A stretch of 64,000 nt of DNA from positions 2,251 through 66,250 of the forward strand of contig CAZBKJ010000001.1 of the NCBI GenBank assembly GCA_964492495.1. The letters run 5' to 3'. Made by a program: the position numbers and the translations under genes. This document shows, piece after piece, positions 1 through 64,000 of the stretch (positions are counted from its first letter, which is position 1; each line of letters begins with the position of its first letter). The notes beneath the pieces are model-generated. The model had not been told where the DNA came from, did not search any database, and worked only from the letters and a program-made list of their open reading frames with translations. Source of the DNA: an uncultured Pseudomonadales bacterium (lineage in GTDB: Bacteria; Patescibacteriota; Microgenomatia; UBA1400; UBA12028).

Positions 1-1524
1 GTCTCCAGATAAGCGTTCAGACATACGGTCGATATCAAGGATAATTCCGTCGATTCCTTTTTGTAGATAGCTTTCAATTTCCCAAATCTGACTTGGAAGC
101 TGCAGCACGGGGTAGAGTCGGGTTTTACTTGACCTGACCACACCGGCCTGCATCAGTAGAGACATGGTTGTGTGGATTTTATGTGTTAGGTGAGTGCCGG
201 CTATACTCACACCAAGAGAGATGGTTGGATGGAGTTTTTTGAGTGCAATAAACGCAGTAATCTCTGTGTCGACTGCGAGTTGTGATTGATCAAGATTAAT
301 CGCGTAGAGAAAGCCTTTTGCAGGATCGATGTGCTTTGAAAGGAAATGAAATGACTGGGCAATCTGATGAACACAGACGTTTCTGGATCGTATCGTTTTC
401 TGTGCCTCAAAATGAGAAAGAATTGCATTTGTTTGAATAACAAGGTGACCTGATACTTTTTGACTTGTCGGAAGATGTCCTGATGGGGATACTGTATAGT
501 CAAGACCAAGAGGGAAACTTTCTGGCAACTGGACGTGAGATTTTTTTGGCAGTTTTTTCTCTGGACTCACGGAAGGAACGCCGACTTGTTTCACAGGTTT
601 GATCTCAAGTCTTTTTGATTCCAAAACAAAGAATTCAGTTCCATCAAATCCAAACACAACTTCTTGGGGGAAAAAGAAGTGCTGTTGTACCTTTTTTGCC
701 AATTTTGCAAGTTGTTCAAGTGATGCTTGCGACAATTTTCTCTTTTGCACCCGAGTTGCTGGTGTGAGTGTTTTTGTTGCATTCCCATTGTCCCAAAAGA
801 ACTCATGTGACTGTTTGTCGAGAGCTTTTTTTTGTTCCTCACCACTGGGAATTGAAATCCAGTAGTAGTCAGAACCGTCAAGCTCGTCAGTGAGCGCACC
901 TTCTCCCCAGACAGCCTTGATAAGGGCAGTGTGTTTTGCCGGAGTGGTGGGGTCTGTTGTATAGAGTTGTCCAGTGACAACAAATCGTGGCTGTTTTTGA
1001 ATAGTAATCGCAAATGGTAAGTCAAAATGACTCTTGTCATGTTTTAACCGATAAAAAAGCGGTTTTATATCAAAAAAATGACTCCACAACTGTCGTATTC
1101 CATCAAAGAGATTTGCATCACCCTGGTAGCCAAAGTAGGTACGATCCGAGCTGGTAAAAAGCGACGATATTTTTTCTTCCAGAAAGATGCTTGGAGACAA
1201 CATCACTCGAGGCTCTTTCATCCCAATATATTGAGCAAGAATGGGGTGGGCTATGTGTTCTGGAAACTGTCCATAGCGAATATGTTTTTGAATCTCTTTG
1301 GATTTCTTTTGCAGTAGCTTACTGTCAGTGGGGATCGGTGCTGATAAAATTTCATTGATCTTTTCGTCTAAATTGTTGTATTCACAAAACTGCTCGAATG
1401 CATGCGACGACACAATGAAGCCATTTGGAACAGGAAGTTTTGCAGACAACATGGACGAAAGTTTCTGTCCACGAGTTCCAGCTTGGATGTGTTCTGAGTG
1501 TGTATCAATTTTCATTACTACCAT
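1..1524 (-). CDS. PEP-utilizing enzyme / pyruvate,water dikinase-like protein (PPDK_N domain), truncated by the window edge (C-terminus missing)
   Basis: A continuous minus-strand frame from ATG ~1524 down to position 1 was translated by hand. It is absent from the ORF track only because no stop falls inside the window. N-terminus MKIDTHSEHIQAGTRGQKLSSMLSAKLPVPNGFIVSSHAFEQF matches the PEP/pyruvate-binding domain of PEP synthase/PPDK; GIRQLWSHFFDIKPLFYRL matches the conserved WASLF..RA.SYR region. Confidence 0.6.
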   Translation of the reverse strand, partial: MVVMKIDTHSEHIQAGTRGQKLSSMLSAKLPVPNGFIVSSHAFEQFCEYNNLDEKINEILSAPIPTDSKLLQKKSKEIQKHIRYGQFPEHIAHPILAQYIGMKEPRVMLSPSIFLEEKISSLFTSSDRTYFGYQGDANLFDGIRQLWSHFFDIKPLFYRLKHDKSHFDLPFAITIQKQPRFVVTGQLYTTDPTTPAKHTALIKAVWGEGALTDELDGSDYYWISIPSGEEQKKALDKQSHEFFWDNGNATKTLTPATRVQKRKLSQASLEQLAKLAKKVQQHFFFPQEVVFGFDGTEFFVLESKRLEIKPVKQVGVPSVSPEKKLPKKSHVQLPESFPLGLDYTVSPSGHLPTSQKVSGHLVIQTNAILSHFEAQKTIRSRNVCVHQIAQSFHFLSKHIDPAKGFLYAINLDQSQLAVDTEITAFIALKKLHPTISLGVSIAGTHLTHKIHTTMSLLMQAGVVRSSKTRLYPVLQLPSQIWEIESYLQKGIDGIILDIDRMSERLSGD

Positions 1525-1612
1525 CGTAGTGGAATATGAGCCTTTTACGCAAGTACAATCTTTTTTTTTCTGTTTGATATGGATAGGATGGTGTGATAAT
1601 GTTGCTCCTTAG

Positions 1613-2209
1613 ATGAAACTTCCACGCTCCATCCGGCAGACGATTGAGCAGTTTGAGAAACTTCCAGGTATAGGGCCAAAATCAGCACAGAGACTTGTTT
1701 TTTATCTCCTGCATAACCCTGAAAGTGAGTTGCAAAAATTTGCTCAATGTTTGGTGGACCTGAAAAAAAATACCAAAGTATGTACAACCTGCCACAATGT
1801 TGGTGAGTTTGATCCATGCGAAGTCTGCAGTGACATTTCGCGCAACCGTTCACTTTTGTGTATTGTCGAGCAACCACTCGATCTTTTGGCACTTGAACGT
1901 AGTGGAATCTATGACGGCCTGTATCACGTACTTCATGGCGCTATTTCACCCTTAAATAATATTGGACCAGACCAATTGTTTTTACGAGACATTTCCAAGA
2001 GACTTGAGAATGTCTCAGAGATTATATTGGCAACAAATCCTACAATGGAAGGTGAAGCGACAGCGTTGTATATCCAGCAAATGATTGCTGATACAGGGAC
2101 AACGCTTCAAGTTACACGCATAGGGCACGGGTTACCTATCGGTGCAGACATCGAGTATGCCGATGGCGTGACATTGGCTCGAGCCCTGGAAGGGAGGAAA
2201 AATATGTAA
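1613..2209 (+). CDS. recR: recombination protein RecR
   Basis: 198 aa; helix-hairpin-helix N-terminus (LPGIGPKSAQRL); C4 zinc finger CTTCHNVGEFDPCEVC; Toprim-like C-terminus. Confidence 0.95.
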   Translation: MKLPRSIRQTIEQFEKLPGIGPKSAQRLVFYLLHNPESELQKFAQCLVDLKKNTKVCTTCHNVGEFDPCEVCSDISRNRSLLCIVEQPLDLLALERSGIYDGLYHVLHGAISPLNNIGPDQLFLRDISKRLENVSEIILATNPTMEGEATALYIQQMIADTGTTLQVTRIGHGLPIGADIEYADGVTLARALEGRKNM

Positions 2210-2299
2210 AATACGTTCTATTTCATAGAAAGGTGTTTTTTTGAAATTTCATTTCATTTATTTTTATTTTGAGCACCAAAATAAAGAGAAAGGAATTAC

Positions 2300-2599
2300 A
2301 TGCAGGTTTCATTTACCAGCAAGAACATACTTCTTACCGACGGATTGAAAAATTTTATTACTTCTCGTGTGGGTAAACTCTCCAAATACTCTTCAAAACA
2401 GTTATCTCGTGTGCAAATCATCCTTGATGTTGATCGGCGTAAAAAAGGCAAGTCAGAAGACGCCATGGTCGAGATTGTGGGCGATATTCAAGGAAAACAT
2501 ATCATCGTACGAGAAAATGGCGATAGTTTTTACAAAGCATTTTTTGGGGCAGTGAAAAAAATGAAGACGCGACTCGTGAAATCGCGCAAAAAAATGTGA
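2300..2599 (+). CDS. hpf: ribosome hibernation promoting factor / RaiA (short form)
   Basis: 99 aa; MQVSFTSKNILLTDGLKNFI...KLSKY pattern typical of the S30AE/sigma-54 modulation protein family. Confidence 0.8.
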   Translation: MQVSFTSKNILLTDGLKNFITSRVGKLSKYSSKQLSRVQIILDVDRRKKGKSEDAMVEIVGDIQGKHIIVRENGDSFYKAFFGAVKKMKTRLVKSRKKM

Positions 2600-2600
2600 A

Positions 2601-2906
2601 TCAACAGCGATGCGTTTGTCTTACAGTGATTAACTCAAGATAGTTTATCGGATGTCCTGCAAGTTCGCGGTCACGAAAATCTCTATAGTTTTCTGGTGCA
2701 AGTAATACGTAATAACACTCAAAATCAACCTCAAAATTGGGATCGAGCTTCAGATTCGGGTTATCAAGTACATAGTGCTTGAGATAGTTTTGCAAGTTTG
2801 TGCATGTAGCTTCTCTAGATAGAGAGTACAAGCCGTACGTAGTTAACTTTCCAATTGTGCTGAAGGCTCGATATACAGGATAAGCTTTGGATTCTTGTTC
2901 GTTCAT
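2601..2906 (-). CDS. hypothetical protein
   Basis: 101-aa ORF that fills the gap between hpf and the next gene; no recognisable motif. Confidence 0.35.
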   Translation of the reverse strand: MNEQESKAYPVYRAFSTIGKLTTYGLYSLSREATCTNLQNYLKHYVLDNPNLKLDPNFEVDFECYYVLLAPENYRDFRDRELAGHPINYLELITVRQTHRC

Positions 2907-2967
2907 GATTTGGGTATTTTACACCCTTTCTTGCATCTTTCGCTTCTATTCTCTATCCTGTATTGAT

Positions 2968-3456
2968 ATGGGTGTTCTTCAATCAGCAGCATCAGCAGTA
3001 GGACAAGCAGTGTCCGACGTCGCGGCAGACGTCAAAGATGGAGTAGTGGGAGCAGCAACCGACTCAGTCAAACAAATTGCAAAAACTCCGTTGGATATTT
3101 TGGAAGAATTACTTGGGTCTTCAGGTGCTGGTGGGGGAGCAAATGAGCAGAAATCAGAAGAGGAGCAGGGAGCAAGTAGTCCAGCTAATAAAGCAGCTAT
3201 CGCACAAAAAAATGCCCAAGATGATGCGTTCAAGGTTCAACAGCATCAAGAGTTGCATCAAAAGATCATGCAGCAATCTCAAGGCTACTATGAGCAAAAA
3301 AAGCAAGCTGATGAGCAACAACGACAGATATCAGAGCAACAAAAAGAACAAGAAAAATTCCAGATAAAACAGCTGGAAAAACAAAAAAGTCATGATTATG
3401 CCTTGCAGGCAGCAAAGGATGCATCAAGCGCAGAAAAGAGAATGGGTGCAGGATAG
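2968..3456 (+). CDS. hypothetical Gln/Ala/Lys-rich low-complexity protein
   Basis: ORF track 2887..3456; the ATG at 2968 (MGVLQSAASAVGQ...) is the more plausible start. C-terminal half is Q/E/K-rich and coiled-coil-like. Confidence 0.4.
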   Translation: MGVLQSAASAVGQAVSDVAADVKDGVVGAATDSVKQIAKTPLDILEELLGSSGAGGGANEQKSEEEQGASSPANKAAIAQKNAQDDAFKVQQHQELHQKIMQQSQGYYEQKKQADEQQRQISEQQKEQEKFQIKQLEKQKSHDYALQAAKDASSAEKRMGAG

Positions 3457-3481
3457 ATAGTCTTGTGAGTTTTACATATTT

Positions 3482-3748
3482 ATGCCAAAACTTCCTGAAC
3501 AGTCTCCACTTATCTCCAAAGCATTGAAGGAAAATCCTACACCACTAAATCCATCGGGACTTGATGGTGTTTTTATCGGAAGCGTACTGATTTTTGCTGG
3601 TCTGCTTCCATCGTTGTCACCTAATTCTCTTGAGGAGTTAAAAGTACTTGCTCAGAGAACGCTTGAAACTGGTCTCGCTTTTTTTTCCATAGGATTGTTT
3701 GTTTTGGCAGCAAAAAATATGAGATCGCTCTGCGATAAACGAAAGTAA
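3482..3748 (+). CDS. small membrane protein, hypothetical
   Basis: 88 aa with two hydrophobic segments. Confidence 0.35.
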   Translation: MPKLPEQSPLISKALKENPTPLNPSGLDGVFIGSVLIFAGLLPSLSPNSLEELKVLAQRTLETGLAFFSIGLFVLAAKNMRSLCDKRK

Positions 3749-3860
3749 AACAACCTAGGAAGTGTATTTGTACTTGTTCGTGTGAATTTCTTTTGTATAC
3801 TTTATCGATATGAACACTGTTCAAAAAACCAGTTGTTGTTGCACAAGCTGATTGTTGACG

Positions 3861-3906
3861 CTTGGGCATGGTAGTATCTTGATCCGCCCAAGTTGGCGGA
3901 TTTTTT
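3861..3906 (+). promoter_or_regulatory. cysS leader attenuator: mutually exclusive antiterminator (cttgggc...gcccaag, 3861-3892) and terminator (atccgcc-caagtt-ggcggat + T-run, 3882-3906)
   Basis: Hairpins read directly from the sequence. The 3' arm of the first hairpin overlaps the 5' arm of the terminator. Located 25 nt upstream of the cysS ATG. Confidence 0.45.
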
Positions 3907-3931
3907 CTACAAAGAAGGAAGCTATACATAT

Positions 3932-5353
3932 ATGAAACTCTACAACACGCTCTCTCGAACAATTGAAGAAGTGCAACCAATCACAAAGATGCACATCGGT
4001 ATGTATGCCTGTGGTCCGACTGTGTATGACTATGCCCATATTGGTCACATGCGAAAGTACACCATGGATGATGTGCTGGTCAGGACACTCAAACATGCTG
4101 GGTTTTCAGTAGAGCACGTCATGAATATCACGGATGTGGGGCATTTGGTGTCGGACTCGGATGAGGGTGAAGACAAGATGGAAAAAGGGGCAAAAAAATA
4201 TGGAAAGACTGTCTGGGATGTGGCGAAAGAGTTTGAAGAGTTTTTTTGGAAGTGTATAGATGCGATGGATGTTGCAAGACCGGATGTGAGCTGCAAAGCG
4301 ACTGCACATATCCCTGAACAGATTGAGATGATCAAGCGACTTGAGAAACATAATCTCACGTACGTGATAGATGATGGGGTGTATTTTGATACAGAAAAAT
4401 TTCCTTCATATGGAGAACTTGCCAAACTTGATAAAGAATCAATTAAAGCAGGAGCACGAGTAGAGATGGTTGCTGGAAAGAAAAACGCGACTGATTTTGC
4501 GCTGTGGAAGTTCTCACCAAAAAATGAACAACGTGCAATGGAGTGGGGAAGTCCATGGGGGAAAGGGTTTCCAGGATGGCACATTGAGTGCAGTGCGATG
4601 GCAATACGGTATCTAGGTGAGCAATTTGATATTCACACAGGAGGAATTGATCACATTCCGATTCACCATACCAATGAGATCGCACAGGCAGAAGGGGCGA
4701 CGGGAAAGCATCCATTTGTTCGTACCTGGGTTCATCATAATTTTCTTCGGGTTGAGAATGAGAAAATGAGTAAGTCTCTAGGGAATTTCTTTACCCTTGA
4801 CGATGTGACTGCAAAAGGGTTTTCACCAATGGCTCTTAAGCTTTTGTTTTTGGGCAGTCACTATCGAAGTGAGCTGAATTTTACGTGGGCAAATCTAGAA
4901 GCATCGCAAAAAGCATATGACAAGCTTGTGGGAATACTGACACAGGCCAAAAAAGAAACAGAGCGAACAACACTTTCGCAGGAGAAAGTAAAAAAACTCA
5001 ATGACTATCGCACTCGGTTTTTTTCACAGATGGAAAACGATTTGCATACTCCTGAGGCTACGTCACTACTGTGGGAAGTAGCCAAGAGTAACATTCCTGG
5101 TGGAGATAAGTACGATTTACTCATAGAGTTTGATTCTGTTTTAGGACTTGGGCTTGCAAAAGCGTCTACACTTTCTGGTTCACCTTCCACACATGAAATT
5201 CCGTCTGGGGTGCAGATGCTTCTTGATAAACGACAAGCTGCCAGAGACAGCAAGGATTTTGTAGCGTCCGATACTCTTCGAGATGCAATCGCAAAATTGG
5301 GCTGGAGTGTAAAAGACACAAGTGAAGGACAAAAAGTCAAAAAGAATAGCTAA
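3932..5353 (+). CDS. cysS: cysteine--tRNA ligase
   Basis: HIGH motif (CGPTVYDYAHIGHMRKY) and KMSKS motif (KMSKSLGN). RBS aaggaag lies 8 nt upstream of the ATG at 3932. The ORF track start at 3893 is likely an upstream in-frame extension. Confidence 0.95.
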   Translation: MKLYNTLSRTIEEVQPITKMHIGMYACGPTVYDYAHIGHMRKYTMDDVLVRTLKHAGFSVEHVMNITDVGHLVSDSDEGEDKMEKGAKKYGKTVWDVAKEFEEFFWKCIDAMDVARPDVSCKATAHIPEQIEMIKRLEKHNLTYVIDDGVYFDTEKFPSYGELAKLDKESIKAGARVEMVAGKKNATDFALWKFSPKNEQRAMEWGSPWGKGFPGWHIECSAMAIRYLGEQFDIHTGGIDHIPIHHTNEIAQAEGATGKHPFVRTWVHHNFLRVENEKMSKSLGNFFTLDDVTAKGFSPMALKLLFLGSHYRSELNFTWANLEASQKAYDKLVGILTQAKKETERTTLSQEKVKKLNDYRTRFFSQMENDLHTPEATSLLWEVAKSNIPGGDKYDLLIEFDSVLGLGLAKASTLSGSPSTHEIPSGVQMLLDKRQAARDSKDFVASDTLRDAIAKLGWSVKDTSEGQKVKKNS

Positions 5354-5368
5354 AGAAAGGGGTCTTTT

Positions 5369-5698
5369 ATGGGAGAAGTATTTTCACCAGAGGTAGCAAC
5401 GTACGTGCAGCAGAACAAAATTGCAACTGATGATATTTTAACTTTTGAAGGAACCAACATCCCCAAATTTTTTTCGACATTACTGATAAAAACGGAATCA
5501 CAGTCGCCGTTCTATATCTATGTGCCACCATACCAGCAACTGATTGACGGAACGGTGACAAAAGATGGGGGGCTATACGGATATGATGGGGAAAAAATGC
5601 CTAGAAATTTGATCTTTTTTGCATCAGGAAGACCAAACGAGCAATTCAAAGCAATGATACGAGATACGCTCGCGCATACGACAGGCAGTCGGACATAA
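5369..5698 (+). CDS. hypothetical protein
   Basis: 109 aa; no recognisable motif. Confidence 0.4.
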   Translation: MGEVFSPEVATYVQQNKIATDDILTFEGTNIPKFFSTLLIKTESQSPFYIYVPPYQQLIDGTVTKDGGLYGYDGEKMPRNLIFFASGRPNEQFKAMIRDTLAHTTGSRT

Positions 5699-5748
5699 CG
5701 GAATACAGGTATCAGGAAATATTCATCTACTTTTCAGTTGAGTTGCGC

Positions 5749-5754
5749 TACAAT
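5749..5754 (+). promoter_or_regulatory. -10 element TACAAT(AC), 6 nt upstream of the ATG at 5761 (leaderless-type promoter)
   Basis: gcgcTACAATACggctATG; the same 14-nt motif recurs at 7431-7445. Confidence 0.4.
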
Positions 5755-5760
5755 ACGGCT

Positions 5761-6441
5761 ATGTTTCAAAAACTCCTTGTATTGTGTACTGCCAACCGAC
5801 TGAATGTAATCCGTACCATACAATTCGGATATGTCCTCCTTACTGTTTTTTTTCTCTTCGCGACCTGGGCAATATTTACCAGTAACGTCGCGTGGATGCA
5901 CTTTGTGTATGATGTTGGACTTTTATCTGGGAAACTTGCAACGTTTCTCTTTATCATCGTCACACTTCCTGGAATACTTGGTCGGTTTGGGATCAGACAT
6001 CCGCTGATAACAATTGGGATTATGTTTCGGCGGTACACTGGAATTGGAGTCTTTTTGCTTGGATTTGTTCATGGGATGACGGTCTATAGTTTGCCGATGC
6101 TAGCTGCAAAACAGCTAGTCCTACCACCTCCTTTGTTTATTACTTTTGGACTGACTGCACTTGTATTATTATTTCCACTTTTTTTGACTTCAAATACCCA
6201 GAGTGTTCAGATGCTTGGGAAAAATTGGAAACGTTTGCACTCACTAGTCTATGTTATTTTCTGGTTTATCTTCATCCATGTTGCAATGCAAGGTGAAAAG
6301 TCAGTTGCAATCCTCATCGGCCTCGCTGGATTTTTGGAGATACTTTCACTGGGGTATGCGTTTTGGAAGAAACGAACACAAGCTTCAACCACCTTTCAAT
6401 CTACTGGTACGAACTCATCAGGAAATGTACAATCTCCCTAA
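5761..6441 (+). CDS. ferric reductase-like transmembrane protein (MsrQ/YedZ-like heme-binding subunit)
   Basis: Polytopic; LGKNWKRLHSLVYVIFWFIFIHV matches the conserved (K/R)RLH..VY motif of YedZ/MsrQ. The ORF track start at 5743 is a TTG extension. Confidence 0.5.
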   Translation: MFQKLLVLCTANRLNVIRTIQFGYVLLTVFFLFATWAIFTSNVAWMHFVYDVGLLSGKLATFLFIIVTLPGILGRFGIRHPLITIGIMFRRYTGIGVFLLGFVHGMTVYSLPMLAAKQLVLPPPLFITFGLTALVLLFPLFLTSNTQSVQMLGKNWKRLHSLVYVIFWFIFIHVAMQGEKSVAILIGLAGFLEILSLGYAFWKKRTQASTTFQSTGTNSSGNVQSP

Positions 6442-6453
6442 AGGAGGTTTTGT

Positions 6454-6636
6454 ATGAAACGACTCATTCGTCCTAAGAAGGGAAGAAAAGTAGGCGGAGT
6501 TAGCCTTGCCCTTGCAAACTACATGGGCATCGATGTCACTGTCGTGCGCGTGGTCTTTGTTTTTCTTGCGCTCCCAGGTGGCTTTCCAGGTATCATTCCG
6601 TACATCGTTTTGTGGTTAGTTATCCCTGAGGAATAG
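6454..6636 (+). CDS. PspC-domain protein
   Basis: 60 aa; LIRPKKGRKVGGVSLALANYMGIDVTVVRVVFV...IIPYIVLWLVIPEE is the canonical PspC domain. Confidence 0.75.
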   Translation: MKRLIRPKKGRKVGGVSLALANYMGIDVTVVRVVFVFLALPGGFPGIIPYIVLWLVIPEE

Positions 6637-6667
6637 CTACAACGAAACAGAAAACCCGCCGTACGCA

Positions 6668-6710
6668 CAACCTCGCATGATCTACAAAAGGTCGCGAGGT
6701 TGTTTTTTTT
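6668..6710 (+). terminator. rho-independent terminator (9-bp stem caacctcgc/gcgaggttg + T8)
   Basis: Read from the sequence, immediately downstream of the PspC gene. Confidence 0.7.
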
Positions 6711-6739
6711 ATCAGAAAAAACATGAGATAACGTGAGTG

Positions 6740-7381
6740 TTATTGCTCTTGGTATTGTTTCATGAGCTCTTCAGCTTTCTTTCTCATGGCCTCTTGATCT
6801 GCCTCACTTGGAGCTGACCCGCTTTGATTTTCTTTCATCATTGTATTTGCACTTTCCATGAGTCCACTCATATCAGAGAACGTCACGTCACTTGGTGGGA
6901 CAAACTCACTATCAGCGATAGACTGCTCTTTGCAGTCAACTATATAGCCTTGATCCTCAAGTGCTTTTTTGTCTTCTTCAGACTGAATAGAGGGGACATT
7001 TTGGCCATTTTGCTCTGCGTAGTCCTCAATATTCTGATCTTCTGGAAGTGTCATCGTAAAACCTTTTTTTGTTGTTTCATCCCATGTATGGATGGTACGA
7101 CCATCGGAAATCATCATTCCTGTAGTGGATGCTCCTGTCGATCCAAAGCCTGACATCTTCATCTTTTGTCCTTTAAGAAAGTACGTCATCACTGTGTTGT
7201 CGCCCTTTTTTGTCATCGTGCATGAGACTGGACGACCAGCTTGAATTGCTCCGGCAACTGACTCAAACTCCCCAGCCATTTGTGCTTCTGTTTGAGTTTC
7301 AATTTGTGCGGATGGTGTAACGGTTTGTTTGCATCCAGCAAGAGCAATGGTGAGGACGCCAACGATGAGTGCCTTTTTCAT
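6740..7381 (-). CDS. lipoprotein, hypothetical (paralog of 8206..8781)
   Basis: ATG at 7381 preceded by RBS (rc caaggag); MKKALIVGVLTIALAGC lipobox. The longer ORF-track start at 7495 would overlap the next gene. C-terminal ...DCKEQSIADSEFVPPSDVTFSDMSG aligns with the paralog. Confidence 0.6.
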   Translation of the reverse strand: MKKALIVGVLTIALAGCKQTVTPSAQIETQTEAQMAGEFESVAGAIQAGRPVSCTMTKKGDNTVMTYFLKGQKMKMSGFGSTGASTTGMMISDGRTIHTWDETTKKGFTMTLPEDQNIEDYAEQNGQNVPSIQSEEDKKALEDQGYIVDCKEQSIADSEFVPPSDVTFSDMSGLMESANTMMKENQSGSAPSEADQEAMRKKAEELMKQYQEQ

Positions 7382-7432
7382 AGATTCTCCTTGTTTTTTT
7401 GTAGTATAAACCAAATTTACGTTTGGGTGCGC

Positions 7433-7438
7433 TACAAT
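7433..7438 (+). promoter_or_regulatory. -10 element TACAAT(AC), 7 nt upstream of the ATG at 7446 (leaderless-type)
   Basis: gtgcgcTACAATACgcactATG. Confidence 0.4.
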
Positions 7439-7445
7439 ACGCACT

Positions 7446-8192
7446 ATGACGATCACACCACTCAAGACAGCAAAAGTAACAGCAAACAAATACACTCTAG
7501 AGACTTTTTTGGATGAACATATTCACGACTTTGAAGAAAACACCGTACTAGTCGTAACTTCAAAGGTCGTATCACTGTGTGAAGGAAATATTGTCTCTCC
7601 CAATAGCATAGCTTTGGATGAACTTTTAGAGAAGGAAGCTGATTTTTTCTTGCCTCGTTCTACCAATCCGTATGGGTTTGGGATGAGCATTAAAAATAAC
7701 ACCTTAATCGCCAACGGAGGAATTGATGAGTCAAACGGAAATGGATCGTATATTCTGTGGCCAAAAGATCCTCAGTTGTCAGCCAATACTATTCGAGAGT
7801 ATCTCTGCAAGAGATTTTCTCTTTCAAAAGTAGGTGTCATTATTAGTGATAGCCATGTGCTTCCCATGCGATGGGGAACTGTCGGAACAGCAATTGCCTT
7901 CAGTGGCTTCGTACCTCTGAATGAATATATTGGTACAAACGATTTGTTTGGACGACCATTTAAGGTTACTAGATCTGGAGTAGCGGAAGGGTTGGCGGCA
8001 GCTGCGGTTGTGGCGATGGGTGAAGGGAGCGAATCGACTCCACTGGCAATACTCAGCGGTGTGTCGTTTGTGCAGTTTCAGGACAGAAATCCAACGAACG
8101 AAGAACTGGAAAAGCATACGATTTCACTCACCGAAGATATTTTTGCTCCACTTCTCACTGCTGTACCTTGGAAAAAGGGAAAAAGTTCGTAA
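7446..8192 (+). CDS. F420-0:gamma-glutamyl ligase (CofE)-like family protein
   Basis: ANGGIDESNGNGSYILWPKDP, VISDSHVLPMRWGTVGTAIAFSGF and AEGLAAAAVVAMGEG match the CofE-fold signatures (AGID.SN, DS.GR..R.G...A.G, ADE.AAAA). Likely a non-F420 homolog. Confidence 0.65.
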   Translation: MTITPLKTAKVTANKYTLETFLDEHIHDFEENTVLVVTSKVVSLCEGNIVSPNSIALDELLEKEADFFLPRSTNPYGFGMSIKNNTLIANGGIDESNGNGSYILWPKDPQLSANTIREYLCKRFSLSKVGVIISDSHVLPMRWGTVGTAIAFSGFVPLNEYIGTNDLFGRPFKVTRSGVAEGLAAAAVVAMGEGSESTPLAILSGVSFVQFQDRNPTNEELEKHTISLTEDIFAPLLTAVPWKKGKSS

Positions 8193-8205
8193 AGATGTCT
8201 TTGTA

Positions 8206-8781
8206 CTACATTCCTTGCAGTGATTCTTCGACTGTCCCTGTGATGTCTGTATAGACCACATAGCTAGCTGGCACAAATGTGTCTTCTGCAATCTGTGTTC
8301 GAACACAGTCCACGCTATATCCTTCATTGGAAAGAGTACTGATACTTTGGCTACTAGAGAGGTTAGGAATACTCATGCCCAAAGAATCTGTTTTTTGTAG
8401 CAGGACAGCAAGCTGTTCTTTTGAGGGAATTTGGCTTTTAAACCCGATTGCTGACCCTTCTTCCCAAATATAAAAGACAACACCATCTGATACGACAATT
8501 CCAGAAGTCTTACCTGATCCTAAGTTTACATGTGTCATCCGAACTCTATTTCTTTGAGTAATTGCTTGAATTGGTTGACTATCTTGTCCTTTTTGTATGG
8601 TACATGCGACAGCTTCTCCATTGTCATATGCTGCTTCAATCTCATCTGCACTCATGCTTGTGGTAGAGTCTTCCACTGGTATGAGCGTAGGAGATGGGTT
8701 CGGATTTATGGGTGTCGTACTGCATCCAGCAAGAAAGAGAGCGCAGATGGGAACTATCGAAAAGCGTTGTATTCTGGTCAT
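8206..8781 (-). CDS. lipoprotein, hypothetical (paralog of 6740..7381)
   Basis: Signal peptide plus LAGC lipobox; C-terminal ...DCVRTQIAEDTFVPASYVVYTDITG matches the paralog. Confidence 0.6.
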   Translation of the reverse strand: MTRIQRFSIVPICALFLAGCSTTPINPNPSPTLIPVEDSTTSMSADEIEAAYDNGEAVACTIQKGQDSQPIQAITQRNRVRMTHVNLGSGKTSGIVVSDGVVFYIWEEGSAIGFKSQIPSKEQLAVLLQKTDSLGMSIPNLSSSQSISTLSNEGYSVDCVRTQIAEDTFVPASYVVYTDITGTVEESLQGM

Positions 8782-8870
8782 AGAGTGGCATCATACATGA
8801 GTTGGGGTACGTCACTTTATGAGAAACGAAAGAATTATGTAAGAAAGAGATCTGGTAAGATAAAAAATAT

Positions 8871-9338
8871 ATGATGCGCTGGACACTGGGATTTGTTTTT
8901 AATTCAGATTTTTCTCAAGTTTTACTCATTCATAAAGAGCATCCGGCTCACCAAAAAGGAAAATGGAATGGATTGGGTGGAAAGTATGAAAAAGACGAGA
9001 CAGCAGAGCAGTGTATCGTACGAGAAATTCTTGAAGAATCAGGCTTACAAACCAAGGAAAAAGACTGGAAAAAAGTTGCTCTACTTCATGGAGATACCCA
9101 CACCAAAGATACAACAGGAGAATGCTGGGAAATGGATGTACTTGCTACAGCCTATTCAGGAAACCTTATTGATGCCCAAACACTCACAGATGAGAAAGTA
9201 GCGTGGTTTCTTGTCGGCTCTCTTCCAAAGACCAAACGAAACCTTCACTGGCTTATCCCATTGTGTATCGATGCGGTGTGCCACTGTGAGATTGAGAAGG
9301 TAACTGTGCTGTATACTCCAAGTGATAATTGGAAATAA
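8871..9338 (+). CDS. NUDIX hydrolase
   Basis: Nudix box GKWNGLGGKYEKDETAEQCIVREILEESGL (GX5EX7REUXEEXGU). Confidence 0.85.
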   Translation: MMRWTLGFVFNSDFSQVLLIHKEHPAHQKGKWNGLGGKYEKDETAEQCIVREILEESGLQTKEKDWKKVALLHGDTHTKDTTGECWEMDVLATAYSGNLIDAQTLTDEKVAWFLVGSLPKTKRNLHWLIPLCIDAVCHCEIEKVTVLYTPSDNWK

Positions 9339-9343
9339 TTCAT

Positions 9344-9868
9344 ATGCCAAAACTTGTCCTCCCAGACCTTCTGTACAAAAAAAGTTTTTTTGAGGCGTTT
9401 GCTGAGTACCTGAACGAGGAAACACCGCCTCCTCATTATTTGGAAACGAGAGCCTTTTTTGAAGAAGATAATTTGGAGGGGTACATACAGCGAGCCCGGG
9501 ATGGAAGACAAGGGAAAAATCTACCCAATGGGTATGTTCCATGGACAGATTATTGGCTGGTTGAAGGTAATCACTTTTTAGGACATCTCTCTTTTCGTCA
9601 TGAACTTTCAGACTGGCTCAAAAGAATTGGTGGACATATTGGCTATGACATTCGCCCCAGTGAACGTGGGAAAGGATATGGAAGCCTTATCTTGAAGCTT
9701 GGCCTTGAAAAAGCCAAAGAGCTCGGGCTTGAGAATGTGCTTATTACCTGCCAGGTTGGCAACACGGCATCAAAAAAAATTATCGAGAAAAATGGTGGAG
9801 TTTTGGAAAAAATAAATCCCGGGGAAAATGGAGAAAAGGATATTCAATTGTTTTGGATTAAAGTATGA
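9344..9868 (+). CDS. GNAT family N-acetyltransferase
   Basis: Acetyl-CoA binding motif RPSERGKGYGSLIL...; the ATG at 9344 gives a compact junction with the Nudix gene. ORF track start is 9329. Confidence 0.75.
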   Translation: MPKLVLPDLLYKKSFFEAFAEYLNEETPPPHYLETRAFFEEDNLEGYIQRARDGRQGKNLPNGYVPWTDYWLVEGNHFLGHLSFRHELSDWLKRIGGHIGYDIRPSERGKGYGSLILKLGLEKAKELGLENVLITCQVGNTASKKIIEKNGGVLEKINPGENGEKDIQLFWIKV

Positions 9869-10488
9869 AAAATCTTTTTTTAACTTCAAGTAATTGTTTT
9901 GTCATGGAAGATGTAATAAGACATGTCCCTAATTATAAAAAAGGAATGAAGTTGGTTTTCGTTCCTACTGCTGCTGAAGTAGAAAAGGGATATCTGAGTT
10001 GGATTCATGAAGATAGGCAAGCACTTATTGATGTTGGGTTTACAGTAAGTGATTTTTCTCTGGCAAATAAATCACTTGAAGAAGTACAAAAAGCATTCGA
10101 TCCAGCGCAGGTAGTGATGTTTTCGGGAGGAAACACGTATTTTTTGATGCAGGAAATCCAGCGGAGCAACTGTGCAGAATACATACGCAATAGAGTCTCG
10201 AACGGGCTTGTATATATGGGTACAAGCGCTGGTTCAATAGTAGCTGGTCCAAAAATTGATATGGTTGGTGATCTAGATGATCGAAGTCTGGCACCAGATC
10301 TTATAGGAGACGAGTGTCTTCAATTAACAGATGTAATTATTTTTCCACACTGGGGAAGTCCACATTTTGAGAAACGGTACGAAAAATGTATGCAAAACGG
10401 ATACAAAAAAGGTAATAAGATTGTGTTACTTACAGACGACCAGTATCTCTGGGTCAAAGACGATTGTTACCAGATTATCAGTATATAA
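9865..10488 (+). CDS. peptidase E-like (S51 family, class I glutamine amidotransferase fold)
   Basis: VMFSGGNTYFLMQEIQRS...YMGTSAGSIVAGP match the S51 dipeptidase E signatures. Confidence 0.7.
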   Translation: MKNLFLTSSNCFVMEDVIRHVPNYKKGMKLVFVPTAAEVEKGYLSWIHEDRQALIDVGFTVSDFSLANKSLEEVQKAFDPAQVVMFSGGNTYFLMQEIQRSNCAEYIRNRVSNGLVYMGTSAGSIVAGPKIDMVGDLDDRSLAPDLIGDECLQLTDVIIFPHWGSPHFEKRYEKCMQNGYKKGNKIVLLTDDQYLWVKDDCYQIISI

Positions 10489-10496
10489 ATCAATGT

Positions 10497-10850
10497 TTAA
10501 CTTCTTGTAGATCTTGTAATACTCTCAATGATTCCTGAAACACCCTGAGAGTCTCCTTTCATCCTTGCTATAAAAAGCAACCCTTCGATGAGCTGATGTG
10601 GTGGTCTCTCTTGAGATCTTCTGTGAATTTTTGTATGACAGTGAGAACACAATACTTGCGCATTTTCACGGCAAGCAACAAACTTACCCGGAATGTTATA
10701 TCTCTTTGCTTCACAGACCCATACATATTTATGATGAAGTTGTAGCTCATGTGGTGATAGTTTTACCGTGCACAATTCACAACGAAGTTGTACTTCCTGC
10801 TTGGCTTTTTCTTTGAGTGTTCTTCCAAAACTTCGTTGATTTTCTTCAAT
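10497..10850 (-). CDS. HNH endonuclease (small, standalone)
   Basis: CELCTVKLSPHELQLHHK...CSHCHTKIH His-Me finger. Start taken at MIEENQ (10850) so it does not overlap the alkD-like gene; ORF track gives 10497..11018. Confidence 0.65.
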   Translation of the reverse strand: MEENQRSFGRTLKEKAKQEVQLRCELCTVKLSPHELQLHHKYVWVCEAKRYNIPGKFVACRENAQVLCSHCHTKIHRRSQERPPHQLIEGLLFIARMKGDSQGVSGIIESITRSTRS

Positions 10851-10935
10851 CATTTCTTCTACTAAGACAAAAAAAGAGGAGAAAAGAAAGTCCTGTAATT
10901 TTATATAAAAATTCGATAGAATACATTTTCGGCTT

Positions 10936-11649
10936 ATGAATGATCTTTCACTATTGCGGGATGAAATGCAAAAAACAGCTTCGCCAGCACGTGCAAAAAA
11001 TCTCTCATGGTTTTTCAAGACAGGGAAAGGTCAGTATGGTGAAGGTGATGTTTTTTGTGGACTCACCGTCCCCCAGTCGCGAATAATCGCTGGTCATTTC
11101 CCAAGTCTTTCACTCAAACGTATTGAGAGTTTACTTAAAAGTCCAACTCATGAAGAGCGCTTGATTGCTCTTTTTATCTTGGTGTCTCAGTTTTCAAAAG
11201 CAGATGAAGACGAGAAAAAAAAGATTGTTGATTTTTATCTTTCACATGCAGATCGGGTAAACAACTGGGATCTCGTGGATTCCTCAGCTGATAAGATCCT
11301 CGGAGAATGGTTGCTCCTTCATCCTGATGAAAATCTCATACAAAAACTGGCAACATCTTCTTTGTTATGGGAACGACGCATAGCGATGGTGTCAACGTTT
11401 GCGTTTATAAAAAAAGGAAAACCTGAATTAACATTTTTGGTTGCACGTATGCTTCTTGCCGACAAAGAAGATCTTATTCACAAAGCAACAGGCTGGATGC
11501 TTCGGGAAGTTGGCAAACGCTGTGGAAGAGAGAAATTGATCAAGTTTTTGAGCACGTCATACAAATTCATGCCACGGACTGCCCTGCGGTATTCAATTGA
11601 GCATTTTCCACCGCAGGAGCGGAAGCGGTACTTACAGGGACTGGTGTAG
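10936..11649 (+). CDS. DNA alkylation repair protein (AlkD/AlkC-like HEAT-repeat glycosylase family)
   Basis: Whole-length pattern typical of PF08713 (ARAKNLSWFFKTGKGQYGEGDVFCGLTVP...NNWDLVD...WERRIAM...GWMLRE). Confidence 0.7.
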   Translation: MNDLSLLRDEMQKTASPARAKNLSWFFKTGKGQYGEGDVFCGLTVPQSRIIAGHFPSLSLKRIESLLKSPTHEERLIALFILVSQFSKADEDEKKKIVDFYLSHADRVNNWDLVDSSADKILGEWLLLHPDENLIQKLATSSLLWERRIAMVSTFAFIKKGKPELTFLVARMLLADKEDLIHKATGWMLREVGKRCGREKLIKFLSTSYKFMPRTALRYSIEHFPPQERKRYLQGLV

Positions 11650-12283
11650 GAGGGTTTTTCTTTTTGAGTCGAATGCCAAATTCTAGGAACACACGAAGAT
11701 ACAGTACGAGGAGTGCAAAGAACGTCAGCACTAAACGAGGTGGCGCAAGAGAATTGCGTGAGAGAAACCACTGCGTCCAGATAGCTTCTTCGAGATAAAA
11801 GGCGCGGATGATTAACAAGAGATAGGCAATGTATCCAGCTCGAAGTAATGTTCTCCAATTTTTTCCAAACATTTTGACTGCCCAGTTTGATGAGATCAGT
11901 GCCATGAATGTGAGTATCGCCATTGCTCCTAGACCGAGGAGAACATCAATATCCTTGAGTGATGATGAAAGATTTGTCCAGTACCGATCCGTATCCCGAA
12001 AAAACAGTGAGATCGAATAGGTGAGTGCGCAAAAGTATCCGGTGATTCCAAGCATTTTTCTGTACTTTAGTTTTGTATCAAAAACATCAAGAAAAAAACT
12101 TAAACCACTCAGGGCAAACGAGCAGCCAATGAGTATTCCACTCGTGAACGCAACTGATTCACTTAGTCCAACAAATGATAGTTCGCCAAGATACAACACA
12201 CTATACACAACACTGAAACCGTACAAAGCAACGGCAAAAACAAATGTTTGAAGCCAAAGGGTAGTAATATCTGGTGGTTTCAC
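11567..12283 (-). CDS. ferric reductase-like transmembrane protein (second MsrQ/YedZ-like paralog)
   Basis: FGKNWRTLLRAGYIAYLLLIIRAFY motif; polytopic; GTG start at 12283 preceded by gcTACAATAg. Confidence 0.45.
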   Translation of the reverse strand: MKPPDITTLWLQTFVFAVALYGFSVVYSVLYLGELSFVGLSESVAFTSGILIGCSFALSGLSFFLDVFDTKLKYRKMLGITGYFCALTYSISLFFRDTDRYWTNLSSSLKDIDVLLGLGAMAILTFMALISSNWAVKMFGKNWRTLLRAGYIAYLLLIIRAFYLEEAIWTQWFLSRNSLAPPRLVLTFFALLVLYLRVFLEFGIRLKKKNPPTPVPVSTASAPAVENAQLNTAGQSVA

Positions 12284-12292
12284 GATATTTCT

Positions 12293-12298
12293 ATTGTA
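12293..12298 (-). promoter_or_regulatory. -10 element TACAAT on the minus strand, 9 nt upstream of the GTG start at 12283
   Basis: The reverse complement reads atatagcTACAATAGaaatatcGTG. Confidence 0.35.
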
Positions 12299-12345
12299 GC
12301 TATATTTCGTGTCTTTGTGAAAAGAAATTTTTTTGTGAAAAAAGG

Positions 12346-13134
12346 TTATACATCTTCAGGCTTTTCTGAAGCAACGAGTCCTTTGAACGCTAAATATTCT
12401 AGTATTCCTTGTGAAAGACCATTTGCAACGTCATCTGTTCGTTGGGTGAGTATTTTTCGGTCTGAGGGATTACTTAAAAATCCGGATTCAAAAATCACCG
12501 CTGTTGTCATCGGATGAATGGAATGTTCATATCTCCACCAAGCGAATGCATAGTATCCTCGCATATTGCGAGAGACATTTGGATCGATCGACATGCCAGT
12601 TGCTTTTTGGTAGGTTTTTTCGATGGCAGACACCAAATGCTCTGCGTCCCCAGTACGGTCTCTCCATGGACCTGCTACCTTAAAGCCCGATGCTTTCAGG
12701 CTTGTACTTCCATCTGCATGAATAGCAATAAACGCATCAGCCCAATAGTCAGGAGGAACAGTCGCGGGGATGATATCAACGGCAATACTTTTTTGTTCTA
12801 AAATCTTGGCAACTTCATTTGCGATGAGTAAGTTTATTTCCCACTCAGTCTTTCCACCACCAGATGCGCCAGTATTTCCGATGAGTTTATCGAGTTCTTC
12901 TGGGAGCTCGTTGTTTTTCCAGTGTCCGACTTGGAGTCCAACTCGAACAGGGCCATCTGGTCTCTTCCACTCTTTAAGCCAACTCCACTCATCGCTTACC
13001 GGAACATCTTCCAGTGCCTCGCCATACGGGGGAGCACCACTGACTTCAGGAGCGGGAGATGAAAACAAGAAACGTGCAATTCCAACGAACAAAAGAAGAC
13101 CACAACAAAAAAGGCCGAACTTTTTCATTTTCAT
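12346..13134 (-). CDS. N-acetylmuramoyl-L-alanine amidase (Amidase_3 family)
   Basis: Signal/TM N-terminus; VGLQVGHWKNNE...DAFIAIHADGS...ESGFLSNPSD match the zinc-binding residues of MurNAc-LAA. Confidence 0.8.
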   Translation of the reverse strand: MKMKKFGLFCCGLLLFVGIARFLFSSPAPEVSGAPPYGEALEDVPVSDEWSWLKEWKRPDGPVRVGLQVGHWKNNELPEELDKLIGNTGASGGGKTEWEINLLIANEVAKILEQKSIAVDIIPATVPPDYWADAFIAIHADGSTSLKASGFKVAGPWRDRTGDAEHLVSAIEKTYQKATGMSIDPNVSRNMRGYYAFAWWRYEHSIHPMTTAVIFESGFLSNPSDRKILTQRTDDVANGLSQGILEYLAFKGLVASEKPEDV

Positions 13135-13181
13135 ACGGTAGCAATGGATACTGAATGCAACCTGAAAGATTGTGTAGAATA

Positions 13182-13664
13182 CTAGGTCACATCGGAAATT
13201 GTATATGTGACGGTTGAGGAAGGGAGCGCGACTTCTACAATGTCTCCCACTTTTTTCCCAAAAACCGCTTTTCCAATTGGGCTACTCATTGAGAGTTTAT
13301 TTTCCTTTGGGTTAGACTCATATTCAGATACCAGAAGAAAGGTAAGTGTACGAGTGTCATTTTTCAGTGTAATGGTACTTCCAAACCCAATAGTATCTTT
13401 GTTGTCTTGGCGCTGAACTACATGCCCGAAGCGAAGTTTGTAGTGAATATCACGAAGTTGTCTGCTGATATCTCCGAGCTCTTGCTTGGCATACCTGTAT
13501 GCTCCGTTTTCGGACAAGTCTCCCATTTCACGAGCTACAGAAAGTCGTATCACTACTTCTTCGCGCAGTTTTGTGAGACGCTTGAGTTCCTGGCCAATTT
13601 TTTCGTACGCATCTTTGGTAAACGGAATCGATGGAATTTTGTTTGGAATTGTTCGCATACTCCA
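13182..13664 (-). CDS. greA: transcription elongation factor GreA
   Basis: PFTKDAYEKIGQELKRL...DLSENGAYRYAKQELGDI; start taken at MRTIPNK (13664). ORF track start is 13727. Confidence 0.85.
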   Translation of the reverse strand, partial: WSMRTIPNKIPSIPFTKDAYEKIGQELKRLTKLREEVVIRLSVAREMGDLSENGAYRYAKQELGDISRQLRDIHYKLRFGHVVQRQDNKDTIGFGSTITLKNDTRTLTFLLVSEYESNPKENKLSMSSPIGKAVFGKKVGDIVEVALPSSTVTYTISDVT

Positions 13665-13680
13665 TAGTATACTGCCATGT

Positions 13681-14748
13681 ATGGAAAAGCGTGCAAAAAT
13701 AGTTGTTTTGATCACTCTTGGTATCACGTGTTTTGTTGGGTCTTTTCTATACTTTTCAAAAGGTAGAAGTACTCAGAAAGTAATTCAAGAAATCTCAAAA
13801 CCACGTATCACAAATTCACTTCCAGCACTCAAACCCTCGCCGACTAGTTTTCCGTTCCAAGAATTAACAATTCCGTACCTGCGAACACGAAGCTACGACA
13901 GTAGTATTGCAGGTCTTGTTCGTCACCAAAACAAAGCAAACTATACGTCATATACAACGTCATATCAGTCAGATGGATTGAAGATTAATGCACTGCTGAC
14001 TGAGCCAACAGGTACTCCGCCCGTGGGTGGCTGGCCAGCAATCGTATTTGTTCACGGATACATCCCTCCAAGCTCGTATCAAACGACGACACGATATATC
14101 GATCATGTTGATTATCTAGCACGCAATGGGTTTGTGGTATTAAAGATTGATCTTCGAGGACATGGTGAGTCTGAAGGCGAGCCAAATGGAGCGTACCAGT
14201 CCAGTGACTACATTGTTGATACCCTGAGTGCAATCGAGGCTCTCAAAAAACTCCCGTTTGTGCATAAAGACAAAATTGGACTCTGGGGTCATAGTATGGC
14301 GGGCAATATCATCATGCGAAGTCTAGCTGTACGACCTGAAATTCCTGCCATCGCAATCTGGGGTGGAGCTGTCTATACATACACTGATATGAAGGACTAT
14401 GGAATAGATGATGGAAGTTATCGTCCGCCTGCCAGCACGTCTCCACAAGCGGTAAAGAGACGGGCGCTCACAGAAGCACATGGTCAATTTGATCCAGACG
14501 ATGAGTTTTGGAAACTCGTTCCTGCAACAAATTTTCTTGATGGCATACAAGGGGCAGTAGGCATATTTCACGCGGTGAACGATCCCGTTGTCAGCGTGGA
14601 GTATGGTCGAAATTTAAACAAAATCTTGGACGAGACACAAATTCCCCATGAACTTCATGAGTATCCAGACGGGGGACACAATATTTCTGGAGCGAGTTTT
14701 TCCAGGGCAATGCAAGATACGGTCAACTTTTTTCAGAAGAACCTCTAA
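13681..14748 (+). CDS. alpha/beta hydrolase (dienelactone hydrolase / S9-like)
   Basis: N-terminal TM; GWPAIVFVHGY...DKIGLWGHSMAGN (GxSxG elbow); start taken at ATG 13681 (MEKRAKIVV). ORF track start is 13486. Confidence 0.7.
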   Translation: MEKRAKIVVLITLGITCFVGSFLYFSKGRSTQKVIQEISKPRITNSLPALKPSPTSFPFQELTIPYLRTRSYDSSIAGLVRHQNKANYTSYTTSYQSDGLKINALLTEPTGTPPVGGWPAIVFVHGYIPPSSYQTTTRYIDHVDYLARNGFVVLKIDLRGHGESEGEPNGAYQSSDYIVDTLSAIEALKKLPFVHKDKIGLWGHSMAGNIIMRSLAVRPEIPAIAIWGGAVYTYTDMKDYGIDDGSYRPPASTSPQAVKRRALTEAHGQFDPDDEFWKLVPATNFLDGIQGAVGIFHAVNDPVVSVEYGRNLNKILDETQIPHELHEYPDGGHNISGASFSRAMQDTVNFFQKNL

Positions 14749-14761
14749 GTTCTCTCGATGG

Positions 14762-14767
14762 TACAAT
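14762..14767 (+). promoter_or_regulatory. -10 element TACAAT(AC), 7 nt upstream of the uORF ATG at 14775
   Basis: ggTACAATACttctcATG. Confidence 0.4.
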
Positions 14768-14774
14768 ACTTCTC

Positions 14775-14930
14775 ATGAATCTTTCAGTTGGTATAGTAGG
14801 GTTGCCCAACGTCTGTCCCGGTACTAAAAACTTTATTTTTCGCAGTCGGCTTATTCAGCCGGTTCGAAAATCACGTTTTCATACAGGACTCGACAGTTCA
14901 CATAGTGCAGTAGCCAAGAGGTTTTTATGA
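14775..14930 (+). CDS. upstream ORF (51 codons). Its first 13 residues, MNLSVGIVGLPNV, duplicate the YchF N-terminus. Its TGA stop overlaps the ychF ATG (ATGA).
   Basis: Translated by hand; absent from the ORF track because it is under 60 aa. Copy 1 and copy 2 differ at three codons (ctt/tta, tca/agt, gtt/gta), all synonymous. Confidence 0.4.
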   Translation: MNLSVGIVGLPNVCPGTKNFIFRSRLIQPVRKSRFHTGLDSSHSAVAKRFL

Positions 14931-14965
14931 ATTTAAGTGTAGGTATAGTAGGGTTGCCCAACGTC
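14775..14965 (+). repeat. direct repeat of the ychF 5' end (~39 bp at 14775-14813 and 14927-14965) flanking a 113-bp unique insert
   Basis: An identical 25-mer ggtatagtagggttgcccaacgtc occurs in both copies. Confidence 0.8.
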
Positions 14966-16015
14966 GGTAAGTCCACACTTTTTAATGCGTTGTTAAAACA
15001 GCAGGTAGCTTTGGCTGCCAATTATCCTTTTGCGACCATTGAACCAAACGTTGGAATTGCTCAAGTTCCAGACGCTAGGCTAGAAAAACTGGCAGAGGTT
15101 GTCCATACAACGGTACTCAAACCCGCAACTGTTGAGTTTGTAGATATCGCGGGCTTGGTAAAGGGTGCTAGTACCGGTGAAGGCTTGGGAAATAAATTCC
15201 TCTCACATATCCGTGAAACTTCGGCAATTTGTCATGTATTGCGTGCGTTTAGCGACTCTGAAATCCTTCGTGAGGGGGCAGTTGGCCCGAAAGAAGATTT
15301 GGAAATCATCCGAACGGAGCTTCAATTAGCTGATCTTGCGACACTTGAAAAACAACCGCAACCAAAAGGTGCAGTGACTCCAGAGGCCAAAGAAAAATGG
15401 GACGTGATTGTGAAGTGTAAAGAAACAATCAACAGAGGAAAGATGGTAAACACCCTTGAGCTTACTCCCGAAGAAAAAGACATTGCCAAGGAACTCAATC
15501 TTCTCACAGCCAAAGCAGAAATCTTTGCGATCAATGTGGATGAAGGGGAAATAGCAACAAGAGGCAAGGGGGAAGAGATCAGCAAGATAGCATCAGAGTT
15601 GGGCGAGAATCCGGATTCTATAGTGGTCATTAGTGCTCGAATTGAGAGTGAACTTTCATCACTGTCAGAAAACGATCAAAAAGAATACATGAAGGAACTC
15701 GGAATAGAAAAAAGTGGATTGGAGCGCCTCGCTGAAACTGCATACAAGACACTGGGACTTCAAAGTTTCTTAACCGCTGGCGAACTAGAAGTGCGAGCGT
15801 GGACGATCAAACAAGGAACTACTGCTCCACTCGCGGCTGGGGCAATTCACACTGATTTTATTAAGAAATTTATCAAAGCGAACATTGCAACCTACGACGA
15901 TTTTATTTCATACAAAGGATGGAAGGCTCTCAAAGATGCCGGAAAAATGCGAATTGAGGGAAAAGACTACGTGATGCAGGAAGGTGATGTCGTGGAGTTT
16001 ATGATTGGTGCATAG
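14927..16015 (+). CDS. ychF: ribosome-binding ATPase YchF (Obg-family GTPase)
   Basis: G1 GLPNVGKST; TGS-like C-terminal domain; RBS aagagg 6 nt upstream. Confidence 0.95.
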   Translation: MNLSVGIVGLPNVGKSTLFNALLKQQVALAANYPFATIEPNVGIAQVPDARLEKLAEVVHTTVLKPATVEFVDIAGLVKGASTGEGLGNKFLSHIRETSAICHVLRAFSDSEILREGAVGPKEDLEIIRTELQLADLATLEKQPQPKGAVTPEAKEKWDVIVKCKETINRGKMVNTLELTPEEKDIAKELNLLTAKAEIFAINVDEGEIATRGKGEEISKIASELGENPDSIVVISARIESELSSLSENDQKEYMKELGIEKSGLERLAETAYKTLGLQSFLTAGELEVRAWTIKQGTTAPLAAGAIHTDFIKKFIKANIATYDDFISYKGWKALKDAGKMRIEGKDYVMQEGDVVEFMIGA

Positions 16016-16024
16016 ATAACTTTT

Positions 16025-16372
16025 ATGATTGAGAAAGTTGACGCTGCAAAAAAATCTATTTATTTTACGAATGTTGCACTCATAGTCGTAAATCACTGGT
16101 TGGACTTAATTACTACTCAAGGGATGATAAAAGTTCACGGCTTACACGTAGAGGCAAATGAGATAGCAAAACACTATTTTCTGAACAACCCAGAGTTTTT
16201 ATCACTATTAAAAGTTCTTGTGATACCAGCAATTATTGCAGTTCTATCCTATCTCATATATAAAAAGTATCCTCGTATTAGAGAAGCGTACATAACTGGC
16301 ATGCGTATCGCAAATGTCTGTTTGGTTTGTGTCGTTTTTACAAATGCATTTGTGATTACTTATAGAGGGTAG
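16025..16372 (+). CDS. hypothetical membrane protein
   Basis: 115 aa; three hydrophobic helices; AT-rich. Confidence 0.4.
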   Translation: MIEKVDAAKKSIYFTNVALIVVNHWLDLITTQGMIKVHGLHVEANEIAKHYFLNNPEFLSLLKVLVIPAIIAVLSYLIYKKYPRIREAYITGMRIANVCLVCVVFTNAFVITYRG

Positions 16373-16387
16373 TATCAAAACATACAT

Positions 16388-17338
16388 ATGGAAGTAATCA
16401 ATCAAGAAATAGAGGGAATTGCTTTTTCCAGTGATGATTTCTTAGGTATTTTTCAACCCCATTCGCTTCGATTGCTTGATAAAGTTGCTTTAACAAAAAC
16501 GTCAGGTATTGTTTCGAACTATGTTACAAAACGTGGAGGTAAAATTGCATTTTGTTTTGAAAATGCAGCTCAATTTACACCTCGTTTTGCAAAAATGCGA
16601 GACGACTTTAATAAGAATCCGGATAATAGTAAAAATTATAGAGATAGGGAAACTTTTCTTGGTCATTTAAGCGTCTTATCTAGAAGTGATGATCAAATCG
16701 GACATATAAAATTCATAACTGAACTATTTTTACAAACTTTTGATCTTTTGGGAAAAAATCCCAAGAAGGTCTCTGCTTTTTCTGAAAAGAATCCAGTTAT
16801 GGCTGTTTCTTCAGAAAAAACACGTGAGTTTTTTTTATCCCTTAGCACCACACATATAACCAATGAAGAAAAATATACGTCATCACTAGAGTTCTTATGT
16901 GAAATGGTTACCAGAGAGATTGTTATTTCAAGACAAATTCTTGATGCAAGGAGAAATAATACGTCTGTTATTGTTTTTAGAGGAACAGCTCACGTTGGAT
17001 TGATTCCAGCATTAGCTACACTTTCTCATATGCAGTATCCTAGTTTTGATTTTGAAAAGACCTACTCTGTACCGATGGGAGATAATAAACGACCTTTTGT
17101 TTCAGTACTATGGAATCTTCAATTCTGGAAAGATATTTTTGATGAATATGATGTAACTTTAGCTTCACTTCGCAATGAAAAAAATATCAAAAAAATAATA
17201 GAGACTTTTGAGCTTTTTATGAAAAGGAGCCAATGGGGGGATTTTATTTTATCTTCAATTGAAGATACAAGGCTTCTAGATGTCAAATCAATCATTGAAC
17301 TATCACAAACGTTGCCTGTTCATGGAAAGAGAACATAA
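16388..17338 (+). CDS. hypothetical protein
   Basis: 316 aa; AT-rich; no recognisable motif. Confidence 0.45.
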   Translation: MEVINQEIEGIAFSSDDFLGIFQPHSLRLLDKVALTKTSGIVSNYVTKRGGKIAFCFENAAQFTPRFAKMRDDFNKNPDNSKNYRDRETFLGHLSVLSRSDDQIGHIKFITELFLQTFDLLGKNPKKVSAFSEKNPVMAVSSEKTREFFLSLSTTHITNEEKYTSSLEFLCEMVTREIVISRQILDARRNNTSVIVFRGTAHVGLIPALATLSHMQYPSFDFEKTYSVPMGDNKRPFVSVLWNLQFWKDIFDEYDVTLASLRNEKNIKKIIETFELFMKRSQWGDFILSSIEDTRLLDVKSIIELSQTLPVHGKRT

Positions 17339-18105
17339 GGAACTTGCAGTTTGAATGCCTGTGACTCCATGGTTTTTTTTACTTTTTTCAATAGTTTCGG
17401 ATCGATGCTCTCACTACTTTCTTGTAAAAGAATCGATAGTGCTTTATCCGCATCTTCATAGCTAAATCCCATCTCTTGTTCATCCGTTTGGTTGTCCCAC
17501 AAGCCCGCACTTGGAGCTTTGCTGACAAAAACCTCAGGAAGATTCAAAAATGATGCAAGTTGTCGTACTTGGGTTTTATACAAATGACAGATCGGCTCGA
17601 TATCGCTTGCGCTATCACCAAATCGAGTGAAGTATCCTAAGTAGTGTTCTGACTTGTTTTCAGTTCCACAAACGAGCGCATCAAGCTCCTTTGCTGTATC
17701 AAAAACGACAATCATTCGGGTACGCGCCATGATATTACCAATACGAATTTTTTCGATGCTGGACCCCGGATAAGGCTCCTCATCGCTGCTTGTACCGGGA
17801 TGACAAAGCGTATCAGAAAAGACATCTACCATCCGTTTAATATCAATTGTTCTCCAGTTTTTCTCTGGAATATTGTTCCACTTGGCAATCAACATGCTAT
17901 CTTCTACAGATTGATCTCCATACGGCAAAAAGAGAGGAAAAACAAATTCTTTTCCGATGGCTTTCGTAAGAAGGGTGAGTGAAAGTGCAGAGTCAATTCC
18001 TCCAGAAACGGCAATCACTGCGTTCTTTTTTCCTTGGGTTTGAAAGGTTTTTTGTAAAAATGAGCGAATTTTTTCAATTTCTTCCTCAGGGTTGCTTTGG
18101 TTCAT
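17320..18105 (-). CDS. nadE: NH3-dependent NAD+ synthetase
   Basis: PP-loop AVIAVSGGIDSALS; GTENKSEHYLGYFTRFGD; start taken at MNQSNPEEE (18105). ORF track start is 18141. Confidence 0.85.
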   Translation of the reverse strand: MNQSNPEEEIEKIRSFLQKTFQTQGKKNAVIAVSGGIDSALSLTLLTKAIGKEFVFPLFLPYGDQSVEDSMLIAKWNNIPEKNWRTIDIKRMVDVFSDTLCHPGTSSDEEPYPGSSIEKIRIGNIMARTRMIVVFDTAKELDALVCGTENKSEHYLGYFTRFGDSASDIEPICHLYKTQVRQLASFLNLPEVFVSKAPSAGLWDNQTDEQEMGFSYEDADKALSILLQESSESIDPKLLKKVKKTMESQAFKLQVPYVLFP

Positions 18106-18152
18106 ACGTCTTTCATTGGTAGTATTGGCATGAGAGTACAATTCAATCTATC

Positions 18153-18800
18153 ATGATGTCAACGCCTGATCCCTTTTCACTCCCTGCACTCGACATACTA
18201 TGCTTTTTTGGCACGTTTAATCCACCGCACCTGGGTCATACGCAGGCACTACAATCGGCTCTCCGTGCTCTTCCTGATCTCGAAAAAATACTTGTTATTC
18301 CTCCAGCTTTTCATGTCTGGGGAAAGAAACCGGTTTCTTTTGATCATCGGATACAGATGGCACGGCTTGCGTTTGAAAAACTGGATTCTCGAGTGGAGGT
18401 GAATGATATAGAAAAAACCAACAATCTCTCAGGCTACACCGTAGAGACACTTTCACTGCTTCAAAAAGACTATAGAGGAAAGAAGATAGGTATTCTTTTA
18501 GGATCTGATAGTATGGAAACGTTTGATACTTGGAAGGAGTTTGATGGAATACTCAAGGTTGCCTCGATTTTTGTCGCTCCACGAGGAAAAAAGAAGCAAC
18601 ATGAGGTTATCTCCATTTTGCCTGAAAAACTTGTTTTGTATCTGGGAAGACGAATTTTTTTCTTGCCTGATCAGATAGAGAACAAGGCACTCTTTACCTC
18701 TTCTACTGCTGTTCGCTTGGAGATTCCCACCCATGGGGTCGTTGAGCTCGATCCAGAAGTCCTCTCGTATATTACAACCCATCATCTCTATACAGAATAA
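18153..18800 (+). CDS. nadD: nicotinate-nucleotide adenylyltransferase
   Basis: FFGTFNPPHLGH (HxGH nucleotidyltransferase motif). Divergent from nadE with a 47-bp gap that contains TACAAT. Confidence 0.85.
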   Translation: MMSTPDPFSLPALDILCFFGTFNPPHLGHTQALQSALRALPDLEKILVIPPAFHVWGKKPVSFDHRIQMARLAFEKLDSRVEVNDIEKTNNLSGYTVETLSLLQKDYRGKKIGILLGSDSMETFDTWKEFDGILKVASIFVAPRGKKKQHEVISILPEKLVLYLGRRIFFLPDQIENKALFTSSTAVRLEIPTHGVVELDPEVLSYITTHHLYTE

Positions 18801-18812
18801 TTTCCCCTGATC

Positions 18813-18821
18813 TGGTATAAT
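18813..18821 (+). promoter_or_regulatory. extended -10 promoter TGgTATAAT upstream of rpsF, followed by a ~90-nt structured leader
   Basis: Exact match to the TGnTATAAT consensus. The leader contains the hairpin cccgggaaagctcggg and an RBS aaaggag. Confidence 0.5.
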
Positions 18822-18912
18822 AGTCCATTCAAGCCTCCCGGGAAAGCTCGGGATCCAATACCTTTTGGCTTGAGAGATGTCCCATACGTGGGTACAAGAA
18901 AGGAGTTGACCT

Positions 18913-19260
18913 ATGGTCAAACAATACGAATTGATGGTTCTGCTTCCTGCAGGATTTAGCGCTGAACAAATGAAGACATTTGTTGACAGCATCTCCAAAT
19001 TGATAGCAAAAAATGAAGGAAAAGTCCTTTCCAATGAATCATTGGGAAAGCGATCCTTGGCTTATCAGATCAAAAAGCAAACTGAGGCTTTTTTCGTGCT
19101 TTTTACTCTGGAACTTGATACTGCAGTGGTTCAAGCTTTCGAGCGTGAAGTACGTTTGATGGAAGATGTATTACGTTGTCTTTTGTTGATCATTGAACCA
19201 AAAAAAGCAAATTCAAAGAAGAAAAGATCTGTTACGATAGAAGAAGAGAAGCAAGTATAA
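18913..19260 (+). CDS. rpsF: 30S ribosomal protein S6
   Basis: YELMVLL...LGKRSLAYQI...; sits in the canonical rpsF-ssb-rpsR order. Confidence 0.9.
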   Translation: MVKQYELMVLLPAGFSAEQMKTFVDSISKLIAKNEGKVLSNESLGKRSLAYQIKKQTEAFFVLFTLELDTAVVQAFEREVRLMEDVLRCLLLIIEPKKANSKKKRSVTIEEEKQV

Positions 19261-19273
19261 AGAGGGAGGCATC

Positions 19274-19753
19274 ATGTCAGCACGTTCACTAAATTTGGTA
19301 CAGTTAATCGGAAATCTTACAAGAGACCCAGAACTTCGTTTTATTCCAAACGGCACTGCTGTGTGTACAATCGGACTCGCAACGAACCGAAGTTGGAATA
19401 CACAAGACGGTGGAGGTCAGCGACAAGAAGAAACAACATATCACCGTATCGTGGTATGGGGGAAGTTAGCTGAAATTTGTGGACAGATGCTCAAAAAAGG
19501 AAGTAAAGCCTATGTGCAAGGCAGACTTCAAAATCGCAAATGGACAACCAAAGAAGGACAGGAACGCGAAACTGTAGAAATCGTTGCTGATCAAGTCATT
19601 GTGCTCAGTCCTTCCAACCGTTCAGATGCACCATCAGGTTCTGGTTCTTCAGACTATTCGTACCCTGACGAACCAAACACAGTACAAAATGACGCGACCC
19701 CATCTGCACCAATTATCAATGCAGATGATGTAAGTGAAGATATACCATTTTAA
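19274..19753 (+). CDS. ssb: single-stranded DNA-binding protein
   Basis: OB-fold N-terminus (LNLVQLIGNLTRDPELRF...ETTYHRIVVWGKLAE); acidic C-terminal tail DDVSEDIPF. Confidence 0.9.
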   Translation: MSARSLNLVQLIGNLTRDPELRFIPNGTAVCTIGLATNRSWNTQDGGGQRQEETTYHRIVVWGKLAEICGQMLKKGSKAYVQGRLQNRKWTTKEGQERETVEIVADQVIVLSPSNRSDAPSGSGSSDYSYPDEPNTVQNDATPSAPIINADDVSEDIPF

Positions 19754-19768
19754 TTAGAGAAAGCACTT

Positions 19769-20005
19769 ATGCAAAAAAAACCAACAAAACGACCAATCCT
19801 GATTGGAAGAGCAATCGCTCGAAAAGGTGAAGAGTTTGATTTCGACTATAAAGATGTCGCCACACTCGCTCGCTTTATCAGTGAATCAGGAATCATAATC
19901 CCAAGAGAGCGAACTGGGCTTGCAAACAAGCAACAGAGAGCACTTGCTCGTGAGATTAAAAGAGCACGATTTCTCGGGATGTTACCATTTGTCACAACAC
20001 TCTAA
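19769..20005 (+). CDS. rpsR: 30S ribosomal protein S18
   Basis: [27 protein letters not shown]...[19 protein letters not shown]. Confidence 0.9.
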
Positions 20006-20054
20006 AGCGTTTGTCGTACAGAGATGCTTGTGACTAGGATCTTGTATCGTAGGT

Positions 20055-21338
20055 GTGATACACTTCTGTCTCATGTCAAAAGGTCTTATCTTTTTACGAT
20101 CAGTTGTCGTTGTAACCCTCCTCATAATGCTTGGTGGAGTGATTGGCTATAAGCTTGGAAGTGGTGGGCGTGTTCCACTATTTTCCAAAGCTTTTGCTGT
20201 CCTTCCATCAACCAAAATTATTAATACACAGGTTCCTCAAGAATATAAAAATGTCGACTTCACAGAATTTTGGGAAGTCTGGAAACGACTCGAACAGCAG
20301 TACCAAGATCCAAGTAAACTTGACGCACGCAAAATGGTCGACGGTGCAATTTCCGGAATGACTTCCTCCCTAGGAGATCCCTACACAATTTACCTTCCTA
20401 AAGAAGATCAAAAACGCTCCTCTGATGACTTGAACGGAAGTTTTGAAGGAGTTGGAATTCAGCTTGGATACAAAAACCAAATTTTAGCAGTGATCGCTCC
20501 ATTAAAAGGTTTGCCTGCAGAGCGTGAAGGAATACTTGCTGGAGATTACATTGTCAAAATCAAAGATGAGGAAAAAGGAATTGATAAAGAAACAGCAGGA
20601 CTTTCACTGCCAGAAGCGGTATCGATGATACGTGGACCAAAAGGGAGTCCGGTGACACTGACTTTTGTTCGTGACGGTGGGGAACCATTTGAAAAAACAC
20701 TCGCACGAGAAACAATCGTGGTTCCTTCAGTTGAGTTACAGTTTATCGAAAAAGATGGAAAGAAAGTCGCTCACTTAAAGCTCTCACAATTTGGTGGTCG
20801 TACTGATGAAGAGTGGAAGAAGGCAGTCGATGAAATTCTCGCTGCCAAAGATACATCTGGAATCATCCTGGATCTTCGAAATAATCCAGGAGGGTACCTC
20901 AGTGAAGCGGTCAATATCTCAAGTGAATTTATCAAAGATGGAATAGTAGTCACGCAAGAAGGTCGTGTCGAAAAGATTCCGTACTATGCAACAGGCAAGG
21001 GAAGACTTACCACAACTCCAGTAGTTGTCCTTATCAACAAAGGTAGTGCAAGTGCGTCGGAAATTGTTGCTGGAGCCCTTCGCGATCGAAGAAGCGCGAC
21101 TCTCGTTGGAGAGAACAGCTTTGGAAAAGGCACTGTACAAGATGCACAAGAGCTTTCTGGAGGATCAGGAGTGCATATTACTGTTGCTCGCTGGCTTATC
21201 CCAAGTGGAGACTGGATTCATGATAAAGGTCTAAAACCAACCGTCGAGGTAAAAGTGACAAGTGAAGAAGCTCTCAAAAATCTTGAAGAGAAAAAAGATC
21301 CACAGCTTGATAAAGCAATTGAAGAGATACTACAATAA
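20055..21338 (+). CDS. ctpA: C-terminal processing peptidase (S41, tail-specific protease) with PDZ domain
   Basis: N-terminal TM; PDZ region; catalytic region LINKGSASASEIVAGALRDRRSATLVGENSFGKGTVQ. Confidence 0.85.
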   Translation: MIHFCLMSKGLIFLRSVVVVTLLIMLGGVIGYKLGSGGRVPLFSKAFAVLPSTKIINTQVPQEYKNVDFTEFWEVWKRLEQQYQDPSKLDARKMVDGAISGMTSSLGDPYTIYLPKEDQKRSSDDLNGSFEGVGIQLGYKNQILAVIAPLKGLPAEREGILAGDYIVKIKDEEKGIDKETAGLSLPEAVSMIRGPKGSPVTLTFVRDGGEPFEKTLARETIVVPSVELQFIEKDGKKVAHLKLSQFGGRTDEEWKKAVDEILAAKDTSGIILDLRNNPGGYLSEAVNISSEFIKDGIVVTQEGRVEKIPYYATGKGRLTTTPVVVLINKGSASASEIVAGALRDRRSATLVGENSFGKGTVQDAQELSGGSGVHITVARWLIPSGDWIHDKGLKPTVEVKVTSEEALKNLEEKKDPQLDKAIEEILQ

Positions 21339-21401
21339 ATCGTTTTGTTTTTTCAGCTTGTTCTCAGAATGCGGGACTATATATACTTTGATATATCTTC
21401 T

Positions 21402-22589
21402 ATGCAACCTGTAAAAAATCTTACCATCGCTGTTCTTTTCTTTGTCTTGCTCGTCATATCCGCTCTAGGCGGAGCATTGGCCGACAGACTTTTTGTGTTC
21501 AAACCGCTTGATAGTATTACCAAAAAAATTTCCGGAACGAGTGTCTCAAGTAACGAACCTCTTACTCGCTCAATCGTGCATGAACAGTCAGATGTGATTG
21601 ATGTCACAGAGAAAGTGTCAGCTGGTGTAGTCACTGTCTCAATTACCAGAGAGCAAAGAATCCGGCAACGATCGCCACTTTTGGATATGGATCCATTTGG
21701 GATATTTGGATTACCACAACAGGAAGAATCAGGACAAACCCGAGAGATAAATCAAGATATTGGGAGTGGATTTGTCGTCAATGCATCCGGACTTATTGTG
21801 ACGAATAAACACGTCGTGTCCGATACAACTGCCAAATACCATATTATTACGAAAGAAGGAAAAGAATATGATGTGCAAAAAGTGTATCGAGATCCGGTCA
21901 ACGATTTGGCAATTCTCCAAGTAGAAGCATCACTGCAGTCCATGGATTTAGGGAACTCTGATGACCTAAAAGTAGGACAGTTTGTCATCGCAATCGGTAC
22001 TGCCCTTGGAGAGTTTCGACACACAGTAACAACTGGAGTGATCTCAGGTCTTGGTCGCGGAATCACCGCAGGAGATGGATTTTCATTTGCAGAGCGACTG
22101 GATAATGTCATCCAAACAGATGCAGCGATTAACCCAGGAAATTCAGGAGGGCCACTCCTCAATTCCTCTGGTCAAGTGATCGGTGTCAACGTGGCAGTGG
22201 CACAGGGAGCAAACGGAATTGGCTTTGCTCTTCCAATCAATGTGGTGAAGGATTCTATCAAAAACTTTGAAGCTACAGGAAAATTCTCTCGACCGTTCCT
22301 TGGAGTCCAGTATCGAATTATTCCAAAACGAACTGCTCTACTCAATGACATGCCGGCCGGGGCTGTCATCATCGAAGTTGTGGAAGGTGCGAGTGCTGAC
22401 AAGGCAGGACTTGAACCAGGTGATGTCATTACAAAATTTGATGGTGTTGATCTCACAAGTGATTCAAACGAGAATGCACTCTCAAAAGAGATCTCAACAC
22501 ACAAGGTTGGCGACAAGGTGGAGGTGGAATACATCCGCGATGGAGAGAGAAAAACGACAACTGTTACGTTGGAGGAGAGTGGAGAGTAA
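21402..22589 (+). CDS. htrA: HtrA/DegP-family serine protease with C-terminal PDZ domain
   Basis: GSGFVVNASGLIVTNKHVV (His), D, and GNSGGPLLNSSGQVIGVN (Ser). Start taken at MQPVKNL (21402); ORF track start is 21345. Confidence 0.85.
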   Translation: MQPVKNLTIAVLFFVLLVISALGGALADRLFVFKPLDSITKKISGTSVSSNEPLTRSIVHEQSDVIDVTEKVSAGVVTVSITREQRIRQRSPLLDMDPFGIFGLPQQEESGQTREINQDIGSGFVVNASGLIVTNKHVVSDTTAKYHIITKEGKEYDVQKVYRDPVNDLAILQVEASLQSMDLGNSDDLKVGQFVIAIGTALGEFRHTVTTGVISGLGRGITAGDGFSFAERLDNVIQTDAAINPGNSGGPLLNSSGQVIGVNVAVAQGANGIGFALPINVVKDSIKNFEATGKFSRPFLGVQYRIIPKRTALLNDMPAGAVIIEVVEGASADKAGLEPGDVITKFDGVDLTSDSNENALSKEISTHKVGDKVEVEYIRDGERKTTTVTLEESGE

Positions 22590-22750
22590 AGGCAAGGTTC
22601 AAGGTTTCAGAGCTTCTCGACTGCGGCTAGCTGGGCTAGCCTGCGCTCGAAGAATAAAAACTATATTTCGGTGGACAGGTAGTTTACAGAACGACAGCGG
22701 GGACAAGGTATCAGAGGTAGGGTACAACGGACTAGGAACGAGTTACGAGT
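22563..22750 (+). repeat. dispersed intergenic repeat, copy A (GA-rich degenerate units + core cttctcgactgcg-GGCTAGC-tgg-GCTAGCC-tgcgctcgaagaataaaa)
   Basis: Shares its core, the GA-rich gaggcaagg / gtatcagaggt units and the stop-codon context GGAGAGTAAAGG with copy B at 39125-39420. Confidence 0.7.
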
Positions 22751-22753
22751 AAT

Positions 22754-23563
22754 TTGATACAAGAAGATAGCTGGATTCCCATATTCATGGGAATGACTGT
22801 GATACAAGTGTATACTTCATTTATGTCCAGTAACATTCGTATTCTCCTTTTAATTCTCTTACTAGTTGGTTCTGCTTTTTTTAATTTTCACCAATATAAC
22901 ACAATTCAAAATCTCCAAAGTAAAAATCTACAACTTTTCAAGGAAAGAGATGGTTTGCAGGCTCAGCTCAAAGAACTTCAAAAAAACTATCAGCTCGTTT
23001 TTGAAGATAGAGCAGAGTTTATAGAGCCAAATTCTCCAGAGGAAACGTTCTCATTTCAAACGTTTGGAATTAACTCTCCACTTTTTGAAACAAAAAAAGT
23101 TGAATCACAGGAATATTTATACCGAGGAAAAACAATTATTCGAAAAACTATTTATTTAGATTCAAAGAGTGATTCCGTCTATTCATATGGGGTAAGCGTC
23201 TGGCAGTTCCCAGATACAAAAAAAGATTTTGATCCCTTATATCTTTCCATCTTTGATGGGTATGAAAATAGAGGAAACCCTCATCGTATCTCTGATGTTA
23301 TTGCGGAAGCGGCAGGGAAATATGTAACAAAAAACAACATCCAACTACATTGGTCCGTAGATACAAGCGACCTATATTCAACAAAACTAATAAATTTCAA
23401 CGGTATTTCTTTGTATGCAACAGATAATTCTGTTATTTTAGACGGACCTATATTTTACCGAGTCTTTGCATCACTGCATGTAGAAGAAGAGAATCTTCAT
23501 TCAGTCTCGAAAATTGCTACAAAAGAATTGATGAGAATTGCGGACACTATTACGTTTCGATAA
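22754..23563 (+). CDS. hypothetical membrane-anchored protein
   Basis: 269 aa; N-terminal TM (IRILLLILLLVG), then a coiled-coil region; AT-rich. Confidence 0.4.
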   Translation: MIQEDSWIPIFMGMTVIQVYTSFMSSNIRILLLILLLVGSAFFNFHQYNTIQNLQSKNLQLFKERDGLQAQLKELQKNYQLVFEDRAEFIEPNSPEETFSFQTFGINSPLFETKKVESQEYLYRGKTIIRKTIYLDSKSDSVYSYGVSVWQFPDTKKDFDPLYLSIFDGYENRGNPHRISDVIAEAAGKYVTKNNIQLHWSVDTSDLYSTKLINFNGISLYATDNSVILDGPIFYRVFASLHVEEENLHSVSKIATKELMRIADTITFR

Positions 23564-23570
23564 ACAGAGT

Positions 23571-24491
23571 TTATTCATCACTATCTTGTGCGTCACCTTC
23601 TTTTTCCCAGTTCTTTTCATCCTGCAGGGCAGTGACTACGGGATCAAGGTATCCTTCAACGATATTTTCCAAATCATACCAAGACTCATGAATTCGATGA
23701 TCCGTCACTCTATTCTGTGGGAAGTTGTAGGTACGAATTTTCTCTGCTCGCATTGCTCTACCGATTGCTTGGCGGGCAGTTCCCATTTCTTTAGTACGCT
23801 TGGCTTCTTCAGCTTCCCAGAGTTTTCCTCGTAAAAGCTCTAGAGCTATTTGTCTATTTTGAGCTTGATATCGTTCGGTTCTGGCTGAAATCACGATCCC
23901 TGAGGGTTTGTGGGTCAAGCGAACGGCTGTAGAAACTTTGTTTACATTTTGACCACCGTGTCCACCCGCACGTGTAAACTGCCATTCCAAGTCATCGTCT
24001 CTGATCTCAACAGCTGATTCAGGAAGTTCTGGAATGACAGCTACAGAGGCAGTTGAGGTGTGGACACGTCCTTGGGATTCTGTCGCAGGGACACGCTGGA
24101 CGCGGTGCACTCCAGATTCATATGAAAAGAGTTCATACGCACCTTTTCCAATAATTTTGACTACACCCTCATCTATGGATTCAACTTTATACTTTTTCAT
24201 TTCTGCGAATCGAGAATACAGGCGAAGGAGTTCACCTGCCCATAGCTTCGCTTCATCTCCACCAGCACCAGCTCGAATTTCGATAATACAGTTGTTGTAG
24301 ACTGCTTGTTGACTGGTTTTTGCCATTGCGGTATTCACTTGATCCAAAGAATCCTGAAGCAATTTTTGTTGTTCCTTCAAGCTTTCAATTTCGCGCTTGG
24401 CAAGTTCTTGGAGTTCTGGGTCTGACAAAAGCTGCTCATTTTCAGAGATTTTTTGATTGATCTCATCTATTTGTTGCTGAATATAGTCCAT
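23571..24491 (-). CDS. prfA: peptide chain release factor 1
   Basis: PAT tripeptide ([15 protein letters not shown]), which is specific to RF1; GGQ motif ([11 protein letters not shown]). Confidence 0.85.
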
Positions 24492-24559
24492 AGAGAAAGT
24501 TTATAGTTGATTGTTTATAGTTTATAGCAGGAATGCACTATATAAAAACATCCCGGATA

Positions 24560-24612
24560 CATATCACGTACATATACGGATAAATCCCCGGGATATTTGT
24601 TTTATTTGCTAA
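24560..24612 (-). terminator. long imperfect hairpin + T-run between rpmE and prfA (terminator / possible attenuator)
   Basis: Minus-strand read: atcccgggg...(structured 30-nt loop)...tatccgggat gttttt. Confidence 0.4.
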
Positions 24613-24613
24613 T

Positions 24614-24949
24614 CTAAACAACGTTTTCACTAGATTCTGCGGCTGCGAGTTTTGATTTTTCGTCAGCAAGCATCTCTTTGAGAGTTTTGCTTTCGGCTTT
24701 TGGAGCATCTTTCTTGTCGCCTTTTTTCTTTTTGCCGGCAGTTGTTTGAGCGGCTGATCGCATCTTCATGAAGCGTTCAACACGACCTTGTGTATCCACA
24801 AATTTCATTGATCCAGTATAGAAAGGATGACATGCTGAACAAATATCCAGCTGAATAGTATCGAGCGTTGATCCTGTTTCAAACGTGTTTCCACAGGCGC
24901 AGGTTACAACAGCTTGATGATTCCATTTGGGGTGAATTGATTTTTTCAT
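24614..24949 (-). CDS. rpmE: 50S ribosomal protein L31 (with Lys/Ala-rich C-terminal extension)
   Basis: [28 protein letters not shown]...[10 protein letters not shown] zinc ribbon. Confidence 0.85.
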
Positions 24950-25034
24950 ACGAGTTCCTTTTCTTTCTCTGGCGAGTATACCAAAGAGCGGAAATTATAG
25001 CAGAAAATAGCTATTTTTTCAAAGTGCGGTCAAT

Positions 25035-26561
25035 TTATCTCCACATTGGGAAGACCTTAAACACGGTATCAACGTACTGTTGAGGCATTGGGTAGCCAGT
25101 AAACATAGGGAACAACAGTATAAACGCGACGATAATCATGACAATTGTAGCTAGAATGACCGCTTTTCCATAGGTTCTTTTCTCAAAACGCAGAAGAAAG
25201 TACGAGAGAAGTATGCAGAGCAGAGGAACTGCCGGTGCGTAGTGGTAAAAGAACATAATACGAGGCGATACTGTCCATGGTATCCATACCATGGCGTAGA
25301 GCGTGAGAAGAAACGAGAGTTCCAGAGGAATCGCGGTTTGCAGTTTTGAGGGTTTGACTCCCAGTATAAACATCCCAATACGAGGGAAGATCAACAATGA
25401 AAGCTCTACAGCAAGAATGAGGGATGCTGTGAGGCCAAACCAGAAAAGTAAGGGATTTCCAGCACCGTAGACATTCCCCACGACACCTTCTGCATTTTTT
25501 GTGTAATCAACGTGCATCCAAACTGGTTTTAGGTCGAGTGCCCATTGCCACGGGCGAGACTGATAGGGATGTGTTGCTTTGAGTGTGGTCTGATACCACC
25601 AAATTTGATTATGAAGCTCAGAAAAATGAGATATCATGCGTTTGCATCCACCACGAGCTTCTAGGCTTTCAAAATATGGACGCTGTCCTGGAGCTAGCTT
25701 TGAGAGTCCTTCCACCCACCAACTTGAGTCTTGGTGACAGTAACACTGAGTCTGTTCGACTTGCGATCCGGTACAGACTAGGCTTTTTCCTTGTAAAAAC
25801 ATGTGAGAATACGAAAGCAGGTAGATAACAATCGGCAGCAGAATAAGGGTAGCGAAACGAATTGCAATACTTTTGAATGGCTTTTTCAACAACGTCTGTT
25901 TTGATGTAAAAAAATGAATAGCCTCAAATAAGCAAATTGTGACTAACACAAAAATCCCAGACCATTTACTTCCCATCGCGAGGCCACTGAGTAGTCCAAC
26001 AAGAGAAAGGTACTTCACTGATACTCCTGTATCATGGGTAAATCTCTGTGTGAGTTTTCGGTATCGTATGTAGCTCCAAGCTGCAAGAATAATACAAAAA
26101 GTCACGTGGATATCATTCATTGCGATACGTGATTGAGCTAAGAGCAGTCCATCTAGCGAGGCAAGGAATGCGGCAAGTAGGGTCAGTTTGTTGTTGCCAA
26201 ATGCAGTATGCGCAATTAGTGCTGTCGCTGCGATCACTGCAACTCCAAACACCACCGAACTTATTCTCCAACCAAAACTATTTTCACCAAAAATTCTCAT
26301 TCCAAATGCTTGGGTGTATTTGGCAAGTGGAGGATGTAACCAATCAACGGCAGTATCAGGTTCCGGTGCAGGGTTCCACCATTCATAGGCAGCTTTATCA
26401 CCTCGCGATATCAGTTTTGAGGTGACTGCGTGATAGACTTCGTCAAAGAAATACGTGGGTGGTGTTGATACCCTGTAGATACGTGTGAGAAACGCAAAGA
26501 GCAAAATTAGCCCAAGAAGGATTGTAAAGCCTTTTTTTGTTTGTAATACTAACAAAGACAT
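25035..26561 (-). CDS. GT-C membrane glycosyltransferase, PMT/GT39-like (dolichyl-phosphate-mannose protein mannosyltransferase family)
   Basis: YFFDEVYHA DE-motif in the first extracytoplasmic loop; more than 10 TM helices. Confidence 0.65.
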   Translation of the reverse strand: MSLLVLQTKKGFTILLGLILLFAFLTRIYRVSTPPTYFFDEVYHAVTSKLISRGDKAAYEWWNPAPEPDTAVDWLHPPLAKYTQAFGMRIFGENSFGWRISSVVFGVAVIAATALIAHTAFGNNKLTLLAAFLASLDGLLLAQSRIAMNDIHVTFCIILAAWSYIRYRKLTQRFTHDTGVSVKYLSLVGLLSGLAMGSKWSGIFVLVTICLFEAIHFFTSKQTLLKKPFKSIAIRFATLILLPIVIYLLSYSHMFLQGKSLVCTGSQVEQTQCYCHQDSSWWVEGLSKLAPGQRPYFESLEARGGCKRMISHFSELHNQIWWYQTTLKATHPYQSRPWQWALDLKPVWMHVDYTKNAEGVVGNVYGAGNPLLFWFGLTASLILAVELSLLIFPRIGMFILGVKPSKLQTAIPLELSFLLTLYAMVWIPWTVSPRIMFFYHYAPAVPLLCILLSYFLLRFEKRTYGKAVILATIVMIIVAFILLFPMFTGYPMPQQYVDTVFKVFPMWR

Positions 26562-26608
26562 GTCTGTTATTGTATCGACCCTTTTGTATTCTGGGTAGTG
26601 AGTAAATT

Positions 26609-28261
26609 ATGAAAAAAATACTTCATCGTCATTGGGTTAGCATCGTTTTTTTTCTCACCCCCTGGATTGTGTTTTTTTCTGTGCAGTGGCCACGGATGCT
26701 CTCAATGAGAGCAGATGGACTGTATTCGGGACATCCGTATCTTTGGTCTGATTGGTCGATGCACCTTACCCTGGTGTCAATGTTTGCATACCGTCCACCT
26801 GCTCATTGGTTTGATTCACTCCCAGTCTATGCAGGAGCCAATGTCACGTATCCATTTGTGACAAATTTGTTGTCAGGACTCCTGGTTCGGCTGGGAACTG
26901 GATTTCCATTTGCAACGACGGCGCCTTCACTTGTGTTTACGATCAGTGCGTTAGTACTTTTGTATGCGTTTTTATCATATCTTTGCTCATCAAAGATATG
27001 GGCAGTAGTGGCGGGATGGATTATTTTGTGTTCAGGTGGACTGGGGTTTTTCTTACAGTCACAAGAATTTAGCGTCTATCAGGTGTTCACTGACTCAACC
27101 CTTACTCTTACGCAAGACGGCCCGACTGGACTTGAAGTGAACTCACTTATTCCTTCGATGATTTTTCCACAACGAGCATTTACCCTAGGATTTCCTGTTG
27201 GGCTTTCTATTTTTCTAATTCTCCTTGTGAATTTTTGGCGCGTACACCCACAGGTATTTCCTCGTTTTGAAATACTTCGCAAACGCAAAACACTCGTTGT
27301 CGCTGGGATTTTTGCTGGACTACTTCCGATAATTCATACGCACACCTTTTTGGTCATTTTTCTTTTCAGTGCTTGGAGTTTCTTATTTTCATATAAGCAT
27401 TTTAAAGATTGGATGTATTTTGCTATTCCAGCTGCAATTTTGTCACTCTTTTGCTATATAACCTTTTTATCAAAGTCCGTCTACCCGTCCACTTTTTTTT
27501 CGTACAATCCGTGGTGGGTATCACAAGATGGTTTATTTCCTTGGCTTCTGTTTTGGTGGAAAAATTGGGGAGTCTTTGGGCCTCTTGCTATCATTGGAAT
27601 GATTTTTTTGTGGAGGAAGAAATCAAAAACGCTATTTTTGTTTTCACTGTTCTTTTTTCTTTTGTTTATTGTGTCCAATGTCCTGCAGTTTCAGCCACAA
27701 GTATGGGACAACACAAAAATGTTTGCATGGAGTTATATTGGTCTTTCTGTAGCCGTAGTCGAAACGCTTCGGCTTGTACATAAACATGCGACCGTAGGAA
27801 TTTCCCATGCGATTATCGGCATCCTGCTTTTTTGTTTGATGATTTCTGGAGGGCTAGACGTCATTCATACGTTGGATGCAAAGACAAAAACATTTCGCAT
27901 GCTTTCAAGTGAGGAGTTAACTCTGGCATCCTGGGTACGAAGGAACACGCCACCAGATGCGGTTTTTTTAACTGCATTTAGTGTCACAAATCCTGTGTCG
28001 ATGGCTGGAGGAAGATCAGTTCTTTCAGGACACCCAGGGTGGGCATATAGTTATGGACTTCCACATCTCAAGCGTGAAGAAGATATTAAGAATATGCTTA
28101 AAAACCCCTCATACTACCTAGCTCTATTTGATTCGTTGTCTGTAAACTACGTCATGATTGGACCCGCAGAACTAGAGCATACTCCCGACGTTGTGTTTTT
28201 TGAATCTGTGTTTTCTCCAGTCTATACAAATGGAACGCATACTATCTACAAGCGACTATGA
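26609..28261 (+). CDS. large polytopic membrane protein, GT-C-like (paralog A of a tandem pair)
   Basis: 550 aa. Shares YLWSDWSMH, YPFVTNLLSGLLVRLG, PQRAFTLGFPVGL and a C-terminal soluble domain (REEDIKNM) with 28258..29904. Confidence 0.4.
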   Translation: MKKILHRHWVSIVFFLTPWIVFFSVQWPRMLSMRADGLYSGHPYLWSDWSMHLTLVSMFAYRPPAHWFDSLPVYAGANVTYPFVTNLLSGLLVRLGTGFPFATTAPSLVFTISALVLLYAFLSYLCSSKIWAVVAGWIILCSGGLGFFLQSQEFSVYQVFTDSTLTLTQDGPTGLEVNSLIPSMIFPQRAFTLGFPVGLSIFLILLVNFWRVHPQVFPRFEILRKRKTLVVAGIFAGLLPIIHTHTFLVIFLFSAWSFLFSYKHFKDWMYFAIPAAILSLFCYITFLSKSVYPSTFFSYNPWWVSQDGLFPWLLFWWKNWGVFGPLAIIGMIFLWRKKSKTLFLFSLFFFLLFIVSNVLQFQPQVWDNTKMFAWSYIGLSVAVVETLRLVHKHATVGISHAIIGILLFCLMISGGLDVIHTLDAKTKTFRMLSSEELTLASWVRRNTPPDAVFLTAFSVTNPVSMAGGRSVLSGHPGWAYSYGLPHLKREEDIKNMLKNPSYYLALFDSLSVNYVMIGPAELEHTPDVVFFESVFSPVYTNGTHTIYKRL

Positions 28262-29904
28262 GATGGCGACACACACTTCCATTGCTGTTGTTATTTGTTA
28301 CGTTTGGAGTTTTTTTCATCGTGTTGTTTTCTCGCATGCTCGTCATCAATGAAAAAGGGTCATTTGTGTACCAGTCTCATGTGTGGAGTGACTGGGGGCT
28401 TCATATTTTCATGATCAACAGATTTGCGCACACAGATCCTTCAGAATGGTTTACACATAATCCAGCGTTTGCATACGGAAAGTTTACCTATCCATTTGTG
28501 GTGAATCTGATTTCAGGAATCCTTATCAGGTTAGGACTCACGCTCCAACTTGCGATCGCACTGCCATCGATACTCTTCTCATTTGCAATCATTGCAGGAC
28601 TCTATTTTGCAAATTTTTTACTATCAAAGTCTCGTGCCGTCTCTGTCATTGCTGTCTTTCTGTTTTTAACTGGTGCAGGAATGGGATTTGTTTCGTTTGT
28701 TCGTGAGTTCGCAGACAACCCCTCACTGCAGTTTTTTCTCTCCCTGAAAGATTACTCATCGTATGGTGAGTATCAGTGGTGGACAGGAAATATCGTTTCT
28801 GGAATGCTTCTTCCTCAGCGAGCATTTTTGCTCGGATTTGCGGTAGGGATCTGGATCATAGTGGGAATTATGTATGCAGTGTTGCGGTCTTCTTGCCGAT
28901 ACAGCAAGGAGATTCTTTTTTTCACTGGAATTGCATTTGGCTTTTTACCTATTATTCATGTGCATACTTTTATTGTTCTTTCGATTCTTCTTTTTTTCTA
29001 TTTTCTTGAACAGCGAAAGCATGTGCGATTACTTCTTTGGTTTGCCACTCCAGCTTTTTTTCTATCAGTTTTTTTCTTGCTTCGTTTTGTTCTCGTTGGC
29101 CTTTCAAGTGGCTCATTTCTTCAGTGGAGACCCGGATGGACAGCGACCAAAAATATCCAAGAGTGGATACACCTGTGGTGGAAACTCTGGGGAGTTTCAA
29201 TTCCTCTGAGCTTGATGGGGCTTCCTATTCTTTTGAGAAAAAAACAAATGCATGGATGGAGTATTGCGCTTGGATTTTTGTCGGTTTTTATCTTAGCAAA
29301 TCTCTTTTTATTCCAACCAAATTCTTGGGACAATTCGAAGTTATTTGCTTGGGTGTATCTGTATGTTTCTCTTTGCGCTGCGTATCTGTGTGTTTTTATA
29401 TGGAAACAATCTGTTATCGGAAAAGGTGTTGCGGTTTTCTTACTTCTCTGTCTTTGTGGAACTGGCATTCTAGAGCTGATCCATAATCTCAACCTAAAGC
29501 GCACCCCAACAGAATTAAACTCAGCCGAGGATATGCGACTGGGTTTTGAAATACGCTTGAAAACGCGTGCGGATGCTGTGTTTTTGACTGCCCCCACGAT
29601 CCATGAACCGATCATGACTTGGGGGGCGCGCCAAATTATGATGGGGTATTGGGCTTGGGCGTGGAACTATGGCTTTGATAATGGAAAACGGGAAGAGGAT
29701 ATCAAACAAATGTATACAGGAAGTGATGAAGGACTGGAGCTGATACGAAACTATCAGATATCCTATGTCGTGATTGGCCCTGCTGAAATTAATGATGTTA
29801 AACCAAACCAAGAATTCTTTACACGATTTCCTGTCGCTTTTTCAAACTCTTCATACAAAGTGTACGATGTTTCCGAACTGTCTTCAGGCTTAATACAACC
29901 ATAG
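28258..29904 (+). CDS. large polytopic membrane protein, GT-C-like (paralog B)
   Basis: 548 aa. HVWSDWGLH, YPFVVNLISGILIRLG, PQRAFLLGFAVGI and REEDIKQM show co-linear similarity to paralog A. It overlaps paralog A by 4 nt. Confidence 0.4.
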   Translation: MRWRHTLPLLLLFVTFGVFFIVLFSRMLVINEKGSFVYQSHVWSDWGLHIFMINRFAHTDPSEWFTHNPAFAYGKFTYPFVVNLISGILIRLGLTLQLAIALPSILFSFAIIAGLYFANFLLSKSRAVSVIAVFLFLTGAGMGFVSFVREFADNPSLQFFLSLKDYSSYGEYQWWTGNIVSGMLLPQRAFLLGFAVGIWIIVGIMYAVLRSSCRYSKEILFFTGIAFGFLPIIHVHTFIVLSILLFFYFLEQRKHVRLLLWFATPAFFLSVFFLLRFVLVGLSSGSFLQWRPGWTATKNIQEWIHLWWKLWGVSIPLSLMGLPILLRKKQMHGWSIALGFLSVFILANLFLFQPNSWDNSKLFAWVYLYVSLCAAYLCVFIWKQSVIGKGVAVFLLLCLCGTGILELIHNLNLKRTPTELNSAEDMRLGFEIRLKTRADAVFLTAPTIHEPIMTWGARQIMMGYWAWAWNYGFDNGKREEDIKQMYTGSDEGLELIRNYQISYVVIGPAEINDVKPNQEFFTRFPVAFSNSSYKVYDVSELSSGLIQP

Positions 29905-31002
29905 GCCTTTGATGAAAATATCTAATCCAAACAATGCTAGAGATCCGAAAATAAGTACGAGTGCAATGTATACGGGAAAGACACGTTCTGTCAGATCTTC
30001 AAGAATAAGGTACAGCGGAATAACAAGACCAAGGTAGCGAGCATTTGAGAGCCAATACGTTTGGGATGCTACAAGAAAAAAATTTCCAAGAATCCATACA
30101 ATCCATATGAGATTTGCTTTTCTTCTTTTCACAACAAGATACAAAACCAAGAGAAGTGGTGTTCCGAGCGTGATCGTTTGATCAACAAGATAGGTTGGTA
30201 AATCTTGTCTGGGCAGCGTTGCCAGTTTTTGAAAAGAAAAAGACTGTACTTCTTCCTTGTAGCGCGAAATAGGATCTGTAGCTGTTTTATGCCAATTGTT
30301 TGCTTGAATTTTTTGCCATGCAAGGGGATCGTTGTACAGTGCGATATTGATACTGGTATAGAGTAGAAATCCTGAAAGGATAATCGCTACAGCAGATAGT
30401 TTCTGAACTTTTTGTTTGAAGTGAAGCGTGGTATCTAGAAGTATTGTTCCTGCAAAAGGGAGAATAAATAAGAGTCCAGGAAGTCTGGTCATTGTTGCAG
30501 TAGCCCCAGCAAAAGAGGCATAGAGGTATTTTTTTTGAACTAGCAGATAGAGAAACAAACACGTCAAAAGAAGGAAGAGTCCTTCAGTATACAAAAGCAT
30601 GAAGTAAACAGCAGTAGGGCTTACGCACAGTAGTACAAACGCACGTATTTTTTTGTGTTGGCTGTACCCAATTTTTTCTAGGTACAGCAAAAAAAACGCA
30701 TGACCCGCAATCGAGGTGATGGCTGTTATTGTGATCGCAGAAAGTGTGGGTGAGATATAAAAAAGTGGATTTGCTCTGATAAGTAGAGGATACAAAGGAT
30801 AAAAAACAATGAAATTCCGTTCATCACCACTTGTGGAATATCCGTGTTCTGCTAGATACAAATAGTGTCGTGCATCCCACATAGAAAAACGCTGTGAGAG
30901 AAGGGAAAGTGACACTGAGGAATTATTTTTGAAAAGAAAAATCCCGAGGACAGCAACAAGTACGACCTGGTACATAACAGACCAGACCAACGCCCTTTTC
31001 AT
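29890..31002 (-). CDS. GT-C mannosyltransferase, PIG-V/GT76-like
   Basis: SQRFSMWDARHYLYLAEHGY...FIVFYPLYPLLIR matches the WDa.hYl.IA..GY ... FFPlyP signature of Mannosyltransf_2 (PIG-V). About 9 TM helices. Confidence 0.5.
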   Translation of the reverse strand: MKRALVWSVMYQVVLVAVLGIFLFKNNSSVSLSLLSQRFSMWDARHYLYLAEHGYSTSGDERNFIVFYPLYPLLIRANPLFYISPTLSAITITAITSIAGHAFFLLYLEKIGYSQHKKIRAFVLLCVSPTAVYFMLLYTEGLFLLLTCLFLYLLVQKKYLYASFAGATATMTRLPGLLFILPFAGTILLDTTLHFKQKVQKLSAVAIILSGFLLYTSINIALYNDPLAWQKIQANNWHKTATDPISRYKEEVQSFSFQKLATLPRQDLPTYLVDQTITLGTPLLLVLYLVVKRRKANLIWIVWILGNFFLVASQTYWLSNARYLGLVIPLYLILEDLTERVFPVYIALVLIFGSLALFGLDIFIKGLWLY

Positions 31003-31685
31003 GCAATGCTCCCAAGAAGGTCAGTGAACGTTTCTACTTTCAGTGAAGCAGATCCTACAAGAAAGCCATCTATCTCAGGTGACGTGAGTAGCTTCCTATC
31101 ACTAGTGGAGTTCACACTTCCACCATAGAGAAATGGCACGTTCCCAAATGCGGTTTTGACATGTTCCTTTACATCCAGAATATGTTCAATCGTATCTGTT
31201 TCATCTGATCCAATATGCTCGATTGGTTCAAAAGTAACAAGGAGTTTTTTGCGATCTGACTCATCGATCGCATTGGCTTGTGCATTTATTTCATCTTTTG
31301 TCACACAAATAATAGGAACTATATTGTGTTCGATACATTCACGAACTTTATTTGCGACGTCTGTATTTGTTTCATGAAAATATCGACGGCGTTCGCTGTG
31401 TCCAATAATCGCATATTTCACGCCAAGGCCTTCGAGGTTCAAACTTGAAACCGCACCAGTATAGGATCCCGCGGGATATGGACTGATATCTTGCACGCCG
31501 ATAAAAACAGTAGTGATTTTTTGTACCTCGTCAAACAGTGACAGATGAGGAAAAGCAGGGCAGAGGACGATCGTCGTTGATCGGTCGTAGTTTGTCTTTT
31601 GAAGTTGAGGAGCGAACTGCTTAACCCAATCAGCTATTTCTTCTGAATTTTTATTCGATTTGAAGTTGGCGATGACGTATTTCAT
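30999..31685 (-). CDS. tpiA: triosephosphate isomerase
   Basis: ANFKSNK, AIIGHSERR, VPIICV...GGSV; start taken at MKYVIANFKSNK (31685). ORF track start is 31745. Confidence 0.9.
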   Translation of the reverse strand: MKYVIANFKSNKNSEEIADWVKQFAPQLQKTNYDRSTTIVLCPAFPHLSLFDEVQKITTVFIGVQDISPYPAGSYTGAVSSLNLEGLGVKYAIIGHSERRRYFHETNTDVANKVRECIEHNIVPIICVTKDEINAQANAIDESDRKKLLVTFEPIEHIGSDETDTIEHILDVKEHVKTAFGNVPFLYGGSVNSTSDRKLLTSPEIDGFLVGSASLKVETFTDLLGSIA

Positions 31686-31805
31686 AGTGGAAAGTTTTTT
31701 TCTACTCTTGAATTGGACTATAAACGATAAACTACTTGCCCGCAATGCTTTCTATAGTTTGTAATTCTGTAGGCGAGTCAAGTTTTGGTGTGATACTATG
31801 GCGAA

Positions 31806-33875
31806 ATGGATATCTCCAAAGCACTCGATATACTCAATGAGGCACAGCGACAAGCGGTACAACATCCAATTGGAGTTCCTGCCATGGTGATGGCTGGTGC
31901 TGGATCGGGAAAAACGAGGGTGTTGACGACAAGAGTTGCCCACTTGGTTGCAAATCACAGTGTACATCCTTCTGGAGTTTTACTCGTTACGTTTACAAAT
32001 AAAGCCGCAGCTGAGATGACTACCCGTGTCAGTATGCTCACCGGATCAGGATTGCCTTTTTCAGGGACATTTCATCGTATATGCGCGCGGATTTTGCGAG
32101 CATCAGGAAAAAGTATCGGGCTTGATCCAAACTTCACGATCTATGATAGCGATGATCAGATTTCTCTGGTGACGCAAATCGAAAAGGAACTCGGAATTTC
32201 AACAAAGGAGTATCGACCGGCATCAATTCTGTCATTAATTTCGGGAGCCAAAAACGAACTTGTGACACCCATTGAGTACCACTCCCTTGCCAAAGGAAGA
32301 TTTCAAGAAACAGCCAGCCGTGTCTATCCTATTTATCAGCGACGACTGGCGCAAAATGGGGCTGTAGATTTTGATGATTTACTTATGAAAACCGTGGAGC
32401 TTCTGTCACAAGATGAGCCAACTCGCCGGTACTACCAACAACTTTTTTCCCACATTCTCATTGATGAGTATCAAGATACAAACACCGCGCAGCTCACTCT
32501 CACAAAACTTCTGTTAAATAGTGATCACAATCTTTTTGTGGTTGGAGACTTTTCTCAAGCAATTTATAGCTGGAGAGGTGCGGATTTTCGCAACATGATG
32601 TCTCTGCAAACACAGTTTCCTGAAATGAAAACCTATGAACTGTCACAGAACTACCGCAGTACCCAACCAATATTGGAAGCTGCAAGCGCTGTGATTGCCC
32701 ATAACAGTAGTCATCCTGTACTGGAGCTCTGGACAGATAAAAATGAAGGAGAAAAGTTGGTGTTGTTTGAAGCAGACACTGACAGAGAAGAAGTGAAGCA
32801 TGTGGTGAGAGAGACAGCAAGTTATCTACAGAAAAATCCTTTTGCAACTATTGCTGTGTTATATCGAACCAATGCCCAAAGTCGCGCGTTTGAAGAAGGA
32901 TTTTTGTCTGCAGGAATTTCGTACAGACTAGTTGGTGGACTGCGATTTTATGCTCGCAAAGAAATAAAAGATATTTTGGCGTACTTGCGACTGTACGTAC
33001 ACGCGGAAGATGAAATTGCCAAGGGAAGAATTGAAAAATTGGGAAAAAGAAAAGCTGCCGTTTTTTTCCAATGGCTTGAACAAGAAAAAGCAAGAGAAGA
33101 AGAAGCTGTACAACGAATGCAGACAGAAACAACAGACTCTGTAGAACAAGCACGAGCTGCATTTGAAATTCCCAATGCCAAAGGAAGTGAACAAGAGCAT
33201 GTGGAACAAAATGAGACTTCTGCGCTAGTCGTGGTTGACAAGATTTTAGAAAACACGAAATACATACAGAGTTTTGACGAGCATGATGAAGAAGATCGTG
33301 GAAGACTTGAAAATATTCAGGAGTTTCGATCTGTAGCCGCAAGTTACCCAACCATTCTTTCACTGCTTGAAGCGGTTTCTTTGATTGAGGAAGAAGCTCT
33401 GCGCAAGGAAACTGATGAAGATAGCTCTCGCGTAACGCTTATGAGTATTCATGGAGCCAAAGGGCTTGAGTTTGATCGTGTCTTTATTGTCGGGATGGAA
33501 GAAGGAATCTTCCCACATTCACGATCACTTCTTGCCCCTCAAGAGATGGAGGAAGAACGACGACTTTGTTATGTTGCAATGACTAGAGCGCGAAGTCATC
33601 TCACTCTGAGTTTTGCTCGCCAAAGACTCTTGTATGGACGTATCAGTGGCTCAGTGGTTTCCCGCTTTATTGCTGAAATTCCCAAAGATGTCGTGCAAGC
33701 AACTCTCTCCCCAAGAGTAGGACAGATGGTGTCACGTTTTACAGGAAGACAAAATTCATCCTTTGGTCAGCCAAAACCAGTAGAACGCAAGCAAGTATTT
33801 ACCTCTTTTGATGATCCTAGTATTGATGACTTTTTGGAAGGAAACATGGATATCGATGCCTTCCTATCTTCGTAA
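31806..33875 (+). CDS. pcrA: ATP-dependent DNA helicase PcrA/UvrD
   Basis: LNEAQRQAV, Walker A AGAGSGKT; SF1 helicase motifs throughout. -10 TGATACT lies 8 nt upstream (leaderless-type). Confidence 0.9.
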   Translation: MDISKALDILNEAQRQAVQHPIGVPAMVMAGAGSGKTRVLTTRVAHLVANHSVHPSGVLLVTFTNKAAAEMTTRVSMLTGSGLPFSGTFHRICARILRASGKSIGLDPNFTIYDSDDQISLVTQIEKELGISTKEYRPASILSLISGAKNELVTPIEYHSLAKGRFQETASRVYPIYQRRLAQNGAVDFDDLLMKTVELLSQDEPTRRYYQQLFSHILIDEYQDTNTAQLTLTKLLLNSDHNLFVVGDFSQAIYSWRGADFRNMMSLQTQFPEMKTYELSQNYRSTQPILEAASAVIAHNSSHPVLELWTDKNEGEKLVLFEADTDREEVKHVVRETASYLQKNPFATIAVLYRTNAQSRAFEEGFLSAGISYRLVGGLRFYARKEIKDILAYLRLYVHAEDEIAKGRIEKLGKRKAAVFFQWLEQEKAREEEAVQRMQTETTDSVEQARAAFEIPNAKGSEQEHVEQNETSALVVVDKILENTKYIQSFDEHDEEDRGRLENIQEFRSVAASYPTILSLLEAVSLIEEEALRKETDEDSSRVTLMSIHGAKGLEFDRVFIVGMEEGIFPHSRSLLAPQEMEEERRLCYVAMTRARSHLTLSFARQRLLYGRISGSVVSRFIAEIPKDVVQATLSPRVGQMVSRFTGRQNSSFGQPKPVERKQVFTSFDDPSIDDFLEGNMDIDAFLSS

Positions 33876-33893
33876 TACAGTTCGCTTTCCTAC

Positions 33894-34130
33894 TTGCACT
33901 TTGTGGTAAAAATTACTACGCTTATCTATAGTATGAAAAAAGCAAAAACAAAACGAAGTGGTGTCAGCAAAAAAACACAATCTCACAGAGCAGTCTTTTG
34001 TGACTGTGGATCACTCTTGTGTGATAAGAGTACTGGCTTTTGGGGAAAAGACCAACCAATGGTGCTTTTATTGTCAGCAGGAATTGTCATCCTTATCGTC
34101 GTTGGCTTATATCTGACGGGTTGGTTATAA
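33894..34130 (+). CDS. small protein with CxC...C motif and C-terminal TM helix, hypothetical
   Basis: 78-aa ORF; weak support. Confidence 0.3.
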   Translation: MHFVVKITTLIYSMKKAKTKRSGVSKKTQSHRAVFCDCGSLLCDKSTGFWGKDQPMVLLLSAGIVILIVVGLYLTGWL

Positions 34131-34139
34131 TAAACCCCT

Positions 34140-35171
34140 ATGCTCGTTCGTCCTCTTGGAAGTATTGATAGAACTGCGCTTGATGCAGTGGCTGTTCATC
34201 CTTTGCAGTCATATGCGTGGGGGGAGTTTCGAGGCGAAACTGGTCAGAGTGTCGAGCGAGTTGGATTCTTTGATCAAGGGAAGCTCAATTCCGTTCTCAC
34301 TGTCACGTTTCATAAAGTTCCAAAAACATCGTACACAATTGGCTACGTTCCACGTGGAAGTATGCCAGATGAAACGATGCTTGCGACACTTCGAGCGCTG
34401 GGTGAAAAATACAACGCAATTTCTATTAAACTTGAACCCAACGTGTCTGCTCCCGTCGCAAATACCGCTTCCCATGAAGTCACAACCAAATTTTTACTTT
34501 CGCATGGCTGTGTAGTTGGAAAACCATTGTTTACTCCCTATACATTTGTCCTTTCTCTTGAGCCTTCTGAAGAAGAGCTACTTGCAAACATGCACCAAAA
34601 AACCAGGTACAACATCAACGTTGCCATCAAAAAGGGTGTGCAGGTTGTCGAAGACAGTACGGAAGGCGGGCTTGAAGAGTACTTCACTCTCTTGGAAGAA
34701 ACTACCAAGCGCCAAGGATTTTATGCGCATGACAGAGAGTATTACCAAAAACTCTGGAAGATTTTATCCAAAGAAGGTATAGCCCATATTTTCAAAGCGG
34801 TATATGAAGGAAAGACCCTTGGTATCTGGGTTGTGTTTGTGTTTAACAAAACAATCTATTATCCATACGGGGCATCATCTCGAGAGAATCGAGAAGTGAT
34901 GGGAAACAATCTTCTAGCCTGGGAAGTAATAAAATTTGGGAAAAAGATGGGGTGTACCAAGTTTGATATGTGGGGAAGCTTAGGGCCAGAACCAAATCCG
35001 AAAGATCCTTGGTTTGGCTTTCATAAGTTCAAGGAAGGCTACGGTGGAACCCTCATGCAGTTTATTGGCACGTATGACTTAGTTTTGAATCCTCGCATGT
35101 ATGGTATAGTGCAAAAGCTCGATTCCATCCGATGGAAAGTGCTACGTATCAAGTCTAAATTTGGATTGTAG
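34140..35171 (+). CDS. FemAB-family peptidoglycan aminoacyltransferase (FemX/MurM-like)
   Basis: 343 aa; ANMHQKTRYNINVAIKKGVQV and the overall two-GNAT-lobe length match FemABX (PF02388). Confidence 0.65.
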   Translation: MLVRPLGSIDRTALDAVAVHPLQSYAWGEFRGETGQSVERVGFFDQGKLNSVLTVTFHKVPKTSYTIGYVPRGSMPDETMLATLRALGEKYNAISIKLEPNVSAPVANTASHEVTTKFLLSHGCVVGKPLFTPYTFVLSLEPSEEELLANMHQKTRYNINVAIKKGVQVVEDSTEGGLEEYFTLLEETTKRQGFYAHDREYYQKLWKILSKEGIAHIFKAVYEGKTLGIWVVFVFNKTIYYPYGASSRENREVMGNNLLAWEVIKFGKKMGCTKFDMWGSLGPEPNPKDPWFGFHKFKEGYGGTLMQFIGTYDLVLNPRMYGIVQKLDSIRWKVLRIKSKFGL

Positions 35172-35189
35172 AACTCTTGAAAGGAGTTG

Positions 35190-35916
35190 TATGTCACAAA
35201 ATATTGTTCCTGCGTATAAACGTATCCTCCTCAAACTTGGTGGGGAAATTATGCTGGGGAAGCGTGAGCATGGCGTCGACCCTGAGGCTGCGATGGAAAT
35301 TGCTTCTCAAATCAAAGAAGTCTACGAGACTGGTGTGCAGGTCGCAATTGTTATTGGTGGTGGTAATATTTTTCGTGGAATGGCTGGATCAAAAAACGGC
35401 ATCGATCGAGCCACAGCTGATTACATGGGGATGCTTGCGACCGTCATGAACGCGCTGGCATTACAAGATGCTCTGGAAAAAGTGGGAGTTCCAACCCGAG
35501 TACAATCAGCTTTGTTGATGCCAGCAGTGGCCGAAAGTTTTATTCGACGAAAAGCCCTTCGTCATATGGAAAAAGGAAGAGTCGTGATTCTAGCTGCAGG
35601 AACTGGCGTTCCGTACGTGACAACTGATACTGGTGCAACACTTCATGCATTGGAGCTTCACTGTGACATCGTCATGAAAGCAACAAAAGTTGATGGTGTG
35701 TATGACAAAGATCCAATGAAACACAAGGACGCAAAGCGATACAAGAAATTGACGATCATGGAAGCTATCCAAAATCCAGATATTGGAGTGATGGATACAG
35801 CTGGTCTTACCATGTGTATGGAAAACAAAATGAAAATTCTTGTTTTTAATGCATTTGAAAAAGGAAACTTACTTCGAGCTGTTGCTGGAGATGATATCGG
35901 AACACTGGTGGAGTAA
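35190..35916 (+). CDS. pyrH: UMP kinase
   Basis: KRILLKLGGE...IVIGGGNIFRG...; RBS aaggag 5 nt upstream of ATG 35190. ORF track start is 35161. Confidence 0.9.
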
Positions 35917-35948
35917 TCGAAAATTTCTGCAGTTGCGGGGAGACAGTT

Positions 35949-36194
35949 ATGAATAAAGAAAGAAGATTTGAATACCAAGAAGTTCCTTTAATAAAGGGAA
36001 TACTTGATTATGTAAAAAAGTATGGTCCAGTAAATATGGCTGATATATGGCAAGGGGGAAGAAACACAGGATGGATTTCTCCACAGGCTACGGAAAACGA
36101 AGTTAGAACATCAGTAGATAGGTTGCTTGAATCTGGAGAGTTGATATATACAAACTCATTTCGATTAAAAGCCTGTCCATCCGTTGAGAAGTAA
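35949..36194 (+). CDS. hypothetical protein
   Basis: 81 aa; AT-rich. Confidence 0.3.
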   Translation: MNKERRFEYQEVPLIKGILDYVKKYGPVNMADIWQGGRNTGWISPQATENEVRTSVDRLLESGELIYTNSFRLKACPSVEK

Positions 36195-36207
36195 GTTCAA
36201 ATATTTC

Positions 36208-38832
36208 TTAAGCCACCAATGCGAGCTTCACCACTTCATCCATGTGATCGACAAAGTGTGGCGTAATATCTTTTTTGATATTCTCTGGCATTTTTGCCCA
36301 ATCTTTTGCGTTGGGTTTTGGAGCAATGATCGTACGGATCCCTGCACGGTGAGCTGCGATCACTTTTTCTTTTAGTCCTCCAATTTCAAGCACTCGTCCA
36401 CGAAGTGTTACTTCTCCAGTCATCGCGATATCATGGCGAACTGCTTTTCCAGTAAGAGCTGAGAGAACAGCAATTGTCATGGTGATTCCAGCACTAGGAC
36501 CATCTTTTGGTACGGCACCTTCTGGAACGTGGATGTGAATCTCACTTTTTTTCAGAATCTCATCGGACACTTTGAGTTTCTTTGCATTTGCCTGCACGTA
36601 GGTTAAAGCGGCTCTGGCTGACTCTTGCATGACTTTCCCAAGTTTTCCAGTCAAAATAAGATTGCCACCTTTTCGGTTCGGGATGATTGCGACTTCAACT
36701 GGGAGTGTTTCTCCGCCGACACTTGTCCACGCCATTCCGGTTGCAAGACCTATGCTGTCTTCTTTTTCCATTGACGTATCTTCGTAAATATAAGGACCCA
36801 AGAATTCCACAACTGCTTTTTCATCAACTGTGACGACAGTCTTTTTCCCTTCAGCAATAATTCGAGCAATTTTTCTACATACTTTACTGATATATCGCTC
36901 AAGACCTCTGACTCCTGCTTCTCGTGTGTAGTGACTGATGATCGAGCGAAGTACGTCATCACTGATCTTTACCTGTTTGTCAGTCAATGCATTAAACCCA
37001 ATTTGTTTTGGGAGTAGGTATCTCTTGGCAATTTCAAATTTCTCATCCATCGTATAGCCTGAGTAGCTAATAATTTCGAGACGATCACGAAGAGCGGGAG
37101 GAATCGTATCCAGGACGTTTGCGGTTGTAATAAACATGACCTGAGAGAGATCGAATGGAACGTCGAGGTAGTGATCTTCAAATCCATGGTTTTGTTCTGG
37201 GTCTAAAGCCTCAAGAAGTGCTGCAGATGGATCACCTCGATAATCAAGACCGATCTTGTCTACTTCATCAAGCATAAAGACAGGATTGAGTTTGCCAGCC
37301 TGTTTCATTCCACTGATGATGCGTCCAGGCATGGATCCCACATAGGTACGTCTGTGACCTCGAATTTCCGCTTCATCACGAATACCACCCAACGAGACTT
37401 TGACGAATTCTCGACCCAAAGCCTTGGCTATGGATTTCCCAAGGGAGGTTTTTCCAACACCAGGAGCACCAACAAAACACAAGATTGTTGGCATGTGATT
37501 TCTTTCATGCTTGGTAGGTGTCTTTGATTTGCCTTTGAGCTTATCAAGTTTTTTCTGCACACTGGCAGAAACTGATCCTGAGGATTTTTGTTCCTGATCC
37601 TGTCGAAGTTTCAAAACAGCTAAGTGCTCAAGGATACGATCTTTGACTTCCTCTAGTCCATAGTGATCACTATCCAAAATTTCTTTAGCTTTTTCTAGAG
37701 AAAACATCTTCTTACTCATTTTTCCCCACGGAAGTTCGACCAAGGTATCAAGCCAAGTTCGCACATAGCCACTTTCTGATGACATCTCAGGCATGGCAAT
37801 GAGTCGGCGAAGTTCCTTTAAGGCTTTTTTCTTGATCTCTGCAGGCATGGCGCTTCGCTGAATTGTTTTTCGAAGACTATCGAGTTCTTGTTCTTCTTCA
37901 TCTTCGTCAGAAATATCTCCCAGTTCTCGTTGGATAATTCGCATGCGTTCACGCAAAATATTTTCCTTGGCATGCTTATCAAATTTTTTCTGTGTTTTTG
38001 AGGTGATATTCTTTTCGATTTCTAAAACTTTGATTTCTTCTTCTAGATAGATCAACACGGACTGCAGTCTTTTTTGCACATCACGTTCTTCCAAGAGTGC
38101 TTGTTTTTTCTTGCTAGGTAAATCAAGGGTAGATGCGATTTGATCAGCAAGCTCAGACGGGTTGACTCCGCCCATGAGTTTCATGAAGTTTAGAAACTCC
38201 ACTGGTTTTCCTAAGTTTACGGCTTTTCGAAATTGTGTCGTTAAGATTTTGCACATCGCAGACACTTCTGCATTCTCGATAATGACATCTTCGATCGGTT
38301 CGATCTCACACTCGCTGTAACTTTCTTCAACAAATACTTTTTTAATTTTCACTCGGGTAATTGCATGGACGAGCGCGTTGAGTTCGTGTTCTCCTTTTAA
38401 GATTCGCTCAATCGATGCGATGACACCTGTCTCATAGAGGTCTTTTTGTTCAGGATCATTGGAGTTATCACGTCGTTGTGTTACTAAAACCACATTCTTT
38501 CGTGTGCGAATGGCTTCTTCGATTGCGTTGACTGATTTTGTGCGGGCAAACGCAAGAATATTTTCTGTGTGAGGAAACACAACACCTTCACGTAGTGGAA
38601 CTAATGGAAGTTTGTTGACGGGAATTTCTATTGTGGGAACACTTGGAAGTGTATTTTCTTTTTCTGGTGCTTCTTCCTTAGACGATACAGTTTCCTTTAC
38701 AGAAACTTCATCTTTTTTTACTGGTTTTTTCCCAGAAAAAATGACATTTTCGTCGTTTGAATTGGATGAATCTTTAGGGTCTGACATAGGTTTTGGCAGT
38801 TTATATTTTCGAGTGCTAAAAGTCAATCGCAA
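36208..38832 (-). CDS. lon: ATP-dependent Lon protease
   Basis: LON N-domain, AAA+ Walker [16 protein letters not shown], and a protease domain with catalytic Ser ([21 protein letters not shown]). The start may instead be the downstream MSDPKD (38787). Confidence 0.95.
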
Positions 38833-38889
38833 AATACAGGGAAAAACGTGAGCTTTGGGTAATATATCCTTTACATTCTCTCTTTATTC

Positions 38890-39150
38890 GTGTTTACTTT
38901 TTCTATGTTCCATACAATAGGCGAAAAGGTAGAGGTGGCTGGTGTCTATGCCAAAGGGTATTTTACCCCAAAAAAGCTCAAGTGGGGAACAAAAATCCTT
39001 CAAATAGAGAAAGTTACCCTGGTTTCTGAGATTCGAGATGGAGATACAAAGAAGAGAATCTACTCCTTTACCTCTGGAAAAGAGCTCTACAGGCTGTTAT
39101 TTGACCGAGAAACGGAAGTTTGGGTATTAGAAGAGTTGTGGGTGGAGTAA
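38890..39150 (+). CDS. hypothetical small protein
   Basis: 86 aa. The last ~8 codons and the stop lie inside repeat copy B. Confidence 0.35.
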   Translation: MFTFSMFHTIGEKVEVAGVYAKGYFTPKKLKWGTKILQIEKVTLVSEIRDGDTKKRIYSFTSGKELYRLLFDRETEVWVLEELWVE

Positions 39151-39420
39151 GGGAGAGAAAGAGGCAAGGGGTCAGAGGCAAGGGGCGAGGTATCAGAGGT
39201 CAGGGGCAAGGAGTCGGGAGATAGCAGGGGCAAGAGGTCAGAGGTCAGGTATCAGGGACGAGGCAAGTTTGTCGTTTATCGAAAGCTAGCAAGAACAGAT
39301 CTTCTCGACTACGGCCAGCTACGCTAGCCTTCGCTCAGGATGACAAACGGAGGGCTTCTCGACTGCGCTCGAAGAATAAAAGGGAAATTGCCTCAACGGC
39401 AAACTTGAGTAGTCGAAGAA
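39125..39420 (+). repeat. dispersed intergenic repeat, copy B (GA-rich degenerate ~14-nt units x6, one full core with hairpin, one core with the hairpin deleted)
   Basis: gtcagaggcaagggg / gtcaggggcaagga / gtcagaggtcaggt units; cttctcgactacggccagctacgctagccttcgctc and cttctcgactgcgctcgaagaataaaag. Confidence 0.7.
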
Positions 39421-39493
39421 AAAAGTGGGAGATTAGTAGATTAGGACAAACAAACGGGAGAGACGTAAGAGATCAGAAAAAAGAACAATTTCT

Positions 39494-40720
39494 ATGCAAA
39501 AGATTTTTTTTCATGTGGATATCAATGCGTACTTTGCGACCATGCTTCAGCAGGAAAATCCGGCCTTACGAGGAAAACCTGTGGGGGTGGTAAAAGCAGA
39601 AGGACGAACCTGTATCATCGCCTCTTCCAATGAAGCAAAAAAATTTGGAATCGCAACAGGATCGCTCGTCAAAGATGCCAGGAAACTCGCTCCTGATCTA
39701 GTGTTAATCCCAGCGAACTTTGACATCATGCTGTCTGCGACTCGAAAATTGAAAAAGATTTTTGAAGAGTTTTCACCTAGTGTGCATGTATTCTCACTGG
39801 ATGAAGTATTTTTAGATCTTACTGGCTGTGAAGCAATCATGGGAGTGCCGCTCACCTATGCTGACACGATTCAAAAACGGATCAAAGAAGTGTTGGGTGA
39901 GTGGGTGAAGTGTAATGTGGGAATTTCTCACAACAAATTACTTGCAAAAATGGCGAGTGAAATCGCCCCAAAAGGAACTGCTCTCACTATTGATGCATCA
40001 AATGTTACTGAAGTTTTATCCACGGTTGAGTTTAAGGATGTCTGTGGAATAGGAAGGGGCTTGTCAAAAAAACTACACTACTTAGGAGTTCATCACCCAA
40101 TAGAGATTAATTTGCTTGATGACAAAACTCTACACGATACCTTTGGTCCACATTGGGCAGTGGAACTCAAAAAAATTGCACGAGGGGAAGAAACACATTT
40201 GTTTACGCATGAGAAAGAAGTGACGTACCAACAATCAGTCGGGCGAACCATCACGGGGTGGAAGCTCTGTGATGATGAAGAACAGATCCAACGAGTTCTT
40301 CTCAATTTACTGGAAGAAGCGACACACAAGCTTCGGGCTATGGATTTGGTGGGACGAAAAGTAGGTGTATCTTTGTGGGGACATGACAGACATTGGGGAG
40401 AATATCGAACTTTGCAGTATTGGGTACGACATACCGATGAAATTTGGAAACTCCTCTATGATGGGATGTATAAAAAATGGAGACGAGACTTTCCGGTTAT
40501 CAAATTTGGTGTGTGGATTGGGGAGTGTAAACCAACTTCAGTAAGTCCTCAGTGTTTTCTGCCAGAATGGGAAAAGAGAGAAAAGATCTATGGTATAGTT
40601 GATAGTATTAATGATAAGTTTGGATCATTTACGCTCTATCCAGCAAAGCTATTAGGAGCCCCAATTATCAAGCCGGAAGTGACAGGATATTTGGGAGATA
40701 GAGTATATTTAGGGTTATAA
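39494..40720 (+). CDS. dinB: Y-family DNA polymerase (DinB/Pol IV-like)
   Basis: FFHVDINAYFATMLQQENPALRGKPVGVV...SLDEVFLDLTG (catalytic D..D/E motifs of ImpB/UmuC). Confidence 0.8.
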   Translation: MQKIFFHVDINAYFATMLQQENPALRGKPVGVVKAEGRTCIIASSNEAKKFGIATGSLVKDARKLAPDLVLIPANFDIMLSATRKLKKIFEEFSPSVHVFSLDEVFLDLTGCEAIMGVPLTYADTIQKRIKEVLGEWVKCNVGISHNKLLAKMASEIAPKGTALTIDASNVTEVLSTVEFKDVCGIGRGLSKKLHYLGVHHPIEINLLDDKTLHDTFGPHWAVELKKIARGEETHLFTHEKEVTYQQSVGRTITGWKLCDDEEQIQRVLLNLLEEATHKLRAMDLVGRKVGVSLWGHDRHWGEYRTLQYWVRHTDEIWKLLYDGMYKKWRRDFPVIKFGVWIGECKPTSVSPQCFLPEWEKREKIYGIVDSINDKFGSFTLYPAKLLGAPIIKPEVTGYLGDRVYLGL

Positions 40721-40725
40721 AAAAT

Positions 40726-41424
40726 ATGGCAGAAAAACAAGTTACAGAAAAACAACCTGACCGAACAGTAGTAGGAAGGCTTGTTAACTTCTTTAGACCA
40801 TCCAGGAGAGGACAAGGGCCTGCTCATTTGGAAAATGAACTGACCATATATGAACGATGGCAAAAAATGAATGCTAAAGCTATTGATGCTTCCACACCTT
40901 CCAAACAAGAAGAGGTGATTTTACCTGAGGAAAATGAAGAGCTGCAAAAAATTAAAATGTTGTCACTAGATGACCTTAGAACATTAGATGCCGAAACATT
41001 ACAGGAATATGCGTATCTGTTAGAAAAGGAAATGCAATATTTTAGATCGATGACAGAGTCACAACGAGAGTATGTTATTGATAAATTCAAAAAAAATCGT
41101 ATGTATGTAGAGATGATTAAAACGGCACTAGATGGTTTACAACCAGAGAAAAAAGAAAATAAATATTCGGAAACAGTTGATTCTCTTCTTGCTGGGGTCT
41201 CAACAGTTGTTGAGAAATATGCAAATAAAACGGAAAATGAAATGCAAGCTATTGCATCTGGGAATCTTAGTAGATTTAAGGATGAAATAAAACTCTTAAG
41301 AGAGATAAGATCTACTCTTCATGAGTTAACGCGAAACAAAATTCCGTATCAAAGGGAGTCAATAAAAAATTTGAGAAGAACTGTAGAAAAAATGGAAGAA
41401 ATTGTGCGTTTTATTGAGAGATAA
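40726..41424 (+). CDS. hypothetical alpha-helical protein
   Basis: 232 aa; AT-rich; coiled-coil-like composition. Confidence 0.4.
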   Translation: MAEKQVTEKQPDRTVVGRLVNFFRPSRRGQGPAHLENELTIYERWQKMNAKAIDASTPSKQEEVILPEENEELQKIKMLSLDDLRTLDAETLQEYAYLLEKEMQYFRSMTESQREYVIDKFKKNRMYVEMIKTALDGLQPEKKENKYSETVDSLLAGVSTVVEKYANKTENEMQAIASGNLSRFKDEIKLLREIRSTLHELTRNKIPYQRESIKNLRRTVEKMEEIVRFIER

Positions 41425-41454
41425 TGCACTCAGATATGAGATTCAAACTTTCCT

Positions 41455-42267
41455 ATGTATGAACAATCGACACCAGATCAAACGTTGGAAGTTGATAATA
41501 CCCGAAAAGGGTATGAGTCTTTCTTTGACAAAATAGATTTTAGCAAGGAATTTCCAAAGCAGGAGTATAGAGGTACATTGGAGAGTGCAATTGACGCTTT
41601 ATCAGAGGAGCTAAAGGCAGATCAACCTGATGTGGCGAGTCTTATTTTGTATCCGCCTCGATTAATGAGAGCAATTATTGATACGAGAGTAGAGTTTCCA
41701 GAGGATGAAGGTTTAATAGATCTCTATTACAAGACGCTTTTAATAATAACTTCGGTATATTCATCGGATGCAAAATCACTTAAATTACTTGGAGATTTTA
41801 GGCGACAATTGCAAGAACAACCTTCTCTACTTAAAAGAGAAATTCAACAGAAAAAAGATGCAGCAAGTTGGTATGCTGGCGAACCAGAAAATGCAGAACG
41901 AGCTGTAGGTCAACTTGAAACATTGACAGGAGGAACGGATATCGTATTTTTACCATTAGCTCACGGAGGTGTTGCAACTGGGTATGATATTTTTCTTCGT
42001 TACATTCAAAATACGTCTTCTATAAATTCTGTTGCTTTTCCTATACGGTTTTCAAGAAATAAGATGAAGGATGAAGAACCACAAGTTGATGAGGAACTAA
42101 AGGATATGATCGGAAAATTCTGTGATGGAAGAACTGTCGTGATTTATGAAGAGGATACGGTTACAGAAAAAACAATTTTATCAGCTGAGGCTTTTTTCAA
42201 AAAAAACTTTCCAGATGCAAAAATCGTTAAATTAAGCAGTTCGGATTCCATTAATTGGAGTTGGTAA
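41455..42267 (+). CDS. hypothetical protein with PRTase-like C-terminal half (weak)
   Basis: GGTDIVFLPLAHGGVATGYDIFLRY and GRTVVIYEEDTVTEKTI resemble the two type-I phosphoribosyltransferase motifs, but the PRPP loop is degenerate (TEKT instead of TGGT). Confidence 0.35.
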   Translation: MYEQSTPDQTLEVDNTRKGYESFFDKIDFSKEFPKQEYRGTLESAIDALSEELKADQPDVASLILYPPRLMRAIIDTRVEFPEDEGLIDLYYKTLLIITSVYSSDAKSLKLLGDFRRQLQEQPSLLKREIQQKKDAASWYAGEPENAERAVGQLETLTGGTDIVFLPLAHGGVATGYDIFLRYIQNTSSINSVAFPIRFSRNKMKDEEPQVDEELKDMIGKFCDGRTVVIYEEDTVTEKTILSAEAFFKKNFPDAKIVKLSSSDSINWSW

Positions 42268-42311
42268 GATATCTAAAATTTTGCATATTATATTTTTTAT
42301 AAGGAGAAAAT

Positions 42312-42725
42312 ATGAGCAACGAGTTAACAGCAGAACAACAACTTCTACAAAAAACAGGGGCTTCAAATGTTGAAGCTGTTCGTGAAGGAATGCATGCTGA
42401 TATAGCAGAAGAATATGTAGGAGAAATAGCTTTAGAACAAGGTTTGGGAAAAGAAGGATACACAAGATTAAATAAGCTACGAAAGAGTATAAATACTCTT
42501 TCTTTTATAGATTTGACAAGTACTCTTGATCAAATGTTCAATGACATTGAAGGCTCCAGTTTGGGTTCAAAGGGAAAAGCTGATGCTTTATTGGCAGTAG
42601 GAGAAGTTGTGAAAAATGCAAAGGCATCGTGGGCTACAGAGTACAGAGAGGATGTTCAAAGAATTCAGGATACGTTACAACAAAAAATCTTTGAATTATC
42701 TGTACCAAAGGTAGACAGAGATTAA
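42312..42725 (+). CDS. hypothetical protein
   Basis: 137 aa; RBS aaggag 7 nt upstream. Confidence 0.4.
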   Translation: MSNELTAEQQLLQKTGASNVEAVREGMHADIAEEYVGEIALEQGLGKEGYTRLNKLRKSINTLSFIDLTSTLDQMFNDIEGSSLGSKGKADALLAVGEVVKNAKASWATEYREDVQRIQDTLQQKIFELSVPKVDRD

Positions 42726-42740
42726 AGATTGTTTATTGTT

Positions 42741-44597
42741 TTATTGATCATACACAACAATCGACTCTTTAAGTAACCCTACATTTGTCACACTGGCTAC
42801 AGCAGTTCCAATTGTCGTGGGTCGTCGAGATTTTTTTTCCTGAATTTCTGCATTTTTTATCGTCTCGTTGTGATCATGCGAATCCGTATTTCCATGTTCA
42901 TCCATAAGTCCGAGTGTGTACTTCATCTCGCAAGCGGGACAAATACTACACTCCCCAACATACGTTGACCTGCATCCATCTGTGCGACAAACCCCTGTAT
43001 GAAATCTCGTATGATCAAGTCCAAATTTGTTGCAAAAAGAACGTAATTCACTCTCAGAAGAAATCCCTTTTTGTGATGCTGTAGAAAGCATGTCAATTGC
43101 TCCTGCTCCAAAGAGCCCATCAATTTTGCCTGTAAGCTGTGTCGGACTGAGATTTTTCATTCCACCAAGTACTGTGCCAGTTCCACAGTCAATCAGTGAT
43201 GTCACACGTGTACCGATATCTGGATAATGAATTGCTCGCAGTCCATCAAGAATATTTTTTGCGGCTAATGGATTTTGGGCATATAAAGGATCTGAAAATA
43301 TTGTTTTGTATGCTTGTAGAAGTTCTTCTACATTGAGTGTATTTGCACGAAGTGCAGAGTGCATGATTGTTTCCGTCGGCTGGGCTAATCGTTCACGAAT
43401 ACTCTTGTACAGATGTGGATACGCTGAAAGAAGTTGTTCTTCAAAATCAAAAATAGACTCTAAATACTCAATCTGAGAATCAAAGGATCGTTCTGTGGTG
43501 GTTATTACATTTTCTCCAACAGGGACTTCTGGGAAATGGCCAAGCTTCTCCACTATGAGAGAGAAAAGTGCGTGGGGAGGATAGTCTTTGTACGCCTGTG
43601 CAAGAATGGAAATTTGCGCGAGGATGTCTGTGGGACTTTCTGGTAGCGGAAAGTGGTTTTCTGCTAGCGTATGAAATTGAGCAATCTCATGGTTTTTGTA
43701 GGCCGTAAAAAATCCAGCTTCTAAAAACACAAAAGAGTCTGTTTTGGGGATGTACACCAGTCGCATGTGCCTTGCGATACTTGTTTCTCCTTTGTGGTAG
43801 GCAAAAAACCGAGGAGAAGTCAGAATCAAGCGCTCTGGATGTTCATACATCTCTACATACGCATCATCACCAAGGCTTGGAAGGAGTGCTTGTAAGCCCT
43901 CTGATACCAATGCATGTTCATCAGAGTTTCGATGGATAAATCCCTTCAAAAGAAGCTCTTGAACAAGAGCCTTTTTGTCTGGATATCCAATATACTGCTC
44001 AATGCCTAAAAGCAGTTTTTGCCACGAGCGTTCCCATGTGGAGAATTCTTGTTTGTACCGGTCTCTAATGAGCGGATGCGGTTCGTTTTCCTGCTGAGCA
44101 TGCTGTCCAGCGATCACATCATTGTAAAAGAGATTGGAGAAGACAATGCGATCTGATTGCTCATTGAGTCCCGGGACTGCAAACGCTCGACTCACAAGAG
44201 TACCGTACTCATGAATATGTTTGGCGCCAATTCCTTCTTGGGTATAGGTACGAATATTGGTACTCAGCAACGCTCGTCGTCGTTCTTTCGCCAATTCTCT
44301 AGAGATCCCAGATTGCAGATCTTGAAGGTATTTTTCAAAAACAGCGAACGCACTGAAATCCTCTATTTTTGGCTTGGATAAGCGCTCGGTGATTTTTTGA
44401 AAAAAAGACCGTTCCGGTGGTGGTTGGTAGGAATGTGGTGAACGCTCAGATCGTAGCATAGTATGTATGCCCGAGTGAGTGTTTACTGTGAGTACCCAAC
44501 AGACGATGTCTGAAGGAAGAAGGAGTAAAACTGTACGAAAAAAAGGGAAAAAAACTATCAAGACAAACCCTTTTCTCGCCCTGCTCGGGGATTTCAA
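42741..44597 (-). CDS. large hypothetical protein with C-terminal Cys-rich zinc-ribbon-like motif
   Basis: 618 aa; HTGVCRTDGCRSTYVGECSICPAC; LIDCGTGTVLGGMKNL; no family recognised. Confidence 0.45.
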   Translation of the reverse strand: MKSPSRARKGFVLIVFFPFFRTVLLLLPSDIVCWVLTVNTHSGIHTMLRSERSPHSYQPPPERSFFQKITERLSKPKIEDFSAFAVFEKYLQDLQSGISRELAKERRRALLSTNIRTYTQEGIGAKHIHEYGTLVSRAFAVPGLNEQSDRIVFSNLFYNDVIAGQHAQQENEPHPLIRDRYKQEFSTWERSWQKLLLGIEQYIGYPDKKALVQELLLKGFIHRNSDEHALVSEGLQALLPSLGDDAYVEMYEHPERLILTSPRFFAYHKGETSIARHMRLVYIPKTDSFVFLEAGFFTAYKNHEIAQFHTLAENHFPLPESPTDILAQISILAQAYKDYPPHALFSLIVEKLGHFPEVPVGENVITTTERSFDSQIEYLESIFDFEEQLLSAYPHLYKSIRERLAQPTETIMHSALRANTLNVEELLQAYKTIFSDPLYAQNPLAAKNILDGLRAIHYPDIGTRVTSLIDCGTGTVLGGMKNLSPTQLTGKIDGLFGAGAIDMLSTASQKGISSESELRSFCNKFGLDHTRFHTGVCRTDGCRSTYVGECSICPACEMKYTLGLMDEHGNTDSHDHNETIKNAEIQEKKSRRPTTIGTAVASVTNVGLLKESIVVYDQ

Positions 44598-44705
44598 GAA
44601 AATATGTATCGGGTCTGGCTATACAGTAGCGGCACTGCTTGCGGTTTAAACGCAATTCCGATGTGGAGTTTGTTATACGCAGTTTGAAAAAGACAATCAA
44701 GTAGT

Positions 44706-45266
44706 TCAAACCACATCATCTTTTTTTTCTACCTCAAAGGGTCGTTCTGCTGATCCCAGTTGTGCATTGACCGTGCATCGAAGCACGTAGAGAAAATCAG
44801 ATAATCGATTGATGTACTGAAGTATACGTGGAGAAACATTTTCTTGCAGGCTATAGGAAACGATCAGTCGTTCACATCGTCTGCACACAGTTCTTGCGAT
44901 ATCAAGATATGCACCTTCTTCACTTCCTCCTGGGAGTAAAAATTTTGTTGCCCACTGTCCATCTTTTTCTAACTCTGTTTGAAGCAGGTGCACTTGTGCT
45001 TCTAGTTGTTCAAGTTTCTTTTTGTGTAGGAGTGTTTTATGTGAGCCAGCAATTTCTGCTCCAATATGAAAAAGAGTATCTTGAATTTCAAAGAGAATTT
45101 TTTGTGAGGGGGAAGCTGAGAGTTTTACCGCACATAATCCAAGATGAGAATTCAGTTCATCAAGTGTTCCAAGCACTTCAAAAATGAGATTGCTTTTGGA
45201 AAGTCGCTGCCCGTTGGCTAGCCCGCTCTCTCCTTTGTCACCGGTTTTTGTAGAGACTGATTGCAT
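44706..45266 (-). CDS. ATP:cob(I)alamin adenosyltransferase, PduO-type
   Basis: TKTGDKGESGLANGQRLSKSNLIFEVLGTLDELNSHLG matches the PduO/MMAB N-terminal signature. Confidence 0.75.
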   Translation of the reverse strand: MQSVSTKTGDKGESGLANGQRLSKSNLIFEVLGTLDELNSHLGLCAVKLSASPSQKILFEIQDTLFHIGAEIAGSHKTLLHKKKLEQLEAQVHLLQTELEKDGQWATKFLLPGGSEEGAYLDIARTVCRRCERLIVSYSLQENVSPRILQYINRLSDFLYVLRCTVNAQLGSAERPFEVEKKDDVV

Positions 45267-45269
45267 AGG

Positions 45270-45953
45270 TTAGATTTTACTTCCTCCAAAAATAAAAACG
45301 ACAGCAAGTCCTTGAATCCCGATACCCACATGACTCCACGCGGTATTTAACTGGTTTTTGTTGTGCCCTTCGTCAGACGCATAGATCCATTCGATTTGAT
45401 GGACACCAATGAGCTTGTATCCGTATCCAGAGTTTTCACCCAATGACCAAAATCCTAGCGCCCGTACATTATCTTCACTCTCAACATATTCGATAAAACC
45501 TTTGTGCTTATCGGTTGTTTTGATGAAGTTGAGATGTTTGGCTCGATCTGATGCAAAGGAAGCCAGTCTGTCATCCCACGTCAGGGGTCCCGCACTATGG
45601 CGCTCTCTATATGCATTAAGCGCTTGCAAGGTCTCCTGTGGAGTCGCCATGCGTTCGTCTTCCCCGATCTTCATAGTCCACGTTACATCATCAATTTGCT
45701 GTGCAACTCCCCAAGGTCGCGTATCTGCAGGTTGGGTTTTCTTTACAGCCGGCTTTGGAGAAGGCGCGAGTGTAGCGACTATTGATTCTTCTGGCAACTC
45801 TACAGACAGAGAAGTGGGGGAAGGAGAAACAACTGGAATCGACTCATATGACGGAAATCTCAGCTGATCCCCAAACTCTGAAAGCAAGAATAGATCCACT
45901 CCTGCCAACACACTTAAGATAGTTATTCGTAGTGCGAATTTTTTCGACATCAT
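45270..45953 (-). CDS. secreted CAP/SCP/PR1-like domain protein
   Basis: N-terminal TM/signal; LNAYRERHSAGPLTWDDRLASFASDRAKH...HKGF...LGENSGYGY (CAP motifs). Confidence 0.7.
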   Translation of the reverse strand: MMSKKFALRITILSVLAGVDLFLLSEFGDQLRFPSYESIPVVSPSPTSLSVELPEESIVATLAPSPKPAVKKTQPADTRPWGVAQQIDDVTWTMKIGEDERMATPQETLQALNAYRERHSAGPLTWDDRLASFASDRAKHLNFIKTTDKHKGFIEYVESEDNVRALGFWSLGENSGYGYKLIGVHQIEWIYASDEGHNKNQLNTAWSHVGIGIQGLAVVFIFGGSKI

Positions 45954-45963
45954 TATCCCTCTA

Positions 45964-46371
45964 TTGTACCGGAAAGAAGATAATGGGTCATTTCAGTTGT
46001 ATACTGAGCTCATGAATAAACGCGCCATGTATTTTCTTCTGAGTTTTTTGTGTGTTGGCCTCGCTTTGTTACTTGCGACTCGTACATTTTTTTCGGTGCG
46101 ACATAGGCCATTTCCCTTGCCGCGAGAAACAAATAGTAGTCTGATCCAAGACTGGATGACAATAACGTATGTATCAAGAACATACGGAGTCCCGGATCGA
46201 GTTTTTGCTGAAAAACTTTCGATTGATGAGAGCAAGCTTCGCAGAGTAAGCATCAAAGAACTTGCCCGATCAGAATCAATAGACACTGCAACACTTCTCA
46301 TCAAAATTCAAGAAATCATTCGTGATTTTCAAGCTGAACATACAGCCCCACCCAAACCACCACAACCATAA
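45964..46371 (+). CDS. hypothetical membrane-anchored protein
   Basis: 135 aa; one TM helix; Pro-rich C-terminus. Confidence 0.35.
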   Translation: MYRKEDNGSFQLYTELMNKRAMYFLLSFLCVGLALLLATRTFFSVRHRPFPLPRETNSSLIQDWMTITYVSRTYGVPDRVFAEKLSIDESKLRRVSIKELARSESIDTATLLIKIQEIIRDFQAEHTAPPKPPQP

Positions 46372-46995
46372 ATGACTCAAATACTTCACATTTTCTTGAC
46401 ACTGCTTTTACTCTACGGATATCCTGTAGTTGCCTTGATCGTGTTTGTCGGTACCCTGGGCATTCCACTCCCTGTAACGTCGATTTTGTTAGCTGCAGGA
46501 TCATTTAGCAGTGAGGGGATTCTCAATGGCTATGTTTTGGTAGCCACAATCACAATTACTGCAGTTATTGGAGACATTCTTGGGTATTTTGTCGGCTTAA
46601 AAGTGGGGAAGGAGAGGATAGAGCTTCATGGTAAAAGGCTGGGATTCACTGCTACTCGTCTTTTACATGTAGATGTCTTTTTTCACAAATGGGGTGGAGG
46701 AAGTATTTTTATTTCTCGCTGGTTGATTACACCCCTGTGTGTCCCAATTAATTTGATTGCTGGAATTGAGAAATATTCTTTCAAAAAATTCTTACTTTAT
46801 GTGATTTCAGGAGAGTTGTTGTGGGCGAGTATGTATACCTACTTAGGGTATATATTTGGAGCAAACTGGCAAGTACTTTTAGACTATATTTCCAATGCTC
46901 CACTAATCTTCGCGCTTCTTTTTACTGCATTCTTCTTACTTTTTTTGGCAGTGCGAATGAAAAGGAGAGGAAAAATTATTCATTTGAGCAAATAA
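46372..46995 (+). CDS. DedA/TVP38 family membrane protein
   Basis: VTT-domain pattern (GIPLPVTSILLAAG...GYFVG...RWLITPLCVPINLIAG). Confidence 0.8.
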   Translation: MTQILHIFLTLLLLYGYPVVALIVFVGTLGIPLPVTSILLAAGSFSSEGILNGYVLVATITITAVIGDILGYFVGLKVGKERIELHGKRLGFTATRLLHVDVFFHKWGGGSIFISRWLITPLCVPINLIAGIEKYSFKKFLLYVISGELLWASMYTYLGYIFGANWQVLLDYISNAPLIFALLFTAFFLLFLAVRMKRRGKIIHLSK

Positions 46996-47674
46996 GTCCA
47001 GAAGCATCTATCCATTGCTGAGAATAAGATACTGGCTCGGAATCTGTTTGGTCAGAGGGAGAAGAAAGGTCAGTGTTAGGTCTAAAAAAGACTTGCATTC
47101 CATCTAGCCTTCCTCTTGATTGGTATTCAGAAAAATCTTCATAATCAAGTTCTATGATTGTTCCCATGTAGCATGCTCTTTCATACTGATGGATTGCAGC
47201 GGCACAATCTCCAACAAGGAATGGCCCTCTCCATGTGTCGTTATCGCCTTTTCGTATCCATGCTACCATTCCAATATACCCACAGCTGTCTGTAGCGATC
47301 GCACCTATGAAATCTTCTGGATTAAGATTCCATCGTTCTGCTTTCTCAGTGAGTACTCCTTGCAAAAACCCTCTTCGAGTATAAGTGGCAGAACCTTCAA
47401 GTAAATTTCCGGGATTAAATGTATGTAAATCCTCAGGTGCCAATCCAGGAACAAAAGAACCGAGAGCACCATAATACCCTTGTTCAAGATTTTCCAATGG
47501 AATTTCCCATGAATATAAATCACAGGTTTGTAAATCTACAAAGCCATCATTGGCATAGCAATTATCAGGAAGTTTTTCTTGAGCTTCTGCATGCAAAGCA
47601 GTCTGCATACTCAGCAACAGAAAAAATAGTAATAAACTAATTTCAGTTCTTTTTTTAAAAATTTCTTTTCTCAT
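46976..47674 (-). CDS. secreted hypothetical protein (possible Cys/His hydrolase)
   Basis: Signal peptide; DSCGYIGMVAW...GDCAAAIHQYE. Confidence 0.4.
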   Translation of the reverse strand: MRKEIFKKRTEISLLLFFLLLSMQTALHAEAQEKLPDNCYANDGFVDLQTCDLYSWEIPLENLEQGYYGALGSFVPGLAPEDLHTFNPGNLLEGSATYTRRGFLQGVLTEKAERWNLNPEDFIGAIATDSCGYIGMVAWIRKGDNDTWRGPFLVGDCAAAIHQYERACYMGTIIELDYEDFSEYQSRGRLDGMQVFFRPNTDLSSPSDQTDSEPVSYSQQWIDASGLICSNE

Positions 47675-47765
47675 ATGCGAAATACTTTTTCTAATTCATT
47701 GGAAAAGTAATGGTATAGGAATTCGTAGAGGATGTGGAGGGCAGAAATTGAAAGCAAATGCGTTT

Positions 47766-48404
47766 TTATGTCCGATCTGGATACGAACAGATATGGATAC
47801 ATGCCAAGGTGCCAAAAACCCCATCACTTCCTGATTTGTAGCGTGTTTCATAAATGACGTGGCATCTTCCTTCTTCTTCAAACTCTGAAAGTATTTTTAT
47901 AAGCGCATGAATGTAGTCGCTTGTAAATGATGGATGTTTTGAATTAATTGGTTCATTTCCACGATAATAGCCTGCCGGATCAATATCGATAGCCGCGCCA
48001 GCAAAGTGAGCACTCCATCCAATAGCAGCAAATGGACTTGTTTGTCGTAACTTTTGTTGAATTTCTTCCGTACGATACAAAGAAGTAACGGGTAGAAAGA
48101 TGTTGTCTGAGGGCTCTGAACTTCTATGTGTTTGTTGTTTCCACATAAGCATAATCTGCATGAAAAGTTCATATGCAGATTTTCGAACGGCTCGAGGTTC
48201 CTCATTCCTTCGAAGTACCCCTATCAAACGGTAATTCAACTCAGGATCTTCATCTGGAAGTTCAATAAAAAGTCCTGTTTTCAAGGCATCTGGTAAATCA
48301 AGAATGATTTCATCCTTCCAGCGATAGCTTTCCAAAAGTACTTGGTCTTGTACGCGAGCAGATTCATTCGCCTGAAGTTGTGAAGGAATATCTCGAACAT
48401 TCAT
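47766..48404 (-). CDS. peptidase M15 (VanY / D-Ala-D-Ala carboxypeptidase-like)
   Basis: SAHFAGAAIDID equals the SxHxxGxAxD zinc-binding motif of the LAS/VanY family. Confidence 0.6.
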   Translation of the reverse strand: MNVRDIPSQLQANESARVQDQVLLESYRWKDEIILDLPDALKTGLFIELPDEDPELNYRLIGVLRRNEEPRAVRKSAYELFMQIMLMWKQQTHRSSEPSDNIFLPVTSLYRTEEIQQKLRQTSPFAAIGWSAHFAGAAIDIDPAGYYRGNEPINSKHPSFTSDYIHALIKILSEFEEEGRCHVIYETRYKSGSDGVFGTLACIHICSYPDRT

Positions 48405-48519
48405 AGATGTTCTATTTTATCATTTTGTTCGTTTTCTCATTATGGGTGAAAATCTATTTTGGAACTCTTTTTGTCTCGTAGTGCTGTAAAATACCTCAAT
48501 TAATAGCATACGACTACGT

Positions 48520-49653
48520 ATGATCAGTAAAGAAGCTTCAGCTCCACAAATTCACTCATACTCTCACACATACATTCCTCAGGTCATCGATATACCATTC
48601 CAACTCAACGACGGTAATTTTGATATACCTCTAGGTTGGCACAATGTTGTTCCTTCACTTGCATACTTAGTGGACTATAGTTCGATTCAGCCAGTTCATA
48701 ATGGTGATCAGGTGGCAGAAAAAAAATCACAAGTCGAAAGAGAAAAAGACGTGCGACAAGCTATCGAAAATGATCTAAAAGATAAAGAAATTCGAATCAA
48801 GCAAATCTTCATGGAAGGTCAAAGTAGTGCTGACACTGTCAAACTCAATTATTTGTATTCTGTTCAGGAAAGAGCAGAAAGTAATCATGAAGAAAATATC
48901 CAAAACGCACAAGAATATGTTCTTCAAGCACTAGATGATGCTCGATCATTTTTTCCATCAACGCAAAGAATTCATTTTGAAATTTGGGTTCTCCCCATAG
49001 ATGAACAACAGCAGGAAAACAGTGAGTATGTATTTTCATCTCTATTTGCTGACCTTGGAAGCTTAATAAAGCGACGAGGAATATCAGTATCTGGAGGAAG
49101 CAGCTGTTTTATTATCTGTCTTCCAAAAAAAAGCTTCAGGGACTATATTCCAGATTCTTTCTCAGGAATCGAAACAAATACTATAAAAAGCAGTTTTGAT
49201 CAAAGTCTCTATGTACAAATACGGCATGAGATAACACACGGAATTCAAACAACTCTTGAAGGAGATAGCGATTTTGCAACAGAAGGTGTAGCAATGCTCG
49301 TAGAGGGTCTTTATCTTAACTCGAACTTTATTCATGGAAAAGTGCGTCGAGAAGATATCAATGTTGAAGAGATACTGGAGCTGGCGAATAAGCGCGATTA
49401 TGAAGGCTACTCTTCTTCAGAGCATATGCTCTACTGGGTATCACATTCACTCTTTCGGTTTATCTATGATTACTTTTACAGAGATGCAAATAAATTTGGA
49501 GAATTGCTAGACCTTCTGCGAAAGCCACAAAAACTATCCTTTTCAGAGGCATTTTATACAGTTTTTCAGATGAAATTTGAAGCACTTGTACCCATGTGGA
49601 AACATGAGATTTTCAGAGGTGAATTTCAAATAGAAAAATGGGAGAGCGAATGA
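48520..49653 (+). CDS. hypothetical protein with HExxH (HEITH) motif, putative zinc metallopeptidase
   Basis: 377 aa; AT-rich; VQIRHEITHGIQ. Confidence 0.4.
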   Translation: MISKEASAPQIHSYSHTYIPQVIDIPFQLNDGNFDIPLGWHNVVPSLAYLVDYSSIQPVHNGDQVAEKKSQVEREKDVRQAIENDLKDKEIRIKQIFMEGQSSADTVKLNYLYSVQERAESNHEENIQNAQEYVLQALDDARSFFPSTQRIHFEIWVLPIDEQQQENSEYVFSSLFADLGSLIKRRGISVSGGSSCFIICLPKKSFRDYIPDSFSGIETNTIKSSFDQSLYVQIRHEITHGIQTTLEGDSDFATEGVAMLVEGLYLNSNFIHGKVRREDINVEEILELANKRDYEGYSSSEHMLYWVSHSLFRFIYDYFYRDANKFGELLDLLRKPQKLSFSEAFYTVFQMKFEALVPMWKHEIFRGEFQIEKWESE

Positions 49654-50858
49654 AGAACAATATCGGCAGAAACGACCCTTGTCCTTGTGGAGCAATCAAC
49701 GCGGAAACAGGAAAACCAGTAAAGTACAAGAAATGTTGTTTCATTCATCCCATAGATATGCCATCTCAACTTGAATTTATGCAGATGAAGGTTGAAATGA
49801 TGCAAAAAGCAGTCACTATGAGAAACGTATTGAAAACTAAAGGCATTTTTATTGATTTCCCAGCCCCTGTAGTTTTCAAAGGAAAATCAATTTGGGCATT
49901 TGGCAGTGGGTTGTATTTCTATCCAAAAGAACACATGACCTTTCACGAGGGACTAATTTTTGTCCTTAGAAATCTTCTAGCAAAGGATAAAAAGTGGGTA
50001 GCAGAGCAAGAAGCAGTACCATTAGAAAAACGACACTTTATTTTGAAGTGTTATCACGAGTATCTTAAATGGAGAAATAAAAATAGTACACCTGAAAACC
50101 AAATAGGAGATGAAAAATGGAGAGCAATCCCAGACGGATTGACCAAATCTTTACTATCATTGGCATTTGACGTAGCTTGCATTATCCACGTTCATGGCCA
50201 CATACCTGAAAAAATCATTGAGCGATTGAAGAAAACCGACAACATCTATCAAGGTGCGAGATACGAAATAGCAGTTGCAGCAATTTTTGCTCGACTAGGA
50301 TGCAAGTTCGAGTTCTTAGATGAAAAACTAGATCATCTTACTCAAACACCTGGCCACTGCGAGTTCTTTGCGACAGATGAGGAAACGAACACTATTGTTG
50401 CAGTTGAAGCGAAAAGTAAGGTAAGAAAAGGTGTGTTGCATCAACCTGGGCAATCTACTGAGTTTCAACTATGGAACAATGTCACAGGTCCGTATAGAAA
50501 TGCCCTCAAGCAGAGTCCTGAGGATGTTCCGTTTATTGTATTTGTTGACGTAAACTCACCACCAACTCCCGGTCTAGATAAATTTGAAAAGCCATGGGCT
50601 AAGGAAATCTTAGAAAGTAGAGAGAAAACTCCACTGAACAAACCAGGGAAACCAGATCCTTGCACACTAATAGTCTATACAAACTATTCATACCATTACC
50701 AAACTGGTACTGAGGCTAAGGCAAATGAAGCAATTACAGTTGCTCCTGCTTATCCTAAGCACGCTGTCTCTGAATTATTTTTGAATAAGTTACAAATGGC
50801 AATAGAAAACTATAGCTTTATTCCAAATATTGAGTACGATGGTACAGTTAAAGGATAA
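49650..50858 (+). CDS. SEC-C motif-containing protein of unknown function
   Basis: N-terminal RNDPCPCGAINAETGKPVKYKKCC is a SEC-C zinc-binding motif; the rest is unassigned. ORF track start is 49638. Confidence 0.5.
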   Translation: MKNNIGRNDPCPCGAINAETGKPVKYKKCCFIHPIDMPSQLEFMQMKVEMMQKAVTMRNVLKTKGIFIDFPAPVVFKGKSIWAFGSGLYFYPKEHMTFHEGLIFVLRNLLAKDKKWVAEQEAVPLEKRHFILKCYHEYLKWRNKNSTPENQIGDEKWRAIPDGLTKSLLSLAFDVACIIHVHGHIPEKIIERLKKTDNIYQGARYEIAVAAIFARLGCKFEFLDEKLDHLTQTPGHCEFFATDEETNTIVAVEAKSKVRKGVLHQPGQSTEFQLWNNVTGPYRNALKQSPEDVPFIVFVDVNSPPTPGLDKFEKPWAKEILESREKTPLNKPGKPDPCTLIVYTNYSYHYQTGTEAKANEAITVAPAYPKHAVSELFLNKLQMAIENYSFIPNIEYDGTVKG

Positions 50859-50975
50859 GAGAGCAGCTCATTTCATGAATGTAATAAACTCTAAGGGTGT
50901 GACTCTTGAATGTCTGGAACAGTTTTGTCACATAGTTTGTGATCTGAACCTAACAGTAATTAATAAAGGCTGATA

Positions 50976-51737
50976 CTACTTGAAGATGTGACTTAACTGT
51001 TCAACCTCTTTGATCATCGATTCTAAAACTGTAGTTACTGGTTTCCCCTCAATAATGCTCTTTTCATTCAGAACAACCTCAAAGCGAAATTGCATTTTAA
51101 GGTTTGGCTCTGCATCAAGGGAATCCACAAAGAGCACATCACCAGGTTTAAGGGGAAAAAGGTTATCTGCAGGTCTAATAAATAATGGCATATCAGGAAT
51201 ATCATTGTCTTTCATTAATTTTTTCATTTGAGCAATCATTAGTGACCCTATATCCACGCTTCCAAAAGTTGAACCAACTGTAATAAGCAATCTATGCTTG
51301 TCAATGTTATTAAGCATTGCTATCGTCCAAAGAGTATCATTTCCTCCTTTGTATGGTTGTATGGAATCAATAAGTTTTAATTTTTTGCCAGATATACCTT
51401 TTGTCTTTCTCACTTTTTCTTTTTCATAAGTTTGAAGATCCTTTTCTATTGGGAAATATATATGCTTTGAGGATACTGTACCTTTGTTCTCTGAAATAAA
51501 TAAATCATAAGCTAAATGATCTAATGCGCTTCTGAGATTCTGAATAACATCACCAGAAATCAAGGCGATCTTATCAGGTACACTTGCTACATCCGTCAAA
51601 TAGTAGACGAGGCGTTTTGTCTGAGAATCTCTCCTGGTACCAATTCTGTATGGATTCGATGCGAAGAAAGCACTAATTTCTATTTGGAGCTCTCCCAAGT
51701 GTTGTTTGGCTCGATCAATTTTATTTATCCAGTTCAT
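50976..51737 (-). CDS. hypothetical protein
   Basis: 253 aa; AT-rich. Confidence 0.4.
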   Translation of the reverse strand: MNWINKIDRAKQHLGELQIEISAFFASNPYRIGTRRDSQTKRLVYYLTDVASVPDKIALISGDVIQNLRSALDHLAYDLFISENKGTVSSKHIYFPIEKDLQTYEKEKVRKTKGISGKKLKLIDSIQPYKGGNDTLWTIAMLNNIDKHRLLITVGSTFGSVDIGSLMIAQMKKLMKDNDIPDMPLFIRPADNLFPLKPGDVLFVDSLDAEPNLKMQFRFEVVLNEKSIIEGKPVTTVLESMIKEVEQLSHIFK

Positions 51738-51940
51738 ATTCAGGTTCTAAAATGTAAGTTTGGATACGTAGGAGCGATATTAGCAGAGACATAGTGCATT
51801 TTTGAGCAGGAGTATGGGTCGCACTGGACCTTGTGATATTTCGGACCCACCCCGTCACCGCCAGCTGGCGGTTCCCACCACTTCTTATCTGCTAGAATCA
51901 AAAACTACAAAAAAAACCGCGGGAAGCGGCTTTTTTATTG

Positions 51941-51960
51941 TTTGTGACCCCACCCGAATT
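51941..51960 (-). repeat. direct repeat of the 3'-terminal ~19 nt of tRNA-Glu (gaattcgggtggggtcaca), 125 bp downstream of the intact tRNA
   Basis: Plus-strand tgtgaccccacccgaattc occurs at 51942-51960 and again at 52085-52103. The interval between them contains a 12-bp hairpin and a truncated T-arm-like remnant. Confidence 0.7.
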
Positions 51961-52049
51961 CTCCCCGCAAGGGGGATGGGGCAGGTCACCTCATTGGTGA
52001 CTTGCCCTTAGAATCGGATTCGACTCCTATTCTGTGAGGAGTACAAGGT

Positions 52050-52079
52050 AAAAAAAATCAGGCTATAGCCTGATTTTTT
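52050..52079. terminator. bidirectional rho-independent terminator (A8-tcaggc-tata-gcctga-T6), 3' of tRNA-Glu
   Basis: Perfect palindrome flanked by A-run and T-run. Confidence 0.7.
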
Positions 52080-52085
52080 CACCTG

Positions 52086-52158
52086 TGACCCCACCCGAAT
52101 TCGAATCGGGGTTACCAGGATGAGAACCTGGTGTCCTAGGCCTCTAGACGATGGGGCC
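52086..52158 (-). tRNA. tRNA-Glu (anticodon CUC), 73 nt, CCA not encoded
   Basis: Reverse complement reads GGCCCCA-TC-GTC-TAGAGGCCTAG-GAC-A-CCAGG-TTCTCAT-CCTGG-TAAC-CCCGA-TTCGAAT-TCGGG-TGGGGTC-A. This gives a 7-bp acceptor stem (one GU), a 3-bp D stem as in bacterial tRNA-Glu, and a TTCGAAT T-loop. Confidence 0.85.
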
Positions 52159-52419
52159 ATGCGCCATTTTTTCTAAATGGTCCGTAAGCATGATCTTTAC
52201 AGCTCTTTTACCTTTTGTAGTTTTTAAGTAATTTTCTCTTCTTCTCGCATCTTTCTCTGAAAGAAACGCTTCGTAGAATATGAGTCGGACAGTACCCATT
52301 CTTTTTGTTGAATACACACCTTTACTGAGATGCTTACGGATTCTTTCTTTTAAGTTTGCCGTAAATCCTGTGTATATTTTCCCAGTATCTCTACTTTGTA
52401 AGAGATATACGTAATACAT
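52144..52419 (-). CDS. GIY-YIG nuclease superfamily protein (small, UPF0213-like); its last ~5 codons overlap the 5' end of tRNA-Glu
   Basis: YYVYLLQSRDTGKIYTGFTANLKERIRKH (GIY...YIG). The ATG is at 52419; the ORF track uses TTG at 52425. Confidence 0.7.
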   Translation of the reverse strand: MYYVYLLQSRDTGKIYTGFTANLKERIRKHLSKGVYSTKRMGTVRLIFYEAFLSEKDARRRENYLKTTKGKRAVKIMLTDHLEKMAHGPIV

Positions 52420-52488
52420 TAGCAATACTCTATCATGAACCAGAATAAATTCGATTCATGACCATGAACCGTGCTTTGCACTGGTTCA

Positions 52489-52625
52489 CGGGACGATGGG
52501 GCCAAGCTGAGCTTGGCTATACTTGCGCTTAGCGCAAGTGCCTCTTCAAACCAATACTAATCCGAGCTTAGCTCGGGTGCCAAACTGATGACTATCTTAC
52601 TTACGCTGGGCGCAAGTGCCTCTAT
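52489..52625. repeat. array of short perfect hairpins plus repeats: tRNA-Glu 5'-end fragment copy (gacgatggggcc), three 7-bp-stem/3-nt-loop hairpins (52501-17, 52522-38, 52562-76), and a 14-mer gcgcaagtgcctct x2
   Basis: Read directly from the sequence between the two GIY-YIG genes. Confidence 0.6.
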
Positions 52626-52628
52626 TAA

Positions 52629-52919
52629 TCATGTATTGTACTTGAGTTTTTCAAAAATATGTCTTAACTGTATCTTTAGCTCTTTTTTTCCTTTACCACC
52701 TTTTAGATAAGTTTCTCTCTGCTTTGCGTCACTTTGTTCGACATACGCTTCGTAATATATGAGGACAAGTGGTCTTCTATACTTTGTGGCACTTACGAAT
52801 CCGTTTACATGAGCTTTATATCGAGATTTCAAATCGTGCGTAAAACCCGTATAAAGTTGCTTGTCTTTTCCTGAATACAAGATGTACATGTAATACATTT
52901 GTACATTTAATTTTATCAC
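52629..52919 (-). CDS. GIY-YIG nuclease superfamily protein (second tandem copy)
   Basis: MYYMYILYSGKDKQLYTGFTHDLKSRYKAH; the true start is probably MYYMYIL (52895). Confidence 0.7.
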   Translation of the reverse strand: MIKLNVQMYYMYILYSGKDKQLYTGFTHDLKSRYKAHVNGFVSATKYRRPLVLIYYEAYVEQSDAKQRETYLKGGKGKKELKIQLRHIFEKLKYNT

Positions 52920-52930
52920 GAAATGGGAGG

Positions 52931-53500
52931 TCAGATTCGTTCAGCCTGGATGATGAGTCGCTTCGTATCTAGAAAGCCTGTACAGGTATAGATTGTCAGC
53001 AATTCACTTTCAGTCGGGGCAATGTACTCAAGCTTGTCTGGAGAGGTTGTGACTTTTTTCGTGATTGTATACTCAAAAACAGTTTCATTGGCGGTTGTGA
53101 CACTGATAGTTTCTCCCACATTCACCTCATGAAGCTTTCCGAGGAGCTTTTTGTTGTTGTGACCGTAAAAAACGGTATTTCCTGGCGTTCCAGGCAGGGA
53201 TGATTCACTCCAAAACACGACGTGTGTAGGGGAAAGTACCCAAAAATCGTTCTTTTTTGCAAAAGCCTCCACTGGAGCGTCAATTTTGTCGGCTATTTTG
53301 ATCTGAACGGGGAATGTTGGGACAGACTCAGTCATGTTTTCGTTGGTACGTTCTTCTCTTGCCTGGGTGACGATTTGTTCCTCCTTGAGTACAGAGATGA
53401 CTGAAAATCCTAAAAACAGGACTCCAAGGAACATGAACAGGACTCCAAACCGCGTTTTATGTTTGGAAATCTGCATACGAGTCCGTATTGATTTCTGCAT
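52931..53500 (-). CDS. sortase (class unassigned)
   Basis: N-terminal TM anchor; catalytic His in TVFYGHNN; TLxTC motif (LLTIYTCTG); beta-barrel length. Confidence 0.7.
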   Translation of the reverse strand: MQKSIRTRMQISKHKTRFGVLFMFLGVLFLGFSVISVLKEEQIVTQAREERTNENMTESVPTFPVQIKIADKIDAPVEAFAKKNDFWVLSPTHVVFWSESSLPGTPGNTVFYGHNNKKLLGKLHEVNVGETISVTTANETVFEYTITKKVTTSPDKLEYIAPTESELLTIYTCTGFLDTKRLIIQAERI

Positions 53501-53646
53501 ATATTTGTATTAAAAATTATGTAGAGTGTTGCTCTCACAACACCTATAGTAATGATTAAAAGACTATTATAGAGGAAGAACGCGTAAACGCAATGTTATA
53601 GGTCTTCTCGTGTGAAATCCCCTCTGAGGTGAACCAGAATTACTGT

Positions 53647-53676
53647 TTGACTATAGGATAGTATTCTTGGTATAAT
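53647..53676 (+). promoter_or_regulatory. sigma70-type promoter: -35 TTGACT, 18-nt spacer, extended -10 TGgTATAAT
   Basis: Read from the sequence about 50 nt upstream of the 1605-aa ORF. Confidence 0.55.
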
Positions 53677-53726
53677 CCACTTCGCTTTTCTATCTGGAGC
53701 CGAATGCTGAAAACATCCTTTTATTC

Positions 53727-56700
53727 ATGGCCAATCTTGACATTATCATTCCAGTCTTTAATGAAGAAGCGACCATTGGCCCGTTAATTTCGCGGATCGA
53801 TAAGATACTTCGCAAAGAACACATCCCATATCATATAATTGTTGTGGATGATCGCTCTACTGACAGAAGCCTAGAACGAGTAAAAAAGGCAAGTCAAAGT
53901 TTCCCAATCACAGTTCTTAAGAAAAAAGGCCAGCAAGGAAAAGCTTTTTCTATTCTTGAGGGTATAAAAGCCTCGACCAGTGACTACATCTGTATGATCG
54001 ATGCCGATCTGCAGTATCCTCCTGAAGCAATTCCAGCGTTGTTTGATCTTGCACAGATATCCGGTGTCGCAGTAGCTCGTCGTATCACCTACGGTGGTTC
54101 TGTTGTCAGACGTATTGGAAGCAGAATACTTGCTTTTGTCCTAGGAAAGCTTCTGCATGGAATCCACTGCGATATGCAGTCGGGACTTAAGGTTTTTAAG
54201 AAAGAAATCACTGAGTTTATTAATGTCGACGAGATTACTCCTTGGGCTTTTGATCTTCCATTACTTCATGCCGCCAAACAAATGGGGTATGACATAGCAG
54301 AAGTTCCTATCGATTTCACTGAACGAGAAAATGGTGATTCAAAACTCACTCTTCTTGGTCCAACTGTACAGATTGCCAAGGGCGCGCTTCGATTAAAGTT
54401 CACAACGATCCATCCGCGAGTGATTCTTCCAGATACAAAAGAATCCATGAAAGGTGCAGGTTTTGTCCATAAAGGCAAGCGATTTATCACGCACTCAACA
54501 CTTCATCACTCAAAGAGTGCACTGCTTGTGATAACCCCAAGTCAAAAAACAGTTTTCTTTATTATTCTTGCTCTTTTTTGTTTTGGGGCAGTATTTGCGA
54601 CACTTTTTACCTTTAAGATTGCTGTTGCCATACTTTCATTTGTCTACTTTATTGATGTGTTGTTTAACTTTTTCCTTATCCTTCGAAGTCTTCAATCACC
54701 TCCAGAAATTAGTTCAGACAAGAACGAGATCTTGGCACTCAAAGATAAAGATCTCCCTGTCTATTCGATTCTATGTCCGTTGTATAAGGAAGCCCATGTT
54801 ATTCCTCAATTTGTTGAAAGTATTTCCAATCTTGATTGGCCAAAATCAAAGCTTGAAGTAATGCTTCTCTTGGAAGAAGACGATACGGAGTCAATCGAAG
54901 CAGTCAAAGACATGAACTTGCCTTCATATATTCGAAGTGTCGTTGTTCCAAACTCTCAACCAAAAACCAAACCAAAAGCATGTAACTACGGACTCAGTCA
55001 CGCGAAAGGCGAGTACTTGGTCATTTTTGATGCAGAAGACAATCCAGATCCACTTCAATTAAAGAAAGCGTACTTGGGATTCCAGAAGGTTGGTCCAAAT
55101 ATTCGCTGTTTGCAAGCAAAGCTTAATTACTACAACCCAACACAAAATGTCCTTACCCGCATGTTTACTGCAGAGTATTCACTCTGGTTTGACGTCATTT
55201 TGACGGGACTTCAATCCATTCAAACGACAATTCCTTTGGGTGGAACCAGTAATCACTTCCGCACAAAAGATCTGTTGGAGCTTGAAGGATGGGATCCGTT
55301 TAACGTCACAGAAGACTGTGACCTCGGAATCAGACTGTTTAAGCACGGCTACAAAACCGCAATCATCGACTCAACGACTCTTGAAGAAGCAAACAGTAAT
55401 GTTCTCAACTGGATTAGACAGAGAAGCAGATGGATTAAAGGCTACATGCAGACATATCTTCTCCACATGCGAGATCCTTTAGACTTTTTTAGTACACAAG
55501 GAATTCATGCATTATTGTTCCAGCTGACCGTTGGTGGAAAGATTGCCTTTATTTTAATCAACCCAATTTTGTGGGTTTTGACGATTTTGTACTTTACCTT
55601 AAATGCAGTTGTCGGGCCGACGATCGAAGCTCTGTACCCGTCAATTGTGTTCTACATGGCCGTGACATCACTTGTTTTTGGAAACTTCATGTTTATTTAC
55701 TACTACATGTTGGGTGCAGCAAAGCGTGAACAGTGGTGGCTCATGAAATGGATCTATCTTGTTCCGATCTATTGGTTGATGGTCAGTGTGGCTGCCTGCA
55801 TGGCTCTGTATCAACTGATAGTAAAACCACACTACTGGGAAAAGACCATTCACGGTCTACACCTAAAAAAAAAGCTTGAAAATGAAGCAAAAGAGACTGC
55901 AAAGGTTGTAACTGCATCTATTTTAGCCGAAGTTGAAACCAAAAAACCTCCTGTACAGCCAAGTGAGAGCACAGCCTACACAAAAAAAAGAATACAGTCG
56001 TTTGGAGTTTTCTCAAATCTTTTGAAGTATCGAAGAAGTTTCACTGGTATTTTCTCCAAGATTATCAAAGGTGAGTATCGTGGAGGAGCTTTACTTGTAG
56101 CGGCAACGATGGCAGCAAATGTGCTGAACATGGGAACAAACTTCTACATGGGGCATGCACTACGATTGACTGATTTTGCACTCTTTAATACATACCTCAG
56201 TTTGTTAAACATTATCTCAATCTTTTCTTCATCGCTTGGAACAACTGTCAATCAACGCTCAGCACACTTACTTGGAAAAATTGGGCATACACGTGCCGTC
56301 AATTTCTGGAGACATATAAAGAATCGAGTATTCTTTGTTTCTCTTATCCTCACTGGGCTGTGGGTCATCTGTATCCCGATGACAAGTTCATTTTTAAGTA
56401 TTGATTCCAATATACCGCTCTTATTGTTTACTCCAATTTTGCTTCTTCTTGGTATTAATGCTGTGAATCAAGGGTATTTGCGTGGAGCACTCGCCTTTGA
56501 ACTCGTTGCTGTTGTGACGATACTTCAGCCACTGACCCGGTTACTATCGACGATAATTTTCGGAGAGCTCACCTATGGTGAGTATGCGTACTTGTCGATT
56601 CCTACCGGAGTTGTAGTTGCAGCATTGGTTTCTCACTTCTTTGCGAGAAAAGGTGAGTCTGTGGAGATTGCACACAAAGATTTGAAGCTTCCAAAGACAT

Positions 56701-58544
56701 TTTTCTTTTTGGCTTTGCTTGCGAACCTCTCTTCTATTGGGTTCTTTAGTCTTGATAACATTTTTGTGGCTCACTATCTGACTGCACAAGAAACTGGACA
56801 GTATGGAATTCTGGGACTACTTGGCAAAATGATCTTCTTCTCCGGAAGTCTGATTACCGGCTTTATCCTTCCGATTACGGCTTTTCGTGAAGGAAAAGGG
56901 TTGTCATCAGATGCTGTGTTCAAGAAACTGCTTCTTGTTACTGTCGCAATTTCAACCCTCGCCTTCTTGGCTATCGGGGTAGGAATTCCCCTCATTGCAC
57001 CATACATGTTTGGGGCGAAGATCAATGCAATCAGGCCGTTCCTGACACTCTATAGTGCAAGTATTCTCCTCTATACAGTTTCTCAGGCAATTGTTCAGTT
57101 TCATCTAGCAAAGAAGAACTATGTGTTTGCTGTGGCTTCATTTGCGGTCACCTTGATTCAAGGGCTTTTACTCGCGCTGTTTCATCGAACTTTGGGTGAA
57201 GTGGTCATCGCCATGTTTGCCACAAGTGTGGTGAATATCGGGGTTTTATTGATTCTTCATGTGTTTTTAGAGCGGGTCACGATCGTACTTTCAAACATCA
57301 GAGATTTCTTTGATCTGCTTTTTGGAAAACTGCGACAGTCTTCTCGTTCGTTTGAAAAGAAAGATACCTATAGAGTTCTCATCTTTAACTGGAGAGATAC
57401 AAAACATAAATGGGCAGGTGGAGCAGAGATGTATGTTCATGAAATGGCCAAGAATCTTGTCAAAAAAGGACACAAGGTTACGGTCTTTTGTGGAAACGAT
57501 GGGAAGTCAGTTCGAAATGAAGTTGTTGATGGAGTACAGGTGATTCGTCGCGGTGGATTTTATACGGTCTATTTCTGGGCGTTTTTATACTATACTCTTC
57601 GACTTCGAAACTATGTTGATATTGTTATCGATAGTGAAAATGGAATCCCATTTTTAACTCCATTCTATGTGCGAAAACCAATCTATTTACTGATTCATCA
57701 TGTGCATCAGGAAATATTTCGAACGCAACTGCGATTCCCTTTATCTGAAATTGCATTGTTTATCGAAGGTGACCTGATGCCATTCTCGTACAAGAGACAT
57801 TCAGTTATTACGGTTTCAGAGTCCTCAAAAGAAGAAATCATTGATCTGGGTCTTGGAAGTGCAAAGACTATCAAAGTCATCAACCCTGGAATCGATCATA
57901 GTTTGTTTGGTCGTCAAAAGAAAACAGCCTATCCATCTTTAGTATATGTTGGTAGGCTGAAACCATATAAGAATATTGACACTGCATTGTATGCGTTTGC
58001 GACTGTTTTGGAAAAGTTCCCGCAGGCAAAGTTCTCTATCGCTGGACTCGGAGAAAGCCTACGTTCCTTGAAAGAACTAGCAAAGAAATTAGAGATTGAA
58101 CATGCGGTGACATTCTTGCAAAAAATTGATGACAAAGAAAAAGCACGTTTATTTGCTCGAAGCTGGGTGGCAGTCCAGCCATCAATGATTGAAGGCTGGG
58201 GAATCACAGTCATTGAATCAAACGCATCTGGAACACCTGTCGTTGCTTCCAATGTCAAAGGACTCAAAGATTCCATCAAAGACAAAGAAACGGGAGTATT
58301 GGTAGAGGTTGCTAATACAAAAGCGTTCGCTACTGCCATCGTTGATCTCTTTTCAAATGAAAAGAAACGAAACCAGATGAGTGAATCCGCATTGAACTGG
58401 TCGCAAAAATTTACCTGGGAAATAAGCACAAAAGCGTTTGTAACGGAGTTTAATTCTGGAATGCATGTGGAAGCACAATCACGAAAGAAACTTTCGTTTG
58501 ATCGTATGCCTGTGACGGCAAAAATGTATGAAAAAAGTCGATAA
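53727..58544 (+). CDS. 1605-aa multidomain glycosyltransferase fusion: GT2 (DPM1-like), TM, processive GT2 (QxxRW), ~430-aa polytopic domain (flippase/polymerase-like), GT4
   Basis: Uninterrupted ORF in the track. GT2-1: IIIPVFNEE...VVDDRSTD...DADLQYP. GT2-2: VYSILCPLYKE...FDAEDNPDP...QRSRWIKG. Polytopic block of more than 12 hydrophobic helices spans residues ~760-1190. GT4: YRVLIFNWRDTKHKWAGGAEMY... and EGWGITVIESNASGTPVVAS...ETGVLVE (EX7E). Confidence 0.8.
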   Translation: MANLDIIIPVFNEEATIGPLISRIDKILRKEHIPYHIIVVDDRSTDRSLERVKKASQSFPITVLKKKGQQGKAFSILEGIKASTSDYICMIDADLQYPPEAIPALFDLAQISGVAVARRITYGGSVVRRIGSRILAFVLGKLLHGIHCDMQSGLKVFKKEITEFINVDEITPWAFDLPLLHAAKQMGYDIAEVPIDFTERENGDSKLTLLGPTVQIAKGALRLKFTTIHPRVILPDTKESMKGAGFVHKGKRFITHSTLHHSKSALLVITPSQKTVFFIILALFCFGAVFATLFTFKIAVAILSFVYFIDVLFNFFLILRSLQSPPEISSDKNEILALKDKDLPVYSILCPLYKEAHVIPQFVESISNLDWPKSKLEVMLLLEEDDTESIEAVKDMNLPSYIRSVVVPNSQPKTKPKACNYGLSHAKGEYLVIFDAEDNPDPLQLKKAYLGFQKVGPNIRCLQAKLNYYNPTQNVLTRMFTAEYSLWFDVILTGLQSIQTTIPLGGTSNHFRTKDLLELEGWDPFNVTEDCDLGIRLFKHGYKTAIIDSTTLEEANSNVLNWIRQRSRWIKGYMQTYLLHMRDPLDFFSTQGIHALLFQLTVGGKIAFILINPILWVLTILYFTLNAVVGPTIEALYPSIVFYMAVTSLVFGNFMFIYYYMLGAAKREQWWLMKWIYLVPIYWLMVSVAACMALYQLIVKPHYWEKTIHGLHLKKKLENEAKETAKVVTASILAEVETKKPPVQPSESTAYTKKRIQSFGVFSNLLKYRRSFTGIFSKIIKGEYRGGALLVAATMAANVLNMGTNFYMGHALRLTDFALFNTYLSLLNIISIFSSSLGTTVNQRSAHLLGKIGHTRAVNFWRHIKNRVFFVSLILTGLWVICIPMTSSFLSIDSNIPLLLFTPILLLLGINAVNQGYLRGALAFELVAVVTILQPLTRLLSTIIFGELTYGEYAYLSIPTGVVVAALVSHFFARKGESVEIAHKDLKLPKTFFFLALLANLSSIGFFSLDNIFVAHYLTAQETGQYGILGLLGKMIFFSGSLITGFILPITAFREGKGLSSDAVFKKLLLVTVAISTLAFLAIGVGIPLIAPYMFGAKINAIRPFLTLYSASILLYTVSQAIVQFHLAKKNYVFAVASFAVTLIQGLLLALFHRTLGEVVIAMFATSVVNIGVLLILHVFLERVTIVLSNIRDFFDLLFGKLRQSSRSFEKKDTYRVLIFNWRDTKHKWAGGAEMYVHEMAKNLVKKGHKVTVFCGNDGKSVRNEVVDGVQVIRRGGFYTVYFWAFLYYTLRLRNYVDIVIDSENGIPFLTPFYVRKPIYLLIHHVHQEIFRTQLRFPLSEIALFIEGDLMPFSYKRHSVITVSESSKEEIIDLGLGSAKTIKVINPGIDHSLFGRQKKTAYPSLVYVGRLKPYKNIDTALYAFATVLEKFPQAKFSIAGLGESLRSLKELAKKLEIEHAVTFLQKIDDKEKARLFARSWVAVQPSMIEGWGITVIESNASGTPVVASNVKGLKDSIKDKETGVLVEVANTKAFATAIVDLFSNEKKRNQMSESALNWSQKFTWEISTKAFVTEFNSGMHVEAQSRKKLSFDRMPVTAKMYEKSR

Positions 58545-59451
58545 CACAACTGTATTTCCAGCAAAAATACAACACTACACATTGTTTGAAGTTTTGTCAG
58601 ACATCAACGAAAAAAGTGCATATCATTTTGCGATCTACACAAACAGATCCGGAAAGAAGTTTTTTTGCAAGCTCTGGACTGGTGAAAAGAAGGATCAAGA
58701 TTTTACCTGGATAAGCAATGAAATCGGCGTGTACCAATTCTTTGATTCTACCTACAAAACGCATCAAAAAGAAATCAAAAAAAACTTTCCTGACATTAAA
58801 ATTCCAAAAATGTATGTTTCAAGCATAGAAGACTCACTAGCCTATTTCCTTACTGACTTTATTGAAGGTAAACCACTGGAAGGTTTGAGTGACGACAAGA
58901 AAGCTGTCGTTTTTCAACGAGTGATTCAGTATTTTCATTTCATGAGCTCACTGGCAGTTTCACAGCAAAAAACATTACGAGTTTTTGGAGCCACACGGTT
59001 GTTCTTACTTTTTCACTACTACATCATAAAAGTAGCTTTGAGTTCAAAAATTCATTACAAAAGTTTGCTTCAGATTCTTTGGAAGTTTTATGTCGGGTTT
59101 TTTGAGCTTATACGAACAAATCATTTGTCGTTTGTACATAGAGATCTGGGATTTGCTGATAACATTATTTTGCAAGGCAAAACGATTGCTATTATCGACT
59201 TTCAACTTTCAGTGCTTTCCAATCCACTCATGGAGATTGCAAATATCACAATCGCTTTGTGGAATGAAAAGAAACTTCGTACCAAGTTCTTAAACTCTCG
59301 ATATGTAAGTAGTTTACTTGATGATGAAGGAAAGAAAAAACAAATGAATGCCTTCTTAGCTCATGCATTTTTAGTATCAACCGCACTGCAGTTAAATCTC
59401 AAGAAGTTTAATGGAACGTATATGATCAAACGATTTTCACCAATCGTGTAG
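58528..59451 (+). CDS. protein-kinase-like fold phosphotransferase (APH/choline-kinase family)
   Basis: SFVHRDLGFADNIIL (HxD...N catalytic loop) and IAIIDFQ (DFG-equivalent). Confidence 0.5.
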   Translation: MKKVDNTTVFPAKIQHYTLFEVLSDINEKSAYHFAIYTNRSGKKFFCKLWTGEKKDQDFTWISNEIGVYQFFDSTYKTHQKEIKKNFPDIKIPKMYVSSIEDSLAYFLTDFIEGKPLEGLSDDKKAVVFQRVIQYFHFMSSLAVSQQKTLRVFGATRLFLLFHYYIIKVALSSKIHYKSLLQILWKFYVGFFELIRTNHLSFVHRDLGFADNIILQGKTIAIIDFQLSVLSNPLMEIANITIALWNEKKLRTKFLNSRYVSSLLDDEGKKKQMNAFLAHAFLVSTALQLNLKKFNGTYMIKRFSPIV

Positions 59452-59463
59452 AACACTCTTCTT

Positions 59464-60384
59464 ATGAAAAAACCTTCAGTGTCTATCGCGATTCCAGCAT
59501 ATAACGAAGAAACGATGATTGAGTCGGTTCTTCTGTCGCTTGTGGCGCAAAAAGCGAAAAAAATATCACTGACTGATATTACGATCTATTCAGACAATAG
59601 CACCGATAAAACCCATGCAATTGTTCGAAGTCTTGCAAAGAAATACACGCTTATCAAACTCAAAGCAAGTACACAGAGAATTGGGAAATACTACCGAATG
59701 GGTCAGATGTTTGCACACTGCACCAGTGATGCTCTTGTGGTTTTGGATGCGGATATTGCGATTGTTCAAGATAATTTTTTGGAAAAGCTAGTCGAGGTTC
59801 TGGTAAAAGATCCCAAAGCCACAATGGTCGCTGCTCATCAGAAGTTGATTCGACCAAAAGATGTGATGGGGAAGATACTGCACACCCATTTTGTTCTCTG
59901 GGATTTTGTACGATGGAGTGTTCTTGACTTCCAAAACGCCAATAATTTTTATGGCTCAGCTACCGCATTTCGTGGTTCATTTGCTCGAAGTATCAAGATA
60001 CCAAAAAACCTCACTGATCCACATCTCTACTTGTACTTACTTGCAGACAAAGTAAAAGGGTTTCGCTATACAATGAACGCTGTTATTTTACAACAATCGA
60101 TCAGTACCTGGAGTGATTTCGAAAAGTTCTTGGACAGACCATTGGGCAAAAAAGATGAGGAGCTAGAAAAAATTACTGGTGTTGATTCAGAGACAGTTCA
60201 CCTTATACCTTGGAAATATAAAATCAAGGGAATACTTCGCTGTTTCTTGTGGCAACCGATCTATACTTTTCCGGCTCTTGCCCTCGTGGTGTATATGAAA
60301 ATACGTCCCGCGAAGAAAACCTACACATCTTCGCTCTGGAAGATTGTGAAGTCTACCAAAAAACCCATTTCCCATGAAAACTAA
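59464..60384 (+). CDS. glycosyltransferase family 2
   Basis: VSIAIPAYNEE...IYSDNSTD...LDADIAIV (the DxD region). Confidence 0.8.
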   Translation: MKKPSVSIAIPAYNEETMIESVLLSLVAQKAKKISLTDITIYSDNSTDKTHAIVRSLAKKYTLIKLKASTQRIGKYYRMGQMFAHCTSDALVVLDADIAIVQDNFLEKLVEVLVKDPKATMVAAHQKLIRPKDVMGKILHTHFVLWDFVRWSVLDFQNANNFYGSATAFRGSFARSIKIPKNLTDPHLYLYLLADKVKGFRYTMNAVILQQSISTWSDFEKFLDRPLGKKDEELEKITGVDSETVHLIPWKYKIKGILRCFLWQPIYTFPALALVVYMKIRPAKKTYTSSLWKIVKSTKKPISHEN

Positions 60385-61483
60385 CAAGCGCCTGCGTGTC
60401 GTATTCTCTAGTTACGATGATGTTACCAACCCCTATTATGCAGGTGGTGGTGCTCGTGCAATTCATGAAGTTGCAAAAAACATGCGACAAGATTTTGATA
60501 TTCGTGTAATTAGTTGGAATCATAGTGGGAAATCACATGAAAAAATTGACGGAGTTACCTATAGACGAATTGGCTTTTCCTTCATCCCGCCAAGAGTTGG
60601 GATGTTTTTGTTTCAGCTGTTGTTACCGCTGTTTTGTCTAACCCAATCATTTGATGTGTGGATTGAGAGCTTTGGACCTCCATTTACCACGTCATTCTTA
60701 CCTTGGTTTACGCGTAAACCTGTGGTTGGTGTAGTTCATATGCTTGCGTCTGCTGAAATTAAAAGAAAATATGGAATCGATCTTTCTTCACTCGAAAATC
60801 TTGGAATTTCCCAATACTCAAAAATCATAGCGACTCAGCCAGCCATGCAAAAAGAAATTATGAGAATCAATCCTCAAGTTGTCTGCAGTGTGATTGAAAA
60901 TGGAGTAAACCTGCCAACTATTTCAAGAAAAGAGAAGAACACAATTCTTTTCCTGGGGCGAATAGAAATGAATCAAAAAGGCATTGACTTGCTTTTGAAG
61001 ATATTCTCACTCTTACCTGTGAAGTTTCAACAGCGATACACATTAGCTATTGCGGGTAGTGGCTTGAAAAAAGAAGAAGAGAAACTCAAAAAAGCGATTG
61101 CCGCTGTAAACAAACATGGCTCGATACAGTTTTTAGGAAGGGTAGAAGGAACGAAAAAAGAAACATTGCTTGCAGAGTCTTTATGTATGATGATTACATC
61201 CAGGTTTGAAACCTACTCGATGGTGGCACTTGAAGCCTTGATTTCTGGATTACCAGTCCTGTGTTTTGATATCCCAGGTTTACAGTGGATGCCAGAAAAT
61301 GGAGTGAAAAAAATACCAAGCTTTGATACCAAGAAGTTCTCATCCTCACTTCGACTTCTGCTTGAAGATACGCAGTCACGAAAACGGATGAGTACAGCTG
61401 GAAGAGCATACGCAAAAACTCGTACTTGGGATCATGTCGCTGATGCCTATATCTCGTATATACACAAACAGTTCTCTGTATGA
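60374..61483 (+). CDS. glycosyltransferase family 4
   Basis: GT-B C-terminal lobe with E..7..E (ETYSMVALEALISGLPVLCFD). Confidence 0.8.
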   Translation: MKTNKRLRVVFSSYDDVTNPYYAGGGARAIHEVAKNMRQDFDIRVISWNHSGKSHEKIDGVTYRRIGFSFIPPRVGMFLFQLLLPLFCLTQSFDVWIESFGPPFTTSFLPWFTRKPVVGVVHMLASAEIKRKYGIDLSSLENLGISQYSKIIATQPAMQKEIMRINPQVVCSVIENGVNLPTISRKEKNTILFLGRIEMNQKGIDLLLKIFSLLPVKFQQRYTLAIAGSGLKKEEEKLKKAIAAVNKHGSIQFLGRVEGTKKETLLAESLCMMITSRFETYSMVALEALISGLPVLCFDIPGLQWMPENGVKKIPSFDTKKFSSSLRLLLEDTQSRKRMSTAGRAYAKTRTWDHVADAYISYIHKQFSV

Positions 61484-62241
61484 TTTCCAATTCACTTGTC
61501 ACTAAAATCATTGAAAGCAAAAAAGAATGTGTGTTTATTTCACCACATTTTGATGATGTCATCCTTTCATGCGGTGAGCTTTTGCGACAGCTATCAGGCA
61601 AAGTGACGATCACTGTCGTAAACGTCTTTACCAAAGCACATTCAGGTCCGTACACAATCTCGGCAAAGAAGTTTTTGAAAGATTCAGGACACACAATGGA
61701 TGCTGTGAAACTGTATAAGAAGCGTCTTTTGGAAGATACAGATGCTTTTGCTGAGTTTGATGTCAAGGTAGTGAATCTTGGGCTGACGGATGCTCTTTTT
61801 CGAAAAAAGAAAAATCCATCTATATTCGGAAAAGTGCTTGCTGAGTTTGATCATGTCTACCCTACATACCGATGGCATATGACAGCACTATCATCCAAAG
61901 ATGAGGCACTGACAACCTTAGAAAGCAAATTGCATGCGTACACTGGAGAAGACACCCTAGTGTTTTCTCCTATTGGGATTGGCAGTCATGTCGACCATCT
62001 TGTTGTGAAAAAAGTATGCGAAAAGTTGTTCCCGCATATCGTTTTTTATGAAGATTTTCCATACAACGTGCGAATTGGTCAAACAAAACAGCAAACGTCA
62101 CTCAAAGAACGATTTGAAGTCGTTCCCACAATGGAGCAGAAAACCAAAGATATTCAAAAATACGCTTCACAATATGTTGGCCTTTTTGAAGGAAAAAGCG
62201 TACCTCTACACACTGAAGTGTATTTTTCAAAAGCACTATGA
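61480..62241 (+). CDS. PIG-L/LmbE family N-acetylglucosaminyl deacetylase
   Basis: ISPHFDDVILSCGE and GIGSHVDHLVV (the metal-binding HxDD/HxxH motifs of PF02585). Confidence 0.75.
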   Translation: MISNSLVTKIIESKKECVFISPHFDDVILSCGELLRQLSGKVTITVVNVFTKAHSGPYTISAKKFLKDSGHTMDAVKLYKKRLLEDTDAFAEFDVKVVNLGLTDALFRKKKNPSIFGKVLAEFDHVYPTYRWHMTALSSKDEALTTLESKLHAYTGEDTLVFSPIGIGSHVDHLVVKKVCEKLFPHIVFYEDFPYNVRIGQTKQQTSLKERFEVVPTMEQKTKDIQKYASQYVGLFEGKSVPLHTEVYFSKAL

Positions 62242-63302
62242 TCACAACAAAAAAATTTACCACACTCGATGAATCATTTCTCTCCGAATGGTTAGAACTC
62301 TGGAAGAATTCGTCAGAGAAAAATTTTGTGAACTCACCTGCGTGGATCGCTGCGATCAAAGAAGCATTTGGATTTACAGAGAATGTGTTTATAGGGGTGT
62401 ATAAAAACTCAGAACTGGTAGGGGCTGCTGGCTTTGTAAAAGAGAAAAGATTTGGACTTTCGTGCTACACCGTTCCTCCTGGTGATTTCGTCTCAGGCGT
62501 ACCACTACTTCTAGACTCGAGCGACTTTGCTGTGGTACGTGCATTTGTAAGGGAGTTTGTACAACTTGGCACTGTATTTTTTGACAATGTTCCAGAATCC
62601 TTTGTATCCGTACTTCAAAAAGAGACAACAAAGATTCTGGCTGTGCCTTTTAGTATCAATTTGTTCCTTCGATTTGAAGCTGATGAGAAGGGAAAAGTAA
62701 TCATCACCAAACGAAAAAGGCTTCTTCGGGAGTCAAAGCCAATCGAAGATAAAATTCGGTTTGAGTCCTTTGAAGGAAACAATGAAGAGCTTTTGCAAAT
62801 TGCTTTCGACATTGATCGTAAAAGCACAAAACACAGTAAAGGCTACGATGCATTTGCTGATAAAACTATCCAGAAATTTTATCGCTCTCTTGCGAGCTAT
62901 TTTGGTTCGTACCTGCGACTAAACTTCTTGTATATCGATAGCGTACCGGTAGTCTATGAGATGGGATTTTTGATTGGGGATACGTACTACGGTAGTCAAA
63001 TTGCATTTGATGAAAAATACAGAGAGTTCTCACCGGGTAAAGCATTTGAAGTGAAGCTCATTGAATGGCTCTTTGCAAATGAAGTGAAAAAGATTGATTA
63101 CGGTTCAGGAGATAACTTTATTAAACGCACACTGTGTACTGAGCACAACCAACTGTATAAAGTCGTTGTATCTGCAAACATTTTTGTGAGGCTGTATATA
63201 GGTTTGTTATATTTTTCTAAAGATCGTGTCTTTACATTTCTGACAAATAATCCACGACTGTACTCACTGTATCGTTCTATCCGAAAAAGCATTGGACTAT
63301 GA
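62238..63302 (+). CDS. FemAB-like/BioF2-like GNAT acyltransferase (Acetyltransf_6 / CelD-like)
   Basis: 354 aa; WLELWKNSSEKNFVNSPAWIAA...; C-terminal GNAT core (KIDYGSGDNFIKR). Confidence 0.5.
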   Translation: MITTKKFTTLDESFLSEWLELWKNSSEKNFVNSPAWIAAIKEAFGFTENVFIGVYKNSELVGAAGFVKEKRFGLSCYTVPPGDFVSGVPLLLDSSDFAVVRAFVREFVQLGTVFFDNVPESFVSVLQKETTKILAVPFSINLFLRFEADEKGKVIITKRKRLLRESKPIEDKIRFESFEGNNEELLQIAFDIDRKSTKHSKGYDAFADKTIQKFYRSLASYFGSYLRLNFLYIDSVPVVYEMGFLIGDTYYGSQIAFDEKYREFSPGKAFEVKLIEWLFANEVKKIDYGSGDNFIKRTLCTEHNQLYKVVVSANIFVRLYIGLLYFSKDRVFTFLTNNPRLYSLYRSIRKSIGL

Positions 63303-64000
63303 ACAGATACACCATACAAATATTCCAGCAGGTTGACGATCAATTGAAAAAATCTTGGAGAGAATTGTGGGAAACAAGTAGTAACGGAAATGTCTTTAAT
63401 TCGTACGAGTGGTTTGAGATGAGTCTTCAATCACTTTCGTTTACTCGCTATGAAATTGTCGCCTGTTTTGAAGGAAAGAAGCTCGTAGCAGTATTCCCGC
63501 TCACACCATCCAAATGCTTTGGAATACCAGTATGGGTACCAGTCGGACATGAGTTTATTGTCGATACAACACTGCTACTTCAAGATTATTCAAAAGAGTT
63601 GGTTTCTTTCTTTTTTTCTCAGGTTTTGAGAAATAGGAATGTGTACATAACAACGCTCGATGAACGGATCGTGTCGCTTCTTTCGGAGATCGATTCAAAG
63701 CTCTTTTTCTCGCTTATTTCTGTGAATCCATACATTGATTTTGGTAAAGATCCACTTCGATATGTCTCAGGTTCAAATAAAAAAACGATGCGTAAAGTTA
63801 TCAAAAATATGGGGTCTGACCTCGAGTTTGTCGAGTGTGTCACTCAAGAAGAGAAGGAAGAAGGATTTGCCAAAATGGTTGAAATTGAGCAAAAGAGCAG
63901 TAAAAAACAGCAGTCTAAGGATATCTTCGCCAAAGCTGAAAATGTCAATTTTTACTCGAATATAGTAAAATACAGTGGTAGGTTCGTGAGAATCTTTTTT
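63299..64000 (+). CDS. second FemAB-like/BioF2-like GNAT acyltransferase (paralog), truncated by the window end
   Basis: Hand-translated MNRYTIQIFQQVDDQLKKSWRELWETSSNGNVFNSYEWFEM... parallels the N-terminus of the preceding gene. ATGA start/stop overlap; not in the ORF track because no stop falls in the window. Confidence 0.5.
   Translation, partial: MNRYTIQIFQQVDDQLKKSWRELWETSSNGNVFNSYEWFEMSLQSLSFTRYEIVACFEGKKLVAVFPLTPSKCFGIPVWVPVGHEFIVDTTLLLQDYSKELVSFFFSQVLRNRNVYITTLDERIVSLLSEIDSKLFFSLISVNPYIDFGKDPLRYVSGSNKKTMRKVIKNMGSDLEFVECVTQEEKEEGFAKMVEIEQKSSKKQQSKDIFAKAENVNFYSNIVKYSGRFVRIFF

Follow-up and report, generated by a model that had tools for sequence, protein, structure and literature searches.

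Translationally coupled pairs of open reading frames (ORFs), in which the stop codon of one frame overlaps the start codon of the next (AUGA, UGAUG), occur in bacterial operons, and short upstream ORFs are found among them. Leaderless mRNAs, such as that of lambda cI and those of many actinobacterial and Deinococcus genes, begin directly at a 5'-terminal AUG that lies about 7 nt downstream of the -10 box, and they carry no Shine-Dalgarno (SD) sequence. Partial duplicates of the end of a target gene mark the insertion sites of integrative elements such as e14 and phage 21 in Escherichia coli icd. Regulatory leader peptides form a further group, to which trpL, ermCL, tnaC, mgtL and similar short ORFs belong. 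Here we describe a bacterial ychF locus that bears some likeness to each of these systems and also departs from each of them.

Anatomy of a duplicated ychF start

The window, by which we mean the whole 64-kb stretch of DNA that was analyzed, contains the first 13 codons of ychF twice, at 14775-14813 and again at 14927-14965, with a spacing of 152. The features of the locus, all on the plus strand, are as follows.

14759-14767, plus strand: extended -10 promoter box TGgTACAAT, 7 nt 5' of the copy-1 ATG; putative ancestral ychF promoter, leaderless type
14775-14930, plus strand: 51-codon upstream ORF, made up of the putative relic start and 38 spacer-encoded codons
14775-14813, plus strand: copy 1, putative relic of the ancestral ychF start, codons 1-13 (MNLSVGIVGLPNV), in a context orthologous to the ychF start of relatives
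14781-14789, plus strand: variable block of copy 1, CTT TCA GTT, relative-like codons
14814-14926, plus strand: orphan spacer of 113 nt, with a 14-bp imperfect hairpin (14837-14870) and the SD
14916-14921, plus strand: SD AAGAGG, 5 nt 5' of the functional ychF ATG
14927-14965, plus strand: copy 2, functional ychF codons 1-13, with codons 3-5 recoded as TTA AGT GTA (14933-14941)
14927-16015, plus strand: ychF, 362 aa, ribosome-binding ATPase YchF/OLA1

Copy 1 reads ATGAATCTTTCAGTTGGTATAGTAGGGTTGCCCAACGTC, which is ATGAAT CTT TCA GTT GGTATAGTAGGGTTGCCCAACGTC, and copy 2 reads ATGAATTTAAGTGTAGGTATAGTAGGGTTGCCCAACGTC, which is ATGAAT TTA AGT GTA GGTATAGTAGGGTTGCCCAACGTC. An initial annotation, made from the letters alone, had reported that MNLSVGIVGLPNV is encoded twice, from 14775 and from 14927, with three differing codons that are all synonymous. 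This is what the sequence holds: MNLSVGIVGLPNV is the translation common to both copies, and the six nucleotide differences between them are all synonymous and all confined to codons 3-5 (CTT/TTA, TCA/AGT, GTT/GTA). The identical run that follows the variable block, given there as a 25-mer, is 24 nt long (14790-14813 = 14942-14965). The repeat at the ychF start is the longest local direct repeat of the window, in which only three families of direct repeats of at least 20 nt occur, and three random codon swaps would all be synonymous with p of about (5/63)(5/63)(3/63) = 3e-4. Given its length and these odds, the repeat is therefore real and not a product of chance.

The gene product fits YchF/OLA1, an Obg-like G domain with an N-terminal Walker A (G-x-x-x-x-GKS) joined to the YchF C-terminal domain: its close matches, annotated as redox-regulated ATPase YchF, carry PF01926 and PF06071, and its N-terminus, MNLSVGIVGLPNVGKS, aligns with all homologues. 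YchF homologues all begin at the position of copy 2, which is therefore the functional start. The remaining anatomical claims of the initial annotation likewise hold. Copy 1 has the form of a leaderless-type start, in which there is no SD and the end of the -10 box lies about 6-8 nt from the ATG; the box is TGgTACAAT, and it is also the signal with which most of the closest relatives start ychF (see below). Copy 2 has the SD AAGAGG, 5 nt from its ATG. The frame opened by copy 1 continues as a 51-codon ORF whose TGA (14928-14930) overlaps the ychF ATG (14927-14929) in the tetranucleotide ATGA (14927-14930), the stop/start overlap that characterizes translationally coupled ORF pairs.

A second extended -10-like site, TGgTATAGT (14789-14797), lies inside copy 1, within GTT GGT ATA GTA, and a promoter scan paired it with TTCTCA. 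The corresponding stretch of copy 2 (14941-14949) is without the TG of this site, which the GTT to GTA change removed.

Elsewhere in the window, a promoter-like motif, GTGCGCTACAATACG, stands at 5732-5757 and at 7416-7441, directly before the ORF starts at 5761 and 7446, with its -10 box 6-7 nt from the ATG; further leaderless-type starts are found at 26561 (minus strand), 31806, 34140 and 48404 (minus strand). Judged by such motifs, leaderless-type starts seem common in this genome. Starts led by an SD and starts of leaderless type both occur in the window, and both modes of initiation are therefore plausible in the organism. Two other regions drew our attention. An intergenic stretch at 52500-52625 contains four consecutive short GC-rich hairpins, about 350 nt from a tRNA-Glu (52085-52158, minus strand), and two of the four hairpins form a 26-nt direct repeat (52520-52545 and 52598-52623); the stretch, for which Rfam gave no match above noise, could be a small RNA not yet described or an array of terminators. 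Between ychF and nadE, the segment 16001-18000 has a GC content of 0.36, compared with about 0.41 elsewhere in the window, and encodes a DUF5658 membrane protein and a 316-aa orphan that is 24% identical to a neighbor in one related locus (L084).

The ychF start in relatives

We compared 90 ychF loci, 10 from the nearest relatives that could be retrieved (L081-L090, 73-81% YchF identity) and 80 from more distant ones. Judged by its YchF, the window belongs to the Patescibacteria (Woesebacteria/Pacebacteria-like). In a collection of 15 billion proteins, a YchF 100% identical to that of the window (P0001) is present on one contig and is the one member of its 90% cluster; when a strain-level relative was searched for, the next YchF reached no more than 81% identity, and the variable domain, used as a query, gave identities of at most 66%.

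In nine of the 10 nearest relatives (L082-L090), ychF starts with TG[a/g]TACAATAC, 4 nt and ATG, with no SD; L090, for example, has the start context ctcgaTGaTACAATACTCTTCATGAATCTCTCTGTCGG, to be compared with ctcgaTGgTACAATACTTCTCATGAATCTTTCAGTTGG at copy 1 of the window. An SD precedes ychF in only one of the 10, L081. The flanking synteny (hydrolase, ychF, DUF5658, NadE) is shared with relatives, and the distance from the hydrolase stop to the ATG is 26 nt in the window, counted to copy 1, and 24 nt in L084, which has the same alpha/beta-hydrolase gene. Because nine of the 10 nearest relatives start ychF with the same signal, copy 1 and its promoter are, by this sequence comparison, the ancestral leaderless-type ychF start, kept at its orthologous position. 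A second copy of the ychF start motif is absent from all 90 related loci.

Two observations on the neighborhood of the gene deserve mention. In L085, 414 nt (2587-3000) separate the hydrolase gene from ychF and contain a called 60-aa hydrophobic ORF, as well as a second small ORF (MHLNANWHLAHKMPKNP...) that was recognized by eye only, and the ychF promoter and leaderless start follow unchanged; judging from this locus, the hydrolase-ychF junction evidently tolerates insertions. There is also a mild discordance in the nearest relative, with YchF closest to L081 and L082 (81%) and NadE closest to L084-L088 (64-67%), though these differences are small, NadE being 60% identical to L082 and 54% to L081 (the latter a partial match of 90 aa). 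A recombinant, mosaic ychF was considered and rejected, as sliding-window identity revealed no switch of nearest relative along the gene.

Across the whole set, 20 of the 90 loci (L001-L005, L008-L011, L038, L051 and L082-L090), all of them Patescibacteria-type, some under other database labels, have a TAnAAT box whose end lies 5-9 nt upstream of the ychF ATG. An SD-like tetramer is absent from 18 of these 20; the other two, L002 and L051, also score as SD-like under what is a crude pattern. Most ychF loci from outside the candidate phyla radiation (CPR) among the 90, from Collinsella and others, carry an SD. From the pattern of these start signals, ychF looks leaderless across the Patescibacteria relatives.

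The same loci indicate which of the two copies changed. Relatives have CTC, CTA or ATC at codon 3, TCN (TCT) at codon 4 and GTC, GTT or GTA at codon 5. Because every relative has TCN at Ser4, as does copy 1 (TCA), whereas the AGT of copy 2 is seen at this position in 0/90 loci, copy 2 is, on sequence grounds, the recoded and derived side; the CTT, TCA and GTT of copy 1 are relative-like. Within codons 3-5 the copies disagree at 3/3 third positions, compared with 0/9 among the remaining degenerate codons (Fisher p = 1/220 = 0.0045), a single-block pattern that would not be expected of an old duplicate drifting slowly under selection. A stepwise origin is hard to envisage in a young duplicate, as the block comprises six changes and includes the serine switch from TCA to AGT.

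Accessibility of the ribosome-binding site may be part of the answer. At the position of copy 2, the predicted cost of opening the SD..AUG region is 5.1 kcal/mol with the actual codons (rank 21 of 144 synonymous variants), compared with a predicted 9.8 kcal/mol (rank 126 of 144) when the copy-1 codons (CUUUCAGUU, partly complementary to AAGAGG) are placed there. These modeled values are suggestive, and the recoding would fit selection for an accessible ribosome-binding site once the start had become SD-led. Accessibility does not explain the serine switch, however, because TTA TCT GTA is predicted to score even better than the actual codons.

A probable insertion-duplication and competing explanations

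We consider it probable, while allowing considerable room for doubt, that a lineage-specific insertion-duplication of 152 bp, located within the 5' portion of ychF, divided the gene's start and left a relic upstream ORF (uORF). The insertion would have followed codon 13 (coordinates 14814-14965, or any equivalent register within the repeat) and would have supplied the 113-nt orphan spacer, the SD AAGAGG and a second copy of codons 1-13, thereby restoring a full-length YchF. The ancestral TGgTACAAT and ATG, with no SD, would have stayed upstream, where they now open the 51-codon relic ORF.

The initial annotation had taken the synonymous-only divergence of the two copies as a sign that the upstream peptide is translated and under selection, an argument that does not stand. 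Copy 2 encodes the N-terminus of a conserved protein, and copy 1 would not have diverged since the event. With copy 1 unchanged from the ancestral state and copy 2 constrained, the surviving differences would therefore be synonymous whether or not the upstream peptide matters; constraint on copy 2 alone explains the pattern, and selection on the peptide would not be needed. More generally, when a gene is compared with a nearby fragment of itself, synonymous-only differences are no proof that the fragment is under selection.

As the locus now stands, the extended -10 box would direct transcription from about the A of the relic ATG (~14775). Ribosomes would begin at this 5'-terminal AUG, read the 51 codons of the relic ORF and terminate at the UGA contained in AUGA. 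The SD-led AUG of ychF would be used by newly recruited ribosomes, by ribosomes that re-initiate at AUGA, or by both. Alternatively, the transcript might begin downstream of TGgTATAGT, the second -10-like site, within copy 1. It is plausible that the 51-codon ORF, which lies behind a signal equal to that of the relatives' ychF start, is translated, and plausible too that it is coupled to ychF. The frame that stays open through the spacer and the exact ATGA overlap, with a joint chance of about 5%, could be a hint at selection for coupling. The 51-aa peptide itself is most likely a by-product without a function of its own. Taken at the level of sequence, the locus is a one-off evolutionary accident in one CPR genome, not a conserved regulatory device.

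Searches with the spacer returned little. It shows no similarity to the window, to 85 related loci, to ychF, to the hydrolase gene or to the sequence 5' of copy 1; viral contigs and metagenome contigs contain no exact match, phage records no match, and plasmid records one chance-level match (E = 1). No Rfam family scored above noise for the spacer or the leader, the predicted fold of the leader is no more stable than those of shuffled sequences (z = -0.19), 14775-14926 contains no terminator-like site, and pairing of the 5' end with the SD, present in the predicted minimum free energy (MFE) structure, has a probability of only 0.2-0.3. At the protein level, no Pfam family matched the 38 residues encoded by the spacer or the alternative frame, and the sole match of the spacer-encoded peptides among 1.84 billion representatives is a tandem-repeat junk protein. 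A search with the 51-aa peptide gave zero candidates, a weak negative since YchF N-termini share words with the query.

Several candidate origins were tried against these data and rejected. Simple tandem duplication followed by divergence would leave traces in the spacer, whose local alignment scores against ychF codons 14-51 and against the 113 nt before copy 1 equal those of shuffles. That the spacer is left over from the 163-aa ORF in front of the L081 ychF is not borne out by tblastn, which gave no match. The Rfam searches, the shuffle-like fold and the low-probability pairing of 5' end and SD dispose of a known RNA family or structured leader, and the absence of spacer matches in viral and metagenome contigs, with nothing meaningful in plasmid or phage records, disposes of a mobile element with other copies. 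A diversity-generating retroelement was set aside as the differences between the copies are not restricted to adenines, and ribosomal bypassing between the repeats as copy 2 is equipped with an SD and ATG of its own and no take-off stop codon is present.

Among the explanations that compete with an insertion-duplication, the one that survives best is a scar of foreign DNA that brought its own ychF 5' end, although we regard it as unlikely. Here the arm ATGAATTTAAGTGTA and the spacer would have arrived together. A site-specific integrative element might have targeted the P-loop-coding core, provided a surrogate start and later been almost wholly deleted, in which case copies of the element elsewhere would sit between core + TGTCCCGGTACT... 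and ...AAGAGGTTTTTATGAATTTAAGTGTA + core. Alternatively, homology-facilitated illegitimate recombination might have taken place with a lineage whose SD-led ychF is overlapped by the upstream gene, as in L081. The arm differences beside the core (a 9-nt divergent block adjoining 24 identical nt) are like those of attL/attR pairs and resemble the replacement gene ends of elements that insert into coding genes; there is GTC microhomology at the left junction; and L081 has both an SD (caagagg) and an ATGA overlap with its upstream ORF, so the arrangement exists in the clade. The mild discordance between YchF, nearest L081/L082, and NadE, nearest L084-L088, points the same way. However, the repeats enclose only 113 nt, without an integrase, recombinase or other element gene, and no copy of the spacer turned up in any collection searched. 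Nor is the spacer homologous to the 163-aa ORF of L081, or YchF mosaic along its length.

It is distinctly unlikely that the duplication is an assembly artefact, present in no real genome and created when a metagenome contig was misjoined at the shared 24-mer. Metagenome assemblies can misjoin at repeats, and the locus is a singleton, with one contig carrying this YchF in the 15-billion-protein collection and a spacer matched nowhere else searched. A chimera at the shared 24-mer, however, swaps flanks and makes no duplication, and a misjoin would require core + TGTCCC to exist as a real sequence. The locus is syntenic with relatives on both sides, and random misjoining would hardly be expected to yield a complete, correctly started ychF, its SD properly spaced, together with a relic ORF in frame.

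Finally, the proposal of the initial annotation that the upstream ORF is a selected, translated leader peptide, one that mimics the P-loop N-terminus of YchF and autoregulates ychF through termination-reinitiation in a novel arrangement, is barely credible: it can draw on the ATGA overlap, on the open 51-codon frame, on a leaderless-type start that is intact and identical in architecture to the relatives' functional ychF start, and on the inhibition of leaderless mRNA translation by E. coli YchF (PMC8138138), which through uORF coupling could give feedback in principle, but the uORF is missing from the 90 related loci where its conservation was looked for, the copy-2 constraint already accounts for the synonymous pattern, the 38 spacer-encoded residues are without a homologue, no significant RNA structure (alternative structures included), terminator-like site or Rfam match is present, and the peptide reads GLPNVCPG where YchF has GLPNVGKS, so that the Walker-A GKS is missing and there is no P-loop to mimic.

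Putative leaderless ychF starts and comparison with described systems

The activity of E. coli YchF on leaderless mRNAs also bears on the relatives. A leaderless ychF could, as a hypothesis, be self-limiting in the reduced genomes of Patescibacteria. A related idea for the window is that the relic leaderless uORF has been kept because it gates ychF, with YchF limiting translation of the uORF and, via AUGA coupling, its own synthesis; we think this very unlikely. If it were true, the leaderless ychF start conserved across Patescibacteria would constitute a self-limiting feedback loop, and this genome would hold a rewired version of it. The apparently leaderless ychF of the Patescibacteria relatives, together with YchF as a modulator of leaderless translation in E. 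coli, makes up a wider pattern that could merit testing. The locus as it stands is a small evolutionary curiosity. Under the insertion-duplication that we favor, it would offer a snapshot of a gene shifting from leaderless to SD-led initiation by one insertion, with the old start surviving as a uORF.

Set beside the systems introduced above, the locus is a relic-start uORF that arose via insertion-duplication and is known from one genome. With regulatory leader peptides it shares a short ORF in the 5' region of a gene, which in those systems is the regulated one; unlike them, it is not conserved, lacks both alternative terminator/antiterminator structures and a regulatory codon run, and shows no sign of sensing. 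The likeness to e14 and phage 21 in icd lies in a short duplicate of a gene end that keeps the protein while its codons differ, next to an identical core. Here, by contrast, it is the 5' end that is duplicated, only 152 bp separate the repeats, and neither an element nor an integrase nor a second occurrence is present. In its working, the locus would resemble a translationally coupled pair of uORF and gene placed behind a leaderless start. As in coupled ORF pairs, the TGA of the 51-codon ORF overlaps the ychF ATG, the SD lies inside the ORF and one transcript would be expected, whereas the uORF is no independent gene or conserved leader, begins with ychF's own first 13 codons and is confined to one genome. 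In architecture there is a correspondence with leaderless mRNAs, whose arrangement of -10 box and AUG is exactly the one shared by copy 1 and by the ychF starts of the Patescibacteria relatives; the difference is that in the window this leaderless-type start no longer opens ychF and instead opens the relic ORF.

Follow-up and report, generated by a model that had tools for sequence, protein, structure and literature searches.

The window analysed here, a 64-kb stretch of DNA, contains copies of a short hairpin repeat in two intergenic spacers. The first copy, unit A, lies between htrA and a convergent release-factor gene. The htrA stop codon (TAA) is at 22587-22589 and unit A begins 24 nt further on, in sense orientation. 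The features of this spacer are as follows.

22590-23570: lineage-specific segment of 981 bp, from htrA to the convergent release-factor gene, defined by comparison with relatives
22590-22612, plus strand: GA-rich lead AGGCAAGGTTCAAGGTTTCAGAG, its first base directly after the htrA stop codon
22613-22659, plus strand: unit A, CTTCTCGACTGCG-GGCTAGCtggGCTAGCC-TGCGCTCGAAGAATAAAA; covariance model 41.5 bits
22613-22616 pairing with 22649-22652, plus strand: outer stem P1 of unit A
22617-22622, plus strand: 5' joiner TCGACT of unit A, conserved
22625-22631 and 22635-22641, plus strand: variable hairpin of unit A, GGCTAGC and GCTAGCC with the loop tgg
22644-22648, plus strand: 3' joiner CGCTC of unit A, conserved
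22653-22659, plus strand: tail AATAAAA of unit A
22700-22727, plus strand: GA-rich piece with 79% identity to part of the heptad array at the second locus, including the exact 13-mer AGGTATCAGAGGT
22771-22798, minus strand: dRS3/NTS-like hairpin, AGTCATTCCCATGAATATGGGAATCCAG; single-stranded DNA fold -6.5 kcal/mol, z -2.9

Unit A is a hairpin of about 14 bp, and its minus strand folds as single-stranded DNA with -11.8 kcal/mol (z -3.5). The sequence CTGCG flanks its inner hairpin on both sides and is ambiguous as a target-site duplication. The NTS-like hairpin, 115 nt from unit A, fits ATTCCC-N8-GGGAAT plus both NTS flanks (GTCAT... and ...TCYRG), and the changes in its inner stem are compensatory. 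The search for this NTS-like motif gave one match against 0.03 expected, and the motif recurs in loci L055, L144 and L156. In addition to the hairpins and the GA-rich pieces, the 981-bp segment contains an ORF of 246 aa (22823-23563) for which there was no Pfam match. Comparison of the inserted ORFs with PHROGs and PADLOC produced only weak spanin-like matches, from a membrane-plus-coiled-coil region. In relatives, htrA and the release-factor gene are just 3-6 nt apart.

The second locus and the shared core

The second locus, B, follows a gene encoding a protein of 81 aa.

39151-39262, plus strand: GA-rich heptad array (GGYMAGR)n, beginning directly after the stop codon of the 81-aa gene
39301-39348, plus strand: unit B1, decayed or chimaeric, CTTC-TCGACT-ACG-GCCAGCtacGCTAGCC-TTCGCTC-AGGA-TGACAAAC; covariance model 10.3 bits
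39355-39381, plus strand: unit B2, intact and minimal, lacking the inner hairpin, CTTC-TCGACT-G-CGCTC-GAAG-AATAAAA; covariance model 44.2 bits
39216-39470: segment of 255 bp present in the window and missing from strain contig L227, bounded by GAGTC and GAGATC

The outer stem of unit B1 is broken, and the minus strand of its 3' half bears the GTCAT flank of the NTS type. The single-stranded DNA fold of unit B2 is weak (-2.3 kcal/mol). The 255-bp segment holds the distal part of the GA array, an inverted fragment (39266-39292), B1 and B2. Contig L227 is from a near-identical strain, with identities of 95% and 90% on the two sides of the indel, and has a shorter form of the heptad array. The insertion carrying B1 and B2 is polymorphic between strains; the GAGTC and GAGATC at the ends of the indel are ambiguous as a target-site duplication. 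Both the A and the B copies lie within lineage-specific insertions, each of which separates two genes that are direct neighbours in relatives.

With its filters off, the covariance model found two full units, and no more, in the whole window, at 22605-22660 (E 2e-10) and at 39347-39382 (E 3e-11); the score of only 10.3 bits for B1 came from positions 39293-39346 of the same scan. Loci A and B share 41 nt at 85% identity (22608-22648 and 39296-39336), an exact 19-mer (22641-22659 and 39363-39381) and also an exact 14-mer. A 13-mer allowed up to two mismatches matched three times in the window against 1.05 expected, the matches being individually weak.

The sequence-only reading had described a repeated element of about 190 nt with a second copy of the same architecture. 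The shared core is real, but it is 47 nt long, and beyond it the loci have only GA-rich pieces in common (13 nt exact, 28 nt at 79%). Their architecture also differs, with the GA array upstream of the core at locus B and GA pieces on both sides of it at locus A. Nor is the GGCTAGC hairpin a common feature: its sequence is not kept in B1, which has one mismatch, and B2 lacks this inner hairpin. What ties the GA-rich array to the hairpin units is solely their co-location at the two loci. Heterocystous cyanobacteria have heptanucleotide tandem repeats (STRR), which are intergenic, repeat every 7 nt and differ in composition between the strands. The GA-rich array is like STRR in its period, intergenic site and strand asymmetry, and differs in sequence (GGYMAGR) and phylum.

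It had also been proposed that the htrA stop codon lies inside the repeat and that insertion remodelled the C-termini of the upstream genes' products. Rickettsia palindromic elements (RPE) go in frame into coding genes and are a precedent for a repeat remodelling a protein. Unlike RPE, the repeats described here are wholly outside coding sequence. GGAGAGTAA codes for the native, conserved ...ESGE* end of HtrA; the longer end ...VTLEESGE* is exact or conservatively substituted in most of the 45 closest homologues listed (to ~58% identity). The 81-aa protein has the end ...EELWVE* (or LEELWTE or LEEIWVE) in five of five homologues. Since both protein ends are native and conserved in homologues, and both elements begin past the stop codon, the idea of remodelling is refuted.

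A repeat family in several phyla

Are the two loci no more than a local duplication, or do they belong to a larger family? Chance resemblance, or a two-copy duplication of no wider meaning, would be in keeping with the finding of just two loci in the 64-kb window and with the individually weak matches of short patterns. For the sequence-only reading, only two copies genome-wide, together with no conservation in relatives and no transcript, would have meant a chance local duplication. However, a strict 22-base pattern identified 57 genome loci, where the estimated chance expectation is about 2, in at least five phyla: Patescibacteria, Omnitrophota, Actinomycetota, Bacteroidota and Proteobacteria. 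These loci, the E-values of the covariance model and the 64 units present in independently retrieved loci (see below) refute chance or duplication, the probability of which is negligible. The earlier suggestion of a dispersed family of REP or MITE type was supported and even understated, as the core is found in many phyla and its stem covaries. Nested and doublet copies, a composite with terminal inverted repeats at its ends in one genome, and presence or absence at the level of strains also back a dispersed family.

The unit is comprised of a covarying 4-bp stem that closes the conserved TCGACT...CGCTC, an optional variable hairpin between these joiners and a directional AATA(A/T) tail. Stem types outside the search pattern include GTTC/GAAC (24 times), CCCC/GGGG, TCCC/GGGA, TTTC/GAAA and others, and all are complementary. 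In an independent set of 65 distinct units, 99.2% of the stem cells pair, four of four pairs vary on both sides, and covariation as high was seen in none of 500 shuffles. Among 100 aligned units, at least 70-90% keep the AATA tail; the inner hairpin is missing in 38 of the 100 and is about 8-25 nt in the others. An outer stem longer than 4 bp is unsupported, with just 15-61% of cells pairing. The alternative UCGA/UCGA register of the stem is energetically favoured, but it is contradicted by covariation of the outermost pair. K-turn, T-loop, attC, hammerhead and LexA/Cheo-box motifs were compared by eye and none fitted. A scan of viral contigs with a looser 17-base pattern has been left out of the counts because its long-gap matches, mostly non-complementary, look like chance; the 1-nt-gap class alone was clearly enriched (29 of 124).

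Some orphan copies are solitary, and others form inverted doublets, nested arrangements or tandem series. In the Patescibacteria bin H51-bin228_1, units are found inside a dispersed composite of ~170 nt with 16-nt terminal inverted repeats, GAGTTTGGTGAATAA; a composite with such ends was seen in L042, L043 and L055. The terminal repeat also adjoins a canonical NTS-like hairpin. No terminal inverted repeats were found around the units within the window. Searches of the literature with the core DNA strings, and with peptides from spurious translation of such repeats, gave no match, and a search on REP elements in Patescibacteria gave nothing relevant.

The units might instead act as RNA in cis, either as a hairpin in the 3' UTR of htrA that stabilises or terminates the transcript or as a small RNA from the spacer. 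The sense orientation of unit A so close to the htrA stop codon would suit this, as would its RNA fold of about -19 to -23 kcal/mol and the covarying stem. However, the z-scores of the RNA fold are weak (-0.7 on the plus strand), and there is neither a U-tract nor a promoter-like site. No terminator-like sites were found in 22400-23000, where the tail is AAUAAAAAC. Rfam had nothing at the gathering threshold and just two meaningless snoRNA matches at E<=10. Orphan units have no consistent orientation relative to genes (no strong bias was seen with a crude ORF caller), the units on either side of GIY-YIG genes are inverted, and the element is missing at the orthologous loci of relatives. G-U asymmetry gave no clear signal for choosing an RNA strand once a constant G-U pair had been set aside. 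A cis-acting RNA is therefore highly improbable on these results, and the lack of Rfam match, terminator and orientation bias, together with the inverted units, likewise speaks against the small-RNA-encoding family suggested earlier.

Association with small GIY-YIG genes

In L024, L027 and L031 the units directly flank GIY-YIG ORFs. The unit-flanked proteins are of 89-91 aa with a single domain (Pfam PF01541), and the nearest solved structures to the associated proteins are 1ZG2 and 1YWL, both UPF0213. By protein alone, 47 metagenome loci were retrieved, representing one clade of ~89-aa single-domain GIY-YIG proteins. These loci contain 64 units, of which 44 are no more than 120 nt away from the gene. 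The density of units is 4.03 per kb near the gene and 0.097 per kb elsewhere, a 41-fold difference. A unit is adjacent to the gene in 21 of the 47 loci, with units on both sides in 12. In the remaining 26 no unit beside the gene was detectable by the model; visual inspection found variant units adjoining the gene in most of these. Of 19 loci with an upstream unit, 18 have the closest one on the minus strand; of 14 with a downstream unit, all have the closest one on the plus strand. The units gather directly beside the nuclease gene, with a fixed inverted polarity.

Two small single-domain GIY-YIG genes are present in the window.

52144-52419, minus strand: ssn-2, 91 aa
52629-52898, minus strand: ssn-1, 89 aa, in tandem with ssn-2

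The clade of ssn-2 differs from that bracketed by the units (33% identity) and ssn-2 is flanked by other hairpins. The window genes were considered as the cognate nuclease and rejected: the hairpins carried by their relatives are of other kinds, and the model detects no units next to them. The insertion site of this second GIY-YIG clade is the 5' end of tRNA-Glu, with exact target duplications of 13 nt on either side, an arrangement also present in distant relatives.

Comparison with known repeats

The Ssn GIY-YIG nucleases cut single-stranded DNA only, on one strand, upstream of a hairpin (Chenal et al., Nat Commun 2025, PMC11893778). In that work ssn genes have an SRM on either side (SRM-ssn-SRM), and the published SRM consensus is the degenerate HGTCWYN(0-2)YYVSBRHN(0-5)WNVSBRGN(0-2)RNCYNB (PMC11893778). 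SRM/NTS repeats are inverted repeats of 20-50 nt that can fold into a hairpin, and the CDD family expected of an associated protein is cd10448. Our implementation of this consensus fits canonical NTS, but fits no unit in the window or the loci, nor the AT-stemmed hairpin at 22771-22798.

Like NTS, dRS3 and SRM, the units are a short multi-copy hairpin repeat that has a directional, non-palindromic flank and is present across phyla. Like SRM, the family flanks a ~90-aa single-domain GIY-YIG gene on both sides, in the manner of insertion-sequence ends; the window copies are orphans. There are also differences. The units conserve the joiners TCGACT and CGCTC while their 4-bp outer stem covaries, whereas NTS conserves the outer stem ATTCCC/GGGAAT. 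The 5' flank is (A/T)TATT in the Patescibacteria and Omnitrophota subfamily and GTCAT in NTS. The inner hairpin of the units is optional. By analogy with NTS, the strand of unit A to be recognised would be the minus strand.

The REP, BIME and REPIN elements of Enterobacteria and Pseudomonas, associated with RAYT transposases, are extragenic palindromes that occur singly or as inverted doublets and cluster in mosaics. REP elements lie on the flanks of a gene whose product is the enzyme presumed to use them as single-stranded DNA hairpins. The units described here are likewise extragenic, single or in inverted doublets and mosaics, and flank the gene of their presumed enzyme. Unlike REP and REPIN elements, they have no GTAG head (100 aligned units), and the bracketed gene encodes a GIY-YIG protein rather than an HUH Y1 transposase. 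Their core sequence is common to several phyla, in contrast to the species- or genus-specific REPs.

An alternative is that the units are REP/REPIN- or MITE-type elements mobilised in trans by a RAYT, an IS200/IS605 Y1 or a TIR transposase, with the GIY-YIG genes as mere neighbours or inserters. The composite in H51-bin228_1, the occurrence of its terminal repeat beside a canonical NTS-like hairpin, and the inverted doublets and nested copies, which resemble REPINs and BIMEs, would agree with this. However, no transposase has come to light next to the units (in L001-L179 and the window the screen was for GIY-YIG ORFs only), the REP head of GTAG type is absent, and the 41-fold concentration with fixed polarity is what is expected for the ends of a GIY-YIG cassette. 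We consider mobilisation in trans unlikely.

Probable orphan repeats of a nuclease cassette

Units A, B2 and the decayed B1 are probably orphan members of a multi-phylum hairpin-repeat family that forms the inverted flanks of the ~89-aa GIY-YIG clade, as a counterpart of NTS/SRM. By analogy with that system, the strand (A/T)TATT-NTTC-GAGCG...AGTCGA-GAAN would fold whenever replication, uptake or transfer makes the DNA single-stranded; in the window this is the minus strand. The cognate nuclease would bind the folded unit and cut just 5' of the fold. The cutting, or recombination between copies, may then spread the cassette and leave solo hairpins at gene boundaries.

Several observations count against the orphan-repeat explanation. 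There is no GIY-YIG gene of the L027/L031 clade within the window, whose own two GIY-YIG genes are only 33% identical to that clade and have other hairpins flanking them. The adjacency of repeat and gene could also come from the insertion of nuclease cassettes into existing repeats. Furthermore, the units mismatch the published SRM consensus, the single-stranded fold of B2 is weak, and 26 of the 47 loci are without a model-detected adjacent unit.

Is the cassette itself mobile? The TCGACT/CGCTC unit and the small GIY-YIG gene may together be an autonomous IS-like element that moves via single-stranded DNA. The tRNA-Glu insertion of the second GIY-YIG clade, with its 13-nt target duplications, points in this direction, and we put the proposal forward tentatively, as possible rather than likely. 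If it is true, Ssn-type nucleases would represent a novel type of transposase or homing enzyme. In Patescibacteria and Omnitrophota, whose genomes are reduced, the element would then deposit solo hairpins precisely at the boundaries of genes.

For genome annotation, the spacer that follows htrA and the one that precedes dinB count as recent insertions rather than as regulatory RNA genes or remodelled coding ends. The orphan-repeat explanation would tie very common, rarely described repeats ('stem, TCGAC...GCTC, stem, tail') to a defined enzyme family. It would add Patescibacteria and Omnitrophota to the range of the Ssn/SRM system, which was described in 2025, with whole repeat subfamilies missed by the published SRM consensus, and would provide a candidate new pair of nuclease and target for single-strand DNA tools.

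Short hairpin repeats in the window

Two full copies and one decayed copy of a short hairpin repeat, the TCGACT/CGCTC unit, were located at two loci, A and B, each downstream of a protein-coding gene:

22613-22659: unit A, CTTCTCGACTGCG-GGCTAGCtggGCTAGCC-TGCGCTCGAAGAATAAAA, beginning 24 nt past the htrA stop (TAA, 22587-22589)
38905-39150: small ORF upstream of locus B, encoding an 81-aa protein
39301-39348: B1, a decayed copy with a hairpin
39355-39381: B2, an intact minimal copy, CTTCTCGACTGCGCTCGAAGAATAAAA

The sequence-only reading had described a ~190-nt element with the same architecture at both loci. The core of this element is real: 22613-22659 recurs at locus B, with a 41-nt stretch of 85% identity (22608-22648 versus 39296-39336), an exact 19-mer (22641-22659 and 39363-39381) and an exact 14-mer in common. 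On close reading locus B is two units, and B2 is copy A minus the inner hairpin, its two ends directly joined. A covariance-model scan of the 64 kb with filters off found exactly two full units, A (41.5 bits) and B2 (44.2 bits), and a weak match at B1 (10.3 bits). Similarity beyond the 47-nt core is limited to GA-rich pieces (an exact 13-nt match and 28 nt at 79%), and a clear heptad array, (GGYMAGR)n, is present at 39151-39262 only; neither the longer extent nor the common architecture is therefore upheld. GA-rich sequence with a 7-nt period (39151-39262; 22590-22612 and 22700-22727) does follow the stop codon immediately at both loci, with the hairpin units lying within it. Other heptad arrays are found near units in the comparison loci L161, (AGTCAGA)n, and L043, (GGTACGA)n.

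Insertion between normally abutting genes

It had also been proposed that the repeat starts before the stop codons and may have remodelled the C-termini of the upstream proteins. The HtrA end (...VTLEESGE*) is exact or conservatively substituted in most of the 45 closest homologues listed (to ~58% identity), and that of the 81-aa protein (...EELWVE*, or LEELWTE or LEEIWVE) is common to all five homologues found. Since both ends are conserved, both repeats start after native stop codons and the remodelling proposal falls.

In relatives with 71-73% identical HtrA, 3-6 nt separate htrA from the convergent release-factor gene; the window has an extra 981 bp here (22590-23570), which carry a 246-aa ORF and a second hairpin besides unit A and GA-rich pieces. 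The 81-aa gene is 3 nt from dinB in relatives, versus a 344-nt spacer in the window. Contig L227, from a near-identical strain and of noisy sequence, is 95% and 90% identical to the window on either side of 39216-39470 and is without these 255 bp, which carry B1 and B2; it keeps a shorter GA array although it has no units. Because the gene pairs abut in relatives and L227 is without the 255 bp, copies A and B are inside lineage-specific insertions, and the one at locus B is polymorphic between strains.

The 246-aa ORF (22823-23563), seen between htrA and the release-factor gene in this lineage only, has a hydrophobic N-terminal segment followed by a coiled coil; a Pfam search gave no match, and there were only weak Rz-like spanin matches (E about 2e-4). 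The conserved 81-aa protein belongs to no Pfam family and is always directly upstream of dinB (39494-40720; also L228 and L229). In Patescibacteria it may act with DNA polymerase IV as an uncharacterised partner protein. Elsewhere in the window, a 47-nt direct repeat (14770-14816 and 14922-14968; 81% identity, spacing 152 nt) contains GGTATAGTAGGGTTGCCCAACGTC, whose translation would give a GTPase G1-type motif (GIVGLPNV). The repeat lies immediately upstream of a ychF-like gene, the 5' end of which it may partially duplicate.

A repeat family across many phyla

A strict pattern, CTTCTCGACTG-N(0-25)-CGCTCGAAGAA, run on one-genome-per-species contigs, matched 57 stretches, against ~2 that we estimate would be expected by chance. 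These come from many Omnitrophota, Patescibacteria of several classes, Gordonia, Flavobacteriia, Gammaproteobacteria MAGs and Sphingomonadales. The repeat is thus a dispersed family, as the sequence-only reading had suspected, rather than two local copies, and it is present across many phyla.

The flanks of the matches reveal the hairpin anatomy of the unit, which reads 5' to 3' as a 4-nt stem arm, TCGACT, an insert, CGCTC, the complementary 3' arm and a tail. Minimal units have a one-base insert; in longer ones it spans about 8-25 nt and is frequently a hairpin of unrelated sequence. The tail differs between taxa: AATA(A/T) for Patescibacteria and Omnitrophota, AACCG for Gordonia, (A/T)GACA for Flavobacteriia. 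Stem types outside the search pattern, all complementary, include GTTC/GAAC (n=24), CCCC/GGGG, TCCC/GGGA, CGTC/GACG, TTTC/GAAA, CCTC/GAGG and CTCC/GGAG. In an independent set of 65 distinct units, obtained by fetching loci with a protein, pairing holds for 99.2% of stem cells and all four pairs vary on both sides, a level matched by none of 500 shuffles; fitting this alignment to the model favours structure, yet slid controls were far lower.

Units occur singly, as inverted doublets, in tandem (Gordonia) or nested in the insert of another unit (L034, 2695-2778; L021, 194-257; L063, L144, L156 and L173). The nested units lie reversed in the loop of the inner hairpin or point the same way as the host unit, an arrangement suggestive of self-targeted insertion at the TCGACT|CGCTC junction. 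The Gordonia arrays repeat the minimal unit or its 3' half with a period of ~25-28 nt (L016, 4733-4808; L022, 2550-2620; L006, 5500-5570). In the Patescibacteria bin H51-bin228_1, units are within a dispersed ~170-nt composite with 16-nt terminal inverted repeats (GAGTTTGGTGAATAA). It is found on three contigs (L042, 5400-5560; L055, minus strand, 3300-3500; L043, 1-120) as a reversed TTTC-type unit, a 17-nt spacer and a CTTC-type unit, and in L055 its terminal repeat also adjoins a canonical NTS-like hairpin. A unit directly follows a tRNA gene in L004 and in L026.

Association with GIY-YIG nuclease genes

Three of the 57 loci (L024, L027 and L031), for which the presence of a unit was the sole selection criterion, encode a small GIY-YIG protein (Pfam PF01541, single domain, 89 aa) directly flanked by units. 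As an independent test, 47 metagenome loci were fetched with the L027 and L031 proteins alone and then scanned with the model, giving 64 units in 218 kb. Forty-four are within 120 nt of the GIY-YIG gene, which is 4.03 per kb versus 0.097 per kb elsewhere, or 41-fold. Units adjoin the gene in 21 of the 47 loci, on both sides in 12; the nearest unit is on the minus strand upstream (18/19 loci) and on the plus strand downstream (14/14). On visual inspection, most loci without a model match have related variants next to the gene, such as CCCT-TCGACT...CGCTC-AGGG-AATAT, GCCT-TCGACAGGCTC-AGGC and GTTC-TCCACAAGGTC-GAAC. The units are tightly and polarly associated with one GIY-YIG clade.

Near unit A, TGGATTCCCATATTCATGGGAATGAC (22772-22797) is the one match to its pattern, versus 0.03 expected, and the motif is also present in unrelated loci with GC-rich inner stems. 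This hairpin resembles the Neisseria dRS3 repeat of the Ssn system (Chenal et al. 2025, PMC11893778), in which the NTS repeat, CGTCATTCCCGCGMAVGCGGGAATCYRG, contains dRS3. On the minus strand the window hairpin, AGTCATTCCCATGAATATGGGAATCCAG, agrees with the dRS3 definition and with the NTS flanks on both sides, and its inner stem is altered in a compensatory way. The same paper describes a broader class of 20-50-nt hairpins, the Ssn-related motifs (SRM), flanking genes for ~94-aa single-domain GIY-YIG proteins (Ssn, CDD family cd10448). Ssn proteins bind the hairpin on one ssDNA strand only and cut upstream of it, and the SRM-ssn-SRM layout was likened to an insertion sequence (PMC11893778).

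TCGACT/CGCTC units around a GIY-YIG gene have this same architecture. They do not fit the published SRM consensus, in an implementation that does find canonical NTS sequences. The kind of element is already known, as Ssn-associated hairpin repeats, and the units are a subfamily outside the published consensus, differing in joiner sequences that are conserved while the stem covaries, in an optional inner hairpin and in the AATA tail. Our literature search found no publication on this subfamily.

GIY-YIG genes of the window

Two GIY-YIG genes are present in tandem in the window:

52629-52898, minus strand: GIY-YIG gene
52144-52419, minus strand: GIY-YIG gene

We considered and rejected these as the source of the cognate enzyme of A and B2. 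Their proteins share just 33% identity with the L031 type, the hairpins that flank them are not TCGACT/CGCTC units, and next to their relatives the model detects none of these units either. Since they are of another type with other hairpins, the window does not encode the cognate enzyme, and A and B2 are orphan copies.

The 52144-52419 gene is bracketed by an exact 13-nt direct repeat (52147-52159 and 52492-52504; chance expectation 0.03) that corresponds to the first bases of tRNA-Glu (52085-52158), and the last codons and TAG stop of the GIY-YIG gene are inside the tRNA gene. In L230, L236 and L240, relatives from other samples, a GIY-YIG ORF likewise ends in the tRNA-Glu 5' end, with a duplicate of that end upstream. 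The 52085-52504 region looks like a mobile cassette targeting the tRNA-Glu 5' end. Hairpins between and upstream of the two genes (52468-52623) include two copies of GGCACTTGCGC-yya-GCGyAAGTA (52520-52545 and 52598-52623) and a hairpin at 52468-52485 with the conserved loop ACC-AGTGCAAAGCAC-GGT; in L230 this loop, on different stems, lies upstream of the gene's homologue. The hairpins probably serve the GIY-YIG clade of the window as its own recognition repeats.

Possible mode of action

Folding as single-stranded DNA gives -11.8 kcal/mol (z -3.5) for unit A, -6.5 kcal/mol (z -2.9) for the NTS-like hairpin and only -2.3 kcal/mol for B2. That the units act instead as RNA is poorly supported, given weak fold z-scores, no U-tract or Rfam match found, no orientation bias of the units and their inversion around the nuclease gene. 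For an action as DNA, SsnA and NTS offer the analogy. The minus strand of the window units would fold when single-stranded, and the cognate nuclease would bind the folded unit and cut 5' of the fold. This activity, or recombination among copies, may then spread cassettes and leave solo hairpins behind.

Follow-up and report, generated by a model that had tools for sequence, protein, structure and literature searches.

Repetitive extragenic palindromes (REPs) form families that are usually confined to a species or genus. MIRUs are repeats in intergenic junctions inside operons, where tandem units of 40-100 bp with small ORFs preserve translational coupling. The small dispersed repeats of cyanobacteria, about 21-27 nt long and in some cases hairpin-forming, are reportedly mobile and are said to be able to sit inside other repeats in heptamer-rich genomes. 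REPs and REPINs of the best described type are GTAG-tagged and mobilised by RAYT/TnpA-REP (PMC3116915, PMC2817692, PMC6006769), and every REP family has a RAYT gene of its own (PMC6006769). CGTC-tagged REPs, which include Neisseria dRS3 and Rickettsia RPE-4/6, occur in several phyla without a dedicated transposase; their stems of 8-9 bp begin with A-T pairs, enclose loops of 4-5 nt and are followed by a CCA tail (Di Nocera et al. 2013, PMC3733652). Tandem arrays of G-rich heptamers are transcribed in Xanthomonas, and slippage is the proposed cause of the heptamer excess; no function has been found for the canonical repeats (PMC4692102).

The repeat block described here lies upstream of dinB in the window (the whole stretch of DNA analysed, 64,000 nucleotides long). 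It fills a non-coding spacer of 343 nt (39151-39493) between an 81-aa small ORF and dinB, and the Lon gene is found upstream of the small ORF on the opposite strand. The downstream gene encodes a Y-family polymerase (Pfam IMS, E-value: 2.3e-39; IMS_C, E-value: 2.2e-8), and its best homologues (73-75% identity) are from Woesebacteria/Microgenomates-type assemblies (MAGs). An exact-protein look-up of DinB returned no record, and a protein-guided metagenome contig scan with DinB returned no relatives. The 81-aa ORF has orthologues with 63-69% identity and one copy with 100% identity, in contig L141. It has no Pfam match above threshold, although weak DUF6504 matches are present in three of seven orthologues. 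The conserved small ORF and the two polymerase domains support the placement given in the initial annotation. The repeat that it had reported at 39125-39420 is real, but this span begins too early, as it takes in the last 26 nt of the ORF (stop codon 39148-39150). The features of both repeat loci in the window are listed below.

Table. Coordinates of the repeat features and neighbouring genes in the window
Feature	Positions	Strand	Remarks
Copy A: three heptamer units, then intact module with perfect 7-bp hairpin	22590-22659 (core 22613-22659)	+	
Heptamer-like units of the copy A array family, 3' of copy A	22696-22745	+	Repeat finding; blast match to L141 array at 87%
Conserved small ORF, 81 aa, partner 5' of dinB	38905-39150	+	Defines the junction occupied by the repeats; not itself a repeat
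Degenerate heptanucleotide tandem array, ~16 units G-Y-M-A-G-R-G	39151-39268	+	Purine-rich strand is sense; autocorrelation, TRF, pattern scans
Segment missing in near-identical contig L141	39212-39470	none	blastn, alignment, MAFFT
Degenerate inverted module GTTTGTC GTTTATCGAAA GCTAGC AAGAAC	39267-39296	-	Left half of inverted doublet with B1; direct reading
Core B1: left arm CTTCTCGAC, 6/7-paired hairpin, other-subfamily right arm GCTCAGGATGACA	39301-39348	+	
Core B2: short hairpin-less module CTTC-TCGAC-TGC-GCTC-GAAG-AATAAAAG	39355-39382	+	
Small hairpin TTGCC-TCAAC-GGCAA, then degenerate reverse-oriented module remnant TTGAGTAGTCGAAGAA	39388-39421	none	Direct reading
Purine-rich tail with heptamer-like units GGGAGAG ACGTAAG AGATCAG, then dinB leader common to L141	39422-39493	+	
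Y-family DNA polymerase (DinB-like) gene	39494-40720	+	Pfam IMS, IMS_C

The proximal part of the block is 78% purine. It had been described as six degenerate purine-rich units of about 14 nt. The tandem array is confirmed, but the size and number of its units are not. Autocorrelation peaks at a lag of 7 nt (z = 5.5), with harmonics at 14 (4.4), 21 (3.6) and 28 (2.6), so the true unit is a heptamer and the 14-mer is its second harmonic. The array comprises about 16 degenerate GYMAGRG heptamers with one 3-nt phase slip, and TRF sees it solely as fragments of period 21 or 7. As in STRRs, it is a tandem array of 7-nt period in non-coding DNA, and its unit number differs between close relatives (about 16 plus tail units in the window against about 9-10 in L141, a noisy assembly). 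It shares the 7-nt period, the G-rich strand, the placement and the variability of the G-rich heptameric repeats GGGGA(C/T)T of Nostoc and GGGAATC of Xanthomonas (PMC4692102). Unlike these, its unit is highly degenerate and the array is broken up by hairpin modules. It also lacks the canonical four-G-tract quadruplex spacing: the four GGGG runs (39169-39172, 39183-39186, 39203-39206 and 39227-39230) are separated by 10, 16 and 20 nt.

Two cores follow the array. B1 (CTTCTCGAC TACG GCCAGC-TAC-GCTAGC CTTC GCTCAGGATGACAAAC) contains the imperfect hairpin that the initial annotation had noticed, with six of seven pairs formed and one C.A mismatch. Its arms, CTTC and AGGA, are not complementary, and a PWM finds a strong left half and no right half. 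B1 is likely to be chimeric or decayed, with arms from different subfamilies. Together with the inverted module to its left it forms a degenerate inverted doublet (39267-39348), in which the predicted fold pairs an outer 7-bp inverted repeat, GTTTGTC/GACAAAC (39267-39273 and 39342-39348); the fold is no better than those of shuffles (z -0.63). B2 (CTTCTCGACTGCGCTCGAAGAATAAAAG) had been read as a second core without exactly the hairpin, and comparison with copy A agrees with this. The two are identical at 27 of 27 frame positions, and exactly 20 nt are gone from B2, namely the 15-nt palindrome GCTAGC-TGG-GCTAGC and one copy of the flanking 5-nt direct repeat CTGCG. The exact 22-mer of B2 is found in many phyla. 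Within the window, CTTCTCGACTRCG has three exact occurrences and six matches with at most two mismatches, where 1.3 are expected and none of 100 shuffles reaches six. PWM scans of the 64 kb find strong half-sites at the copy A and B loci only, namely three left and two right halves.

Structure prediction gave different results for the two loci. Copy A folds better than shuffles on either strand (z -2.6 to -3.3) and, like the short imperfect palindromes of REPs (20-40 bp), is able to form a stem-loop. In contrast, B1 as DNA (z +1.2), B2 as RNA (z about +1.1) and the B region as RNA (z +1.5) fold no better than shuffles. Because neither B1 nor B2 beats shuffles, both are counted as decayed or half units. 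The segment at 39388-39421 pairs with B2 in the predicted fold, at a level that is not significant (z -1.0), and its hairpin is terminator-like on the minus strand at chance level. A stable GNA-triloop mini-hairpin on the GAGCGNAGTCGAG strand is speculative and unsupported by nearest-neighbour folding (-1.8 to -2.3 kcal/mol, no better than shuffles).

Copy A lies within a lineage-specific insertion of about 980 nt, consisting of the copy A repeat block and an ORF without a Pfam match; the HtrA-like and RF1-like genes that flank it are 6-8 nt apart in three relatives. It is 100% identical, base for base, in a second sample (Logan contig L142; SRR12762304), and L142 ends inside a hairpin neighbouring copy A. 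In this genome, three modules occur in 64 kb at two loci and none in 55 kb from relatives; with just three modules per 64 kb, a high copy number is unproven here. A separate hairpin near copy A, 112 nt on its 3' side (AGTC-ATTCCCAT-GAAT-ATGGGAAT-CCA, 22772-22798), is near-canonical for the CGTC-1 type.

The cores belong to a family with the form S(4-5 nt)-TCGAC-X-GCTC-S', followed by AATA(T/A)(T/A) and with the tail GAAGAATA. The exact pattern CTTCTCGACTRCG-N(0-25)-CTCGAAGAA was scanned over one genome per species (596 Gb) and found at no fewer than 113 loci (>=113) in about 60 assemblies; by the authors' estimate, which assumes uniform base composition, about 3.5 would be expected by chance over the whole range of gap lengths. 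Six matches were discounted as chance, those in Nitrobacter, Clostridia, Alistipes, Nanopelagicales and Pelagibacterium being GC-rich and apparently coding and that in Methanophagales having an odd gap length and no family features. Among the matches listed, the family is present in about 54 assemblies of Patescibacteria, Omnitrophota, Bacteroidota, Sphingomonadales, Gordonia and others. These hosts, again among the matches listed, include many Patescibacteria lineages, four Omnitrophota MAGs (one with dozens of copies), Bacteroidota including cultured Tenacibaculum and Polaribacter, sphingomonads, two cultured Gordonia species and gammaproteobacterial MAGs.

The loci retrieved with the CTTC/GAAG query also contain modules with other arms. 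With complementarity not required, the pairs GTTC/GAAC (10), TCCC/GGGA (7), CCCC/GGGG (5) and TCCT/AGGA (3) were found. The outer stem covaries, because these alternative pairs are complementary without complementarity having been required. With complementarity required, the grammar finds 273 members in 0.9 Mb and 0-2 in shuffles. In 107 of the 273 members, X is the 3 nt seen in B2; other forms are CTNCG pentamers in two or three tandem copies, a hairpin with CTNCG or CTCG on its flanks, and a complete module nested in the hairpin slot in either orientation. Among 60 unique inserts of 14-30 nt, 42% have a perfect stem of at least 5 bp, compared with 2.6% of shuffles. The inner hairpins have at least 15 unrelated stem sequences in which pairing is kept. 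The same hairpin also occurs flipped within the same frame (GTCCCGA-TACT-TCGGGAC and the corresponding form with -AGTA-; GTGCC-TTC-GGCAC and GGCAC-TTC-GTGCC). The initial annotation had suggested that the hairpin is an excisable or recombinogenic module. The variable, flipped and nested slot in 273 members and the CTGCG direct repeat support a separable module, but not active excision. A clean target-site duplication is likewise unsupported, because the flanking pentamers differ at the N position in most other members. A direct repeat bounding a palindrome is a classical slippage substrate.

The family is intergenic, doublet-forming and modular. Although crude ORFs make up 86% of the DNA, 72% of modules lie outside them. 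Adjacent modules are inverted in 72 of 93 pairs, 50 of which have the -+ arrangement, and in the commonest doublet the conserved AATATTSTTCGAGC ends face outwards. Inverted dimers, as in REPs and REPINs, are therefore a property both of the family and of positions 39267-39348 in the window. The same doublet, unannotated, lies between convergent genes in a complete Sphingobium replicon. Where a lone module lies between co-directional genes, it is oriented against transcription in 25 cases and with it in seven (p = 0.002). All three window modules point with transcription, opposite to this family-wide bias. An orientation bias is not expected of purely neutral double-stranded junk, and the conservation of an exact 22-mer across phyla, which is unusual for REPs, hints at some constraint. 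In genomes that carry modules, tandem arrays most often have a period of 7 nt (113 of 528 arrays). Across genomes, heptamer arrays are not enriched near strict modules (9 of 113 within 150 nt; 7.8 expected), so the linkage of array and module at both window loci is specific to this genome.

Searches for a function, a mobiliser or a known identity gave the following results. Rfam at the gathering threshold found only tRNAs in the window and in 20 module-rich loci, and nothing relevant in 38800-39550 at E<=10. No promoter or + strand terminator was found in the B block, nor a + strand terminator at the copy A or B locus, where the module tail reads AATAAAA; promoter and terminator readings were rejected because no + strand site was found. 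No small-ORF reading frame runs through the block. Over the window and about 0.96 Mb of loci, a crude regex for HUH/Y1 motifs matched no ORF, and Pfam found no transposase among 18 window ORFs. All-vs-all clustering of flanking ORFs gave only housekeeping families and a four-helix-bundle gene in four loci. A GIY-YIG gene was rejected as a partner, since among the matches listed a homologue is present at just one of 113 loci. The core had no match in 2.9 million viral contigs, and carriage by phages is therefore unsupported. In a phage and plasmid BLAST search the 22-mer was found in one Sphingobium replicon only, apart from one chance phage match. The window-specific hairpin GCYAGC..GCTAGCC gave 20 matches in metagenomes, all of which were discounted as chance in high-GC DNA. 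In the literature collection searched, none of six motif forms appears in the full text of any paper, and the motif strings are also missing from the CGTC-REP survey and its supplements (Di Nocera et al. 2013, PMC3733652).

The modules are similar to REPs, BIMEs and REPINs (PMC3116915, PMC2817692, PMC6006769) in several respects. Both are strongly intergenic imperfect palindromes of 20-50 nt, both are often inverted doublets able to fold into a larger hairpin, and both cluster with other short motifs and differ in copy number between close relatives. However, the modules have no unpaired terminal GTAG; GTAG, GCAG, GGAG or GAAG is central in the frame. No terminal GTAG or CGTC/TGTC/CCTC tag is present in the cores, where GNAG is central; the sole exception is the foreign right arm of B1, whose minus strand reads TGTC-AT. 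Neither the crude HUH...Y regex (about 0.96 Mb) nor the scan of 18 window ORFs revealed a RAYT-like gene. In addition, an exact 22-mer is common to modules of several phyla, and the module centre is a slot for variable or nested hairpins. As with the CGTC-tagged REPs, the modules occur in several phyla and no transposase was found for them in the loci and window ORFs scanned. The minus strand of B1 resembles CGTC-tagged REPs in reading TGTC-AT-CCTGAGCG. In contrast to CGTC-tagged REPs, the modules have outer stems of 4-5 bp around a conserved 12-nt core, TCGACTNCGCTC. The resemblance to cyanobacterial small dispersed repeats is a lead only, and both the sequences and the host phylum differ. 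MIRUs are alike in their site at an operon junction, but the block has no ORF running through it. The combination of a conserved 12-nt centre, a 4-5-bp outer stem and a hairpin slot matches no family in the literature compared.

The gene order Lon (minus strand), 81-aa ORF, dinB is kept in contigs of relatives, and the distance between the small-ORF stop codon and the dinB ATG varies. It is -13/-12 nt in L115, L116 and L138/L139, four related contigs from three relatives in which the genes overlap in the sequence ATGGnnnGAnTAA. It is +44 nt in L140, +89 in L114 and +93 in L137, the last two spacers being inverted arrays of 8-nt units; in L141 it is +87 and in the window +343. Judging from these contigs, the 343-nt spacer is a lineage-specific insertion or expansion at a junction where the small ORF and dinB normally overlap.

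L141, a JGI metagenome contig (JGI 3300038404) reached via the exact 81-aa protein, is 96% identical to the window DNA. It is collinear with 36931-39211 and 39467-40721 and lacks the sequence from 39212 to about 39468, cores included (255 nt by blastn, 259 nt by MAFFT, with an ambiguous end at 39466-39470). Its 87-nt spacer consists of uninterrupted heptamers. The nine proximal heptamer units of the window are common to L141, and the eight distal ones are absent there. Both breakpoints are in heptamer-like units (CAAGGAGTCGG and TAAGAGATCAG), the right one within the purine-rich tail. By MAFFT, L141 has 54 small indels of at most 7 nt, and the large gap is the only one above 7 nt; given the noise in this assembly, the large indel is likely but not certain. 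The indel takes in both heptamers and modules and may just as well be a deletion, and no clean filled and empty sites with a target duplication were seen at the loci compared. Spacer alleles of 87 and 343 nt appear to coexist in nature, which is the kind of length polymorphism that the initial annotation had proposed to look for. As both variation (the L141 indel) and further copies of the element were found, it is a real, variable repeat.

With moderate confidence, the block can be regarded as a composite non-coding repeat cluster without a dedicated function, in which decaying REP/REPIN-like modules sit in an STRR-like heptamer array. Besides the array, it contains a decayed inverted doublet, a single module without the hairpin, and fragments. 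A repeat cluster has better support than any of the rival readings, which are a dedicated regulatory RNA, a MITE that duplicates TA, a purely local origin, a quadruplex repeat and an assembly artefact.

The proposed model for the formation of this cluster is as follows. Modules would move as DNA, most probably in the form of single-stranded hairpins acted on by an enzyme whose gene lies elsewhere. Once in place they would decay, and replication slippage or recombination between short direct repeats would remodel them. B2 may derive from an A-like copy that lost the palindrome through slippage between the CTGCG repeats on either side, or copy A may instead have gained a hairpin in the standard slot; this is proposed because CTGCG direct repeats flank the hairpin. 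The L141 difference of about 255-259 nt is proposed to result from recombination between heptamer units, because such units are present at both breakpoints. The dinB gene would still be co-transcribed, would lose translational coupling to the upstream ORF and would gain a long, purine-rich and partly structured leader. It is plausible from the arrangement of the genes that the block could affect dinB expression, as the initial annotation had suggested. The effect is probably passive, through lost translational coupling rather than dedicated regulation, because neither a promoter nor a + strand terminator was found in the block and shuffled sequences fold as well as the B region. For this genome the consequence is modest: a variable block would have broken the coupling of a small gene to a Y-family polymerase gene, and the two spacer alleles would be a natural DinB-expression experiment in an uncultured Microgenomates-type bacterium.

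As such, the repeat copy in front of dinB is ordinary and degenerate, and the cross-phylum family is the more interesting part. An exact 22-nt frame with a modular slot is found in very distant phyla, without an associated gene in about 1 Mb of flanks and without an Rfam entry. A tentative reading is that the TCGAC...GCTC module is an undescribed pan-bacterial 'hairpin-in-hairpin' DNA element whose slot gains, loses, flips and nests palindromes. If this were true, the frame would be recognised by a widely conserved activity specific for single strands or hairpins. A preference for one replication strand might then account for the biased orientation of lone copies, and the copy in front of dinB would be a decayed trace of this activity. 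If the family holds up, it raises a testable question (which conserved machinery makes or maintains the hairpins?) and would account for one frequent cause of spurious small ORFs and contig breaks in MAGs.

Among the alternatives to a repeat cluster, the strongest is a MITE, although this is unlikely. The inverted doublet (about 95-130 bp, with ends AATATTSTTCGAGC...GCTCGAASAATATT) would be moved by a TA-duplicating DDE transposase, and B2-like singles would be solo ends. The family does have TIR-like ends and a conserved TA: in the right-end consensus CTnCGCTCGAAGAATAtt the TA after GAAGAA is invariant, and doublets of the Omnitrophota MAG have TA on both sides. The predominance of -+ doublets and the frequency with which contigs end at repeats are also consistent with a MITE. 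However, single modules have no 5' TA, variable and nested central hairpins are not a MITE feature, no related or cognate transposase gene was found in any locus or in the window, and no empty site was recovered.

It is improbable that the block is a cis-acting structured RNA within the small-ORF/dinB transcript (a stabiliser, processing site or attenuator selected to tune DinB synthesis). Such an RNA would fit the orientation of the three modules of the window and of the purine-rich strand, all of which are on the sense strand of co-directional genes. The significant folding of copy A (z about -2.6), the orientation bias of lone family members relative to genes and the transcription of similar G-rich heptamer arrays in Xanthomonas (PMC4692102) point in the same direction. 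Against this, the positive z values of the B region and of both its cores, the absence of an Rfam match and of a + strand terminator or promoter, and a family-wide bias opposite to the orientation of the window modules all argue against a structured RNA. Moreover, relatives and L141 retain dinB and lack the block.

Very unlikely is a purely local origin, in which heptamers and palindromes would be made de novo at the junction by polymerase slippage or template switching, with no movement of DNA between sites. It could account for the heptamers, as relatives carry different short tandem arrays at the junction, period 7 is the commonest tandem class in module-bearing genomes (113/528) and slippage has been proposed for heptamer excess (PMC4692102). 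It does not account for the cores. A 27-nt frame is identical at two loci 16.7 kb apart, and because the exact 22-mer recurs in dozens of unrelated genomes, the cores are not independent local inventions.

The array can scarcely be a G-quadruplex-forming regulatory repeat like GGGNATC or GGGGA(C/T)T. Its placement matches that described in PMC4692102 and it contains four GGGG runs, but these are 10-20 nt apart, not <=7 nt, its units are degenerate, and even the canonical repeats have no known function (PMC4692102). Finally, a chimeric join or mis-assembled repeat in the window can be all but dismissed: repeats do break assemblies, L142 ends inside a hairpin and L141 lacks the block, but an independent sample contains copy A without a single base difference, the B modules fit a family defined from unrelated genomes, and both flanks are collinear with L141 and the relatives.

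The dinB gene is variable on both sides among relatives, since the ORFs that relatives carry at the same position 3' of dinB are different and shorter. In the window, this position is occupied by an AT-rich island with three ORFs, none of which has a credible Pfam match (that of the tabulated ORF is sub-threshold only). On the 5' side, no Pfam family reached threshold for the 81-aa ORF. Sub-threshold matches to DUF6504 are recurrent, occurring in three of seven orthologues, and the product may be an accessory factor for the Y-family polymerase. The stop of this ORF overlaps the dinB start in four contigs from three relatives, an arrangement which indicates that the two genes would be translationally coupled where stop and start overlap. 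Further upstream, the right half of the operator at lon is a perfect match to the CIRCE consensus, TTAGCACTC-N9-GAGTGCTAA. Because this CIRCE-like operator is kept 5' of lon in every related locus, it suggests putative HrcA-type heat-shock control of lon.

Coordinates of features in the window and in other contigs (L114-L116 and L137-L140, relatives with the order Lon, 81-aa ORF, dinB; L051, L078 and L112, module-bearing loci)
Feature	Contig	Position	Strand	Remarks
Insertion	window	22590-23563		about 980 nt, between HtrA-like and RF1-like genes
Hairpin	window	22772-22798	minus	AGTC-ATTCCCAT-GAAT-ATGGGAAT-CCA
ORF in insertion	window	22824 (ATG)-23563 (stop)		hydrophobic segment at N-terminus
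CIRCE-like operator	window	about 38793-38819		TTGGCAGTT-N9-GAGTGCTAA, 5' region of lon
81-aa ORF	window	38905-39150		directly 5' of dinB; kept in L114-L116, L137-L140
AT-rich island	window	40726-42725		just 3' of dinB; GC about 0.36 vs about 0.42
ORF in island	window	42312-42725
GIY-YIG gene 1	window	52144-52425	minus	stand-alone
GACGATGGGGCC copies	window	52147-52158, 52492-52503		12 nt
GC-rich hairpin repeats	window	52520-52545, 52598-52623		between GIY-YIG genes
GIY-YIG gene 2	window	52629-52919	minus	stand-alone
Candidate four-helix-bundle ORF	L112	2448-2729
Candidate four-helix-bundle ORF	L078	1734-2006
Candidate four-helix-bundle ORF	L051	4881-5198
Inverted array pair, gene-less	L114	9912-10000		exactly at small-ORF/dinB junction
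Inverted array pair, gene-less	L137	685-777		exactly at small-ORF/dinB junction

In three unrelated genomes, inverted arrays of 7-8-nt tandem repeats flank an ORF which, judged by eye, resembles the four-helix-bundle (23S-rRNA-IVS-protein) family. The gene-less array pairs of L114 and L137 resemble these. Because such arrays occur both around the candidate ORF and, without a gene, at the dinB junction, their placement suggests that heptamer arrays may be tied to a small mobile gene cassette. In a TRF census of the listed module-bearing loci L001-L113, period-7 arrays are the commonest class (113 of 528), with unit sequences that differ from array to array and no enrichment within 150 nt of strict modules.

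Lone hairpin-repeat modules show an orientation bias. Among the matches listed for L001-L113, lone modules between co-directional genes lie against transcription in 25 cases vs 7 with it (p=0.002); clustered modules have no such bias. A replication-strand preference could underlie the bias of lone modules. In Gordonia spumicola and G. malaquae (L013, L029, L043, L104 and L109), the module right half GACTGCGCTCGAAGAACC is tandemly arrayed (roughly 20-24 nt) just 3' of the full 22-mer, and at least one copy sits after a tRNA gene. Both species are high-GC actinobacteria.

The HtrA-like and RF1-like genes are only 6-8 nt apart in three relatives. The insertion that lies between them in the window is made up of the copy A repeat block and one ORF, for which a Pfam scan gave no match. 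The hairpin within the insertion fits the CGTC-1 type of REP hairpins (PMC3733652) in its 8-bp stem beginning with AT, 4-nt loop and CCA tail, and is the sole hairpin of this type within the window. The end of L142, a contig from an independent sample, falls inside it.

The GIY-YIG nuclease-domain gene pair adjoins tRNA-Glu in the region 52085-52919. The two copies of GACGATGGGGCC, the 5' end of the tRNA-Glu, bracket the first GIY-YIG gene.

What the first reader, a model, noticed from the sequence alone, without database searches (positions are those of the whole stretch)
51941..52158. tRNA-Glu(CUC) with a 19-nt direct repeat of its 3' end 125 bp away: att-site-like scar and degenerate tRNA remnant
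Seen in sequence: an intact 73-nt tRNA-Glu on the minus strand (52086-52158). An exact copy of its 3'-terminal 19 nt sits at 51942-51960. The interval between them holds a 12-bp hairpin, a truncated T-arm-like segment and a perfect bidirectional terminator. Established knowledge: integrases that target tRNA genes leave direct repeats of the tRNA 3' end at island boundaries. Here the repeats are too close to bracket an island. This looks instead like the remnant of an excised or decayed element, or a tandem tRNA duplication, next to the AT-rich block at 48.5-51.7 kb. A further weak copy (ggacccaccccgtcacc) may sit at 51846-51862.
Basis: partly seen in the sequence, partly recalled or inferred. 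Interest (0 to 1): 0.5.

Follow-up and report, generated by a model that had tools for sequence, protein, structure and literature searches.

The report
Nuclease cassette embedded in tRNA-Glu gene
The repeated 19 bases are the tail of a broken second copy of a glutamate tRNA gene, one boundary of a small hairpin-plus-nuclease gene cassette that recurs at tRNA-Glu genes in several uncultured (candidate phyla radiation, CPR) bacteria and looks like an undescribed tRNA-targeting mobile unit.

Summary
tRNA-Glu(CUC) lies at 52086-52158 (-).

It is half of a larger, symmetric layout. The tRNA's 5' end (nt -4..12, 15/16) is also repeated, at 52492-52507. That copy lies upstream of a 91-aa single-domain GIY-YIG nuclease gene whose last codons and stop lie inside the tRNA. 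The 5' copy is split after nt 12 by an inverted pair of a conserved 30-nt hairpin. The 3' copy appears split in the T-loop (56/57) by a 49-bp hairpin insert.

Homologues of this nuclease (50-76% identity) abut a tRNA-Glu or tRNA-Gln gene in all 9 other gene neighbourhoods sampled. Most carry the same hairpin pair and partial copies of their own tRNA. Two genomes with a near-identical tRNA lack all of this.

The gene-plus-oriented-hairpin design matches the Ssn family of single-strand DNA nucleases (2025). No paper found links that family to tRNA genes.

No integrase is present, and no distal att copy was found. The weak third copy and the "AT-rich island" are not supported.

Best reading: remnants of a tRNA-Glu gene invaded by a hairpin-guided nuclease cassette. 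The mechanism is inferred.

The parts
52086..52158 (-). Intact tRNA-Glu(CUC).
   Evidence: ARAGORN; Rfam RF00005, 53.9 bits.
52084..52102 (-). 19-mer copy 1: tRNA nt 57-73 plus the trailing CA, inside and just after the intact tRNA.
51943..51961 (-). 19-mer copy 2 (block C): the 3' end of a broken outer tRNA copy, 19/19 identical to copy 1.
51962..52010 (-). 49-bp insert that splits the outer copy's T-loop between nt 56 and 57. It holds a 12-bp hairpin (51979-52007), a short hairpin (51963-51974), and a copy of tRNA nt 2-9, GCCCCATC (51975-51982).
   Evidence: Sequence; RNA and DNA folds.
52011..52018 (-). TCCGATTC, matching tRNA nt 49-56 at 7/8 (T-stem 5' strand plus the 5' half of the T-loop of the outer copy). 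With the insert removed, 26/27 nt match the tRNA.
   Evidence: Weak on its own: 4.7% of shuffled spacers hold such a match.
52024..52041 (-). Hairpin CTCC-N10-GGAG, sitting where an anticodon arm of the outer copy would lie. Identity uncertain.
52052..52079 (.). T1: perfect 28-bp palindrome with A and T runs, a bidirectional terminator just after the intact tRNA.
   Evidence: I3.
51910..51936 (-). T2: terminator just after the outer 3' fragment. It is probably the terminator of the original gene (inference).
52144..52419 (-). GIY-YIG-1: 91-aa single-domain GIY-YIG nuclease gene. Its last 4 codons (GPIV) and TAG stop lie inside the tRNA (52144-52158).
   Evidence: Pfam PF01541, 1.7e-15; identical 91-aa protein on record; nearest solved structure UPF0213 1zg2, 2e-8.
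52428..52432 (-). TAGAG, equal to tRNA nt 13-17: the outer 5' copy continuing after the hairpin pair.
   Evidence: Longer versions occur in L019, L021 and L023.
52433..52461 (+). Hairpin element E, inverted copy. Its bulged-A form lies on the + strand.
   Evidence: Covariance model R1, 37.7 bits, E 1e-8.
52462..52491 (-). Hairpin element E, forward copy. It starts directly after nt 12 of the outer 5' fragment.
   Evidence: R1, 43.5 bits; covariation; DNA fold z -4.45.
52492..52507 (-). Block A: outer copy of the tRNA 5' end (leader -4..-1 plus nt 1-12), 15/16 identical to 52147-52162.
   Evidence: (D7).
52501..52620 (-). Three or four further hairpin repeats at 39-nt spacing, three of them with a GGCAC 5' flank, downstream of the second GIY-YIG gene. 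The last one overlaps block A.
   Evidence: D1, D2, I1.
52629..52898 (-). GIY-YIG-2: a second single-domain GIY-YIG gene of a different subfamily (44% identity to GIY-YIG-1). It has its own conserved C-terminus.

Best explanation
The 19-mer is the 3' end of a broken outer copy of the tRNA-Glu gene.

Layout. The working tRNA lies inside a unit of about 530 bp (52491 down to 51962, minus strand). In order, the unit holds an inverted pair of a 30-nt hairpin element, a 91-aa single-domain GIY-YIG nuclease gene that runs into the tRNA, the tRNA, a terminator, and more hairpins. The unit is bounded on the left by tRNA nt -4..12 and on the right by tRNA nt 57-75. The outer gene's own terminator follows.

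The nuclease. It is built like the Ssn family. Those are about 94-aa GIY-YIG enzymes that bind an oriented hairpin on single-stranded DNA and cut a few bases upstream, and whose genes are flanked by their own hairpins. Here the forward hairpin starts exactly after tRNA nt 12, so the tRNA-derived flank is the likely cut site.

Proposed mechanism (inferred). The enzyme breaks single-stranded tRNA-Glu DNA. Repair from a cassette-bearing template, or template switching, places the cassette in the gene. The two gene ends are left outside, and an intact tRNA copy next to the nuclease gene keeps the cell supplied.

Shown: the anatomy; its recurrence at tRNA-Glu and tRNA-Gln genes; hairpin conservation with covariation; two fetched loci with a near-identical tRNA but no cassette.

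Inferred: nuclease specificity, mobility and the repair route.
For: (1) Both ends of the tRNA are repeated outside it, on the same strand: 19/19 downstream and 15/16 upstream.

(2) Homologues of GIY-YIG-1 (50-76% identity) directly precede or overlap a tRNA-Glu(CUC), tRNA-Glu(UUC) or tRNA-Gln(CUG) gene in all 9 non-viral homologue neighbourhoods fetched: L008/9, L010-15, L016/17, L019, L020, L021, L022, L023 and L024. L016/17 and L024 share synteny, so these are 8 independent contexts.

(3) In the family, 28 of 122 proteins end in [GAC][PAL][IFV]V. This is the translation of the tRNA 5' end up to the D-loop TAG. None of 120 proteins of the GIY-YIG-2 family do.

(4) Partial copies of each locus's own tRNA recur at the same places:
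- nt 1-12 exact in L008, L010, L020 and L021, and nt 1-14 in L023;
- 12/13 in L022, where the tRNA is tRNA-Gln;
- nt -4..35 plus 36-49 exact in L020;
- the same 19-nt 3' span (nt 57 to +2), exact, 93 bp downstream in L016, and 17 nt exact in its relative L024, although the spacer between has diverged.

(5) The hairpin is one conserved element. Cells are 93.7% paired, 7 of 13 pairs change on both sides, and 0 of 500 shuffles reach this. The covariance model finds it only upstream of these genes: as an inverted pair in most loci, as a single inverted copy in L008, and next to a weaker second hairpin in L019. The forward copy starts right after tRNA nt 12 in the window, L010, L020 and L021. There is no hit elsewhere in the 64-kb window or in L003/L004.

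(6) L003 and L004 carry a tRNA one base different from the window's. In the DNA fetched they have no nuclease gene, no hairpins and no fragments. For L004 only 225 nt upstream of the tRNA are held.

(7) L010 and L019 share an identical hairpin and 83%-identical nucleases, yet sit at different tRNA-Glu isoacceptor genes.

(8) Ssn biology as published: PMC11893778.
Against: - No filled and empty pair from one species is available. The organism has no close relative in the collections: sortase homologues reach 41% identity at most.
- Only one copy per contig is seen, so transposition is not shown.
- The outer fragments are identical to the inner tRNA, including leader bases. This fits an in-place duplication at least as well as import of a foreign tRNA.
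- The 12-19 nt blocks are short for homologous repair.
- The hairpins on the 3' side are not of the E type (no R1 hit).
- The published Ssn-motif pattern finds no match.
- Assignment to cd10448 could not be tested. The nearest solved structures are UPF0213 proteins.
- The T-stem piece that makes the 3' copy look 'split' is only marginally significant (p about 0.05).
- In L019 and L010 some outer fragments differ from the resident tRNA, so histories are layered.
Confidence: 0.5

Rival explanations
1. Integrase att scar. A tyrosine-recombinase element integrated with its crossover in the T-loop of tRNA-Glu. It duplicated the T-loop-to-3'-end segment and was later almost wholly deleted, leaving 122 bp.
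For: A T-loop-to-3'-end identity block of 17-22 nt is the classic footprint of one class of tRNA-targeting integrases (established knowledge; Williams 2002, from memory). In L010 and L015 a 40-nt 3' fragment (39/40) brackets Bro-N and RhuM genes 1.55 kb from the tRNA. A phage contig carries a 27-nt 3' piece of this very tRNA.
Against: No integrase or recombinase domain in any ORF of 150 aa or more from 39.5 to 63.3 kb. No other copy of the 19-mer in the window. The same 19-nt span with only a 93-120 bp spacer recurs in L016 and L024, which would need parallel near-total deletions. This reading does not explain the mirrored 5' repeat or the link to the nuclease gene.
Confidence: 0.15
2. Plain tandem duplication of the tRNA gene followed by decay. 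The nuclease genes and hairpins are unrelated neighbours.
For: Partial tRNA copies flank the intact gene. CPR intergenic DNA here is rich in hairpins.
Against: The fragments are exact, with sharp ends at the same tRNA positions (12/13 and 56/57) in lineages whose tRNAs differ. Neighbouring bases are unrecognisable, so decay is not uniform. C stays exact between L016 and L024 while the spacer diverges. The nuclease-tRNA junction is conserved across the family.
Confidence: 0.12
3. The downstream piece is a functional structured RNA or single-stranded DNA element, tRNA-like. The exact 19-mer is kept by selection for pairing or recognition and is not a remnant.
For: The 180-nt trailer folds far better than shuffles (z -7.6), with the 19-mer paired to upstream bases and closing three hairpins. 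The DNA folds give z -4.2 and -5.0. C is conserved in L016 and L024.
Against: A strong terminator (T1) separates it from the tRNA transcript. The z-score includes two terminators. The short piece alone gives z -2.0. There is no Rfam match and no covariation data. Spacer sequences are not alike between lineages.
Confidence: 0.08

Closest known systems
Ssn nucleases with their NTS/SRM hairpin repeats (Chenal et al. 2025, PMC11893778)
   Same: A single-domain GIY-YIG protein of about 90 aa. An oriented 20-50-nt hairpin repeat lies next to its own gene, with a short conserved flank ending in GTC just 5' of the hairpin (here tRNA nt 9-12, CGTC or AGTC). The authors note that the gene-plus-hairpins layout looks IS-like.
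   Different: Here both hairpin copies lie upstream, as an abutting inverted pair. The hairpin is longer and has a bulged A. The published SRM pattern does not match. The flank is a tRNA gene fragment. The gene abuts a tRNA. The paper does not mention tRNA at all. Membership of cd10448 is untested.
Phage T4 SegB, a free-standing GIY-YIG homing endonuclease in a tRNA gene cluster (PMC2330249)
   Same: A GIY-YIG nuclease gene beside tRNA genes. Its recognition site includes the conserved T-stem-loop sequence, and it spreads itself together with neighbouring tRNA genes. Here one boundary also lies in the T-loop.
   Different: SegB cuts double-stranded DNA. By my recollection it is about 220 aa with a DNA-binding domain, acts between co-infecting phages and leaves no partial tRNA repeats or hairpins. 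The protein here is 91 aa with no extra domain.
tRNA-targeting integrative elements and genomic islands
   Same: A direct repeat of the tRNA 3' end starting in the T-loop, with the intact gene on one side.
   Different: No integrase. Only 122 bp lie between the repeats. A mirrored 5' repeat is present. The link is to a nuclease gene instead.
IS200/IS605 elements and REP/RAYT systems
   Same: A small nuclease acting on hairpins in single-stranded DNA. There is no target duplication at the hairpin insertion point (GTC|hairpins|TAG). The element abuts a fixed short target sequence.
   Different: No HUH/Y1 transposase. The hairpins form an inverted abutting pair rather than sitting one at each end. 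No genome-wide spread of copies is seen in the window.

Membership tests
tRNA (Rfam RF00005) | Cloverleaf scoring above the gathering threshold, with an anticodon. | tested here: met
   53.9 bits against a threshold of 29; ARAGORN anticodon CTC.
Integrase-type tRNA att site / genomic island | An integrase or recombinase gene next to the tRNA or the repeat. | tested here: not met
   Pfam scans of ORFs from 39.5 to 63.3 kb show none.
Integrase-type tRNA att site / genomic island | Direct repeats of the tRNA 3' end bracketing an island of foreign genes. | tested here: not met
   The repeats bracket 122 non-coding bp. No further copy exists in the window with up to 5 mismatches.
Ssn family (cd10448) with SRM hairpins | A single-domain GIY-YIG protein of about 90-100 aa. 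| tested here: met
   91 aa; PF01541 covers residues 3-73 and no other domain is found.
Ssn family (cd10448) with SRM hairpins | Oriented hairpin repeats (20-50 nt) flanking the gene. | tested here: met
   Two 30-nt copies upstream. Covariation. The model prefers one orientation: 43.5 against 18.8 bits.
Ssn family (cd10448) with SRM hairpins | A match to the published degenerate SRM pattern HGTCWYN(0-2)YYVSBRHN(0-5)WNVSBRGN(0-2)RNCYNB. | tested here: not met
   No match in the window or in 11 loci. Only the GTC flank is shared.
Ssn family (cd10448) with SRM hairpins | CDD assignment to cd10448 rather than UPF0213 (cd10456). | not testable with these tools
   No CDD is available and no SsnA sequence is held. 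The best PDB hits are UPF0213 proteins 1zg2 and 1ywl.
Ssn family (cd10448) with SRM hairpins | Cleavage of single-stranded DNA only, a few nt 5' of the hairpin. | not testable with these tools
   Needs biochemistry.
GIY-YIG homing endonucleases (I-TevI, SegB type) | A GIY-YIG catalytic domain joined to a C-terminal DNA-binding domain. | tested here: not met
   Only the catalytic domain is present. The TIGR01453 match is weak, 18 bits against a cut-off of 56.
GIY-YIG homing endonucleases (I-TevI, SegB type) | Presence/absence polymorphism at an otherwise conserved target. | tested here: inconclusive
   L003 and L004 have the same tRNA without the gene. They are different organisms with different neighbours, not alleles.
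IS200/IS605 | An HUH/Y1 transposase (TnpA), or TnpB. | tested here: not met
   No such domain near the locus.

The most novel reading that the evidence does not exclude
Ssn-type GIY-YIG genes with their hairpins are tRNA-Glu/Gln-targeting mobile cassettes in CPR and related bacteria. The tRNA-derived flank beside each hairpin would be the enzyme's single-strand cut site. Insertion would split the tRNA gene while an intact copy is regenerated or carried next to the nuclease gene. That would give the Ssn family a natural target and a mobility mechanism, and would add a new way for selfish DNA to occupy an essential gene.
Probability: 0.3. Interest if true: 0.8.

Novelty: new variant of a known kind. 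Interest (0 to 1): 0.6.

Why it matters
Small single-domain GIY-YIG genes are very common: 3447 cluster representatives at 50% identity match this one. Only in 2025 was one branch shown to be hairpin-guided single-strand DNA nucleases, and their role outside Neisseria is unknown.

A precise, recurring link to tRNA-Glu genes, with fragments of the target gene at the boundaries, offers three things:
- a concrete hypothesis for what these enzymes cut in nature;
- a candidate mobility mechanism;
- a set of defined oligonucleotide substrates to test it.

There is also a practical point. The annotated nuclease ORF overlaps a tRNA gene, and tRNA fragments near tRNA-Glu in CPR genomes should not be read as integrase att sites by default.

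Tried and rejected
Look-ups and searches that gave nothing useful
- Exact-protein look-ups of the 253-aa neighbour, the sortase and P0001 were not on record, so the source contig could not be fetched.
- A 39-nt tRNA pattern in genome contigs gave 0 hits. A 25-nt pattern found only L003.
- The 19-mer in metagenome contigs gave one true tRNA (L004) and three chance coding hits in GC-rich DNA.
- The 19-mer in viral contigs gave a phage tRNA fragment (L001) and one chance hit.
- The sortase, tried as a synteny anchor, has no homologue above 41% identity.
- The GIY-YIG alignment against viral contigs gave one distant hit with no tRNA, so the cassette is not typically phage-borne.
- An Rfam scan at E up to 10 found nothing but the tRNA.
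- BLAST of the locus against the window found no dispersed repeat family.
- PADLOC gave nothing and PHROGs nothing informative for the 48.5-51.7 kb genes, and NCBIfam nothing informative for the GIY-YIG proteins.
- The published SRM pattern had no match.
- Six literature searches found no description of GIY-YIG genes abutting tRNA-Glu. The paper on group I introns in Patescibacteria tRNAs concerns other tRNAs and has no GIY-YIG.

Ideas dropped
- A TA target duplication around the hairpin pair in L023: the TA is part of the stem.
- A tRNA intron or split tRNA: the outer copy lacks its middle.
- An acceptor-stem partner for the 5' fragment in L010: it is a decayed D-loop.
Full report
**1. Checking the observation**

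ARAGORN finds one tRNA in the 64-kb window: tRNA-Glu(CUC) at 52085-52158 on the minus strand. Rfam's tRNA model matches 52086-52158 at 53.9 bits.

No further match exists with up to 3 mismatches, and none of 100 shuffles gave two matches. My own scan allowing up to 5 mismatches also found nothing more.

Read on the tRNA strand, the repeat is GAATTCGGGTGGGGTCACA. That is tRNA nt 57-73 (3' half of the T-loop, T-stem 3' strand, acceptor 3' strand, discriminator) plus two trailing bases.

- a perfect 28-bp palindromic terminator at 52052-52079;
- a 12-bp hairpin at 51979-52007;
- a T-arm-like piece.

A second terminator follows the repeat at 51910-51936.

The 'weak third copy' at 51846-51862 does not survive. 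The 48.5-51.7 kb block is not compositionally distinct.

**2.

The tRNA 5' end is repeated as well. GCATGGCCCCATCGTC (52147-52162: a 4-nt leader plus tRNA nt 1-12) recurs as GCTTGGCCCCATCGTC at 52492-52507.

Between the two copies lies a 91-aa ORF (52144-52419, minus strand). It is a bare GIY-YIG catalytic domain (PF01541, 1.7e-15). It has no stop codon of its own. Its last codons, GGC CCC ATC GTC TAG, are the first 15 nt of the tRNA.

A second single-domain GIY-YIG gene, 44% identical, lies further upstream at 52629-52898, next to a sortase gene.

Directly after nt 12 of the upstream fragment come two 30-nt hairpins. After them comes TAGAG, which equals tRNA nt 13-17, and then the start codon.

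Downstream of T1, the sequence TCCGATTC matches tRNA nt 49-56 at 7 of 8. It is followed by a 49-bp insert made of two hairpins, and then by the 19-mer. With the insert removed, 26 of 27 nt match the tRNA. This last point is only marginally significant: 4.7% of shuffled spacers hold such a match.

So the intact gene is flanked by a 5' partial copy and a 3' partial copy. The 5' copy is interrupted by hairpins at a loop position (12/13), and the 3' copy appears to be interrupted at another (56/57).

**3. Related loci**

The organism has no close relative in the collections.
- Exact look-ups of its proteins fail.
- Sortase homologues reach 41% identity at most.
- Only two contigs hold a near-identical tRNA, each one base different: L003 and L004.

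In the DNA fetched, those two contigs have no GIY-YIG gene, no hairpins and no tRNA fragments. For L004 only 225 nt upstream of the tRNA are held.

Homologues of the nuclease, by contrast, are plentiful in CPR metagenomes. Names given by sources include Microgenomates, Shapirobacteria, Levybacteria and Omnitrophica.

In all 9 non-viral homologue neighbourhoods the gene directly precedes or overlaps a tRNA on the same strand:

| Loci | tRNA |
|---|---|
| L008/9, L010-15, L016/17, L024 | tRNA-Glu(CUC) |
| L019, L020, L021, L023 | tRNA-Glu(UUC) |
| L022 (an Omnitrophica genome) | tRNA-Gln(CUG) |

Flanking genes differ between these neighbourhoods, apart from L016/17 and L024, which share synteny (8 independent contexts).

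A protein-level proxy agrees. 28 of 122 family members end in [GAC][PAL][IFV]V, the translation of the tRNA 5' end up to the D-loop TAG. A few others end in tails that look like the other two reading frames of that tRNA end. None of 120 members of the GIY-YIG-2 family end this way; they have a conserved LKYKNL end.

**4. The fragments recur and follow each locus's own tRNA**

Upstream of the nuclease gene:

| Locus | Partial 5' copy of the local tRNA |
|---|---|
| L008 | nt 1-12 exact |
| L010 | nt -1..12 exact; this tRNA has a different acceptor stem, GGTCCTG |
| L021 | nt -3..12 exact, plus nt 13-20 |
| L023 | nt 1-14 and nt 13-22 exact |
| L019 | nt 13-25 exact after a degenerate nt 1-12 |
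| L022 | nt 1-13 (12/13) and nt 14-31 exact, of tRNA-Gln |
| L020, distal gene | nt 1-12 (13 exact with one leader base) |
| L020, proximal gene | nt -4..35 and nt 36-49 exact, split in the anticodon loop by its own mini hairpin pair; this gene belongs to a third GIY-YIG subfamily |

Downstream:
- L016 has an exact 19-mer covering the same span as in the window (nt 57 to +2), 93 bp after the tRNA.
- Its relative L024 keeps 17 nt exact about 120 bp downstream, although the spacer has diverged and gained an extra insert.
- L010 has a well-formed T-arm plus acceptor strand of a different tRNA-Glu allele about 72 bp downstream.
- L010 also has a 40-nt fragment (39/40) 1.55 kb away, beyond Bro-N and RhuM genes.

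**5. The hairpins are one conserved element**

Eleven instances align to CCNTGAACC-A-GTGC-AAA-GCAC-GGTTCANGG (A3).
- 93.7% of cells are paired.
- 7 of 13 pairs change on both sides.
- No shuffle out of 500 reaches the observed score, and slid registers collapse to 20-37% pairing.
- ACCA...GGT and a bulged A are invariant or nearly so.

The second hairpin of each pair is the reverse complement of the first. Each DNA strand therefore presents one bulged-A hairpin.

A covariance model built from the alignment hits only upstream of these nuclease genes. This includes instances not used to build it, in L020, L022, L016, L019 and L024. It finds nothing else in the 64-kb window, nor in L003, L004, the viral homologue L018 or the phage contig L001.

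Between L016 and L024 the stems are identical while the loops and the ORF differ. A strand-symmetric design with covarying stems points to hairpins formed by single-stranded DNA. It does not point to a protein operator or to an RNA.

**6. Comparison with what is known**

The design is that of the Ssn family described in 2025 (PMC11893778):
- a protein of about 94 aa that is only a GIY-YIG domain;
- oriented 20-50-nt hairpin repeats beside its own gene;
- binding to the hairpin on single-stranded DNA only, with cleavage a few bases 5' of it;
- a conserved 5' flank containing GTC that sets orientation and cutting.

Here the base triplet before the forward hairpin is GTC in the window, L010, L019, L020 and L021, and that GTC is tRNA-Glu nt 10-12.

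The Ssn paper notes that the gene-plus-hairpins layout looks IS-like. It never mentions tRNA.

Membership is not established:
- the published motif pattern does not match;
- cd10448 cannot be tested here;
- the nearest solved structures are UPF0213 proteins.

T4 SegB is the nearest precedent for a GIY-YIG nuclease that targets tRNA genes. Its site includes the T-stem-loop, and it spreads itself together with tRNA genes. It cuts double-stranded DNA and, as I recall, is a larger two-domain enzyme.

Six literature searches found no description of the linkage reported here.

**7. Explanation**

I read the two exact blocks as the ends of a tRNA-Glu gene that was broken by, or duplicated around, a hairpin-guided nuclease cassette. 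The outer gene keeps its own terminator (T2). The unit inside brings T1.

Points in favour of a recurring, nuclease-linked process:
- the conserved gene-tRNA junction;
- fragments that track each local tRNA, and even a switch to tRNA-Gln;
- identical hairpins at different isoacceptor genes (L010 and L019; nucleases 83% identical);
- stacked cassettes in L020;
- empty sites in L003 and L004.

The route is inferred. It could be repair of a single-strand break from a cassette-bearing template, with the tRNA-derived blocks acting as short homology. It could instead be template switching that returns behind its departure point and so duplicates the target.

The exactness of the blocks, including leader bases, favours duplication in place. 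Their persistence while neighbouring DNA decays (L016 against L024) suggests that they matter to the element, plausibly as the nuclease's cut-site flank.

**8. Rivals and limits**

- Integrase scar. This fits the T-loop boundary and the L010 island. It lacks any integrase and any distal copy. It would need parallel near-complete deletions in separate lineages, and it does not explain the 5' mirror image.
- Simple duplication with decay. This does not explain the sharp, shared boundaries or the uneven conservation.
- A functional structured RNA. The only support is fold energies inflated by two terminators.

What is missing:
- same-species filled and empty alleles;
- any second copy within one genome;
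- biochemistry;
- a hairpin of the E type on the 3' side.

My confidence in the cassette reading is about 0.5. My confidence that the 19-mer is a tRNA remnant rather than chance is near certainty.

Noticed in passing
L001 1274-1300 (IMGVR_UViG_3300045988_166862, a 159-kb phage contig): A 27-nt piece, CCCGATTCGAATTCGGGTGGGGTCACA, is identical to the window tRNA-Glu nt 50-73 plus CA. It sits near a cluster of six phage tRNA genes, but no full tRNA is called at that spot. It may be an attP-like piece or a remnant.
   Followed up: partly
window 52144-52158: The nuclease ORF has no stop codon of its own. Its stop is the TAG in the tRNA D-loop. RNase P processing of a co-transcript would leave a non-stop mRNA, which could act as a built-in brake on nuclease expression.
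   Followed up: no
window 52501-52620: Three or four hairpin repeats at 39-nt spacing, three of them with a GGCAC 5' flank, lie downstream of the second GIY-YIG gene. They may be that enzyme's own hairpin motif. Its family is very uniform: 75 of 120 homologues are exactly 90 aa, with a conserved LKYKNL end.
   Followed up: partly
L010 4426-5917 (also L015): Bro-N, an 87-aa ORF and RhuM genes are bracketed by tRNA-Glu and a 40-nt 3' tRNA fragment (39/40). No integrase is present. In sister contigs L011, L013 and L014 BLAST did not find the fragment and no 87-aa ORF is called, so the region is polymorphic.
   Followed up: partly
L010 4394-4420: A well-formed T-arm plus acceptor 3' strand, ATCGG-CTCGATT-CCGAT-TGGGATC-ACA, lies about 72 nt downstream of the resident tRNA. 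It comes from a different tRNA-Glu allele, which is evidence for layered events at this locus.
   Followed up: no
L020 422-504: A different GIY-YIG subfamily (30-43% identity to the other GIY-YIG proteins compared) also abuts tRNA-Glu. Its upstream partial tRNA copy (nt -4..49, exact) is split at 35/36 by its own pair of mini hairpins. [quoted passage not shown]
   Followed up: partly
window 51975-51982: The 8-mer GCCCCATC (tRNA nt 2-9) sits inside the 49-bp T-loop insert, between its two hairpins. It could pair with the 19-mer's acceptor strand to form a minihelix-like stem.
   Followed up: no
L003 (CAYOQI010000001.1): This record is titled 'uncultured Pseudomonadales'. Yet its tRNA-Glu(CUC) differs by one base from that of a window whose GIY-YIG homologues are named as CPR bacteria. 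The taxonomic label may be wrong.
   Followed up: no
window 53727-58544: A 1605-aa ORF. From its sequence it looks like a fusion of glycosyltransferase domains with a long membrane region, but I ran no domain search on it. It lies divergently from the sortase gene, and a further glycosylation gene cluster follows at 58.5-63.3 kb.
   Followed up: no
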